Shown here: positions 1-64,000 of the stretch, one piece after another
How the letters are laid out: every line of letters starts with the position of its first letter
Numbering within the stretch: the stretch's first letter is position 1
Assembly (NCBI GenBank): GCA_000708835.1
Contig: DF237391.1
Span: 1 to 64,000 of the forward strand
Source: Klebsormidium nitens
Lineage: Eukaryota > Plantae > Klebsormidiophyceae
Reading direction: 5' to 3'
DNA length: 64,000 nucleotides
The notes under the pieces: generated by a model
The model's database searches: none
Seen by the model: only the letters and a program-made list of their open reading frames with translations
Told to the model about the DNA's origin: nothing
Position numbers and translations under genes: made by a program

Positions 1-294
1 GGAGAATTCGCAACTTGTTTTGGGTTACCCTATTGCACCTTTTGCAGTTAGGTAGGGTCCCGAACGAAAGTAGGGTCTACCGGTATCTCGGGTATCCGAC
101 TCTAGTAGGCGCAGCTGAGCATGCAGGCGAACTTCGATTGGGTTGGAAGCCAACTTCGAAGACGACGAGTGTAGAACTTCTCAGCACGAGCGAGCGTTGA
201 ATGAAACATGGTCCTTTGGAGCTCGCTGCGACACCCCTAAGGCTTCTGAAGGGGACTAGATGAGTGGGCCCTGACCTTGTCTGAGCGGGCTGCA

Positions 295-3200
295 ATGGCC
301 TTGCCTACAGCAAACACAATCCAAGTGCAAAGCCCCTCACCTGCTTTCTCCGCTTTCAAGAACCTGAAGGTTGGCAAAACGGTGGTAGCCAAAGGGGTGC
401 AGCCAGAAAGAGGCAGTCGGGTCAAGCACGGCCCAATGTTAGCTATGTCTGTCTCAAAACAGTCAGGGGTGGGGTTTGGAAAGCCTGTTTGTATATTCTG
501 CAGCAGATTGAAGGCTCGTCGCATTGGAGAGGACAATTGGGGATGGCCCGGACAGCATGCGTTGCAAGGGCCACAGTCTCTGCCTCTGAAAGCGCAAGTT
601 TCTGGGTTGTTTTCACATCGAAACGGCGTCGAATTGGAAATGCCAGGGTATGTTGTGCGGCCAGGCAGTCAGAGGCAAGTAGGCCGCAGTTCAACATCAG
701 TAGGATTGGATAGCGATAAAAGTGATTGGGCCGGAGGGCGAGCTGTTGGCTCAAGGAAATTTGCTGCTGGCGCCTCACAATCAGACGGCCACATCGGCCA
801 ACACGACTCACTTCCCAGTTCATCGGCGATTGATCAGCAAGGGCATTCGCATGGGGACCAATCGCACAGCAATGGATTTCAGCCTGTACAGAACGCCGCA
901 CAAATAGATGCGCTCGAGCACAAACGCGAACATGAGCACGGGCACCACCGACAAAATGAAAATGGATATGAACCCAGACATAATCGCAGTTACACTGAAG
1001 GGCATGCACAAGGTCACACGCACACTCATGATCACGCACACGGACACAGTCCTGAAAGTGACCACACACACGATCACGAACACGATCACGGACAAAAAGC
1101 TGGTCACTCGCATGGGCACGGGCATGAAAATGGCCATAGCCACAGCCACGGCGGTCACAGCCACGGCGGCGTCGAGGCCGTGCACGACCCGAACCGCCTC
1201 CAGGCTGCCATTCTGGCAATCGCGAAGGCCCTCCGATGGTACCAGCTCGCAAACTTCCTGCGGGAGAGTCTTCCGGTCGCGTTCGGAGCCAGCGCGCTGC
1301 TCCTGTGCTCGTTCCTCGTACCCCGGGTGCTGCCGACTGCCGTTGGGGCGAAGATTGGGACAGCGCTCGTAACGGCGGTGTTTGGGCTGATCGGGACGCC
1401 GGCGTTGCTGGACTCGATGGTCGATCTCGCGGGGGGGCATATCAACATCCACGTGCTTATGGCGTTGGCCGCGTTCGCGAGCGTTGCGATGGGGTCGCCG
1501 CTCGAGGGGGCGCTGCTGCTGTGCCTATTCACAGTTTCGCACGCAGGTGAGGAAGGTAGAGTGTGAGAATGGGGATATAGGGATCGAGGGCATTTGTCTG
1601 TGGAAAGACCAAGGGAAGCCAAGGGTTTAGATCTTGCCCGAGATGCGGAGATTCTTCTCATTACTCTTTGGTCGAGAAAACCCTGTGCAATGGAGGTCTG
1701 GGGATCAAGGGCGTTTGACTGAAAAAAAGCACCCGGAGGTCATTGAGGGTTCAGATCTGGCCTGAGAATAGGTCTCTGACTCTCCTCTGGAGAACCACTG
1801 TTAAAGGAGAATAGATGAGATAGAGGGCATCTTTCTCTTTAGGAAGATAGAGGAGAGCCGATGATTTAGATCTGGCCTTCACTGCCAGGACGCCTCTGAG
1901 TGCTTTCCAAATGCAAAGCCCAGGATCGACATCCAATTGTTGCTTGCAGCATGTGCCTGTCTGACCTGCTTCCCAGCCAGCCAGATCTAGGAAGCTTACT
2001 GCGTTGTACGAGAAGTCACCGCTTTACACTTTGGTGCCCCTTTGGCCCCCCGCCAATGTCACACACCCCTTCAGTCTCATTGTGCCATCAGATCAACACG
2101 GGGCTGATGTACCGGGCCCTTTCCCTGCAGCGGAGGATGCATTGATCGAGCGCGCGCAGACTGATGTCAGCGCACTGGAGGAGCTGTCCCCTGAGTCTGC
2201 TCTGGTGCTCTCATACTTCGATCCAGCTCACCCCCCTGCCATGAACGCCTTAGTCTCCAACCCAGTCCCTCTCAAGGTGAGCTCGAGAGCATTGTTAGGA
2301 ATCTTGAGAAAGCAGTCGTCTGTGTGATGCCGCGGTACTGTCCTGATGTTGTTTAATGAGTGCGCTGGTTCTTTCCAATACCTCTGTAGTGAGGGTGCGT
2401 CCGACTTTGTCAACTTCGACTTGATCCTCCCTCTCGATTGCTCGTATCAAGAGCCTTGTCATCCTCACTCAGTCTCACTCACTAAAAATGATGAGGAAAT
2501 TGACTTGCATGACTTGCATGTAACCAACAGAAGGACGTCATTGTTATTGGGGAATCCCTCTCACTGCTTCCAAACGTTCGAGATTGGTCCCGGCTCGGTT
2601 TCTGCTGCTCTGGCAGAGGACACGTTCCCACTAGCATTCCACGCTCTACATGCCAGCACGAACCTGACGAAAAAATTCCTTCCCCTTTTTTGAAGAAGCT
2701 CTCTCCACACTCTTTCTCAATCCTGACACGTCCCACTGCCCTCGCAGACAGTGGCACGGAACTCCTTTGTCCTGGTGCGGGCGGGGGAAACAGTTCCCCT
2801 GGACGGCGTTGTGGTGATGGGCAAGTCTACGTGCACTCTGGAGCACCTGACCGGGGAGTCCACCCCCGTGGTCAAGAAGAAGGGGGACTCGGTGCCCGGG
2901 GGCGCGCAGAACTTGGAGGGCCTGCTCATTGTCAAGGTGGGCCGAAACGCGTCTTGCTTTTCGGACTGGGTCGTCTGTGAAAAAAAGTTCGGCGACAGGG
3001 CACTCCTGTCGGACATAGGGGGACGGTCAGCCGATCAAGGACTTGCATAAGTGGAATCTGTGTTTGGTCGTCCAACTAACACAAAAGTCGGCAACAGGAG
3101 ATCAGCGGTTTTTGGGCTTTGATGATTTAGTACGTACGACGTGAATGATCAGCCGGCGTTTTGCGAATCTTTGGGCGGCCAAGTGTGCGTCACTTATTGG

Positions 3201-6200
3201 GCTTGGAAGCTTACGCAAGGCAAGAAAGCTTCTTCCAAAACAGTCAGGCGCTATTCTTAACCGTCGACAAGCCTTTTCTTCTCCTCCTCTAACCCTCGTC
3301 TAAACCCTTCTCCTCACCGTCTGCCAGGTCGAGAAGGTCTGGTCCGACAGCACCGTCGCGCGTATCGTTCGACTTACCGCCGAAGCCGCCGCCGGGCGTC
3401 CGAAACTCCAAAAGTGGGTCGACGAGTTCGGCGAGAAGTACAGCCAGGTCGTGGTGGTCCTCTCCGCTCTAGTTGGCATCCTGGGGCCGGTCCTCTTCGG
3501 GTGGCCGCTTTCCGGTCGGGGGGAGAGCCCCGGGGCGATCTACCGGGCGCTCGGGCTGATGGTCGCGATGTCGCCGTGCGCGCTCGCGGCCGCGCCGCTG
3601 TCGTACGTGGCTGGGATCAGGTGAGGGGCTGCCACGTGGCAATTAGACCTAAGCCTGCGCACTTAATTTCGATTCGCGGTTTTGTGCTTCCCAACGCTCT
3701 CTGTCGAGTCACCGAATGTGTAACTGACATCAATCGAAGGGCAACATAAGTCGCACGTGTCAGTCGGCCTCGCTTGATTTCTCGTCGAAATCTTGCGCCT
3801 CTGGCCTGCCGCACCCTCTCCTTTTCTTTTCACCTTCATGAGAAAAAACAAGCTACTTGTGGTTGGTGGCTGGAAGAAAGGTTGTCGCCGTGTGGTCATG
3901 TCTTGTCTGTCTTGTCTCAGCCTATGGGGCTCCACACCGTTTCTTTGTTATTCTCTGGAACTAAAGACACGTCATCTTCTCTCCAGCGCGTGCGCTCGCA
4001 AGGGCGTGCTACTGCGCGGCGGCCAGGCTTTGGACGCGCTCGCCCGCTGTGACACCGTCGCATTCGACAAGACTGGCACCCTGACTACAGGGGAACTCCG
4101 GTGTACGTCCATCCAGCTGCTACACGGGTATGCATCGGAAGAGACCGCGTCAGGCTCGCCGGCACATGGGGAGGCGCTGGCAGTGGCTGCCGCCCTAGAG
4201 CAAGTGAGGCGCTTGGTTGATCTAATCGTGAATTTCACGTCTTCGTTTCTGCAATGAGAGATAAAAGTTTGCGAATGTTACTCGTAAAGGTCGACAGCGT
4301 TTTAAGTTGACGGTGAAGAGTTGACAGGAGTCGATGAGGGCCTCCGCATTGTATTACGCGTCACTTTTTGGGCTGTGTTTCGAATCGCTTGAAGCGTCTG
4401 CTCGCTGACATTACCGTCATCCAGTAATGAGTTTCATTGAAGGAGAGGCGTCTACCGTCAGTATATGGTCACAACCTGTTATTGTTCGTGTTCTTAACCC
4501 AGTCATCCTTTTTTGAACCCGCAAACCTGACCCTTGAGTTGCGCCTAACCTACCGTTGACCCTGCAGGCCGCCACCCACCCAATCGCCCGGGCCGTTCTG
4601 GAGCACGCCCGGGGCAAGGCTCTTCCCAACGTCACTCTCGAGGACTTCCGAAACATCCCCGGGGAGGGCCTAACTGCCCGGGTTACCACGCTAACCGGGC
4701 AGCAGAAGACAGTCAAACTGGGCACCATTGAGTTTGTCTCGGAAGGGCTTGGCGCCGATGCAGCGGAAGGGTTAAGGAGGGCAGTGGAGCGAGAGGCGGA
4801 GAAGGGGAAGGAGTCGGTCATGGCGGCCATGTCGGTCGGGTCGAAGGTGGGTTAAGCATGATAAAGAGTTGGTCAGTGGTAGGATGAGCGCGAGTCAAGG
4901 GTCGGGTTTGCAGGTTTCCATGGCATGCTTCTGATCACTCTATGTTCGCTAATGAAAAGGAGTATACGGGTTGAGAGCACAAAAGGGGGCCAGGTGTTCA
5001 TCGGGGCCAAGTGGTCGTCGAATACGAATGTGGAGCAGCGAACACCAAGCATCATCTGAATGAACGTTGCACGCTTTGGTTGAAGGTGATTGACTGTTAA
5101 AGAGGGCGTGGCGATACGACAAAATAGCAGCGACAATAAGAGCGGGATTGCTGGTATTTGGTCGCTAAGATGTTACCACGTGGTCCTCAGTTGATGTCAT
5201 TTCTGGCGACGAAAATACCCGATATGCAGTGCTTTGTGTCGCTCTTGACGTCACTGCGGATGCATCCGCCAACGCCCTCTTTAACTTCTCCAGGTCAAAC
5301 CCTCGAAAGCGCAGATCAAGTTTCTCACCACGTTCTTCTAACCTGGTTCCTTGGGCCCCCCCGCAGGTCAGCCTGTTTCTGTTTGAGGACAAAGTGCGCC
5401 CGGCAGCCGCTGGCGTGATCGCGTTTCTGCGTGGCGTGACGCGGCTGCACACCGTCATGCTGACGGGGGACCACGAGGCGAGCGCCGCAAAGGTCGCGCG
5501 GGTCCTGGGGCTGGAAAAGAAGGACGTGTTTGCGGGGCTCAAACCAGAGGACAAGGTGGGGATTGCCTTCCCTGCTTTCTGGCTTGTCTGCTATGCGTTT
5601 ATTCAGTCTGTTTTTCAATCTTTGCTTGCTTGTTTGGTTCCTTGTCCCGTTGACTGATGATGATGATGATCGTTCTGCTTGTATCTCGTTCGTTCCTCCT
5701 TTGAGTTGTTGCGTAGACTCGCGACGTCGGCTTTCTGGATCACCGTTCCGCAGCTTTCAGTCATTAGCCGGCCGATTGCTTGGATCCTCGGCTCAATCTT
5801 CTAGCAGGTGCCCCGAGGTTCTATACACCGCTTGCCAATACTGGGTCAGTGCGCTCAGAAGAGTCACAGGAAAGTTGACTTACAATTCGTTGCCATTTGT
5901 CAAACAAAAAACAGCAAAGGATTCTCGTCAAGAATGATCACAAGGTCAAGGCGCCTCTAGCAGAACCTGCTTTTTCTAGAGTCATTCAACCCGACCCTCC
6001 CTTGCTGAAGCTCCGGCACATGGTATCCCTCTCCGCCTGGGACGGCAGGGGCGGCAGATCCGACCGCCTTTCATTGCTCAATTCAATTTAAAAATACAAA
6101 CGGAACCAGCTTAGATTTTGACCCGACCCTTCTTGCCGCAGCTCCGGCACGTGGTCGCCCTCTCCGCCCGGGGCGGCAAGTCGGGCGGGCTCATCATGGT

Positions 6201-6624
6201 CGGCGACGGCATCAACGACGCGCCCGCGCTGGCAGCGGCCACGGTGGGCGTGGTCCTCGCGGAGCGCGCGAGCGCCACCGCGACCGCGGCCGCGGACGTT
6301 TTGTTACTACAAGACGACATGGAGGGCGTTTCATTCGCGGTCGCGAAGGCGCGGCAGACGCTCGCGGTCGTGAAGCAGAGCATCTTCTTCGCGTTGCTGT
6401 GCATGTCGATCGCGGCGGTCCCGGCGGTATCAGGGATCATCCCGTTGTGGCTGACGGTGATCGTGCACGAGGGGTCGACCGTGCTCGTGTCGTTGAACGC
6501 GCTACGGGTGTTGCGGAACCCGAAGTGGCGGATCGAGGGGAACGGGAGTGACTCGGAGGAGAGTGAGGGAGAGGCAGGGGATGGGGTGGCGGTTGGAAAA
6601 GGGTACAACGCGGCCGTGGCTTGA
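295..6624 (+). CDS. HMA1: Heavy-metal P1B-type ATPase, HMA1-like (P1B-4), probably plastid-targeted; 8 exons
   Basis: Exons inferred from GT-AG junctions with consistent phase: 295-1546, 2131-2276, 2748-2936, 3328-3620, 3987-4203, 4568-4846, 5367-5555, 6142-6624. Motifs read directly: His-rich N-terminus, INIHVLMALAAF, VPLDG/EHLTGE (A domain), SPCALAAAP (SPC metal site typical of HMA1), FDKTGTLT (phosphorylation site), THPIARA, MLTGDH, MVGDGINDAPALA, VHEGSTVLVSLNALRVL. The plastid transit peptide is inferred from the Ser/Ala/Lys-rich N-terminus. Confidence 0.93.
5989..6190 (+). repeat. Tandem copy of the 3' splice site and start of HMA1 exon 8 inside the preceding intron
   Basis: ccgaccctcccttgctgaag|ctccggcacatggtatccctctccgcc (pseudo-exon start 6011) versus the true ccgacccttcttgccgcag|ctccggcacgtggtcgccctctccgcc (exon start 6142); offset 131 bp. 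Confidence 0.85.
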
Positions 6625-8306
6625 GGTGGATTGTTGGATTGGGTGATATGTTTGTGCGTTTTTGAGGGGAGAGGAAGGGAAAATAAGGTCAACAATAATC
6701 AGGTTGTTATCGGAGGTGGTTTTTCCATAGTACCTCTATTTCGAAGAAGAAAGCGAGGTCCTTTTGACGAAGCTATTACGCCTCAGATTGACGTTGTAAA
6801 TGTTTTTCACAGCCGACTGCTTCGAAAGTACGGTTCTTGCGTATTGGTCATGGGCAGGGATAAGACCCATTTCCGAGCATTGTCGTCCATGTGATGTTGG
6901 TGACGTGCCAATGCTTCATCATCAATATTGGTGACAACACCGCCATGCACGATGTGCGCGGTTAACAATTGCACTGATTTTACGTCTTGACGATTAGTGG
7001 ATACGGTATATATACCTAGACGATACGTTGTACCCCACTGACCATGGGCAAGCGGGCCCGTCCTTGGTGAAGCTACTGAGGGAGGTATGTTGTGCCTGCT
7101 CAACTTACATTTTGCATCGTCCAATACAATATCGACCGCGTTCAGCAACCAGGTTTAAACTCTAATCCAGATACATGGCCGCGGACGCCACTACTAAGAT
7201 GAAGTTGAGAAATGACCACACGTTGTCCGTAAGTAATCCACATCATGCTCTATGAAAAACGCCAATAGGTGCAATCACTACAGAGCTGGCAAGTAGCTTT
7301 GCATAAATCCCACAAACTAGCTGCTTCGTTGATAATCAGATTATTGAACTCGTCGACGAAGAATTCAGGACGGGTGAATCTCACCTCGATATTTCTTGCC
7401 AAAATTGCAGTGGTGCCCCATGATGCATGAGATGAATAAGCGTGGCGCCTGACTCTCCACGAGAAAATGATTTTGTGCGCGTCACTTTTAAGGGCATGGC
7501 CTCACAGCGTGCTCACAGCTGTGAACGCACAGTGCACAAATATTGAAGAGGATGACCATACCACACTCGAGCAACGTGACGCTTTTGGACATAGGTACTC
7601 ACCACCGCCAAAAATCCCACAGCGCTCGAAGTCAGCTTGTCGGAACGTCGCGTTGCTGCCACTGCATATGTAGGACAAGGACAAGGACTACACTATAGTA
7701 CTGGTGTATACAGATAGAGTGTACCTATACACAGTGTACCGTACCTATTCCGCAGGTTGTGGTCTTGTGGCCTTCATGGCCTCTTCATTGTGCCTACCGG
7801 CGCTAGCTGTCCTACATACCTATCCGATCCGGAATCTGACGGATTCGGAACATCGATTGTGGATTCGCAGAAGATGTGGCCAGCTCAGCTGCAGTATCGG
7901 TCACCACGTGGCAGTCAAACAGAGAATAAAGGGTGGCGTCACTAGGGTGCCAGCTGGCACTGCAAGCTGGCACGGCATTGCGAATTGCAATGCGCAAGAA
8001 GGCGCCCCTCTTTGCCTCTCCCTTCTAGGATAGGAGTCGGACTACCGTTCTTGTAATTACAAGCTTTCCTTCCTTCCTCCAACCTTTCAGCTTCAAGGTG
8101 CCCCACAAAGACCTTCGCACGACCCTTCCCATCTCATAGCGTTCAGTTTGAATACCTACAGTGGCATTTTACCAATTGATAGATCAACGCGATCACATTC
8201 CAGTAGAATCAGTCAGGAGAAAATCGCTCTTATTCTCCCAGAAGATCATCAATACTTTGCTGCAACCTCCTTCTGCAAACAGCTCCTACCATTCCGCTCC
8301 TGAGCA

Positions 8307-9726
8307 ATGACTGTGCAAGAAGTGGCGCAGGCAGAACGGCACCAAGGGCCCATTGCTCCTGCTGCAGAGATGGAGCAGATGCACTTGAGAGAAGCTCAGG
8401 GAGGCGCGGCTCCTCAGAGGCAGCAGACAGCACACACTGCTTCAGAAAATGTTCATCCAAAAGCAGGAGTTGCATCAGCTGTTGTTCCACAGACCGAAAG
8501 CCAAGCAGGGTCAAGCGTTCTGACTGGCGGCGCTGAGAGGAAGCTGGCGGAGCACAACGACTATGAGGAAGGCTTGCTCAGGGCTGCTCATGAAAAGAAG
8601 CGCGCGCACGAGGCGGAGGCGTTTTTGGCTGCTGAGACGAAGAAGGCGCAGGCTCTCGCGGCCAGGAAGGCGGCTGATGCAGATGCAGAGGTGAAGCTGG
8701 CGGCGGCGAAAGCGGCGGAGAAACTCGCCAAGACACAGGTAAAATCCTCGAATGTAAACAAAAGTTTTGCCCCATTGTGCAGGGCAGTCTTCTGCAGAAT
8801 GGAACTTTCAAGAAGTATCACAGACTCTAGGCGGTTTCTATGTCAGGGCAATTTGATGATGCAAGTTGATTTGTAAAGGGTTGAAGCGCATCACTTTCAT
8901 GTGACTTCAGCTGGCAGCCTCAGAAAATGTTGTTGCAGGAAACAATGTTTTCATGACTGCGTGTCAAATCTGGAATTGGTAAATCTGTGGATCTTCAACT
9001 CCATGGAAGTCAACAAACGAGTTTGACTGCATTAACTTCGCGTCGTTTCATCCATTGAGCACTATTCTGGGATGGTCTCAGTACCACTACAGTGCATTGT
9101 ACTGTATGCTACCGTTCTTGTTCGATAGCTGACCAGATTGAAGAGACCTACTCAGACAGCACGCTTAGTTCTATGTCAACGCTGATGGATCTCAACAAGT
9201 GTGGAAGAGTTAAGGCTTTCTTGCATTTCTTTGAGCTGCTATACTTGTACACACTGCTTCACATAAGCATTCAGCTGTCTGAGGAAAAGATATTGTCATC
9301 ATGTGCGGGGACTCCGGCTTTAGCATCAGCAACAGGGCGCGCGAGCGCTCCACGTGGAACATTTCTGTAGGAATGCCAAGGTGTGTTCACAGTGATACCT
9401 GTCCTTGACAACTCTTGACTATCAAGAAGTCCATGATCTGCACGTATCGGAGTCCTACGCAGATACTGCTTAAAAGCTGGTCTCATATCGTCCAATTTCC
9501 TCTGCAGTACAAACTGGAATTGAAGGTTGACAAGGCCCATGAAAAGTTCGAGAAGAAGGCGGCAATTGCAGTGGAACAAGCAGAGTTCAAAAAGGCAGCA
9601 GCGCAGGAACACGCAGAAGAGGAGATTGTCGCAGCGATGGAGAAGGCAGAGCACGTCCGGGCAGGCGAGGAGGTGTTGAAACCGTCGCTTGCACAGAAGA
9701 TAGGATTGAAGAAGAAGGACTTTTGA
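8307..9726 (+). CDS. Remorin-like protein (Remorin_C-like coiled coil), 2 exons, 216 aa
   Basis: Exons 8307-8738 and 9508-9726, phase 0, cag|GTAAAA ... tctgcag|TAC. The joined C-terminus AFLAAETKKAQ...AKAAEKLAKTQYKLELKVDKAHEKFEKKAAIAVEQAEFKKAAAQEHAEEEIVAAMEKAEHVRAG matches the recalled Remorin_C consensus spacing (AWxxxExxK ... KLE ... EK ... AE.KRA ... AE..R.xG) without gaps. The N-terminus is disordered. Confidence 0.72.
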
Positions 9727-10974
9727 GGAGTGACTGGAAGCTAAGCTCGCAAGTAGACAGGTAAAGGTGACTGCGATTGAACTTCTTACTATAGAGTCCA
9801 TATTATACAGGTTTAGATAAGTTACTGAAGGAGTTTGCAAAAAAGCATGTTGGGGGTGTCTTTGATCAGAATCATGACAATTGTCGAGCATTGCTCCTTA
9901 TTTACGACAGTCTTGTTGAATTTAATCTAACTGGATATTATGTGCATTGCAAGGTTGCACCACTCAGATCATTCATTATTGTCTCTACATGCTCCCATGA
10001 TGTAGTGACAGCCAATTCGCACCACTGCATTTATCAAGGGCTCTTGGGCAACTTGGAATTAGAAGGCTTCATGGGGACTTTGACATGGCGGGAAGCTTCC
10101 CGCCAAGTTTACTACAACGCTAGATAAGTGTACGTGCACGGCTCCGTTCAGTGCGCAGTCACCTGTTGAGTTAGTACGTTGTCGACTCTCGATTGAAGTC
10201 GTCGTACTCGAGATTGTAACGCTTACATGTTTGGCCTGAGGCTGCGGTCACCCTCCATTTGTCAGCTAGGAAATCCTTAACTTCAAATGGGCGGCCGCCC
10301 GCGCCGCACCATGAGCATTTACCACTGGCATATACGTACGTGCTAGCATCAAAGCTACACATTCTGGCAAGAGGAAGTGCATGTGACCGTCACAGTGACC
10401 GATCCTTCTCAAGGCATTCATCACCTCATCCAATTATAGTGCATGATGCAAACATCTCAGACCATGATCAATCTACAACATGATCAAACAAACTGAAGGG
10501 ATTTCTGATCCATAAACGAGTGGATTGCAGAACTTCTGAATCTTGATGAACTTGTACAGTAAGATACGTTAACTCAAGAGGTCGAGTGCACACGTCAGCT
10601 TTGTTTACAGCGGCTCCTAGGATATTATCATTATTGGGAGCCTCTGTCTTAGCCTTACTCCTGAGGAGCACTTGAAGTTTCTGCAAACTCGAACAAAAGC
10701 GGCTGCAACTTTTGATTGGCAGGGGGGTTTGTTGCACGCTGCTGAGGAGACCACTACCTGACAGGCGAACGGGCTGTGCCTAGGATCCTACAACCGGATA
10801 ACCTGAGCTCTGAGTCTGTCCTGACTAGCAACCGTATGCGCTCTGTGTTAACAAACGATGCTCACCGACATACATACAATGCTGTACCGCAGCCAGTACC
10901 TGAAGCGTGGGCTCACATTCTGCAAACACCGCACTCAACATCCGGAACTGATCTCGATTCCTTTCCTATAAGCG

Positions 10975-13900
10975 CTACCTACTGCTACTCCGCGCTGTGG
11001 GACTCGGCAACTTCTTTACCGACCATTTGCTCAGCATCTGAAAGAGTTGAATCTTTTGGATTGGCTTCACAACCTGGCAGAGAGATGCGAAAACGCACGT
11101 CATCAGCTCAGGCTGAACAGGGGCAGGAGCAAACGAAAAGGCAACAAAAGGAAGTGCAAGAAGAGAAGGAGAAAAGAAAGAGAAGAGAAGGAACGAGAGC
11201 GCCATTCTTGTCTCCTAAACTTTCTGGATATGACCTAAAGACAACGGAAGGCAACATAATATTCACACAAAGACGATCAGAAGATCGAAAGAGGCAAACA
11301 ATGATGGGGGGGGGGGAGACTAGAAAGTGCGAGAAAACAGGACAGGAAAAGCGAACATACAAAAATGAGGAAATGCAAAAGGAGGGTAAAAGAAGGCAGT
11401 GAGAAAACAGAAGGGGATACCGGAAACGAAAAAATACGGCCTGCTTACGTAGTCATCCATTCCAGCGTCCATGCAGCGCTCGCGGTCCCCGGCCATGGCG
11501 AGGGCGGTGAGCGCAATGATGGGCGTGTGGCGCCCCGTGCCGGCCTCGCGCTCGCGGATCTGGCGCGCGCACGTGAAGCCGTCCATGACCGACATCTGGC
11601 AGTCCATGAACACCAGGTCGTACGTTTTCGTCTCCATCAGTTCCAGCGCCTCCTGCAAGGGAAGCAGATCGGAAACAATCAGCAGAGTAACGGAAAGAAT
11701 TGGAAAGTTTGAGGGACAAGTTGAAGAGACGGATCGGACGGACAAAGACTGCCGCCCTGAGATGGAATATTCGACAAACATCTGCTTGATGATGACTTGA
11801 ACAGATTGCCATGGAGCGCTGTGAAAAGGATGCGGCAGAGCTTCGCAGCTAGGACACCATAAGCGAAGGGTGTGGAAGTCACTTGCTCGCTGGCTGTGCT
11901 TCAGAAACGTGAAATGCCAAACCTGAGTAAATATGAAGTCTTGGACGCCCTCTGCAGCACTCTCAACAATCAAGAGTCTAGGCTCGTGCCAACGTTCGAA
12001 TACCACGGAACCTCCCCTAGAACGTAGTGATATCCGCATCCAACTGCAGTGTTACAAACCAACAGTAGCAAAACGTAACATTACTCATATCAGTAGCAAA
12101 CAAGGCTTCATCTGATTGCTCCAAGGACAGACCTGTCCGTGCTCCGCGGCGTCGCACTCGTGGCCCTCCATGGAGATCATCTGCTTGATGATGCGCCGGA
12201 TCATGGACGTGTCCTCCACCACCAGCACCCGCAGGCTCGTGTCCGGAACGTCCGACCCGGACCGCACCCGCTTTGGGTGTGAACCGGACCCCTGCAAAAG
12301 TATGCGACAGCTGTCAGTTATTGGAGCAAGCTGGCAGAGATACGACAGCTGAAAGTCCAGCTTCTTTCCGTGTTTTGATTAGGCATTGACGGTGCAACGA
12401 TGCAGATTCATCTCAAGAGTGCGAAGGGCAAAGGTAGAGAGGCAGGCCAATCCGTTACGCGGCCTCTGTCCGAGCGCGACTGCACCTCCCCAGCAGTGGA
12501 CGCCTTGATCTGCATCTTTGCAGCGCTGTCTCGCTACAATGCATTCCTTCACCGTTCTTCAGAGGATTGGCGAGGCGTTCCAAAGTATCCAGCCAGACAA
12601 CCCCTCGTGTATCAAAAGTTAGCCAAATCTATCGCCTGCGACAGGGTTCATAAAACGACGGTCCGTTTGTCGTGGACCCACCTGATTCGAGAGGCCTTCC
12701 AGGCTCCCGTGGGAGGACACGGAGGCGAGGCCCGGTTGATGAAAGTCGGGGCTGCCGGGCCGCAGCAGGTGCTCCACCTCCTCGTCCCGGTTGATGGTCG
12801 GGTGGATCACCTCCTCGATGCAGTCGTACAGGTGGCAGTGCTGCAAGGGAAGCGCGAAGAGGGGTTGAGTATTGAGGGCAAGATGGTTACGATCCTGGGG
12901 AACGAAGTTGAACCTACCCAGGAGTGACGAGGATTTGTTCTGCGACCTTGGAAGACCTACCCGCTCTTCTCGCACGACATCGTAGTGCCATCGTGCTTTC
13001 AACCGACGACTTGCGGAGCCGTTTGCTGAATAGTCTCTTTGAATCGAAAACGCCTTGCATTTCACGAGGTTCGCTTGTTGGTCTGCAGCTTGTTTGAGAC
13101 TCAGCAAACATTCGCAGGCATGGCCCCAACCCATAAAAACCGAAACTCCAAACCCAAACATGGAATCGCGGTTTCCAGATTCTCACCTGGAGGGGCTTGG
13201 TGGCGACAGCCGCAAACTTGGACATGTCCAAACTCGCTTCGATCTCCACGGGCGACAGCAGCACGACCCCCGCCTTCTTCCCAATCACCTTATCCACGAA
13301 CGCCATCCCCCCCGGTTTCAGCACCACCTTGCAATCAATCACCACCGCCTGGAACGGCCAGGCCCCCCCCGCCGCCTCTGCGTTCCGCGCCAGCTGGCGC
13401 GCCTCCGCGACCGTCCCGCACCCGGTGCACGTGTGGCCCCACCCCTCGAGGTAACTTACCAAAATCCGCCGGATGCTCGCGCGGGGCTCCACGACCAGGA
13501 CTTTCAAATTTACGCTGGCCTTGAGCCGGAGCTTGGAACTAGGCGCGGGCTCGAGGCGCACCGTGAACCAGCACTCGGAGCCCTTCCCGAGGCCCTCGCT
13601 GTTCAGTCCGCACGTGCCGCCCATCAGCTCCGACAGCTGTTTGATGATGCTCAGCCCCAGCCCCGTGCCCTGCTGCCGCTGCTTCCGGTCCGACTGCTCA
13701 ACCTGCTCGAAGCGCGAGAAGAGGCGCTGCAGGTCGGACGGCTTGATGCCGCGCCCGGTGTCCTTGCACGAGACCTTGAGGATCGTGCCGCGGCCGTCGG
13801 GGTCCGGCGTCGTGGTCGCGGTCACGATGATCTCGCCGCCGCTGTCCGTGAACTTGATCGCGTTGGACAGGACCTGCGGCGGAGAGTGAAAGGGACCGTA

Positions 13901-16900
13901 AGGCTGGTGCAAGAGGAGCGGTTTGGACATAGACGAGGTCCTGAAGTAACGCCAATTGTAGTTGTTCCCATCTGAGTGCTCGACCGGTGACCTTGTCGGG
14001 TCCCCGGTTTGAGCATAAGTTAGCGGCAGACGGACCAAAACGTACAAAAGTGGTGACATTCGAGACTCAGAGCCTATTATATTGGATCAGGAGGACCCCG
14101 AATGAAGACCTCGAAAAGAAATCTATGCTAAGTCAGCAGCGCAGCACAGGGAGCACGGGAGGGGTTTCAGGCTTCGGACTTCATGACGAGACAGTCCAAA
14201 TAAGCAAAGCGAAAGGCGGCAGAGCCTCAGGAAAGACAAACCCGTGCTCAATCCAATAAGGGCGACACGTTTCACCACTTACGTTGAGCATGAGCTGGCG
14301 CAGGCGTAGCGCGTCGGAGCAGAAGATGACGTTGTCCATGTCGACGTGCATGGCGAGCTCGACGCCCTTATTGTAAGCCGCCACGCTGGTGGCCATCATG
14401 GCGTCCTCCAGGTGGCTCCGCACGTTGATGGGCGCGTTGCGGATCGGGATGTCGCCGTCCTCCAGCTGCGAAAAGTGCAGGATTCCCATATTTGCGAAAG
14501 GAAGCAAAAGTGAATCGGGCTTGTAAAGAGCTTTGATAACTTCGTACCTCATTGTGGATGGGGGAAGCCGCCGTATCTAAGGGGGAAAAATGGGAAACTC
14601 TCAATTACCAAAATTACCTTTCTTCATTTGTATTTCCACGGGCTCAGGAACCGGGTGTACCTTTCTTTAGATGCAGAAGAGACCCCCGACGACTGGTAGC
14701 ACACGGTTTCGCTAGATGTTCGATGAGCCTGCTCTTGCTGATCTTTTGTGGACCGGAGGTAGGAACTACCGATACACGTCCTCTGACCGCAGGAAGGCTG
14801 ACAGAAGAGCCATGGCTTTAACGTTCTTGCGGTGTGGCCCCCACCTTGGAGAGGCAGAGCAGGTCGTCGATGATGCCCATGAGCTGCTTGGTGGACTGCT
14901 GGATGGTGCGCACCAGCTCGCACTGCATGCGCGTCATGCGGGCGCTCGTCTCCTGCAGCAGCTCCGCCATCCCGATTACGCTCGACAGGGGGGTCCGGAT
15001 CTCCTGCAGAAAGAGGGGCGGGGGAGAAGGTGAGAGGCAAGGAAGGGGCATGGGGGGTGAGGAAGAACACCGTCGGAAGCACTTTTTGGAGAATCTCTCA
15101 GGGGCTGAGATTCCAAGAATCTGGGACGGAAGCAGCTCATCTGGCAGCAGAAGCGCAAACCTAAACAGACAGGTTCCGAACGAAACATCATCAAGAACGC
15201 CGAACAGACTAGCCATCAGAATAGTAGCATCATTTAGACGAAATGCGAGCACGGAGCACAGGTCCCGTGGTTACAAGAATGGAGACTTACGTGGCTGATG
15301 ATGCTGATGAGGTTGCTGGTGGCCTTGCTGGCGGCCTCGGCCCGGATCGCTTTCGCTGCCGCGTCATGCGCCTCGCGCACCGCGTGGGTCAGCTTCGCCT
15401 CGTCAGCGGACCGCGTCTCGCTGCAAGACACAGATTGGCAATTGTCAAAGTAGCCAATCATTTGCGACTGCTTAGCAATCTCCACGACGTGATCTCTGAG
15501 GGGCTCAGGAGGCGTCGAAACGTCTGCTATCGCTCAAGAACCAAGTTGGCAAAAGTTTCAAACCAGCAGATGAGAGTCGTTACATGTGGCCGGCTCAAAG
15601 GTGCTAACGTATAGCGAGAGGAAACCTACCTGCAATACGTCGTCCAAATGCACGTGACAGCCGCGAGCCACAGAAAGCTGCTGAACATCACAAGCCTCAG
15701 ATCCCGTTGCCGCATGATCTGCCCCGCCGTCGTGACTGGCAAACCGAAGTCTTGGTGAGCGACCCCGGAGTAAAGGCCCGAGACTGCCGGGTCGCCGAGA
15801 AAGTACTCAATGAACCACGCGACCTGAGTCCAGACCGCTACTCCGAGGGACGCGTACGCGCTGAGCGGGAATTGGCAGACGGCGTTCACGGCGAGGATCC
15901 CGAGGTAAGCGTTGAGCGCGGAGTCGATCGCGATGTCCATCTTGTCCGTGTCCAGAACCTCCAGCAGAAACATGAAGAGGTTCTGCACGAGCGTCGTGAT
16001 GGCAAACGAAAGGTCGACGTTGGCGCGCATCGCGCGCACCCAGGGGACGCGGTCCGGGGGAAGGAGCGTCAGCATCGCCGCCGCGAATGACGTCAGGCTG
16101 CACGCGACGCGCTGCGCGAAGACGAGCGGCGGCTCTAATTCGTTGCGCCACGGCCAGCCGGACCAGAGAGGGGCGACTAGGAGAACGATGGACGACGCGA
16201 GCGTGGACTGGCGCATGAATTTGAGCGAGCTGCCGATGCGCCAGTCGGAGCGGTACTCGAGGAGGGGCGACTTGACGAGGCCCGGGAGGTTCTCGTCGCT
16301 GATCTCGGGGGAGGATGCTGACGTGTCGCGCGTGAGCCCGCTCGCGGTGCGCCAGCGCGAGTGCACGCCTTCCTCGGTGGAATCCTGTGGGAGCGGGAAT
16401 ATGCGCGGAGTGAGAAAGAGAGGCGGAAACGAGCGGGTTGAAAATGTGAAAGAGGAACGAACAAACCCACGATGAGAAGACTCGTTTTAGAGAGGGCGGA
16501 ATGGGGGGCTGAATGCGGTGTTCAGGAACGTGTAATTACACGCAGTACTCAAAATAACAGAACAACTTCTGTTGAGATTCAAAGAAAACCTTGACCCACA
16601 CAGCACTCTTCAGAATCTGCACATCTAGAAGCGCGCTCTCTCCCACCTTATTGAAGCTCGGCGAGAAGTTCATGTCCGGCCCGTGCCCCGTCCACACCAC
16701 CGAATCCGACCAGCCCTTTCTCGGGAACCGCGACGGGCTCTTCTCGATCGCGCCCTCCTCTTCCCCCTCCGCAACGTCCATAAGCGCCCCTTTCACATCC
16801 AGGGGGGGCAGCGCTTTCGCCACTATCTGGCTGTCCGTCTGCGCCCGCGCGAGCCGCGTCGAGTAGCCTAGCCCCCGGGGGCTTGTGCGAGAGGGATCCC

Positions 16901-19900
16901 CCAAAAGCATCTTGCGAGAGCTGCTCGGAGAGATGGAGGGCCGGAGAGCCTGACTGAGGCCAACGTCCACGGCGATTGGGCTGGGGGACGGTTCCTCCGC
17001 GTTCGGGTTCCAACGCTTGAGCACCTTGGTGTCCTGGAGGAAGCGGTTTGCACTTTTCGTAAGGATGGACAAAAGAATGAAGGAGCGCTAGCCGGATCAG
17101 CAAGTTAACAGTCGACAGAAGAACCATTGGGGGCAGACCACATTGCAAGAGGGATTCAGGAAGCGGGTAAGAGTACTGTTCATTTTCAAAGTGAGGCTGT
17201 CGACACAAGATCTGCTCAAGAGTCAAACGGCATTGATGTAGAACCGCAATTTCAAAGAACGTAAGAACGAGAAACATCGTCCCTACAGCCCGCCTGGAGC
17301 TGGCCCTCAAATCAGCAAGCTCAGCCCACGCACCCACTACAATGAACTTATGCCTTTGAAATACTTGACGCTTTGTCTCGCAAATACGCGCATTTGTCAC
17401 ACGGCAAGCGCACACCTCAGATGACAACTTCTCAAACAGGGCCTTCAACTCTTCCTCCCTTATCACACTCACCCCCGGCGGCGTAATTGGCGGCGTCCGC
17501 ATGAACCCTTGCAGCCCGCTCGGGGACCCCACCCCGGGCGTCCACTTGCGCACCATCTTCAGCAGCGCGTCCTTGAGCACCGGCCGCGTCAACAGGTCGT
17601 CCATGTTCTTCGCCTCGATGTCGATGCTGTCGTGCGCCGTGAGCGCCACGATCGGCGTGCGCGGCCGACCCTGGAGCGCCTCGGCGGCGCGGATGTGACG
17701 TGTCGCCGTGTATCCGTCCATGACCTCCATCTCGATGTCCATGAGCACGAGGTGGTAGTTGTGCGCCTCCCACTTGTCGAGCGCCTCGGCGCCGTTGCTC
17801 GCGACCTCCACGTGGTACCCGCCGCCCTCCAGGATGCGCCGCCCCAGCATTTGCGTCACCATCGTGTCGTCCTGGTAGCAAAGAAACGGAACACATGATG
17901 TCACGGAAGGGGTCGTTTCAAGATATGCGGCGCTCTTTCCCACAGAATCAAGTCTGGTCGTAGACAAAGAATGACAAGACTGTAGCATTTGATGCAGGCA
18001 GAGCAGCGGGTGCAAAGCGTGCTTTGGTCACCAACAACGGCACACCCTTCTCAATATCATGTCGGACTGCAGCCTCGAGTACTGAGTGATTCAACTTCCT
18101 CCATCAGCACCACCATCTACCCGTCCTTCAAAAGTGCTCCGATACAGGCAGCTGATCAAGAAGGGCGCAAATCGGGTAAATATCCTCGTGCGGGCAGGCG
18201 TGTATTCGCGAGCCGAAGAGACCGCTGGACATTCCAAAAGCCGACTACAAACCCGCTCACTCACCACCAACAATATGTGCACGCTCTTGGGGCCCCCCTC
18301 CGCCGCTTCTCTGTCCCCTGACCCTTGGCCCATGATCCCATACCGTTCTCCCGCCGCAGTGAAGTGCGCGGGGGCTCCCCCTTCCGTGCCCTCTTTCCGT
18401 GCCACCTCCCCCGCGACTTTCTTTATGCACGCCACCAACGTTTGCCGCCGGAGGGGCTTCTCCAATGTGGCATCGAACACGGGCAACTCTCGCTCCCCCA
18501 CTTGCCGCTCCACCAGAAACCCGCTCAGGTTGCTGCTAAGACTTCCACTAGACCCCACGCTCCCGCTCCCGCTCGATGCACTGGTCGACGCGCCCTGCGA
18601 GCTATTATACCCGCTTCCCCCCAACGGCGGGGTCAAACTGCCTCCCCCACCTTTCGCACTCGTCGAACCTGCCTGTAGAGTCCCGGATCCTGGTTGGGCG
18701 CCACTCGTCTCGGGGATCTGCGCCGCGTTAGCCATGCTTGACCCAGCTTCTGGACTGCCCGCTGCTCGCTCGGCTGCTGGGTGGAGGGGAGACGACTCGA
18801 TGGAGGAGGCGAGAAACGAGCCGTCTAGCGAGCTCGACCGGCTGTGGGGGGTGCTCAACGGCAGCCGGGGCCCCGGTTCCAGGCTGCTCGTCCGGCTGTG
18901 CGGTGCGCTCAACGCCCCCCGGTTCGCCCACTCCCCTCCCCGGTTGAGGAACTCGTCGACATTCACCTGGTCTGCAAGCGCGTCCAGCGCACGGCTCTCG
19001 AGCGACCCGGTCGCGCCCCCAGCCCCTTCCTGCTCCGCCGCCGCGTTCCGCCACAGCGTTCTTAGCTGTTCCTGCAGCTCCTGGGACGCGCTCTTCCGTT
19101 TTGTCAGCTTCCCTGGCCCCCGGGGGGGGCGCGTGGGGCTCGCCAGCAGTTCGGCGGCGTTGACGCTGCCGCCCCCGTCGCTGCCCCCCGAGTTCATGCT
19201 CCCCGCTCCCGACCCACCCCGCTCAAGGCTGGGGGCTCCGCTGAGCCCCAGCCCGTTGGCCAGATCCCCCGCCTTACACATGAGCACCCAGCGGATGTCA
19301 AGCTCCGCAGCCTCCTGCAAAAGCGCGTGAAAGCGTTGGTGATCTATGTTTGTAGAAAAGCTGCTCGATCGAAAGCTTGACAAACAGTAAGAACGCTTGT
19401 TGATTCTGGCTCTTGTTTTAGAAGGTGAGGGCTTCGGCCGTGCCTGCTGCCCTTTGGCCGTGCCTGCTCCCGATATTGCTTCAACAGAAAGGTGGCTAAA
19501 AGGCGCCCAACTCAAAAGGCTCAAAAACTCAACCAACTTTAGCTTAAGGTGCTCATATCAAGCTTTATCGAGCGCAGAGCATCTACGACCGTCAACGCTG
19601 CACTACAAAACCACGACCCCAACACTGGCCGCAGTCGAAATCCCAGGCCCCGGCAACGAACAAAACAAGTGCACTTCAACGAACATGAGGACAGGAAAGA
19701 CCCCCCCCCACCTGCGGCAGTTCCTTGGGCTTCTCCAGCGCGCTGCTGACGAGCGCCACTACCACCACCCGCGCGTCGTTACTGCGCCCCGGGTCCGCCC
19801 GCATCTGGGCCGCCTGCCTGGCCGCCCCTGTTAGCGCCTTCCTCAGGCTCGAGCCCGTGACCACGTGGATCGTCTCGCTGGCCAGATACTGCGACACCGT

Positions 19901-22900
19901 CTGCCGAACCTTCAATGACGGATCTGCACAGACCACGATCGTGTCCACGAGGCCGTTCGCCTTCTTCGCTCCCACTTCAAACACTGCAAGAGCTGGGTCC
20001 GTTTTTGCTTCCTCTCCACGCAAAGGGCTCCTATGAGGCGCTGCCTCAGGGGGCAGGTTCTCTTTGGGGGGGAGTTCCCCGGCTTGCTTGGCCACCCCCT
20101 GGTCCAGATCCGGAGCTGAACACGCCCCCCGTTTCGGCAGGTTGACGTTGACTTGAGCAAGCCGTCCTTCTTTCGAAGAGTATTTTTCGCTCTGTGACGA
20201 ATCCAACCCATGGACAACGTTGTTGGCAACCACTGCTTGCCAAGCCTCGACCCGCGTCGACGGCGACTCGGCCCCCTCCTTTTGCAATTGCCGTATACTA
20301 CCTCCCAATCCGCCATCCAAACCCTCCTGCAACCCCGGCCGCTCTGTCGCCTCCCCCCCCGCAACCGCTCATCCAGAGTCCCACTTTGCCCCCCCCCCTC
20401 CCGCAACAGTTGTCTCTCCCCCCTCCCCCTCGCTGCCTGACCCCCCCAGGAAGAACCCCTCACGCTGCTGCTCGAACGACGCCCGTTGGGTGCTGTTCTT
20501 GCGCCCCATGCGCATGGGCGAGCTGGAGGTGTAGAGGTCTTCTTCGCGCGCCTTCGGCAGCGTGATCTCGAACCAGAACGTCGACCCTGTGCCTGTGCTG
20601 GCCGTTGGCTCCTGGCTGCTCTGCACGCCCAGCTCGCCGTCCATCACCGCTACGTACGCCTTCACCAGTGCCAGCCCCAACCCAATGCCAGAGAACTGCA
20701 AAACACCACAATGTTTCTGCCTTGTTGAGTTGCCAGCCTTGGTTGCTGAGAGGGCCATCAAAACCCTTTGTCAATGCAATTAGGGAGTGAGTCCGAAGCT
20801 TTGTCACCGCCACTTGATAACAGAGAGAACTAAGGAGACTGAATCTTCAACCCATTCAACAATCCACTCTTGCTCATCTTCCCCTCCTCTGCTGGATTTT
20901 TTCTACCCTCCTCCCTGCCATGACAGAGTCACGGTTATGCATTAGCGCTCCCGCAAGAGAGCAGACCCAACTACCAGTTCGACCCACCTTGGTCTTCCCT
21001 TGGTACTCCCCTTGCAGAAAGTCCGAGAAGATCACGTCCAGAGTGGTTGGGGCGATGCCAACGCCCGTGTCGCGCACGCTGATGTGGATGGTGGCCGCCT
21101 GCTCAGTCTCGTGCGTGACGGCGCCGACCACCGCCACCTCACCGGGGGCCTCCGTGTACTTGAACGCATTGTCCAGCACTGCATGAAGCAGGATAAGTTA
21201 GAATAGATGACATGGATAGCTCTTTACTTCTTGATCAGAATTACGCTGCCTTACAGGCTTCTGCAGCGCCTTATACCAGTGAAAACACGAGTGAATGCCT
21301 TGCCTGCTCAAAGCCTGGGCAATTACGTCTGAAAACATTGCTAATCCACCTCCCCGGAGCCTCCTCTCGCCGGATGTATTGTGCCGCCGGTTGGATTGTG
21401 CACTCTCAAATAAAGTGTGCATGCACAGCTGCTGACTGGCCTTGCCAGTGACTAAAGCAAGGACTGCCTTTAGTTATGATGGCTGATCCTCACACGCAAT
21501 TTCTTAGCCACAGACCATCCTTCCACAGGACAACACATAAGAACAAAGACAAGCTGACTCACAGTTGTTGAGCACCACCTCGAGGCAGTGCGAGTCGACG
21601 AGCAGGGGCTCCTTGGGCAGGTCCACATACATGAGCACTTCCAGGCCCTTACGGAACCCGTTGATTGCATGCCTCTGCACCACCTCTTCAATAATGTCCC
21701 CCACGATCACCGGCTGCAGCAATGATGAGAAACGAGCAATGTCAGCCTTGCTTCACAGACAATGATTGGGATCAAGCTTGAACAATGCCTCAATGTGAGT
21801 GGAAAGCTGAACAGCTCCGGCGACTTGGCTGCGCCCAGAACCAAGGGTGCTGACAGATTGCAGAAACAACAAGATTGGCGCAATACCCTGGACGATTGCT
21901 GGAAGTCTGGGGAGGCAATATGTTCCGCATCTCTTCTGTTTCTGCATGCACAAGCTGATTCTCAAGTTTCAAGCCTGCCTCGACACACCATTTTTGAACC
22001 TGTTGTGGCAACTTTGTCGCACAAACCCATCTCAAAGCCCCCGCCTAGGCTAGACAGACCTTGCAAAAGTGCTTCCTGCGAGGGAAGCCCTTAACCTCCA
22101 CCCCATCTCAACGCCTACCTTGGGGTTGAGCCTGAAGTAGCCCCCCTCGAGCTTGGCGTACTCGAGGATGTCATTGATGAGCCGCAGCAGCTGCATGGAC
22201 TGCTGCTGGATACCGCGCACATACTCCTCCTGCTCCGCGTCCATCGCATTCCCGGGGCCCGCCAACAGCTCTGCACTGCTGATGATGCCCACGATCGGGT
22301 GCCGGATTTCATGCGTGATGTTGCTGCAGGGTGCACCATAATAAGTTAAAACAGCGGACGAGCATTTGGAATGTTCGAGGCCGCCGTTGTTTGTCAAAGC
22401 TAAGAGAGGTTACAACTTGGTTCAGTGACCTCTTGCGAGACCAGAGCCTTGGAGCACAGCTGTGCGAGTCTCTCACCAGTTAAGCATATTTTATACAACC
22501 ACTTCATAGCTTCTAGCCTTCTTCAGAGCTGCAACTGCGGGACTATACCCCTCATACTATGCTTTCCTCCTGGCATCTGATGCGCAGGAAAGAAGCGATG
22601 AAGATTGCTCTGTTCTCAAACGTGGAAGTATTCTGCAAGCCCTGCTGTGAGATCCCCAGATCATCCATACCCCGCAGTGAAGGAGTATACCTGCTGATTA
22701 GTCCTGCCGACAAACTTCCGCCAGAGTTCTCAGTGTGCCATAAGCAATACTTTTAAGGACCCAACAGCAACCATGAAAGACCCCACAGAACCTTCTCGGC
22801 ACTCCACGACCAGGTGCAGCAAATTTCCCTGTCTGCCATTGACTCACCTCAGGAAGGACGACTTGGCATCCTTGGTGCCCTCAGCGTGCTTAGCGCGCTC

Positions 22901-25490
22901 CATCGCCTGCTTCCCCATCTTGAACTGCCAGCGCACGCAGAACTGGATGCGCAGGTAGCTCTCCATTGTATACGTGAACGCCGCCAGGTACATGATTATG
23001 TAGCTAAAGTACGTGATGTAGTTCACCGGCTGCAGCACGCGCAGAGGCGTCCGCAGGCTGGGCGCGAGCGCGTGCTTGTTCGGGATGGTCGGGCCGATCA
23101 TCGCAAATAGGAGGATCATGATGACCCCCGTGGCAACATTGTAGACAAAGCGGGGGCGCGAGATGGCCGTGCTCGTGAGGAGCGAGAGGACGAGCGTGAG
23201 AAGGCCCGCCTCAAAGTCGACGAAGCAGCCGAGGAGGGAGAGGGGCACGCCAGCGCAGACGTGGCCAAGGCTCATCATCATTGGAAAGAGCTGCAAAAGG
23301 TGCACGGTTTGGGTTAACCTTGTGGGTTTGGTACATGTTCGCGAGTGGAGCAGATCGGTTTTCGAGTAGCACTTGACAAGCCAAAAAAGGACAACAAAAC
23401 TGCGTGCTTTAGCCTAGTGCATAAGAATTGCCGGGAATGCAGCATGACTACGAAGTCGCTTCACAGGTCCTGCGAACAGTGTCGAAGAGATCAAGTGCAG
23501 GCCAGGAAATCTCTGATGGGGCTGTGCCTTATGGTGTCGGAGCGAGAAGAAGGCCCCAAGCTTCAGCGATGCAAGTGTCTGGCGCTTCGAAGATTGTTCT
23601 CACCTTGCTGCGCCTCTTGAGGACGGGCGCAAACGAGGCGAGTGCGAACAGGCACGCCACGAATGCAACCGCGGTGTGCGCAACCCAGAGGCGCATCAGG
23701 AGGTCGTCATCAGTTATGTGAGAGAGAGCGGAGCACTCTGCAAGCAAACGGGCACTGTGTCTTGAGAAACTGCTCTAGCAGCCGGCTCTGTGTAACATCG
23801 AAGCACAACCATTCCTTGAAAACCCCATATTTCTAGAGTTGGCGACGAATCCTATCGGACCTGGGTGCACCAAACTGCCCTTGCATTCCGCTCATCTGCA
23901 GAGATCAAGCGCACCACAAGACGGGGGCTCTCCATGTTGAGGTAACTAGCAAGGAGGAAAACTTAGAAGCAAAACAAGCTAGTGCACAATGTCGAACTGC
24001 AAAGAAGGAAAAGGGTGATCGACAGCCATCGATGTACAAGATCGACTTGCTTGCCTGGATCAAGTCTCTGCGAAACCCAGGGAAACCCAAAGACTTCCAG
24101 AGAGTATTCGCCACAGAGTTGCGGAGAAGCAAAAAACTGCATCAGACTCACCTACGTAGCCGATGATGATGCTTGCAAAAGCCGCAACCAGCATGCTGTA
24201 ACGGAAATTGCGCAGATCCCATCCAAAGTTGTCGTAGTTGAACGCCTTTTCCAAATCGTCCTACAAGATACAGGGCAGAAAACCATATTCAATGCTGCCA
24301 GAGGCACTCAGCCTGGTGTGGGGACACTTCACAACAAGGGAGCATATGGAACGTCACATGGACTGTCGTACACCGGGGACCCGTGTGCAGGGGAACAACT
24401 GGGCGAGACCGCCTCAAAATTGGCCTTTACACTCCTACATCGAAACTGCCGCTTTAGCTCCATTGCGACAACCCCATGCTCCAACAAAACTGCCTACAAT
24501 TGTCCACCAGAGAATAGCAGTCACCTGGATGAACGTCAGTGTGTGCCACCGGAAGAGTGGCGTCTCCTTCTGCTGCGTTGTTTTGGGCCCCTCCTTCAAA
24601 GCCTTTGCTTCCGTACTCGGGGTCGCAGTTTCCTCCGTCAGACCCTGGCCTTTGAGCACCACATATTCGGCAAGATACTCGGCACTCTCGTGCATCCACT
24701 TGAGCTTGCTGCGATTTGCACCAGAGCTGGGGTCCTTGAGTAGCCCTGGTAGTCATCACGAGCTTGCATCAGTCCAAATTACATCAGGTGGGCCCATCAC
24801 AGATGATCAACTATTTAGGACTGGCCAGCTATTTGACCTGTGCTTTTGCTTTAAGAACATTACATCAAGATTGAACAGCCATCGCTTTGCCTGCAGATAC
24901 CCCGTGAAGATCAGGAACTCGGTAATCAGGCGTCGACACATATTTTGGGCCATCATTCTATTGCACACTCAGGCATGAAACAAGACCCAACAAAGCGGAA
25001 TTTCCAGTGCCGCTTGGTCCAGTACGGCATGATTTGTGAGCAAGACATCTAACAAATATGTTCGAAATCAGGAACCTCATATAACTACAGGCCATCGAAG
25101 CACACTCATCCATAAAACTGCCATCAAAGCTGCAGCTTCTCAAGCAATGAGGGACAGGGCAGTACCAGCAGAGGTGGAGGACGGGGAGCCTGCCAAGCTT
25201 CCTCCACTGCTTGCATTGGAGATTCCTGAGTTCGTTCTGTCCTGCTGCGACAAGCGGCCTCCCAGGCTTTCCGGCAGAGTGGATATGACACCCCCACTGG
25301 AACTGCGAACAAGCCTCGCTCTGCGGACTGCACCAGAGTGCGCAACCCCCGAGAACGTTCGGAGGACAGGTTGCAAGGGCAATGGCTCGCTCAGCCAGGA
25401 ATTATTGCCCGGATCAAACCTCCTATTAATGACAGCATTTGAGGACTCTTGTGGTGCTTCAGGTGCCTCGGGCTCCTCTGAAGACGCCAT
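10975..25490 (-). CDS. Giant tandem double hybrid histidine kinase: TM-HisKA-HATPase-pseudoREC-REC-linker-TM-HisKA-HATPase-REC-like-REC; 21 exons, about 2,396 aa
   Basis: Exons, 5' to 3' on minus: 25490-25166, 24745-24525, 24260-24152, 23737-23604, 23290-22848, 22323-22119, 21713-21563, 21178-20988, 20695-19712, 19314-18265, 17871-17416, 17033-16647, 16384-15630, 15420-15291, 15003-14845, 14465-14283, 13873-13187, 12840-12682, 12291-12133, 11652-11449, 11073-10975. All junctions are GT-AG and phase-consistent (7,191 nt). Module 1 motifs: THEIRHP, NLLDNAFKYT, DTGVGI, GIGLGL, LLVDD..LMDIEM..ALTA..LTRP. Module 2 motifs: SH|EIRTP, NVLSNAIKFT, DTGRGI, GTGLGL, VVED..FMDCQM..ALTA..VVKP. One in-frame TGA at 20369-20371 must be resolved. 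The first three exons are less certain. Confidence 0.8.
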
Positions 25491-27496
25491 CTGTCCGTAA
25501 GTCCTTCACTTTGCACCCGGCCTGTCAATCTAGGCTCATGCTTCCAGCTCACAGGCTCCCCAAGAAGCCGGAGTCATGAGGTTCAGACCTGGTACTTCAA
25601 TCTGCAAACCCAAGTCTCAACTGCTTATCATTCTTTCAGTTCTGAACATAGTATTCATCTGCAACTTCCCCACGCTAGATGTGAGCACAAGATGTGAAGC
25701 ACTTGAAACCGCGCAAGTTTCCAACAATGGTGACAAAAGTCCACCAAAATCACAATCTGATCAAAGTTACAGCCCTTGCCTTACGCTAAAGCTCACAGAT
25801 GATGGAGCTTTGCGTTGTTCGCCTGTAGCTTCAGGCATTTCAAACTGCCCAAGCAGTTGGCAGAGCTGCACCCTTGGAACCTAGGAGGATCCTAGCTACC
25901 TACAAACTCCGCCATTTTGCCCCAAGTGCTTTTCACTTTACAAGTTCAACTTGCCGGGTTCAACTTCCAGAGTGCACCAGAGTGATGATCACCTTGCAAA
26001 GCAGAGCAAAACGGTGAAAAAGTGCATCTACCGTACCTCGGTATCAAGTTCTGAGGCTCTAAAACTGCTAAAGCCAAGAGAGCACATGTAGAGGAAATTT
26101 GACCCGAGGTACCTATAAAAGTTGGACTTGGTTGAAGTTGGGCTCACCCGGGCACATTCCGGTTGTGCATACCTAGGTATTACCCGGTGTGGGAGGCACG
26201 CACGTGCCCCTGCTCGGCGTTTCCGGCTCCTGGTTTCCACGTAACGTACCTTCCCTTTACAACCGGGGCAATGCCAGCCGCACCGGGCAACTTTGAAGTT
26301 GCTTATAATTGATTCAGCTACCAGGTAGCTGCTAGGGCCGAGGCCCGAGGGCGAGCTAGCAACTGATCAAGAGCGCATGGGCCCCAGGAGCTCTGCTGAT
26401 GTCAGCATCCTCTGCGGCCACGATGGCGGCCGTTTTACGGTTCCCATTGCTTCACAGTAGGGTTGGCCTGCGCAGTGCACAGGCTGGATGTGCCGTATCC
26501 AATGCTGATCCTACCGTACGCGCCACTGGCACAAGGGTACGTACCGACTTCCCTGTAACGCCAACGCTTTTCACCGTGATTCTAGAAGCCAAAGCGGTCT
26601 GTACCGGTAACACTGAAGCTTTACCGAATACGGCCGCCCGAAAAAGTGCAAAAGCGACACGGGCCACGGGCCCACGGCCCACCACGGCCCACCACTAATA
26701 CCGGTGATCAATCGACCTTGGGCTGGGGAGCCGGGCACCGGGCCAGAACCCAGCCTCTCTCGCTGGGGGGACAGCCCGGGTAACGAAGTCCCGACTCCCT
26801 CGGCACCATCCTGCAAACCAAGCAAGTCGTTCGCACCTTCGCAGCTTCTTTTTAGCTCGGTTTACTGACAAAGTCAGTACCGAGCTGTCGCAATCGACCC
26901 CGGAGTTTCAGAAAAGGGGGGAGTGGCAATGCAGACTGGATCACTCTATTAAGCCCGGTTCGACCCATCGAAAGCAGGTTTCAGTGGTTGAAAAGCTGAA
27001 ATTGCAGACTCCCGTTTTCGACGGCTTTTGAGGTTCGATGCCCCGGAAAACTTTTTTTTTCGCCTTAGACCCCGAACCCCGGCACGTGCCGTCGTCGCGG
27101 GTCCTATGTCTCGCGGCCGGTACGGCGGCCGACAACTAGATCGAGTTAAGCCTGCCTGCCGGCTGCTCGGTTATGAAACCTTTCGCACGCACTGCAATTC
27201 TGGAAACCCTAGGATATTGAAATCAATACCGCCCGGTAATATATTCAATGATTATAAGCGGGCCTGACTCCTGATGTCTAGCTAATAAATCACACTGCGA
27301 AAGGCTTGCAAACTCCAGATTTCATTTCAGAAAATTTCAAAATAATACTCCTTATTGTAAACCGAGCGACCGCAGCGTTTCGCTGCCTACATTTTTTGAA
27401 AGTTTGAACAGACCAGCATCCAGGGCTACCTTTGCAACTTCTATTTGCTACATTTGCGTCAGTTGCGAGGGGTATCCACCGGTAAAGGGTGAAGCC
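25491..27496. promoter_or_regulatory. Divergent intergenic/promoter region between the histidine kinase (-) and the F-box/LRR gene (+)
   Basis: Position between two divergently oriented starts. GC-rich core around 26300-27200 and a telo-box-like AAACCCTA at 27204-27211. No transcription start was mapped. Confidence 0.35.
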
Positions 27497-28834
27497 ATGG
27501 CAAAGGCAGATTCGTCAGTCTCCGGCTCCAAGAAGGGCTCAAAAGTCTACCTTTTGACTGCTTGCCAGACGGCATTCTCGCGTCCATTCTGACCCGCAGT
27601 ACAGGTGTCCTCTTCTACGATCGGGAAATGGCGAATGCAGGCCGATCTCGCCAGGCTTCAGACTGTTTGCCCGCGTTTTCACCAAGTCGCTATAGAGGTT
27701 GGAAAGTTGCACTTTGATCTGCGGAAGCTGGACATGCGAGCTTGTGAAGGTTCTATTGTCGAACGTCTCTACTTAGGCTCAGAGCACATCACAAGCTTGC
27801 TTTTTCAGATGAATCCTGCTGAGGTACTCTGCAGCGGGCTCGTCTCCAGCTTTGCGAGGTGTGCTCCAAAGCTCGAGAGCTTTAGTCTCAATGGTGCCAG
27901 GCTGGATTGCCCGGGTTCAAACTCTGACACATTGACCCAGCAATTGCTCAAGTCCTTGTCGAGCTGCCCACAGCTGACGACCCTAAGTTTTGGGGGGGTG
28001 TTAGATGATGGCAGTGCCACCAGTTTGACAAGGGCTCTCTCGAGCAAGCGGCCCTTCCAAAGTCTTAAACAGATTGATGTGGACCACATAGAGCTCTCTG
28101 ACTCTGCATTGAGGTCTCTTTTGGAGCAATGCCCTGTCCTTGAGGAACTCCGAGCTTGGACTGTGATAGGTCTGGAGGAGCCGCAAATCAAAACAAGGAG
28201 CCTGCTAAAGCTCCTTCTAGTGACGAAAGCCCGCTGTCAAAGGTTGGAGATTCTTGCTCCAAAGCTCGTCGATGTCACACTCGATGGTTTTGGCAACGTC
28301 TGCATTGATGCCCCGGGGCTCCTCTCTTTGAATGTTGGTGGAGGCAGCATAACCAGATCGCAACCTTGGAATATTGAGGAGTTGCACTTGCGAGGGCTCT
28401 GGGAGTTTCGCAATGTCATGTCCTTGCTGCAAGTTTGTAGCGGAGCAAAAACGCTGTTTTTCGGAGTGGACATGAACGTGACTGTTGAGCCCGGGGACCA
28501 TGCTGTGGTAAATCTGATTAGTGAGATCCGCAAGTTTAGATATGTGGAGGCACTTTACTTACATGCGGACATGGTCAGGTTACTTGAGTGGCCAGCCGGA
28601 CCCGCCTTCAAAAGCTTAGAGCGACTTTCGATTGAACTACCCCTAGGAGAAGAGATCTACATTGATCACTGCGTCAATCTTGTTGACGGGAGCCCTAATC
28701 TGGAGTTTTTGGATCTGTCGTTCAGTGGACGAGACGCCTCATTGGAGGCCATCGATAATATGCTTCGCTTCATAGAACTACAAAAACGTTATCCCAACCT
28801 TGATATAAGAGTGCATCCGCTAGGTTGTTATTGA
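27497..28834 (+). CDS. F-box / RNI-like LRR protein, with the F-box N-half out of frame
   Basis: The long ORF 27605-28834 has DLARLQTVCPRFHQVA (F-box C-half) and repeated LxxLxL units (LESFSLN, LTTLSF, LKQIDV, LEELRA, LERLSI, LEFLDLS). The F-box N-half FDCLPDGILASIL starts at 27553 in a different frame from both ATG 27497 and the long ORF. Confidence 0.7.
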
Positions 28835-30587
28835 GACATTCAGTAGATTCTTGCGATCTTGAGCACCCGTACAGCCATGAGGGCTGGAATGCTTGATCTT
28901 ATTTGTCTAGCCCGAGCTTGTGTAGTTCCATACTTAATATGCATGGCCGGGTCCTTCTCGAGAGTCTTTATGGAAACGTGATGCTTGGAGTTTGACAAGG
29001 TGATTTATCGTCGCACTTAGTATGACAAGAACTGGCAACTTAGGCTCGATCCTTGAACTCGGAATCATTGCCTATACAGGTTCACGAATTAGCTGATATT
29101 ATTTTTCGTGACGGCTCGGCACGCCCATAAAGGTGATCTATATATCTTCAAATCAGCTGGCAACCACAATCACCAATGATCCGAGAGGGCATGCATTTGA
29201 AGATTTGAGCGGCAGCGATAAGCTAGTTCAATGCTTTCGTAGTGCATGTTGAACTATAGCTTGAACGTGGTGCGTGCAAAGCTGCAGCTAGCGTTGACAA
29301 GTGTTGAGCGCTTATCATTGCCGCCCCGGGCAGAATTTCAATAGACAGTCGGATCTGACTTCGATGCAATCTCGAAAGCGACCGCGCGGCCTACTATATC
29401 AGACAAACCGCGGTCACCGCGACAGCCATGCAGCATATTTACGATTGACACGCCGTCAATGTGTTAACGTGCACATGTCCGCTAATGGCCGGCAGCTATT
29501 CATAGCACTACCCGACATTCGTATGAACTTGAACATGCTGACATGAACACAGACTTCATCAACGATCTCAAATGGATTGCCATCGACTCATGTAATGTAG
29601 ATGTAGCAGCTAGATGTAAGGCCATGGCATGAGCGTGAGCATGATGCCATCGAAAGTGCTGGCCTAGAAGAGTTTTCGGCATGCATACGGCTTCTGTCTA
29701 GGTATATTTCGGCCCTACTATAAACCACGTGTAATGTCTGGCATAGACTTTTCAAAAGTGCACCCATTTGTATTACGGTTGCCAGCGGTCACTCACATTT
29801 GAAAGTCCACTACAGTCCAGGCGCAATTGCAGATTGCAAGTGACTCGTCAAAATGTCGAACGTTTCCATGTCATGACCGTCCTAACCATAAGCGGGGCCG
29901 AAGCTTTGGAGTCTATTATTCAAATGCTAAAGCAACTTTACCGGGACAAGACTTGTTCTGCGAAGTGTGGCTGGCCAAAGTACGCTTGTTGGCAGCACGT
30001 TGAGCAGAGCCTGCCTATGTTGTGGCCTCCGAAATAAGATATGCGCACAACTTGCACTACTCTTGCATCACGAAGACACGACCATGATCAAAGCTCCATT
30101 AGTCCTTTCCTCCTTGTATGAGCAAGGATAAGAGATCGACCAGGTGATCAATACAGCAGGCCTCACGGCGGCACTCATTTAGAAATGATCCAAAAGAGCT
30201 AGAGACGGTAGCTTAGGTTGACCTTCAAACGCAGACAACAGATTAGTGGCTCTATAATAGAACGCCTCTGACCCTTGTTCGTAGCACTTGTTCTAGCTTC
30301 AAGGGTGACGGAACCCAAATGGCACGCGTACATTCCACTTGACTATGTTTTATGCCACTCTACACCGTTACACCTCAGGTGTTACACAATGAAGCAGCTT
30401 TTGATCTCGCGTTAAGTTCTTTCCAATGCCGCATGCTCGTACGCTCCTCCTAAGGCTGAGAACTTGCAAATTTGGCGAGTTCCCACAGGGCTTCCCCTTC
30501 CTGCCAGTCCAACTACTTTCGCGTTTCTGCATTTACTACCTGATCCTACTCTGACAGGTTCGCTTACACATACACCTACCGTCTGCT

Positions 30588-30675
30588 TCACTGCTTTCCC
30601 TTGTACATATGTTGCCTCTTTTTGGAGGGTCACTGCTTTACCTTGCACATATGTTGCCGCTATTCGGAGGGTCAT
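30588..30675. repeat. Two imperfect 42-bp tandem repeats just 3' of the PLD stop
   Basis: tcactgctttcccttgtacatatgttgcctctttttggaggg followed by tcactgctttaccttgcacatatgttgccgctattcggaggg. Confidence 0.8.
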
Positions 30676-30753
30676 CTCGAGGCTCTTCCGTTAATTGTCG
30701 ATCGGCCAACCTGTACCTTCGAAGTTCCAAGTCTGCATTTTACTCCGCGCACG

Positions 30754-33700
30754 TCAAGTGGTGAACTCCGAGAACCAGGCCGGCCCCCGCGTGCTCCTCT
30801 TCACCTTGCCCTTCTCCCCGGGGAACCTCTTCCACCCAGGCAGGTCGTGTACCGAGCCGTCCGCCCCTACTTGAATCGGATACGCCATAATATGCCCCTC
30901 CATGTCCGCAACCTTTTCCTCGGCATACTTCCGCCAGTTGCTCTCCGCGAGCTCGTTGACATACCGGACGCACTCCGGACTGCCCGGGTCGTCGAACCGG
31001 GGGTCCAACCGGCCGCCGAAGTGCTCCGCCCATAGCGAGAGCCGGTAGCCGTAGACGTCCCCGCGGGGGGTGCGCACCCCGCCCGGGGTTTGGAGGGTTC
31101 GCGTGACGGCGTGCGGCTGGAAGGCGCTCATGGCGATCTCGGTGTCGCGGCCGCCTTCTAGGGAGCGCTCGTTCAGGTTGGCGGAGCCGATGTTGAGCGT
31201 CTCGTCGTCCTGGACCATAATCTGCACAAATTGGGGCCGGTGAGTCATTCAAAAACTCGAGGCAGAGTGAAGATACGCTATTCGTTCCATCGGAAGCGAG
31301 GAGTTATCAACGGCGGACGTCGAGCGGCCGAAAGGAGAGAAGGGAAAGGACCGCACTGGAAGAAGCATGAGCTTGAAATATTGATGTAGCCCTCGTTCCG
31401 CGTCTGATGGCCTGACATTATGGAGCGAACGGAGATTTCGGCTGTGTGGAATCAAGCCTTTGGATTGAGACGGTGTCGAGGGGTCAATGGGAAGGCCGGG
31501 AAGCAGTGCGAAGGAAGCACGCAGTCCGCGCCGCCGAAGGATGGTACCAAACATGGCCTTCCGCGCTTAGTAGGACCAGAAATCTTGCTGAAACGGAGAT
31601 TCTTTGCGACCAAAGCCGGATGTTGAGCTCTTCCCATTCTTCTCGTCAAGCAGAACGACAACGACTGACAAGACCCGCACGAAGGGACTGGTGATTCGGC
31701 GGAGTCTCGATCAGGTGAACGGTGGAGGGGGGAGAAAGCTGACTTCAGGTGGAACCTCTTGGAGACGCCTCTTAGCTAGAACCCTCCTGCACCGACGGTC
31801 TAGCTTGCAGATGCCTAGCTTGAAGCAGATTAGAAAGGAAACTCTTAAAAGAAGGGACCATTTTCAAAGTCAGTGGCAACTCACGCGGCTTTCCGTGAGT
31901 ACTACCTCCCTGAAACTCGTATCGCCCGGAGACCTTAGAACCACAATCACCTTCAAAAAGGCTAGGAAATTGTCATTGGGCCCACCTTGGCGTGCATGTG
32001 GATGAAGCTCCGGCGCGGCTTGCGGCGGCCGCGCTTCGTCGGGATGCAGCGGCCGCGCTCCTTCGGCTGCTCCGCGGGGCCCCCGTGCGGGCCGACCGTG
32101 TCTTGCCTGTTGCCCAGGCAGTAAAAGTTGAGGAAGTCCCGCGGGTGCCGCTTGCCGGCCAGCCCGTTGCGCGACAAAGCCTCCGCGACCACCCTGTAAA
32201 GAGTAACAGTCGAAAGCTTACAGATCGGAGGTAAGCAAGATGAGTTTCGATATGATGATTGACATTTCGGACGTGCCTGTACATAGCGGCCATGGTGTAC
32301 GCTGCCAATAGAGCATGCCTGTACTCAATACTTACAACCAAGCAAGCTTTGGACGCTTCCCGGACGCCACTTCGGACGCGTGCCGGCACTTTTCAAACAA
32401 AAGAACCTGAATTGGACGCGTTTCGGACGCACCTGTACATGTCGGCCATGGTGAGGCGCTGCCAGTAGAGCATGCCTTCACAAGAATCTTACAATCAACA
32501 AACTTCGAGAGGATTCGGACGTGTGCCTGCACATTCTGATCTCCCAAAACAAGATTCGGACGCGTTTCGGACGTACTTGTACATGGCGGCCATGGTGAGG
32601 CGCTGCCAGTAGAGCATGGCGTCCGCCTGCGGGCCGTAGATCTCGGGGTGCATCGGCACCAGCATGTACGCTGCGAACGGCTCCCCGCCGTCGATCTTCT
32701 GCGCGATCTTGAGCGCGATCTCCATCGGCACCGTGTTGTTCGCGCTCGCTGTTTTGTACCTGGGTAAGGAATATTACAGGAGGAATTGGGTTCCGGAAAA
32801 ACCATGGCCAGAAAAAGATTTTGAAGGCCGGGCGGACCCATCGAAGTGCTTCTGCTCAACCGAGAAGCCATGTGGGAAGCACGGCAACAAGTCCTCACAA
32901 CGTCAATCTTCGCATATCTGGCATTTGCGGAGTTCAAATGACGTCCCAATGCTTTCCGATCAGTTTGCTTCCTATCTAAACAGCCCCCTTTCAATCTTAG
33001 ACCACTCCGTTCTAGTCGCCTGGACAAATCCAAGCTACGAAAAGACACCGAAACCACAAAAAAGCGCAGGGGATCACTTAACGGAGCCTCTTCTCACCGT
33101 GGCCACGCGTAGCTGCTTCCCACATAGTACTGGTTCTCGATGTACAGAAACCGCTGCGCGCGTCGGATCGTGTACACGTACGCGTTTTGAATGCTCCTAT
33201 CCACCACGACGCCCTTCTCCCGATACAGCCCGCACTTGAAGTCCTCTTCCGGGTCTTCCGGCAGCCCCGCGTGCGAGGCGGAATCCGCGCTGCCGAACAC
33301 CTGGACGTGCCACGTGGCGGGGTCCGATTCGTTCGTGGCCGCGAGCTCGGGACACGCGTCCTCCGACCAGTGCGGCTTGTCGAAGCGCCAGCCGGGGGGG
33401 TGCGCGAGGCCGCGCGTTTCGGAGATGGGCAGGAGCGCATTCACATGTTCCTTGGCCAGCTCGCGCCACTCCTGCTCGAAGTGTGTGAATACGTCCCAGG
33501 CGGCGGGGCCGTCGATGCAGCACTCGGCGTCGTGCCAGGGCTCGTACCTGAATTGGCGAAGCAGAAGGTAATGATTCTGCTAACTCTACGGCGCTTTGCC
33601 GGAGAACGACATCGCGAAAGGAGAGGACGAAGTTCGTAAAACCCCCAAATGTAACTAGAAAGAGCATGCGGACAAGGCAAGTCTCGAATTACAGAGCACA

Positions 33701-36700
33701 ACGTTGCTGCATGGAGGGGAAAGCAGCAAGGCTCCTCGTTCGAGCAAGAGTCGCGGGTTTGAATGGCAAGTGAAGCCGCAATTGTTGCGGACCAAGCGAC
33801 GACTTGCGAGGTAGAAATCGACCGCTTTCGTCGTAAATGCTGTACTGAAGTTCAAGCACTATTCCTTTAAATCAAAGAGGAAAATGGACCCCGAAGGACC
33901 ATTTAGTCGCAAAATAAGGACATCCAACTTTAGTCGCTAAGGAGCGAACAGAGTCTCAAGAGTCTGATCCAACGCGCAAACGAAAGATGGTCGGATTCAC
34001 CCACGAAACAGATCACGGGAAGGTAGTTCAGAAGAACACTCCCAAGCAATAAAGGCCCCTCACTTGTCTTTCCTCCAGCTGAACAGGCTGTGTGCCGGCG
34101 TGTCGTAGTCGTGGTCCGTCGGATCCAGCCCGCCAATGAATGCGAGCAGCCGTCGCAGTCCACCATCCGCCACGTGTCCCCTCGCCGGGCCGTCTGCGAC
34201 GTGTCCGCTCCCAACGCCGTCCGCCAGGAAGATCTTGTGGTGCAGCGTGAACCCGATGCGACGCGCGAGCGCGCCCCAAATGGAGCTCATGTTGGCGGGG
34301 TCGCGGGGCGCCAGCACGCAAGTTACCTTGGAATCTGCGGAGAGGGTAAGAGGTTGTGAAGAATCGAGAACTATTAGGAGATGAAACGAGAAAGTTGCTG
34401 TCACGAAGCTTGTAACTAGGCTATCACGAGTTGGGGCAACGTCTGGTATTTGAGTGTCCAGGATAGTGCAACAACGTATGAGCTGTTGATGGGAATCGTG
34501 CGGCGCCCGCACTCAAACCACCTTGAAGTTGGCGGACATATAACTTCCTGTTATAAGGGATGATGTCCCCGGGTTTTGAGGGCAGTGCAGCTTATGTGCC
34601 GCTACAACCGCTAGTTTGGCAATACAGGGCCGAAATCAGGACGGAAATTACCTCGTAGTTCGCGAACAACTTGAACCAGATCAGGGTCACAACAAGAGGA
34701 AGAAGTGTTGTCAGGGTTGCTCTCACGACTATTGAGAAAGTGTAACGTTGTTTCTGCGAGGAAGCGAGGGGCTAGAACCTCGTGTTTGCCAAAACGTTTG
34801 TCCCAGCGTTGAAATGTGTATTGATAATGTTCGAGGACGCTTGTTTCGCAAGATGTGCCGAGGCCGACAAGAAAATGACGAGAATTCATATGTTACGCGA
34901 GGACCGACATTTCGAAAGGGCTGAAAGGCAAGCGCCGATGTCTTCTTGCCCCCGCTTTTCCGCCCCTACCTCTGAAGTACTCCACGGCGGCCCCGTTGTG
35001 AGTCAGGTCGACTGCCTTGGTCGCCGCCAACGGGTTCCGCTTCAGCTTCGACGACACGACGTCCCAAAGGATAATGTTTACGCGCACCCCCTCCTCCGCC
35101 TTCTGCTTCAGCAGCTCCCCGATCGTGGGCCCCCCTAGCGGCTTTTCCGCCGCGTTCTCCGCGGGCGGGAACGCGCGGCTGGTGTGCGTGAAGTGCCACG
35201 TGGCGATGTAGATGAGGTGCTTGTCGTTTCGGACGGTGGTGAAGATGTCGCCCCACGCGCTGGGGGAGGTGTCCGCGTTTCGGACGGTGTGGGTGTCTGG
35301 GCAGGGAATTGAGGGGAGCAGACCGGGGGGCACGTGGGCGTCCTGTAGAGGCAATCTGGTGTGAATGCTTTCAATCTGGGAAGAGGAGAATCAGAAAAAT
35401 GGAGTATTTCTCAATTCTGCGGACATTGCGTTCTTTCTTTTATCGAGGAAGCTCGTCGAATTTGCAGCCCAGATTTGTCCGTTATCAGTTCTAGACCATT
35501 CTGTCTACGACTTCACAGCGTTTTTCGATCCCAAAAAGGAAGCTTTTTAGACACCGTGCCTCGGAAACATGCATTGACTAAGCTGCATCATGTGACCGCA
35601 TGCCGACCGCAGGTGCAAACAAAGTCTCTCCAAAATCTTCGAACAATTTGTTCAGTTCGTGCATCACTTATTCTTTTCTTTCACCAGAATATCTTTTGCT
35701 GACCTGCGAATCCCGCGACGATAAAGTTCATCTTAAAGGCTTTTCTCTTTCATTGAAGCCGCTTCCAAGAGTATGTTCTGAGCCCAGCTGCAGACGCAAA
35801 TTAAGAGTTCACATACCTCAAAGTCACTCACAACAGCCCATCTCAACCATTCAAACCCATCCAATGAAGAGGCCCTGCGCCGGCCGTACCTGATACGCCG
35901 TCACCCTACATCCCCTGCGCATCGGGAAGTACGAGTGCGGAACAGGGCCCGGCCCTCGTCTGTATGCCTCGTCTCGGTCCACGCTAACGAACTCTAACCT
36001 AACCCGGATCTCCCCGTCCCCCCTCAAGGGCCGCCCCTTCCTGTCCAGCAGCGGGAGCCACCCCTCGAACGCGTCGCCCCCCCGGATGACGTCAGCGATG
36101 ACGTCAGCGCGCCCCAGCTTCTCCGCCCCGACCGCGCCGTCGTCCTTGGCCTCGAACGTCAGCGTATCGACGGCGTGCGCGAGGTACACGACGAAGCGCT
36201 CGTTCCACACGGGGTGCGCGTCGGCGTGGCGGACCTCGCGGGTGGCGGCCAACCGGGCGGGGCCTGGGGTTAAAGAAGGGGATATACGATTTTAGCCGGG
36301 AGAGAAAGAGGTTAAATGACCGGTTAAGGTGGTCGGGGGAAAAGTCCAGGAATAGGGAGTTCAGGTTGGAGCGTTCGATCGAGACCGGGTGCGCGTCGTG
36401 GTGACGGACCTCACGGGTGGCGGCCAGCCGGGCGGGGCCTGGGTATCAGGGGTTTGAGGTTTTGGCCGGGAGAGAAAGGGGTTAAGTGATTGGTTAAGGT
36501 GGTCGGGGGAATGGCAAGAAGGTAGGAAGTTCCAAGTTTGAGGGTTCGATCGAGACCAGGTGTGCGTCGTGGGGGCGGACCTCCCGGGTGGCAGCCAACC
36601 GGGCGGGGCCTGGGGTTAAGAGAAAAGGAGATTATGTGGTCGGGGAAGGTGGTTGGAAGAGATCGCCATCGAAGACGAAGTTAACTTCGTTTATCCAAAC

Positions 36701-37933
36701 GGTTGTGAGACTGTAGGGTCCGTTTCAGAGGGGTGCGCGTCGTGCCCCGAGTGGCGCCCAACCGGGCAGGAGCTGAGGTTAAAAAAAGGGGTCGAGCAGT
36801 CTGTCGAGGTAGTTGGGAAAAAGTGGCTAGGAAGAACGAAATTCACTCCGTTAAACCAAAGCTTAAGATTTCGAGGGTTCGTTGCGGACGGGGTGCAGGT
36901 TGAGGTGGCGGACCTCCCGGCTGGCGGCAAACCGGGAGGGTCCTGTAGGGGAGAGACGGAGGTTCATTGATTGGTTAATATGGTCGATGGAAGTGGCCAA
37001 GGCAATCCGAAGTCCAGGTTCCGGAGTAAGAAGGCAAGTTCAGTAGAGTGAGTTTGTTCAGAGGAAGAAAGAAACACGAGAGTTCAGATGCGTATGAAAG
37101 GGGACAGTAGGGCACAGATTAGAAGCAGTATGAGAGCGACCTGTCTCTCAGTTGCGTTGTCAGATCAACAATTGATATTTCATGTTGATTTTGACCATAC
37201 CGGTCAGAGTGAGATGTCCAGCAATCCGCTGTTGCTCGAGACTGTGCGGCTGCCGGCAGCTAATGACAACAATGCATATGTTTTGTTCAAGAGACAACCC
37301 GTAGATTTTCAGTATCCCCCTTTCCTTTTGACGAAACAGGGATGGCTTCCTTCCTCGCTCAGTCAAGGAAGAGCAACGTCTGTTGGCCTATCATCTCCTT
37401 TGCTGCGTCCTTTATGTATTGGCTTGCAAGCCTTACGGCAGGCACCGAAGCGATCTGCTGCTGCCTTACGCGCCCCCGATAATGTGTGAGAAAGCCCAAC
37501 TTCTACAGGTATTCAAATCTCGAGACAGTTTATGCATTGAACAGTTCCCACCGTATGTATCAGCCAGCGACACGAGAGGCACAGCTTTGTGCACTTCCAT
37601 CGCTCTCTTGTGATCTCTCAAAGGCCGCAATTGGCCCTCAGTCGCGGTTCCTGATCACCCAGAGTTGTGCACTGACCGTTTGACTCCAACCTTCAGAATC
37701 CCCACATTGCAATTGCTGACGACAGGACACTCACCCGCATTCAGCACCACGTAGCATGACCGGGTCCTATGCTCTTCGTCCCCAGAGCTAGCGCCAGAAG
37801 AACTAGACGTGCGAGCTTCCTGAACGCAGGCCCTGCATCCAGAGCGCAGCTGGGGCATGCACCCGTAAAACGCTACTTCCAGGTTCCTCCCCTCGAGAAT
37901 GGCGACATCTAGAGTGCCGTGCAACAAGACCAT
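30754..37933 (-). CDS. Plant-type C2-domain phospholipase D, divergent; 8 exons
   Basis: Exons on minus: 37933-37735, 36263-35890, 35342-34970, 34334-34064, 33547-33098, 32759-32577, 32193-31986, 31221-30754. C2 start LLHGTLDVAILEGRNL and HPVWNERF; YFPMRRGCRVTAYQDAH; HKD1 HHKIFLAD; EPWHD..C.IDGPAAWDV..FEQEW; YIENQYY.GS; HKD2 HAKIMVQDDE..IGSANLNERSLEGGRDTEIAM; PLD_C with GDVYGYRLSLWAEH. Confidence 0.93.
32260..32620 (-). repeat. Tandem copies of the PLD exon 6 end and 5' splice site in intron 6
   Basis: CATGCTCTACTGGCAGCGCCTCACCATGGCCG.CATGTACA.|G occurs three times: true donor at 32576 (GTACGT), copies at 32432 (GTGCGT) and 32276 (GCACGT); offsets 144 and 156 bp. Confidence 0.9.
36210..37020 (-). 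repeat. Five-unit tandem array, 163-175 bp period, of the PLD intron 1 3' splice site and exon 2 start
   Basis: CAG| acceptors are followed by GPARLAATREVRH-like sequence at 36263 (true), 36438, 36609, 36772 and 36942. Divergence increases with distance from the exon. Confidence 0.9.
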
Positions 37934-39219
37934 CTTTGGATATCTATGATCGAGCTGTCTCAGAGTATCTCTGGATGAAGCTCTCAAAGTCTTTGAACAA
38001 AGAAGGCAAGGCGGGCTTGGAAGTGCATTGGCGCGGCTTGGATGCTCAAATTTTCAATGCTTTCGGATCCTTTCGGTGTGATGCAAGTCGGTGTGGAACA
38101 AAACCATGGCAGATGAGGTGCCGGATGGACCAGGAAAAAGGAACGGCTCAATTCCGTTGAAGGATTGAGCTGAGCAGCAAAAGCGGCTCATGTCAGCAGA
38201 TGCAGATGCTGATGCAGATGCGGATGGCGGCGCCGAGTCAAGACGAAGCTTGCCGAGCGGGCGGCCTGTGCATGCAAACTGATTGAAGACGCCAGGTGGC
38301 ACACGGTTGGCTGGCCTTCAGGCTGCCGGGAATTACAAGTTACCCGACTTAATTGGCATTCATGTTACCACGACGAAGTCGGAGCTCTGGTTTCAATCCA
38401 GCTGAAGTTCCAGCCGAAGAAGCCGCCCACAGAGCGCTCATGCGCGCGATCGGTCCTACCACAATTAGCGCGTATTTCCGTCCTGCAAGGGCCGGCCCGG
38501 CGACGCAGTGCGATGGGGCCAGCGAATTCGAGAGCTCTGGCGCATCTTGCAAGGGACACCGCCCTACACGAACATGACACGTGTCACGTGCATGCCCGAG
38601 CTAGGGAACACAATGAATGACGGCAATATAACTTAACGCGTCCTGAGACGTGCGCATCTAAGTACTAATGTTAACGCACCGCGGTAGCTCAATCTTCTGT
38701 ACTCAATTTAAGTTGCCCTCAGGTCACTCATTACGTACATGCGGACAATGAAATCAACAATGGAGTAACGCTATTGCATCTTCTCAACCTGAGTCAATTA
38801 GGTACGAGCATGGCAAAGACAGCAACATATCTCCGAGTAATTTGCGAAGAAAGTTGGAACGGCTACGCAGTCGGAAGGAGAGGACCAAGATTGACCATGA
38901 ACGCCGAAGATGAAGTGCTGGATTGAAGAAAGTTCTCGTCGTACCTGTTTTGGATCATGATTCTGCATGGGTTTTGCCTTTGTATGAGACGCATTTGCAA
39001 GAGCAGATACAAAAGAACATACATACATTTGACGACACCCAAACGCCTTGAGCTTGGATGGGCTTGAACTTCTATGGCTTGCACCAACAAGCGCGACTTG
39101 CGCATCCTACTTGCAACTTCCCCCTTCGCTTATCCGTAATAATGATAGTTCCACCGAGAAGAGCCAACAACAATAACCACCATATAACGACAGACACATA
39201 CCTACACAGGGCCCCCACA

Positions 39220-42200
39220 TCATCCTTGTACACTCATCGCGCTTTGCAAAGCCGCCTGCTGCGCCGGCGACAACGCCCCAAACGTCGCCCGCACTACGTC
39301 TACCGGCAGCGAATTTTGCAAATGCCGCAGGACGGCCCGTATCCGCCCGGCGGCCGCGTCGGTGACTAAGTCCTTTTCCGTCAGCACTTCCGCAAAAACG
39401 GCGATCACTTTCGGGAGGTTTTGCTGCCCCGGGCCAAGCAGGTCCGGGTCCGACTTTTCGACGAGCGACACCAGGTACTCGTGCACGAGCTTGGCTTCTA
39501 GTTGGTCGTTTTTGATGGGCAGGCAGCTCAAAAAGGCAGGTAATACCTGGACACAGGGGGGTTCGTCAGACGCTAGTAGGGTTGTAAACTCTGCTTACAA
39601 ACGTTCGACAGTACAGGAAGGTGATCTCTGTTGAGTTAGACGCCTACTGGGAGCATCTTGACGAGTAGCTCTATACCTTGGAGTACGGGCCCGGCACACA
39701 AGGCGAATTTGATGTAATCAACAGCCAGGCTTCCAGCTTCAGCTGCAAGGCCCAAATTGTTGCGACATACAAGCAACACAGTGAGCATTTCTTCCGGAAC
39801 GGCATGTGTTGCAAGGCAGAACCAGTGACGTTCCTTGATTGGAATCAGACCGGACGAGAGCTATCCAGCGGGGGCAAGTACGATGCAGAAGCAGGCGTAG
39901 CACTGGGGGCTCCAAATCCTCTTAAGTGCAAAATCCGACAGGGCGCCACCGCCTTCACCAGAGAGCATCAACCGTAATGACATCCACGAATGAGCACAAC
40001 TCAAATGAGCCAAACCCTGCAGCCCGCCCACCAGTTTCGCGTCTATGCAGTCCCGCTGGAACTCGCAGATCTTGCCGACCGCGCTGATCGCGTTTTCCGT
40101 CGCGAGCACGCTCTCCTCCTCGCGCGCGCCCTCCGCGCTGATCACCGCGTTCAGCTTCGCCAGCGCCTCGTGCGCGACGCCACGGAACCGCGCGCCGCAG
40201 AATTGCGCGCACACGCCGAGCCCGAACACCGCGGCCTGCCGCGTGTCCGCGTGCGGGTCCGTTGCGCTGTAGTCGAAAAAGTTGATTCAGCTTCGGCTAG
40301 TACTTCTGCTGTCAGAGTCACAGAACTTCACATCTTCCGTTCGGGGAAGTGAAGACTCGGAAAGGAAAGAACAACTTCGTGAACGGTCCTAGGAAGGGGA
40401 AGGTTTGCCAGCATCAGCCTTGAAGAAGCCGATCCAGGTGAGAACAAAGGCCTACAAATCTTCATCTACAATCAGCATAGACAAGTCCGTTTCTCTAGTC
40501 AGATTGTCGGGAATCGGAATCGAAAGGAGTCATGATAAATCATCACCTGTGGAGCATCGCCGGCATGAAGAGGTCGAATGAATATAAATGAGAGCATAAG
40601 GGCGTTCAGATTCTGGTCGACTTCAGCGTCATGAAAGATTCCCTTTCTCTCGCCGGATTTATCGAAGTAATTCCAAGTAAAGTCTGTTCGGAATCGTCAC
40701 CTGTGGAGCATCGCGGGCATGAAGAGGTCGAAGTACTGGTTGCCGGGTTCGCCGGTCTGTTCGATGAGGTCGTCGAAGATGCAGATGATCGCGCGGCGCT
40801 CGGCGGCGGGGCGCTTGGGCTCGAGCAGGGGCGCGAGGAAGGGGACGAGCGTCGCAATGAGCGGCAGCAGCTGGGCCTTGTACACCTTGAGCATCTTGCC
40901 CAGGCATTCCGCCAGCTGCGGAGAGGCGAGCGGAAAATATAAGTTATAGTCGCCTCACTCTCTCTGAGGGGTCCCGACTCTAACACTGATAATCATGCAT
41001 AAAACGTGGCAACAACTGAACTTTGTGTACACTTTGAGCAGCTCGCCAAGGCACTCCGCCAGCTGCAGAGACGCGAGCGGGAGCTGGCGCTTGCTTAGGC
41101 TGCTAATAACTCGAGGACGACTCAAGGGAGTATCAACTCGGGGTTGAAACACCTGCTGTTTGCGAAATGCAGAGTAACCATGCTTTATATTTGTGAACGT
41201 TGCGAAAATTAGGCTGGGATCGTAAAGGGGGCAGCGCTGGGCAGCAAAGTGTGGAGTCCACTGCGGCGTTCTGAGGAAGCAGTCGCAAAGAAGCTAGATT
41301 TCGTCGGCCGGATTTGGAAGCTCGTCGACCGGATCTAGAAGCTGAGATCAATAGAATGGGCTGCACTTCCAGAACAACCCGTTTCTGTTTCAGCAAGCCA
41401 CTCGCAACACCATCAGGGCTCAGAGCAGACGCCGGGCATGAACAACAGCACACACATACCTCTTCCAGCAATTCAGCTTCCTGTTCAATCTCCTCCCCAA
41501 GCACCTTCCCCCCAATGATAAGCGGACACTCTCAAACCTTAAACCCTAAAGGCGCAAACCCCTAACACCGGATACAACAGAGTGAACACCCATACCTGTT
41601 CCAGCACTTCGTCTTCCTGCTCGATCTCCTCCTCCAGCATTTCCCCCTCCTCCTCGTCGAAGTCCTCTGTGCGGCTGCGCGCGTGCTTCTCCTCCTTGCG
41701 CTTGAGCGTCTCCGTGATGACTTCCTGGAAATTGTCCACGATGCTTTTCACTTGGCCCGGGTCCAGCAGCGGCCCCGCCACCTGGATGCACTCGCCCAAC
41801 GACTCCAGCATGCTCGCCACGATCTCTGCCTCGGGCTCCTGCGGGGGATGTAATGCTGGTGAGTTTCATAAGTTCAAGCGTTACGGTTCCTATGATGAAT
41901 CTTGGTGAGTGAATGCATCTTGTTCTGGTGTAAAGAGAGACCATGAAAGACGCGACTCCAGCATGCTCGCCACGACCTCCGCCTCTGGCTCCTGCGGGGG
42001 GTGTAACGCTGGTGAGACTCTACAAAAGAAGAACGTTACAGAGACTGAGTGTATGAGGCTGTTGATATCTATAAAAGGAAAACGTTCTGGTGACTCTACC
42101 GTCTCGGACTCCTGCCGGGGATGCGATGTATGTGAGTTGTAGTGAGGGAGAAAACACAGCGACTTCAAACAAGTCGCTACGGATTGCCGCTTCCGGCTGC

Positions 42201-45200
42201 TGCGTGAGAGGAAACACTGGTGGAGTTGTGACGAGTGAAAAGATATGAGAACGTCTCCAGCAAGCAACACGAGAAGCAAAACGCGGGTGTCTCTTTCAAG
42301 GATTAAGCCTCACCTTGCCCAGGCTCTCTACCAGGCTGCCGATGATGACGTCAGCCAGCTTTTTCAGCTGCTGGATGTCCTGCCCGTTCTTTTTCAACGC
42401 CAGCTCCGCCGACCGCAGCAGCTCCGGCATGGCTGTAGAGCAGTTTGAGAAACATTGAGCCAAATGGCACATCCATCTAAGCCCTTACACTGAAGTAATC
42501 TCCTCCACTCTTTGGAGATTAAAGGTCGGAGTCCGAGGATAGTTAACGGAACTGATGGCTTGTGGCTAAGAGTTCCGAACGATTCAATGGTACTTGAGTA
42601 GAGTAAAGAGACGAAGGATCAAACAGCAACGCCCATGGCAAAACAATGTTTGATGTCTCACAATCTGCTTCACACTGATAAGAGGCCCTCTCAAGCTCTG
42701 ACAAACTCATGGCGGCATCTGGAGCGGGCAAGCCTCGCTCCTTTCCCCAGAAACGAAGTACCTAAACTGAGTCACGGCCGTGCCCACGTATCGACGATGG
42801 TGCACGAACTCTCACCTGACACGGCAGCTTTTCGCACTTCCTCATGGAAGTAGAATTTGATCAGCGGCACCATGATCTCAGTTACCTGCCAGAATCAGAA
42901 ACGAGCATCTCAGTCACTTACTTGATGCACACCGAGCGCCACATAATCCAGGGACAGGAACGCAGCGTATATTGGCCCCTGGCTCATTCTTGAACCTTGT
43001 CCTGCTCGTTAGTTTCTACTCTTTCTCGGCTGTACGACAGAAACGGAAACGCCACCCTTGTTGTCCTCAGAGAAACGTGAACAACGCTGTCGCATAAGAA
43101 AGAGATTGCGGAAGTCACAAAAAGCAAGTGCTGTAGATAGCACGCCGTACCTGTTCCACCCAGGGCGCGAAACCCTCTTTTAGTTCGTCGGCATAGCAGC
43201 AGAGCATGTTGCACGCCGTCGCCTTCTCCTCCAGCACGCTCGTCCGGATGTGTATCCGCTTGTCGCCCAGCGGAATCGTCTCGATGCTGGCGGAACAAAG
43301 CGGGGCGTCAGTCGACAAGGATTGAGGAGTCGGGTTGCACGGTCCAGGTCAAGAGACTCAGTGTTGAAATGATTCAACAGATGGTGCACTCTTCAGCGTG
43401 GTCTCAAAGAATCCCGGGAATCATCGAAAGAAAGAATCATCGACAGCATTCGATGATGCATGGTCCGGTCTATAACGGACGGCGACGTGAGAGGCGTGTT
43501 GCGGATGCGAACGTGAATGTCAAAATACGGTCTGGGCACTTTCACTTACTGCAAAAGCTGGAATTGAAAACGGCGTAAGGCAAGCGACATGGGGACAGCA
43601 GATTACCACCGACCAGACTCGTCTTCGTTCACGCTCAAATCTTGACTCGGCGTTCCAAAGAAGGCACCCGCTCTTGCAAGTAAAGTCGCCAAGCTAGGGG
43701 CGAAACCCAGAACTCCCCAACACAGCAACCTCTTTGTTCAGCACCGTAACTAGAAGTGAGACTGACCTCTCATCCTCCTCGTCCTCGTCTTCGTTGTCCG
43801 AATCTGCGTTCCGGACGGTGATGTCCGGCTTGAGCTGTGCGGACCGCAGCAGGGGCGGCATCACGATCTCCATATACGGCAGGAACTCCTGACCCAGGCA
43901 CTTGCAGAGCCGCGCCCAAGCCTGGCAGGAAACAGAAGAGGGACCAAGTTCAGTGTCTCATACCCCTTTAACTTGTTTCCCTTCTCGCAGATCCTTTCAC
44001 AGCCAACATGACTTGGTTCCTCCGGATTCACTCTTGCCTCGCTCCTTGCAGAATCTCACGTTTGCCAACTCGACTTGAATTCCTCTAAACCGACATCAAT
44101 AATGTGCGGAGCATTCTGACGTCAACACCGTCGAGTGGCACAAGACTGAGGCGGTGCTGTAACGTACCCTCCCTCCCAAACGAACAATCCAAAACCGGGA
44201 TTGCTGCGAACCAGAGCGACAGCGTTGTCTATGTGCGGACACTCCGTCGAGCACGCAATTGCATCACAAGCCCCAATCTTTCCAGGAAACATCTCGCAAG
44301 CATACCTTCCCCGGAGAAACCTCCACAAGTGCAATTACGGTATAACCACCACTCCCACCCCATCAACTGACCAACCCAATAAGCGCACCTGCAGCATATA
44401 GCTTATCGTCGGGTCGTCGTCGTCCATGTCCGCGACCTGCAGCTTGATCAGCACGTCCATGACCTCTTTCGCGTCCGCGCGGAATTTATCTTTTCCGACG
44501 GCCATCCCAACTAGACTGATGCACTCCATGGACTTGGCGCGCAGCATGCGGTGCGTCTTGTCGGTCGCGTGCAGCAGGATGGACTTGAGGTACGGCATCA
44601 CGGCGGAGTAGTACTTGTCGAACAGGTTCTGCAGGGAGGGACCAGGGGAGCGGTTCGACAATAGTCATCACTCATTAAAATTGAACTTGTGAGGGACTGG
44701 AAGTCCGGAAGCGGAAATGATCTTGAAATATGGCATCACGAGTAGTACTTGTCGAACAGGTTCTGCAGGGAGGGACCAGGGGGGAGATTCAACAGATGAT
44801 CAGAGGCTTGACCGTTACTATAAGTCAATCTTGGCATATTGGCATCACCACCAAGTGATGCTTATTGGAGCAACTCAACGACGACGGTGAGACGCCTGGC
44901 CGTAAGTAGAAGACAACCTTGTAAAGGTTTATTGTATTTCGAGGGCAGAATGGATCGAGGTCTGTCAACCCACCGTAGTGCTTATTCAACAGAATCTGCA
45001 GAATTAAGCAAGGGACTTCAAACAGGCTGAACAACGAGGCCGCAACTAATCTTCTCTTAGGCGAACCCTTTCGTCTCGGCCCGCAAAAAAGGAATCAAGA
45101 GATGTACCGTGAAAACGGGCAGCACGCTTACCTGCGCGCAATCCGCGACCGATGCCAGGGCCGTCAACGCCCCTTCCTGCACCATTCTCCGGCCCCCTTG

Positions 45201-48200
45201 CTGCAAGTACGGAAAGGTGGTTCAGCAAGACACTCGGGGGAGCTCTTATTTGCACTCACTCCCCTCAACCCAAAATCGACCTCGCTTACAAACTTTCGGC
45301 GTCTCTGCTACAACGTTTGCACCAAAGGTCAACGTCGAGGAACGTCGAACGTGTCATCCATAACTGCGACTGTCTCGGTTATACAGACACGACTTTAACT
45401 AGACATGGAAAAGAACGTACAGCACGAATTGACCCTGTAGCATCGGAAAAGGGAACCCAAACGAAAGCTACGGCCTCACTTGTAGCAGCACCAACAGCTT
45501 GTTGATGAGGCTGTCGAGGTATGGTTCCAGGATCTCGGGCGCGCAGTTCTCTGTGAAGTTGAGTACCGCTGCGCTCGCATGCGCCTGCAGGAACGCGAGA
45601 TGTATTTCGTGTGTGTTTCGGAGGCCATAGAAGGATCACGAGCTTCCGCCAAAAGGACACCTTGTGTTTGGAGCTTTGTTCGGGGGTCCTTTGAAGCCCT
45701 CAAAGCAACACTCCGTACCTAGATTGGATCGACCCCGACACTGCCGTTCCGGCCGGGCGTGTGAACAAGGACTTATCCGAACGAATGAACTCACTAACGA
45801 GGGGAGAAGGATTTCGCATTCTGCCCAGCCATTCGTTGGCGTCTGCCTTTCATGCACACCTGTGTCTCATGCCTCCCCCCGTCTAAGCACTTCACACTCT
45901 AGTACGGCTCACCTGCACCCGGGGGCTCTGGAAGTCGTCCATGGAGTTTAGCAGCGCTGGGAGGACTCTGGCGTGGAACTTCTTTTGCAGGTTCGGCCCC
46001 AGGTCGGTTGACAGCTGGCCAAGCGCGTTGATCGCGGCCCACCGAACGCGCGGGTGGGGGTCCCCCAGGGACGCTAGGATCATCTCCACGACAGGGCCCA
46101 TGTCTTTCAACAGGACCTGCGAAGCAGGAGATGAGCAATGGGAAATGCACTCGCACTGAAGCCTATTCTCATCAGAAACAGTGGCAGAAGTACCCAGCTC
46201 TGACATGAGGAGCGCTCAGCGCGTATCACGGATAGGAACACACGAAAGTGTCCTCTCATCGACAGGGCCCGCGTCTAACAGGACCTGTGACGCAAGAAGT
46301 ACTCCAGTCGGATGATAGAAACGGAAGTATTGCGGTCAATTGGATCCGGCCTTTTGTAGTGGCTGACGTACGCAGTCCTAACACAATGAGCACTTTGTAT
46401 AATGTCCAGACTGTTTAAAGACGACGGTCAGCAGGTTTGTAAAGCCACCGCTCAACTTAGGACGCTCTTCACGACAGAGCACAAGATGTTGCGACTCAAC
46501 CTGGACCACAATAACAACAATGCCATTGACATGGACTTTTCATTGCAACGACACCCCCAGCAAACACAATCCGAATATAAAGTCTAATAAAAGTAATCGA
46601 CCTTCTCATGTCCCATCCGTCACAACGACCTCAGCCACTGGACAAACCACTCTCGAAAATAAAGCCTGATAGAGGCGTCTTCTTCTTGAAAAGCTTGTAT
46701 TTAGAATGGGTCTCTCGAACTTGCCTTGGCGCACCCCTCAGCGATCTGCGCCAGTGCTATCAGCCCCGCATGCCGCTTCTTCCAGTCCTGGTCGATCAGG
46801 CATGCCGGCACCAGCTGACTCGCCACCGGGAGGATCGTGTTCCCGCCCAGTGAGATCGCCAATCGGTCCAAGCACTCCATCCCAACGTCGTAATTGTCCT
46901 CGTCGGTGATCATCTCCTCTTCGCTGTCGGCCGTGTGCCACTTTGGTTCGTCCTCAATGGAGAGCAGAAAGTTGAGGAGCACCGCAAAGAGGCGGCCGAT
47001 GAGGTGCGGGAGCTTGCGCATCATGCCGGGGGCCTTGTCCCGCGCCTCGGCGAGCGTGACCAGGAATTCGACCGCCAGGTGGCGGGTGCTGTCCTCGAGT
47101 TGCTGGGCCTGCAAGCAAAGAAGCAGTGGGTGGGTTGATTATGTATTGCGTATGACAAGAGAAGTCGTACAAGGTGGTGGGAAGGACCAGCCTTCCGGGC
47201 AAAGAGACTGATCAATTGCCCCAACAAAAAGCATGATCTGTTTTGTGGCTTTCTTAAACATTGACTCAGAATTGAGCGAGTGCAACAAGAAGGCCTACAT
47301 TGGAAGGGTTCGTGCACATTTACACGCAAGTCAATAGGACCAGGAGAACCCGCAACACCTAGTAGACAGGAGATGTCTCAGGCTGAAACTCCATTCACCC
47401 GGCGGAACAAGGCCCCCTGCTGTCAGCGCCACACGCTCTAAGAGAACTTGGGGTTTGTCAATGATTGAAAAGATAGCGGCTAGCTCTTGAGTGCCCCACC
47501 TCGGCAATCTGCAGCATGGCGGCCACCACGTCGACCAGCTGCTTTCTCAGGAACCGGGGCTCCGTGCCGGCAATCTCGATGAACATCTCGAGCGCCTCCT
47601 GCGCGGTTGCCTCCTCCCCGCTGTTCAGCGCCACCGTCAGTGTTTGCATCATTGCTGGCAGCAGATCCTGCCAAAAAAGGATGAAAGCAGGATATTCGGA
47701 CACATGTCGGGCTATACAAGCTGCAAAAGGGGTTAGTAATGGCGGTTCTACATGCTGCAGAAGGCGAAACATAGATCGATGCGCGGCGCGCACATGCAAG
47801 GCAGAAACTTGACGGTCGGCACTGTTTGAAATGTTTCAACAGTTGGATTAAAGATATGGGTAACTATGTGGTGGTTGTAGCTGGCACCAGCAGCCTTAGA
47901 CCATACTTCAGTCTTGAAAACATTCTGGGGCATCAATGATAAGCTGGGAAAATGAGTTAAACTTTAGAAGAGGCTAACGTTTGCAATCTGTCCGGGCCAG
48001 AGTTAAGTCTCCATGCCCAAAAGGTTCAGTGACCGGCATCTATCAGAACGACGATTCATTTGTTTTAGGCCAGAGATTCAACTCGTGCAACTGAAAATAG
48101 GACCGCACTGCTTCGGACATGGTGAAGGGGGCTTTTCTTTCAAACAAGTCGAACACCTCCGCAAAGAAAGTTGGTGGTGACCACCGATGCAGTTGTCAAG

Positions 48201-49233
48201 CATCTAGGAGTTGCGGCATTTCTGGATGTCAAGGACGCTGCATATCTAAAAGGATTCAAGCTGGAACCTCCAATACTCAAGATCCTCGTCTTGGCACAAC
48301 TCAAAGCTAGCGAAACCGATGTTGGTTGCTGAACACGTCCAAGAACAGTAAGCCACCGAAGTAACGGCCCACACCCGGCCGCCAACACTCCTTGGATCGA
48401 CGACACACAACCTTTCATTGGCAGCTGCTGAAAAGGATGGAAAGGTCAACTGATTATATTCACAATCAAACTGCCTACCAAGATCGACCACAGACCACTA
48501 CTTGTTGAACAAGAGAGGCACTCAAACATCGGCAAGTCCTTGAAGACCTTTACCGCCACATTCTTGCTTTTACCTGAAACTTGTCCCTTTCGCTGGCCGT
48601 TTCCAACGTGGACACAAATGCGGTTGTCGCACGCAGCGCTGCCGTCCGAACGTCCGAACTGCTGCTGCTGGACATCCCTTCCTGGAACACGGCGTGCAGT
48701 GTCTGCAAGTATGGCTGCAGCTTGCTCCCCAGGTACGCCGCCAGCTGGCTGAATATAAGCAAGGCAATCCACCGTAGCCTATCGTCCTGAGACTGGACAG
48801 AATTGAACATGAACGGCAGGAGCTCCGGCCAGAGGCCCTCCTCAAAGATCCCCGCCGCTAGTTCTGCTATGCTATCGCACAGCTTCTTGCAGATTGTTTT
48901 GCTCTCCTCCTTTTGAACGCACTGCAAAAGCCCGCTTTTGACTCCATCTTGAGTCGCTGTGCTCAATTGGGGCCAAAGAGACACCTGGTCTTTCGTTATA
49001 ACCTTCCTGAGCAGGACTGCAGCCATAGCCCGATTCTCCTGAACCGTCGAGCGGTGCAGCACGAGGACAAGCGTCGTCACCAAAGGGTCGGGGTGCTTCT
49101 TGCACTCCTCGAAGAGCGACTCTGCCTGGCCTCGCTCCGCATTGGACGGTGACATCAGCATCTTCAGCAGCGTTTCTGCATTGCTGAGGTCTGGCCCTAG
49201 CACCGCGCTCACAGCAGGGGAGACGGCCGCCAT
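39220..49233 (-). CDS. IPO5: Importin-5 / importin beta-3 (Kap121/RanBP6 family) HEAT-repeat karyopherin; 15 exons
   Basis: Exons on minus: 49233-48574, 47667-47500, 47108-46725, 46116-45913, 45584-45480, 45200-45132, 44628-44389, 43921-43767, 43286-43151, 42885-42816, 42432-42314, 41838-41596, 40915-40701, 40266-40032, 39546-39220. Motifs read directly: [114 protein letters not shown]. Confidence 0.95.
40543..40732 (-). repeat. Copy of the IPO5 exon 13 end and donor in intron 13
   Basis: 40543-40578 and 40697-40732 match over 36 nt with 1 mismatch, including AG|GTGA; offset 154 bp. Confidence 0.9.
40880..41650 (-). repeat. IPO5 intron 12 carries both a copied donor and a copied acceptor
   Basis: The donor copy ends at 41460 ([15 protein letters not shown]|GTATGT) versus the true end at 41596 ([15 protein letters not shown]|GTATGG). 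The acceptor copy starts at 41062 ([12 protein letters not shown]) versus the true start at 40915 ([12 protein letters not shown]). Confidence 0.88.
41800..42135 (-). repeat. IPO5 intron 11: two extra copies of the acceptor and exon 12 start
   Basis: cccgcag|GAG CCC GAG GCA GAG ATC GTG GCG AGC ATG CTG GAG TCG (true, 41838); copy at 41991 ([13 protein letters not shown]); degenerate copy at 42111 (ESETVES). Offsets 153 and 120 bp. Confidence 0.85.
44606..45000 (-). repeat. IPO5 intron 6: copies of the acceptor and exon 7 start
   Basis: 44606-44648 is identical to 44740-44782 (43 nt, offset 134 bp). An older copy at about 44975-45001 (gtagtgcttattcaacagaatctgcag) keeps its CAG. Confidence 0.85.
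46117..46724 (-). other. Non-canonical GC-AG intron (IPO5 intron 3) that also contains a copied acceptor
   Basis: Exon 3 ends TGC GCC AAG|GCAAGT, and EGCAK|VLLKD restores the importin-5 sequence. A copy of the acceptor and exon 4 start lies at 46284 (tcacag|GTC CTG TTA GAC GCG GGC CCT GTC), 168 bp from the true 46116. Confidence 0.8.
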
Positions 49234-50529
49234 TGCGCCTGCGACCAATTCCCGCTGTCCTTTATAAGGCCTTCTGCGGTCAAAGCTTACAACAGCGTAC
49301 CAAGATAGAGATGAGGTGCGGCGCTAGTGCCGCAAATGAGGTGCAACTTGCAAGGGAGAGATGCAACGACTTGGAGCTGGAGCCTGAGGACTTCTTCAGT
49401 TGTCCAGCTGCCTCAAGAAGTTGGAGCACCGTCGGCGTGAGTCGTGACGGGCCAGCTTGAATTGTTCGCGCCATTTTGGGAGAGCAATGACGTCATTCTG
49501 AATAAAACCAATGCCTTGAACCGGGCAGACGGTTTGCAGGTGTCCCACCCACAGTCGTAACTGCTGCCCACTCGGTTGGCTCTCTTGCAGTGCTTATAAG
49601 CAAGATTACAGCCACAAGTCGCGACCAGCGATAGCAATTTCTTTCCAGGTGGGACGGACTGGCCTTGAAGGCAGGGTTTCCCATGGATTTTTTGGCAGCC
49701 AGTCACGGAGCCGGCACTTGGTGATTTCTACCGGCCAGAACTTCCTCACAGCCTTCAAGCCGGCGGCCGGCATCCTTCCATTTGTGCCGGCCCGGTGCCC
49801 AAGAAAGCGCCTTTGACAAAATTCAAGCATTTTTTGGCGCTCCGTATCAATTTTAGGCACAAATGCCTAGACTCAGAGCAATTCTGGGCCGTTTGGAACA
49901 TCAACAGAGGGAAATGATGATTTTATAGAGGGACTTTGTTACATAAGGTATAAGATTCAGCCGGTGGGGTGTGGTTTCTACCGGCTGCAAGCCGGCAAGC
50001 TAGCCGGCAGGGTGCCTTCGGCACCGGCTGGTCCTCCTCTCCAACCGGCTGAGATCGCCACTAAAGCCCGCCTATGGGAATCCCTGCTTGAAGGCCAAAA
50101 TTTGACAGCCAAAGTATATCCAGTAAAAACTTGATGTATAAGCGCACCGTTTCTGAACCACCGAGAGCTGGAACAGTATAATTACCAATCTTCATGACCG
50201 GTGCAATCCACCGGGCGGAAGCGGGTTTGGAGATTGGGAAAGCTGAGCTGGCGTGCTGGACAATGGAAGAAGGAAGAAGGGCACTCCGAAGAAAGCGGAG
50301 GAAACGGAAGGAAGGGAAGGAAACCGTTTTCGGTTTGGAAAAGCCTGCTTGGGGCCAGCTCAAGAGGGGCCGTCGAAGCTCAGCAGAGCCCGTGGAGGGG
50401 CTTCTTTTGTGTGCAACAAGCTCAACATCCCGTTGCGGGGGCAGACAGGGAAGTGGGTTGAATTTTAGCGAACGGTTCCACTGGTCGCTTGACTGGTGGT
50501 CCTGCCAGTGATGTTTGCCTTTCCTAGTC
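49234..50529. promoter_or_regulatory. Short head-to-head intergenic region shared by IPO5 and the PRRC2-like gene
   Basis: The two start codons diverge 1.3 kb apart. The region has many CCGG-containing motifs and a repeated gtg(a/g)tttctaccggc. Bidirectional promoter function is inference. Confidence 0.4.
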
Positions 50530-53500
50530 ATGGCCCAGCCTCCACCTGCGAATGCCAGAAGCAAGTACTCAAGTGTTAACCTCAACCAGTCCTATGGCAA
50601 GTCTCAGTCGCAATCGCAGTCGCCCGCGCCGCGGTCGCTTGGCCCACGGGGGTCGGGCGGCATGCTTGTCATGGGGAAGGCCAAGACTAGTGGGGGGAAG
50701 CTTGTGATTCCAAAGCCTGTGAATCTTCCGTCCCTGAAGAAAGAGCACGCCGGCAATGATCCAACAGTCAACCTGGTTGGGTCGTCCAGCGGATCCCTTG
50801 GTTGGCTAAAGCAGCAAGAGGAGCAGCGATTAGCGGCAGAGTCCCTCCCGGCACGCCCTGCATCTGCGGGGGATGCATTGGACCAGCCGAAGAAACCGTT
50901 AGACGATTCAGACACCCCGGCACGGATTGGGGCGTATGTGCCTCCCCGTAATTTAGGGTTTTCCAATGGCTTCCCGCCGCAGCGGCCTGTGATCCTCAGG
51001 GAGGAGTTCCCCACGCTCAGTGCGCTAGCGTTCAAGGAAGAGCAAGAGAAGCGGAAGCGGGAGGAGCAAGCACGGGTGAGGCAGCAGCAACAGGCGGAGC
51101 AGGCGAGGAAGCAGAAGGAGTCGCAGAAACAGCAGCAGGAGGGGCCCCATAAGCCGTTGTCGTTGGCAGGAGACGGTGAGGCCAGCGGTTGTTGATGCTT
51201 CCCTTCTTCTGTGCATCCTCGTTTTTGCCTACCACTAGTTGCTCACTTGGTGTTGGGGTCTGGATTTGTTCCTGTGCTTGGTTGCTGCTTTTGAACGACA
51301 TGAACCTCAATTGGAAGGAGACCTTTTCCGGAACCTTTCCCATTATGCTCGTAGTTTGGCGATGTTACCAATCAGAGCAACAGAAAGCAGATAGGTAGGT
51401 AGGTTTCTAGTCAGGAGGCTGGGAATTATTCCACAATGACATGCCTCCACAATCTGCTGGTATGTGCTGTTAACTGTTATCGCTGGCTTGTAGAACGTTG
51501 AAGACCTACTGGAAAGTCTCACAGTCAATCAGAATCGAGAGTTACTCTAGTTGATGAGCTGACAAGGAGGTCGGGCTTTGTACTGTGTGACCCTTGAAAA
51601 GTCATTTAGCCAAAGGACGAATGCATTCAAGGCGCCAACACCACTAGGTTCCTTGTTCTCTTACAAGGTTTGCATAATTGGGTTTGAAAGGGTTCACTTT
51701 ATTTGGTGCAAGCCTCTGCAAATGGTACAGTTTGTCGAGGGTGCGTAAATACACAGTTCTGAATGTTTACTGGTGTATCTCGACAGGTTTTCTAATTGCA
51801 TCTTAGAATGGTGTTTACAACCTTTCAGCTGTGCTGCTTTGGTTGCTCGATTTTGCGATGATCACCTGGATTGCATAGATTGCATTCCCAATAGGTGCTT
51901 GAAGACCCTGTAAGGATGCTGAGTGTGAAAGTGAACTTCCAAAGGAAGGTGCTCTGGTGCTCTTTATTCTGCAACATTCAGCGATGCTGATTCAGAGTGA
52001 TGACTGTTCTAGGTGTTGGCGACGACCAGCAGCCCCTCAAACCCCAAACCGCGCCAGCCAAGCTCTCATCCCCTGAAGAGAAGATAGAAGACACTGGGAT
52101 AAAACTCCAGCCAGAAGCAGTTGACAAGACCCCCCCAAAGCCGAAGCCAGCGTCCAAGAAATCAAACTTCAGCTGGGCCGACGACGAGCGCGACACCCCT
52201 CCCCCCCTCCCCCCCAGCTTTGCAACCAAGCCAGACGATGAGCGCCCTTGGAGCGGGCCTGCCAGAGGGGGTTTCGACTCTCGCCTCGGACCAGGCTTCC
52301 GGGGGCCCCCGCCTCCTCTTGAGAGGGAGGGCCGCCCAGGGTTCGGCGCGCCGGTGCCTGAGCGGAGGCCGGTAGTGCCGCGCTTTGACAGCAGTTTCGG
52401 GCCGTCGGACAGGGTCCCCTCCGATCGCTTTGAGAGGGACCTCCCGGGCAGGTTTGACCCCCGAGCGCCGCCACCGCGAGGCCCGCCGGCCTGGGGTGAC
52501 AGGAGCCCGGTTGGTCCTCCTGGGCGCTTTGACCGTGGTCCTCCCCCGCCAGAGAGGTTTGACCAGCGGGGACCTCCCCCCCGTCCTGACGTCCGATGGG
52601 GACCACAACGGGGCCCCCCCGGTCCCCCTGGACCCCCCGATCGCTTCGACAGGGGCGCACCGCCTCCGGACAGGTTTGCTCGTTTCGAACGGGGTGCACC
52701 GCCGCAGGAGAGGCAGCCCGATTGGTTCGAGCGGTTCGGCGTGGACAAGGGCCCTGACCGCTGGCGGTCTGCTCCGCGGGACGATGACTTTGGTCCTCGG
52801 AGGGACGTCGTCGGCGCCCCCCGGAGCACGTCCCCTCCCCCTCCGGACGCGGCGCTTCCAGTGAAGCGCGCGGGGCCAAACTTTGCAAGCGGGCCGCGGC
52901 CGTTTCAGGACCGGTCGCTGGAGGACTATGGTCGGATGGGGGTGCCGAAGATGGGGCTGCAGCACGAGGCGCAGGCCGAGAAGAAGAAGGCAGAGGAGTT
53001 TCGGGATCCGGTGAGGGAGGCGTTTGAGGCGGAGCTGGAGCGAGTGTATCAGCAACAGGAAGAGGAGCGGAGGCGGAAAGAGGACGGGAAGCTGGCGCTG
53101 ATAGAGGCGGCCAAGAAGGAGCAAGAAGAGGCAGAGCGGAAAGTGAGAGAAGAGGAAGAGAGGGTGGAGCGGGAGAAGCGCGAGGCGGAGGAGGCGGTCA
53201 AACGGGTCGAGCAGGAGAGGCTGGACGGAATCAAGAAGGTGGGGGTGCTCGGCGTGCATGTTGGATTGGTTTTCTATCAAAAAAGGTCACCCTGCTGCAG
53301 GTTCTAGTTGTTTGTTGTGAAGGGTTCTGTTTGTGGCTTTTGCCGGGGCTGTAACCTCGGCGGTTGGGAGTCATGGCATCACAGAGTTGCATATAGTATC
53401 CTAGACTTGAGAGCTTGAGGAAGTGGCTTGCAGGCTCAAACGCGTCAGATTACACTGCTAGCTAAACTATAGTAGTCTGGTATAGCAGCATCTTCTGAGA

Positions 53501-56500
53501 GGGACAGCAGCGCATCCAATTCCTGCGCAGGTTAGACGGTCATGACGATAGCACATGGCAATTAAGGCTGTCATTGCGCGAGGGTCCGTATTGAGCTTCT
53601 TGCACGTCTTCAATCCGCATCAACTTCTCAGGACAGCGCAGGCATTTGGACATCCGCTTCAATAGATTGTATTCATAAACTTGACCGTTCTTCTCCTGGC
53701 GTGTGCAGCTTGAAGAAGAGAAGAGGAAGCGAGAAGATGAGAAGAGGGCGGCAGACGAGGCGGAGAAGCAGCGGGTCGAGAATGCTCGCAAGAAGCTGCA
53801 AGAGCTGGAGGAAAGGATTGCTCGACGAGAACTTGAGCGGAAGCAAAAGGAGGAGGAGGATGCACGGAAGAAGGTTGAAGAAGAGGAGGCTCAGAAGAGA
53901 GCAGAGGAGGAGGCAAAGCGGGAGGAGGAGAGGCAACGAGTTGCAGAGGAGAAGAGGGTGAGCATTGCGCCTCTGCTGAGAATCCTGCTTTCTTGGCTGT
54001 CGCACAATTCTAATCTGCTCTTTTGAAAGGTCAGAGTTTGCTTTGGCTAGAGGATTTTTCTTGTTGCAGTTGTAAGTGAGGGTCTGAGCTGGTACAGTGG
54101 TAAGGCTGAATGGTGTCTTTCGTGCCAACTACTGAAGAATCAATTGTGAGAAGCCATCGTGTCTGCAAAAAGAGGGGCCTGACCTGTGCACAAGGGCGCT
54201 TGCGATCGGTCTCTGCCTCTGACTTGACCCATGTTCGTGGTACCGGGTACTAAAGAGCAGTTTGGTCTCAGACGATTCCATAAAGCTTTCTTGGGTGACA
54301 GATACTGGACATTGAATTGACAGGTTACTTGAATATTTTCAGCGAGGTATGTTCACGTTCTTTGCCAGACAATGAAAAAGTTATCGCTTTTTGCACAGCC
54401 ACTCTTTTTCTTAGTATTGTGGCGTCCTTGGCCTCACTGGTCTGGTTGCAGGTAAAGAAAGACATCTATCTGCTCTTACTGTGGCTTAGTAAAAGTCGTT
54501 TGATGCTTGATGTTTGATGTTGCATGAAACGCGCTGATGCTCGTGAGGGCTTAACCGGCCGGTTCTGCAGCAAGCTGGAAGCCTGACTAGGTCCCCACAG
54601 TTGATTTGTTTTGCTAAAGGCTAGGAGGAAGATGGTTATGATTCACTGTATTCTTGTGATTGCTGCAGGCCAAGGACGAGGCAGAGAGGAAAGCCCGTGA
54701 AGCTGCCGAGCGCAAGCAGCGAGAAGAGGAGCAGAAGCGCCGCGAGGAGGAGGATGCGCGCCGCCGGGAACGGGAGCCCCCCCTCCGGCCGCCCCCNNNN
54801 NNNNNNNNNNNNNNNNNNNNNNNNNNNNNNNNNNNNNNNNNNNNNNNNNNNNNNNNNNNNNNNNNNNNNNNNNNNNNNNNNNNNNNNNNNNNNNNNNNNN
54901 NNNNNNNNNNNNNNNNNNNNNNNNNNNNNNNNNNNNNNNNNNNNNNNNNNNNNNNNNNNNNNNNNNNNNNNNNNNNNNNNNNNNNNNNNNNNNNNNNNNN
55001 NNNNNNNNNNNNNNNNNNNNNNNNNNNNNNNNNNNNNNNNNNNNNNNNNNNNNNNNNNNNNNNNNNNNNNNNNNNNNNNNNNNNNNNNNNNNNNNNNNNN
55101 NNNNNNNNNNNNNNNNNNNNNNNNNNNNNNNNNNNNNNNNAAGGCTTCTACGATCAGCCCCCCCGCGGGATGCTAAACGGGCCCATGCCTCGCGGGCCAA
55201 TCCGCGCAGACTTCCGCCCGCCTCCGCCGCAGGGGGGCAAGCGTGACTTCTCCGGCAGCTGGCGCAGGGAGGGGGGGGAAGCGGTGGGGCCGAAGCACCC
55301 AGGGCGGGGAGACATGGGACTGCCGTATGGAATCCGTGCAGAGGGGGTCCTGGGGGGGAGGGGCCGGGGGAGGGGAGTGGAGGACCGGCGCCCGAGGGGG
55401 GGTGGGCGAGGAGGGATGGGCGTGGGGCCTGGGAGAGGGCCCCCCACACCCGATCGGGATTGGTCGTGGCGGGCTCCTGAGAGTGCGGGTGTGCCGGGGC
55501 AAAGCATGCCTACTCAGGAACGGAAGGTCGGCGAGGAAGCTGTTGCTGCCAAGGTCGTTGAGGCGGAGGGCGTGAGCAAAGACTCGTTGCCAGAGGGAAA
55601 AGCAGTAAGTGCTGAGGGCACGAGAGCAGAGGTGGGGGCGCCAGCACTGCCAGCTGACAACAGCCAAGTCAAGCAGTCCGTTCGCTCCGAGCACCTTCCC
55701 CAGGATCACGATTCCCGGCGGCAGCAGCAAGGAGCGGTGTCATTCACGCACCCCCCCAAGCTGGACACCCAGTCACTCCCTCAGCTCAACTTCATGGCTT
55801 CACAACTGTCGCCTGGCTTCCCGCCCCCCACCTTGCAGTTTGGCCTCCCCCAGACCCCCCGGACGCTGAATGCGGCCAGCCAGCAAGTAAGCCTCGCGCC
55901 CGAGGTGCTCCAGGCGCTCTCCAAGTACTCGCACCACTCAGACTCGCAGAAGCTGATTGAGCAAGTCACGCAGCGCCAGCCAAAGGAGCAGCTGCCAGTG
56001 GAAGCGCGCCAGGTGGCGGCGCCAGAGCCGACACAAGAGGGGCTCGAGAAGCCAGCTCAGCAGGCTGCGCCCCCGCTGCCTCCCCCCCAGAACGCGTGGG
56101 TGGCGCGGCAAGCGGCCGCCCTGGCCGCCGCTGCAAAAGAGAGCGTGCCCCCACCCCAGGAGACAAAGCCGTCGAGAGCCCCCCCCGGGAAAGATACGCA
56201 CAGGGAAGTGGTGAACGCTACGTCAGGTCAGCAGCCGCCCCGGGTGGCACAACACTGGCAGCAGGGGGGTGTGGCAGAGAGTGGGGGGGAGAATGTTGGA
56301 GGAGCAGGGTTGCTGGGGTCGGGAGACGTTGCCTGGGGGCAGCGCCCTGCCGCAACGACACCTGGCAGAGGCAAGGGGGGAGCACAGGGAGGAAACCGGG
56401 GCCGCGGCCGGGGGCCAGCTCCAGGCATGGGACGTGGAGGCGCTGGTGAGTTGCCTTTGGAAGTAAAGTTTTGAGGTGTCAACGCGTTAGCAGTGCTTTG

Positions 56501-59500
56501 CCAAGCACCATGGAAGACTCCTTTGTTGTGGATCTTGCTATGTTGCAGCTGGTTGGAAGGGCTTTGTATGGGGACCCGCTTTTCATGGAGCCCAACTTGG
56601 TAAACGGTAACATCAGTTCTTCTTTTAGGGGCATTGCTCTTTGAGAGAAGTATTGGGTGTAGGCCCCTTGTGTCGTCCACGCACTCTTTGAGTTAGCTTG
56701 TTCTTTTCAACCTGCTTTAGAGGCCTCCTATCCGGCTTCAGGTCACTTAGATGCTGTTCCCCTAGATTGTAAAAGTCTAAGGGCCCCCATCTATCTCCTC
56801 ACTACGGTGTGCATCTCCCTGCTAAACCTCATGTGATTCGCCTTCAGGCGACGGCACAACAAATGACGGACCGATCGAGGGCCCAGGTCGCGGCCGGGGG
56901 CCTCGGGGCCGTGGAGGAGCACCCCCCCACCAGAGACAAAACCACCCAGAGCACTCCCCCCAGCAGCGGCTCCCACAGGTGGCAGGCCCAACCGGATGGG
57001 GTCCAAAGCCGGCAGACAGCGACGGGATGCCCAGTGCAACTGGCTGGGGAGAAGCACAGCCGCAGTCGATTCTCGGTCAGCCGCCAGCTGGCAAGCGGAG
57101 CGCTGAGGACGATTTGGACATTGATGAGCTGCAGAGCGGCGTGTTTGGGCAGCAGGCAGGGGGGGAGTCGGTGGAGGCGCGGGGGGGAAGGAGGAAGGAG
57201 GAGAAGAAGGAGCGGGGCAAGGGGCCGCAGGTGAGGAAGACATCTTGAAGCAAGTTGGCATCTTTTCGTGGTGAAAGAACGCCCCACCCCCGTCCATGAT
57301 GATTTTTTTAGTGATGGCGCCATCGTGCGCCTTTGAGTCTCTTTCTTGAAGGCATCCCAAGAGCAAATGAGAGGGGTCGGGCAGGCGCCACGATTTCTTG
57401 GAAGTAGACTACAAGTCGCAGAAAGCTTGGTGCATCGAAATAAAGTCATAAAAGAGCTCTAGGCTGCCCATAAAGCGGTGCTATGTCGATCTTGCAAAAG
57501 GTTGGCCGTTGGTTGGGTCGTTTTCTGTTGGGAACGATGTGGACAGATGTTGTGCTCTCTGAGGAGGACAAAAATAATGCGTCAGTAACAGCATGATTTG
57601 CAAATCTAACGAAGCCCCTCTGGTCTTTCAGCCGGGCAAGGGTCCATCCTCGTCGGACCTGCGCTCAGACGCCCGCCAAAGCTTGCGACCTGGCGGTCAG
57701 GACGCTGCACCTCGCAAGGTCCCCGCATCGGCTACTACGGCAATGGGCGAGTTGCGGCCACCAGTAAGCATGATTTCAGAAGAGAAGCAGACGACCGCTC
57801 AACCGACGATCACGTTTGGAGCGCAATCGCCGATGCAAGTGGCCTCGTCTCGCGCCGGGTGAGGAGGTTTGGACGTCTTGACTGCTTTGTCAGTGCGAGT
57901 TGGGTCTTGCAGATTAAGCTGACTTCACAAATGTAGCCGCTTGAAAGTTTCTATTGCTGCTCAGCGCTGACTGGGCAGGCTGGATAGGACAGTCCAGAGT
58001 ACAAAAACCTGAACATTTATGAATCAGAGAGACTTTAAGGGGACCAATGAGGAGATGCCTTCTGCTCAGGATCGCTGTTCTTTTGCGTATCTCTTGGCTT
58101 AAGGTCTCTGCTTTGCCCTCCATGTCTTTCTAAAAGACTGATGGCTCCTTTCCAAGTTTCTGATGGATCGCCTTGCCCGCTTCCTGCAGCCAAAAGGAGA
58201 CTGGCTTTCCCATGCCCCACCCTGAGGCTGCACAGAAGGGTCCCAGTGCGGGCCTCAATGTCTGGGGCGGCGCTCACTCTACGCTGCAGGTAAGGATACA
58301 TTTCTCATAGTCGCCCACGATGAAAGTATGTTGCTCTTCCCAGTTGAATCGCGTAGGGAGGCCGGTGCATTGAAGCGGAAGACCTTTAGCAGGACTTGTG
58401 GACTCCTTGATCCGTGCGAGTTGACGGCGGTGCCAAGTACGTGTTATCGCCGCAAGGGGAACACGTTGATCCAGTAACGCAAGCTGGCATGTTGCCGACC
58501 CCCTCCTTGGCACCAGCGCCTGATGTAGACAGCGTAAAAGATCACGAGAAGGATAAGTTCCTGAGGTTTGGCTTCATATAAATCAAACAGAGAGGTCTTA
58601 ATCAAGTGGGCGTTGAAACCCTTTGTCTCCCTTGCAGGCCATCAACCTGTCCCAGATGCAGCTCGACAACGCGATGCGCCAGCACGAGTACGACAATTTG
58701 CCCACCACGCTTGGGCTCGAGGCGGACCCCAAGCACTTCTCGCAGGGGGGTCCCCACCTGCCCATTCCCATCCCCCTGCAAGGCAACAACTTCACCTTCG
58801 GCGCGCTCAGTCCCACCCAACTCCCCCCCCATCCCGGAACCGGCCCGCTCTTACCCCCCGAAGCAAAGAAAGACATTGTCGGTGCAGCGGGGGGGCCATT
58901 TGCCAAGCGGAACAGGGGGGGCGAGCACGTCTCAGAGGACGACGATGGGCCGGAGGATAAGGAGGCGGAAGCGGCGGCGTCGGCAATCGCAGCAGCGGCC
59001 ATCGGAGACAGCGAGTCTGAACAGGAGGGGCGGATTCTCAATGTGGGGAAGAAACGGCAGGGCAGCGAGGGGGGCGCCGACGCACTCCCGGCGGACCTGT
59101 CGGTGGATGCGGTGGAGGAAGGGGAGGGCGACGTGCGGCAGCAGCACATGCCGAACGGGCCGCCGATGATGCAGCAGCCGGGGGGGCCCTTCGCTGGTAG
59201 GACGTTGTGCCACTCTTGCTGGGAGGGGCTCTCTTTACATTTTGTGAACTCTGGCGGCGATGTTTGCCAAGTCTTGAGTGTGTCGAGAGGTTCGGGCGAT
59301 GCCGCTTTCCTGTCAAGCTTCTGGCTAGGGTTTCAAAAGCGAAAATGGGTGTTTCGTGGGGAGAAGTGGTCGTGTGACGGGCGACAGTTCCTAAGAGAGC
59401 CTAGCTCTGTGCAACGTGTGTATCATCTTTGTCCATACTTGAATTCTCCATCACTTCGTGGAGGGCAACAGCGTTCCTTGCTTTCCTTTGTTTTCCCTCC

Positions 59501-61899
59501 CGTAGAATAACCATAATCCATGCTGGCGTCTTCGTTACGACAGCCAAGCCGAATCATGCATCCGACCGAGAGCTCATGTATTCGGAACCATGGCCCCGTG
59601 AAAAAAACCGGACTCTAATGTGACGTCAGCAAGACACCCGACCTCAAGCTGACGTCGGCAAGAAGCCGAACCTCAATCTGACGACAGCAACTCGCTTCTC
59701 TTCAGGCCACCCGGGTGGCGGCCCGCAGAGCTTCTCCCCCGAGGCGCTGCAGGCGATGGCAGAACGCGGCCAGGTGCCTGGGCCTGGATGGGCGCCTTCG
59801 ATGCACCCGCAGCAGTTCTCCATGGGGATGGACTCCTTTTTCGGACCCCCGCCCCAGGGGGGCTTCCCCGGGGCGTTCATGAACCGGCCAGGCCAGGTGA
59901 GGGGTTGGCGAGTGAACATAAACGTGCAATCTTTCACATCTTGCGTATACAAATCTGGAAGGAGTACGGCGGAGTGCTTATGGATTTATCATTTTGGAGC
60001 CAGAGACGTGATTGGGTAGCGATGTTGAGTCCTACTAACCTAGATTTCGCGGTGTATAATTCCTTGTGTGCGGCACTCGAACTTCTCTACTGGAACCTTT
60101 GTTCGACAAGATGTGCTTGCCAAGTTTTTGGTTGGCGGGAACCTAGATCGCTTTTTGGGTAGAGGGCGAGTACAACTCTACTCGCAGCCTAGCCGTGGTT
60201 TATCAGTCGACAGACTTCGTTCTATCACTGCTCTAAAGACTTTTTTCGAGGCTTACGGCGAGAACGAACTCTGGAGCTGAATGAAATGTTCTCTAGGCAA
60301 ATCCGTCTACCCGCATGTGCAGAGGTCAAACCCTTTCGACTCATCTCTTTGTTGAGCTTTGAGCCTATTGAAGTACAAATTCCTGATTTTCCCGTCCTCT
60401 CGTACCGCAGAACCACATGATGATGTACAACCACCCCTTCGGCCCCGTGGGCCAGTTCGGGCAACTAGGCATGGGCTTCATGAACCCCGGTTACCTGCCC
60501 ACCGGCAAGCAGCCCGACTGGAAGCACACCCCCCCTGCGGAGGGCGCCCCCGGTTCGGGGGGGCGGGACTCCCCCCCACAGCACCAGCAGCAGAGGGCCC
60601 TGTCCCAGGGTCCGCCGAGCTCGGCGCCAGGCAGCGGGCAGCGCAACTTTGCGCCAGGGGCGGTCGCGAGGCCTCAGGGGCCGTTTGAGGGGGTGCACAA
60701 TCCGTTCCAGGTAGGACGCCTATGACGACCATTCTGTGTGGAACGGTCACAGACTCTGAACGTGGGCCGCTTGTATCCTACTTTTTGGTTGCTGGGTTCA
60801 GTGCTTTCGGTCTCCTGCTGGACATGCCAAAGTTCTAGGCTAACGAATCCCCCCCTTTTTCGTGAAGGTCGTGCACAGCAATCAATCATTGTGCTTTCGA
60901 AGATGTAATTGCTGTTGTACCAGTGTCACTATCAGTCCTTTTGCTTCGTCGATACACACAAGCTCCCCTTGATACTAGCTTGCATGATACTAACATCTGA
61001 AGCTCGCGTCAGGTTCTTCTGACATCACAAGCATTTGAGCTGACACCACAGACTGCCTCCCTGCAGAATCTGGGACCGGACCCTGGTCCTTGGGCGCACA
61101 TGGGCCGCCCCCCCCACAGCCCGCAACACCCCCCCCACATGCAAGGGGCGCCCTTCTTCAACGCCATGCTCCAGCAGCAACAATTCGGCGAGGGGGGGAT
61201 CCCCCTGCCGCCGCACTCCCTCGAGGGGGGCATGCCACCCTTTGCCGATTTGCAGAAGCCGCAGGGGGGGGCCAGCAGCCGCAGCGAAAGCGTGCACAGC
61301 GACCCTGCCGCGCAGTTCCCCGACGAGCTGGGTCTCGGGGACTGGCCGACGCCGAACTTTCCGCAGCAGGGGGTTCCGCCCCGGCAGGGGGGCCACCAGA
61401 ACAAGGGCCCGCGAGGGGGGGGGACGTAGACGAACAGGGTGCGTCGCGGCGGGGGGGTGTGGTGAGGACGGTCCAGAGGCCCAGGAGGGGCGGGGGGCGA
61501 GGGGGCAGAGGGGGAGGTAACGGAGCCGGGAACCAAGACAAGGGCGACGGGAACGTAAACGGAGGAAGAGACAGGGGGCAGCAGCAGCCGGGGGGGGGCA
61601 ATCCGAGGCAACAAACCGAGCAAGGGCCGCACCGAGGAGGGCGGGGGGGTCAGGGGAGAGGGCCAGTTGCGGGCCAGGGGCCGCAGCGGGGGGCTGCGTC
61701 GGGGTCGAGGAGGGGTGGGGGGAGAATGGGTGGCGGGGAACGGCCGCCCGCAGCGAACGGGGGAGTTGCACCCGGAGGCGGTAATGCAGCCGCTCGCGAG
61801 GCAGCCAAGGTGAAGCAGGTGTACGTGGCAAAGCAGGGGGCCGCCGCGCCACTGCCGAGGAAGGAAGGGCCGGCCGGGGGGCGCCAGCAAAGCGTCTGA
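50530..61899 (+). CDS. PRRC2/BAT2_N-domain low-complexity protein (AT3G50370-like; MOS1/PRRC2 superfamily); 11 exons, with an assembly gap and a homopolymer frameshift
   Basis: Exons: 50530-51175, 52013-53238, 53709-53957, 54669-56445 (contains the N gap), 56848-57230, 57632-57858, 58190-58289, 58638-59196, 59706-59896, 60411-60710, 61067-61899 (needs +1 G at 61415-61423). Motifs: SKYSSVNLNQSYG, GGMLVMGK, PKPVNLPSLKKEHAGNDP, DPVREAFEAELERV plus an E/K/R coiled coil, LSQMQLDNAM, PVGQFGQLGMGFM...GKQPDWKH, QFPDELGL, KVKQVYVAK. The family assignment rests on recalled motifs. Confidence 0.82.
54797..55140. other. Assembly gap (344 N)
   Basis: Run of n inside the GC-rich, Pro/Arg-rich exon 4 of the PRRC2-like gene; the true length is unknown. 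Confidence 1.
59621..59705 (+). repeat. Three 29-bp tandem units, each containing a TGAC branch-point-like core, ending at the exon 9 acceptor
   Basis: tgacgtcagcaagacacccgacctcaagc / tgacgtcggcaagaagccgaacctcaatc / tgacgacagcaactcgcttctcttcag| start at 59621, 59650 and 59679. Confidence 0.8.
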
Positions 61900-63719
61900 G
61901 ATGCGAGTGGTGGGCGATCGGAGAAAACTTGTCGACTGCTGGGGTTCGAAGTTCGACAGAGTTGAGGGAATTGTAGTACTTTTCGTGGATGTGAAAAGGC
62001 TAAAGCAAGGGGAATGCCAAGGAATGTCGTTCTGGTCATCTGATCGTGATGCTTTACAGAAAAGCAAGCTTACATCGACCTTGCGTGGAAAGTTTTATGC
62101 GCTTTCCCAAGCGGAGACACAGAGAGGCGTTGGCCAAAGAGCAAGTGCCGGAAAATGGATTATCGTGGGATGTAAGCCTGGAGGGATGGGCTGACCAGGG
62201 GTTCAGCCGATGGGTTGGTGATACTGACGGAAAAGTTACTTTGAGATGTTGGGCGCCGCAGCCGAACTTGGGACGAGGTCAGCTGCAGGCAAGCGACGCG
62301 CCGGATGGGATCACTCGATTCTGCGTGGCTGTTAGAACTAGGGTAGCTTTCGTAGACGTGGAGAGATTTGAACTTAGCAGGCGGGATTAGGGCAGGCGCC
62401 CGCACTGCTGGCACACGAAACCGGGGGGTGGCACAAGATATTTCCAGCCAATCACATGAGCTGCTATACGCTGCTATACGCAAGCTCTTCATCCCGAACT
62501 CTCCTCTTGGTTTCTGAGGCCGTGGCTGAGGTTCTTCCAAGACAGTCACGCGCCAGATCAAGGACTCTAAAGCAAACGTACTCCCGATCTCGAACTGGAA
62601 CCGTATCTTGCTTGGAAGCTTGCGGGTTTGCTGTGGATTGAAAGTTGGCCGGTTCTAATTATGCACTGGGGCATTTGTCGTGTAGCAAACATTGAAGCGA
62701 ATTGGAAAGTTCTCACATTGAGCCCGCCAACATGATCGCAGTCGTATATGTTGCATAGTGCATGTATGTGCCTCCTGGTGAAGATTAGTATCATGTACAA
62801 TGTACAATCCGATGTCGGAAGTTTCAATGCTTGCATGGCCAAGTCATAACTCTGGTTCTTTGCGCAGCCAGCTGGTACCTGCATAATATGCACATGAGAG
62901 CTTAAGTTATATAACCGTCACTGAACTGCCTTAAGCCGTATACTTGCTGCTTGGGACGCGGCCGGAGATTAAGTCCCTTGCAGATCCGACGTTTGCATGC
63001 GTCGACTGCAAACCCAAACCCCCGGCCACTGGCGACGCGCAACTGCATGTACGCGATCGTTGATCATGATACGATCACATGGCGCATGATTCCGAACCTT
63101 TGATTTATCGACGCGCGAGCATATTGCATGTCTGAACATTGCAATCATGAGAACACGTTTGATTATCAATCATTCGAACAAGCTACAAAGTGATGTTGAA
63201 TTGTAAACTCGTTTTTCCTCATTAGATGACGACGACACACTCGCCGTTGCATTCACGCGTATACGCTGACTCATATGTGATTGTAACATGTAGACATGTA
63301 ACCAGGCTGCAAAGTGTCCCAGCAGCGAACCAGCAAAACAGCAGGCTCGAAAACATTGACTTTGCTTCTGCTCTAGTTGCAGCCTGATATGTGCAGTCTG
63401 GTCATTGGCACTAAGTGTATGTAAACTAATCTTGATCTAGTCGGTCTTGGTTTAGAAGCTAACACTACATATAAAGGCACAAGTCTTTACTTCTAAAAAG
63501 CTAACCTGCTTTCTTCAATCTGGTATCCTGCCATCTACCACTGCCTACTTACTCGGCATCGATTGTACATGGTATCGAGTGTTTGTGCTAGTCTATCCTG
63601 CATCATTGATACAAGCTGATCCTAGCAGAGCTCTTTTAACAAACACTACTCCGGGCTTATCATCTCACTGGGAGTGAGCTAACTTCACCTTCCTAAACCT
63701 AGGTTTGGCTACCTCCTGA

Positions 63720-64000
63720 CTAATGTCTAGCCCGCCTGCTTTCAGCCAGCCAACTCGTCTTCATCTGTTTCCTACTTGGACGGCTGTCTACATGAACGGC
63801 GACGCCTTCATCAAACCAATCACTGCGATCACGTAGCCCACCTGCTGCAACCGCGTCAGCTGCCGGATGCCCTGCACGTGACGCAACACCCGCAGCATCT
63901 GCCACCGTCGTTTCAGCAGGTACCGACGGATCGGCTTGTTCTCCAAGCCCTCCGCTCTTCGCTGCTTCCGTCTCGGGCTCCGGGGGGGCAGATCGAGCCG
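63720..64000 (-). CDS. 3' end of an unidentified gene entering from beyond the window (Ala/Glu-rich low-complexity C-terminus)
   Basis: The frame is open from the window edge (63998) to TAG at 63720-63722: ARSAPPEPETEAAKSGGLGEQADPSVPAETTVADAAG...SRRARH. It is GC-rich like the other exons. No domain was recognised. Confidence 0.45.
   Translation of the reverse strand, partial: ARSAPPEPETEAAKSGGLGEQADPSVPAETTVADAAGVASRAGHPAADAVAAGGLRDRSDWFDEGVAVHVDSRPSRKQMKTSWLAESRRARH

Follow-up and report, generated by a model that had tools for sequence, protein, structure and literature searches.

The question raised by this locus is whether the minus strand between positions 25490 and 10975 of the window, the whole 64,000-nucleotide stretch analysed here, encodes two complete membrane-bound hybrid histidine kinases in one chain, as the first-pass annotation proposed, or two kinase genes lying side by side. 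The range 10975-25490 can be read as a 21-exon model in which all introns are GT-AG, with a coding sequence of 7,134 nt (2,377 codons) that is in frame throughout and contains one internal TGA in the reference. We conclude, with a probability of about 0.72, that the range holds a single nuclear gene, expressed by a streptophyte alga of Klebsormidium type, for a dual hybrid histidine kinase of approximately 2,377 residues.

Both ends proposed earlier were recovered in the model, with the start ATG at 25490 and a TAG stop at 10977-10975, the latter placed by alignment with a related Klebsormidium-type locus (L002), which also places the last intron. Each of four sequencing runs, from four studies, contains an RNA-like spliced contig of 4.6-5.5 kb, which runs from exon 9 through the linker and module 2 into the 3' UTR and has a length that agrees with the model plus approximately 400 nt of 3' UTR. 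These contigs start at about 20298-20369, at or just below a G-rich site, and so cover exon 9 onward. The boundaries of exons 9-16 were taken from contig joints, and those of the other exons from blocks conserved with L002 together with the reading frame; the smallest confirmed intron at the locus is 209 nt.

All features lie on the minus strand, where Pfam finds the HisKA, HATPase_c and Response_reg domains twice each, in the order given by the first-pass annotation, with approximately six hydrophobic helices ahead of each kinase and the H, N, G1, F and G2 motifs in both modules. In module 1, a Ser/Gly-rich N-terminus is encoded by exon 1 (25166-25490), followed by exons 2 (24745-24525), 3 (24260-24152) and 4 (23737-23604), all four placed by conservation and putative splice sites, and by exon 5 (23290-22848), which carries part of membrane block 1. 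This block was located by a hydropathy scan as about six helices at residues 205-372 (22964-24194, exons 3-5), and its Pfam matches are at chance level only. HisKA/DHp 1 is in exon 6 (22119-22323; Pfam HisKA, E 8e-15), with the phospho-His motif THEIRHP at 22316-22296, and HATPase_c 1 occupies 20560-21713, comprising exon 7 (21713-21563), exon 8 (21178-20988) and the start of exon 9 (Pfam E 2.3e-09 and 3e-05 for two exon ORFs), with the N (LLDNAFKYT), G1 (DTGVGI, 21071-21054), F (IFSDFLQ) and G2 (SGIGLGL, 20692-20672) motifs. Exon 9 (19712-20695, donor 19712|19711 from contig joints) continues through a Gly-rich region into receiver-like domain 1, of which it encodes the first half (VVCADP, 19936-19919). 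The domain is then split by exon 10 (18265-19314, from contig joints), a 350-aa Ser/Gly-rich low-complexity insert without a Pfam match, at the end of which the domain is completed (EKPLRR, 18462-18445) by a stretch aligning with the end of receiver-like domain 2. Receiver 1 in exon 11 (17473-17871; Response_reg, E 3.3e-18) matches solved receiver domains of plant and fungal histidine kinases in the PDB, and has the DD, D (LVLMDIEM, 17751-17728) and T positions. In place of the conserved Lys it has an Arg (LLTRPV, 17595-17578) which is kept in two related loci (L001 and L003), a lineage-conserved change, and receiver 1 may be more a regulatory or sink receiver.

Module 2 follows the linker with exon 13 (15630-16384, from contig joints and hydropathy), which consists of a conserved 50-aa lead-in and membrane block 2, predicted by hydropathy scan to form six helices at residues 1589-1783 (16207-15635). 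AlphaFold2, run on this block with a three-sequence alignment, gave six long helices as secondary structure in a model that is otherwise unusable (pLDDT 38). A phmmer search with the exon against 1.84 billion representatives returned two ORF fragments only, both on Klebsormidium-type contigs, with no wider family and no match to module 1, and 0 Pfam families matched the block. There is accordingly no profile match to the MASE or 6TM_PilS families, and the ESM Atlas feature search gave generic multi-pass membrane clusters plus weak, feature-level MASE and 6TM_PilS leads only (0.88-0.93). The signalling helix and HisKA 2 are encoded by exons 14 (15420-15291) and 15 (15003-14845), both defined by contig joints (Pfam HisKA, E 3.1e-13), and the SHEIRTP motif is interrupted by intron 14 immediately past the His. 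Exons 16 (14465-14283) and 17 (13873-13187), with a contig joint at 14283|13873, encode HATPase_c 2 (E 4.9e-22, with kinase matches in the PDB), having the N (VLSNAIKFT), G1 (DTGRGI, 13762-13745), F (LFSRFEQ) and G2 (QGTGLGL, 13672-13652) motifs. Receiver-like domain 2 begins in exon 17 at LVVEPR (13498-13481), and its end together with receiver 2 is encoded by exons 18 (12840-12682), 19 (12291-12133), 20 (11652-11449) and 21 (11073-10975), the last three carrying the Response_reg domain. Receiver 2 is canonical (VVEDT; FMDCQM, 11616-11593; ALTAL; VVKPI, 11073-11059; Response_reg, E 5.7e-17).

The two receiver-like stretches had been called degenerate receivers, which is not borne out by Pfam: neither Response_reg nor Receiver_CRE1 was detected in them, even at E<=10, and the assignment comes from where they lie, their pattern of motifs and the way the two modules align. 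Having a degenerate, receiver-shaped region after HATPase_c and ahead of the true receiver is a feature which each module shares with the plant AHK-type hybrid kinases, but the protein differs from these by lacking a CHASE domain (no Pfam match, again at E<=10) or other extracytosolic sensor domain.

The N-terminal half would thus be laid out as a tail, six-helix block 1, a signalling helix, DHp/HisKA 1, HATPase 1, a receiver-like domain split by the 350-aa insert, and receiver 1, and the C-terminal half as a conserved linker of approximately 180 aa, six-helix block 2, a signalling helix, DHp/HisKA 2, HATPase 2, receiver-like domain 2 and receiver 2. Because the number of helices in each membrane block is even, the two kinases and every receiver are predicted to face the cytosol. 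The helices connecting the membrane blocks to the DHp domains (approximately 42 and 44 residues) contain no HAMP or PAS domain, an arrangement that would resemble kinases sensing within the membrane, and both catalytic cores are probably active, since each retains H, N, G1, F and G2. In a BLASTP comparison of module 1 with module 2 the kinase cores were only 31% identical, and no similarity was detectable between the membrane blocks or between the N-terminal tail and the linker, so we make no claim of a whole-module duplication. The most likely working mode is that each chain carries two largely autonomous sensor-kinase-receiver units, dimerising as other histidine kinases do (each module with its counterpart, 1 with 1' and 2 with 2'), and that two unrelated membrane sensors would feed a common HPt phosphorelay.

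The first-pass annotation had raised a different arrangement as one possibility, an intramolecular pseudo-heterodimer by analogy with the membrane adenylyl cyclases. In such a protein, the four-helix bundle would be formed by DHp 1 and DHp 2 from the same chain, with the two six-helix blocks packed against each other. In these cyclases (M1-C1-M2-C2), two six-helix blocks alternate with two cytosolic catalytic units. The geometry is possible with an even helix count in both blocks, each DHp comes directly after the last membrane helix of its own block, via connecting helices of similar length, and Klebsormidium-type lineages have the fusion in common, but the divergence of the kinase cores and the dissimilarity of the membrane blocks argue against such a pairing. 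The likeness to the cyclases is one of layout only, and the protein is not a member of that family: none of the exons scanned matched the Guanylate_cyc domain in Pfam, and the sole link is a feature-based ESM Atlas match to a cluster with AC_N in a third of its members, with a score (0.91) within the chance range. No dual histidine kinase is known to work in this manner, and the function of such proteins is called obscure in the survey of Kabbara et al. (PMC6324907). We therefore consider intramolecular pairing unlikely; if true, it would represent a type of membrane sensor that no two-component kinase has been shown to use, and would explain the repeated origin of dual histidine kinases.

Absent from the first-pass annotation was an in-frame TGA in exon 9 (20369-20371), with which module 1 stops at codon 702 in the window sequence as written. 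The TGA lies between runs of ten (20398-20389) and eight (20360-20353) G residues, inside a 14-codon stretch at whose ends these two runs differ in length by +1 and -1. Three related sequences (P0003, P0004 and P0005) are open across the site, and the window encodes their conserved LRGGE peptide in its +1 frame. As all relatives are open there, the TGA most likely represents a pair of homopolymer-length errors in the reference. If the window is from the K. nitens NIES-2285 assembly, it derives from 454 and Illumina reads assembled with Newbler (PMC4052687). Removal of the TGA by a mini-intron was also considered and rejected: the candidates are 34-58 nt long, far below the smallest confirmed intron, and would either delete the conserved peptide or shift the frame. 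It is distinctly improbable that the TGA is real in this strain, with module 1 being a 701-residue non-hybrid kinase and the remainder untranslated, internally started or part of a decaying gene. The stop is present in the sequence as given, the RNA contigs break exactly at this site, and no same-strain ORF across it is on record: a look-up found none ending at the TGA, and a search with 230 aa covering this position returned neither a broken nor an intact one. Against this stand the open relatives and the length differences in the G runs, which are a typical homopolymer-error signature, as well as the next 1,675 codons, which have no further defect, and which are correctly spliced in the contigs assembled from each run. 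A stop codon far upstream of exon junctions normally triggers nonsense-mediated decay, and this one precedes 12 such junctions. On the preferred reading of a sequencing error, the consequence is one for annotation, as the gene model could be broken in two or cut short by the probable error.

The evidence that the two modules belong to one chain is concentrated in the linker between receiver 1 and membrane block 2. Intron 11 (17034-17472, 439 nt, GTGAGT..CAG, phase 0) is spliced out in all four runs, with both its donor and acceptor kept in L001 and L002, and is followed by exon 12 (16647-17033), a linker exon of 129 aa defined by contig joints, and by intron 12 (16385-16646, 262 nt, phase 0). 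The contigs from all four studies cross both linker junctions (17473|17033 and 16647|16384), and the joined sequence of module 1 and module 2 is one open frame without a stop. The second junction (SFNK|DSTEE) had been predicted exactly, whereas the first needed correction: its donor had been placed at 17416, 57 nt too far downstream, while the actual GTGAGT donor is at 17473|17472 and joins TPPG to DTKVLK, making the 19 codons from VSVIREE to KLSSE intronic. The frame across this junction survives the change, as both sites are phase 0. Receiver 1, the linker exon and membrane block 2 are kept in three related loci (L001, L002 and L003), with identical phase-0 donor and acceptor sites. The linker exon is 70% (L001) and 89% (L002) identical to that of the window at the amino acid level and is under purifying selection (dN/dS of 0.23 and 0.15, respectively), compared with 0.07-0.08 in the exon of receiver 1 and 0.08-0.17 in that of membrane block 2. 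It contains three Met codons in the window, none of which is conserved in L001 or L003; the linker exon of these two loci, which form a distant lineage, has no Met codon at all and hence must be translated from module 1. While a contig that covers two genes is not proof of one shared transcript and the three Met codons could offer a start, we regard two adjacent genes with overlapping transcripts, chimeric contigs and a module 2 with its own start as highly improbable, given a linker exon that is internal, flanked by introns with conserved phase-0 splice sites and protein-conserved in that frame, the lack of a stop in module 1 before module 2, and the lack of conservation of the Met codons. 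The proposal of a single-chain double kinase is thus upheld by spliced assemblies in four studies, conserved splice sites and frame, selection on the linker, and a distant lineage without a linker start codon. The contigs demonstrate the presence of the joined form, next to which an internal start or poly(A) site may give single-module products.

With regard to novelty, the earlier statement that no plant or algal kinase of this layout had been described has to be withdrawn, since dual histidine kinases of K. nitens were already reported in 2018. In the part of that survey available (Kabbara et al. 2018/2019, Genome Biol Evol, PMC6324907), KniteHK1 and KniteHK2 are stated to be dual histidine kinases, the only two among 67 K. 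nitens histidine kinases; they are from the same organism and alike at the level of class, each predicted protein having two kinase modules, and are treated there in one sentence, without transcript evidence or mention of a second membrane block. Going by this account, the dual kinase described here is a sound finding of a kind already known for the species. Another membrane protein with two histidine kinase domains and two receivers is Dictyostelium discoideum DhkD, which has a single-pass membrane helix and extracellular PAS/PAC, with both kinase-receiver units in the cytosol (Singleton and Xiong 2013, PMC3783435). In contrast, the Klebsormidium protein has a six-helix block of its own for each unit, the second of which is located mid-chain. 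The fungal dual histidine kinases of groups XII-A/B, for example Cryptococcus neoformans Tco2, have the same domain order (HisKA-HATPase-REC-HisKA-HATPase-REC) and, according to the same survey, a largely obscure function (PMC6324907), but there is no evidence of shared ancestry with the Klebsormidium protein. As the dual-kinase groups are described there as polyphyletic, the layout probably arose independently in fungi and Klebsormidium.

Dual histidine kinases thus recur in fungi, Amoebozoa, Capsaspora and the streptophyte alga K. nitens, and the present locus adds a well-supported, expressed dual kinase with a conserved junction and a separate membrane block for each kinase. Owing to these features it lends itself well to the question of whether the halves of such a protein work independently, in series (from kinase 1 through receiver 1 on to module 2), or together as a single asymmetric unit.

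Pfam placed all coding signal of the dual kinase gene (25490–10975) on the minus strand, with matches to HisKA (22050–22397), HATPase_c (20874–21179 and 20369–20761) and Response_reg (within 16648–18015) in module 1, and to HisKA (14818–15252), HATPase_c (12914–14059) and Response_reg (12085–12297 and 11320–12039) in module 2, confirming that the kinase domain set occurs twice, as in the first-pass annotation. Two neighbouring ORF matches in the window, an F-box/LRR-like ORF on the plus strand (27605–28831, F-box-associated LRR family PF24758) and an importin-beta-like exon on the minus strand (48553–49248, importin-beta/IPO5 repeats), are unrelated to the kinase. Both kinase cores retain the N, G1, F and G2 boxes, and their phospho-His motifs are THEIRHP (module 1) and SHEIRTP (module 2). 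Each module opens with approximately six hydrophobic helices (aa 205–372 and aa 1589–1783), the last of which leads directly to the phospho-His motif via ~42–44 residues, with no HAMP or PAS domain in between in either module. A degenerate receiver-shaped stretch, not recognised by Pfam in either module, separates HATPase_c from the true receiver, and a Ser/Gly-rich insert of 350 aa, in exon 10, splits this stretch in module 1. Receiver 2 shows the canonical residues ED, D, T and K; in receiver 1 the DD, D and T residues are retained and an Arg takes the place of the conserved Lys in LLTRPV (17578–17595, minus strand), a change common to three related Klebsormidium-type contigs (L001, L002 and L003). 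As the kinase cores of the two modules are only 31% and the receivers 33% identical, and there is no similarity between the membrane blocks or between the N-terminal regions, the halves are old and divergent rather than a recent tandem copy.

The full gene model, built from blocks conserved in L002 and from local splice sites, comprises 21 exons separated by GT-AG introns throughout, and runs from the ATG at 25490 to the TAG at 10977–10975 (7,134 nt, 2,377 codons). Intron 14 cuts the H-box immediately after the phospho-His of module 2 (14989–15296, minus strand), and the intron upstream of the N box interrupts the same codon in both modules, with phases one base apart (in module 1 within 21153–21563, minus strand), which may represent an old position shared by both modules.

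In 20 public runs from seven studies, 38–58% of the words sampled from 12900–19600 were present, the share expected with exons alone. Logan contigs from four runs, each from a different study, were placed on 14000–19900, and every run yielded one contig of 4.6–5.5 kb which skips seven GT-AG introns and leads from exon 9 (~20300) through receiver 1 and the linker exon (exon 12, 17033–16647) and enters the second kinase after crossing membrane block 2, extending ~1,700 nt past 14281, consistent with the remaining exons and a 3′ UTR of ~400 nt. Joints at 17473|17033 and 16647|16384 flank the linker exon, and the sequence joined in this way reads through in one frame. The proposal that spliced sequence joins both modules in frame is borne out in 4/4 runs, with both linker junctions crossed. 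The second junction (16647 to 16384) had been placed exactly, and the first donor, placed at 17416, was off by 57 nt: splicing in fact uses the consensus GTGAGT at 17472, which is also phase 0 and gives ..TPPG|DTKVLK.. across the junction. If intron 11 were retained (16648–17472, minus strand), the frame of receiver 1 would continue open for 275 more codons, to a TAA at 16650–16648 (ORF 16648..18015); retention in L001 and L003 would lead to a stop after ~20 codons, and the length of this open frame in the window is probably due to chance.

The model contains one internal TGA, overlooked in the first-pass annotation, in exon 9 past HATPase 1 (20371–20369). It falls within 14 codons flanked by a G10 run (20398–20389) and a G8 run (20360–20353) on the minus strand, and relative to L002 the window carries an extra base at or beside the first G run and lacks one at the second. 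The peptide ..LRGGE.., conserved in the relatives, sits in the window's +1 frame between the G runs, and the TGA site is open in three of three relatives. The four RNA contigs each break off at this G-rich site or slightly below it (~20298–20369), and no same-strain ORF over the TGA site is on record. Given the bracketing G runs, the open relatives and the fact that the NIES-2285 genome, the presumed source of the window, was assembled by Newbler from 454 plus Illumina reads (PMC4052687), the simplest reading is that the reference assembly probably carries two errors of homopolymer length at this site.

Membrane block 2 matches no Pfam family and yields only weak MASE or 6TM_PilS-type leads (Atlas features), and its AlphaFold2 model was too poor for use. 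A phmmer search with its exon against 1.84 billion representatives gave no relatives beyond two Klebsormidium-type ORF fragments, which led to the genomic contigs L002 (~90% DNA identity to the window) and L001 (more distant); two further contigs came from searching with the exon 9 peptide: L004, which shares its sample with L001, and L003, of metagenomic origin. The rival explanation, that the contig is a chimera of two overlapping genes, is contradicted by three comparisons with these relatives. L002, L001 and L003 all carry the linker exon after receiver 1; in the two that reach far enough, L002 and L001, the next element is membrane block 2 (L003 ends ~320 nt past the linker exon). The donor and acceptor sites around the linker exon are kept at identical phase-0 positions in all three. 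The linker exon shows protein identities of 89% and 70% with dN/dS of 0.15 and 0.23 (L002 and L001, respectively) in the frame of module 1, and is therefore translated; in L001 and L003 it lacks Met, each of the three Met codons found in the window copy being replaced. The conserved splice sites, the dN/dS values and the lack of Met together make the linker an internal coding exon, readable only from module 1. Within the Klebsormidium-type group, intron 13 shows a presence/absence difference: it is absent in the distant lineage (L001:2952–3896 vs window 15421–15629), where the membrane block 2 exon is continuous with the next exon (P0002: ..TTYCSETRSADEAKL..).

The dual kinase is a real observation, supported by transcripts and by comparison with relatives, once two points are corrected: the donor position and the reference TGA. 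Based on the even helix counts, the catalytic and receiver domains of both modules are all predicted to be cytosolic, and each block-helix-DHp unit resembles kinases that sense inside the membrane. We favour a working mode in which one chain would hold two semi-autonomous sensor-kinase-receiver units, each pairing with its counterpart within a homodimer, so that two different membrane inputs would feed an HPt phosphorelay. The intramolecular pseudo-heterodimer of the first-pass annotation would be possible in geometry but is the less likely mode; the likeness to adenylyl cyclases is an analogy of layout only, and the dual kinase gene has no cyclase domain. The best-studied case, Dictyostelium DhkD, likewise combines two kinase domains with two receivers, but with a single membrane helix and extracellular PAS/PAC (PMC3783435), and unlike the K. 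nitens gene it has no second six-helix block between the modules. A survey of 67 K. nitens HKs already reports two dual HKs in this species, KniteHK1 and KniteHK2 (Kabbara et al. 2018, PMC6324907), either of which may be the present gene, and the suggestion that no plant or algal kinase of such layout had been described therefore fails.
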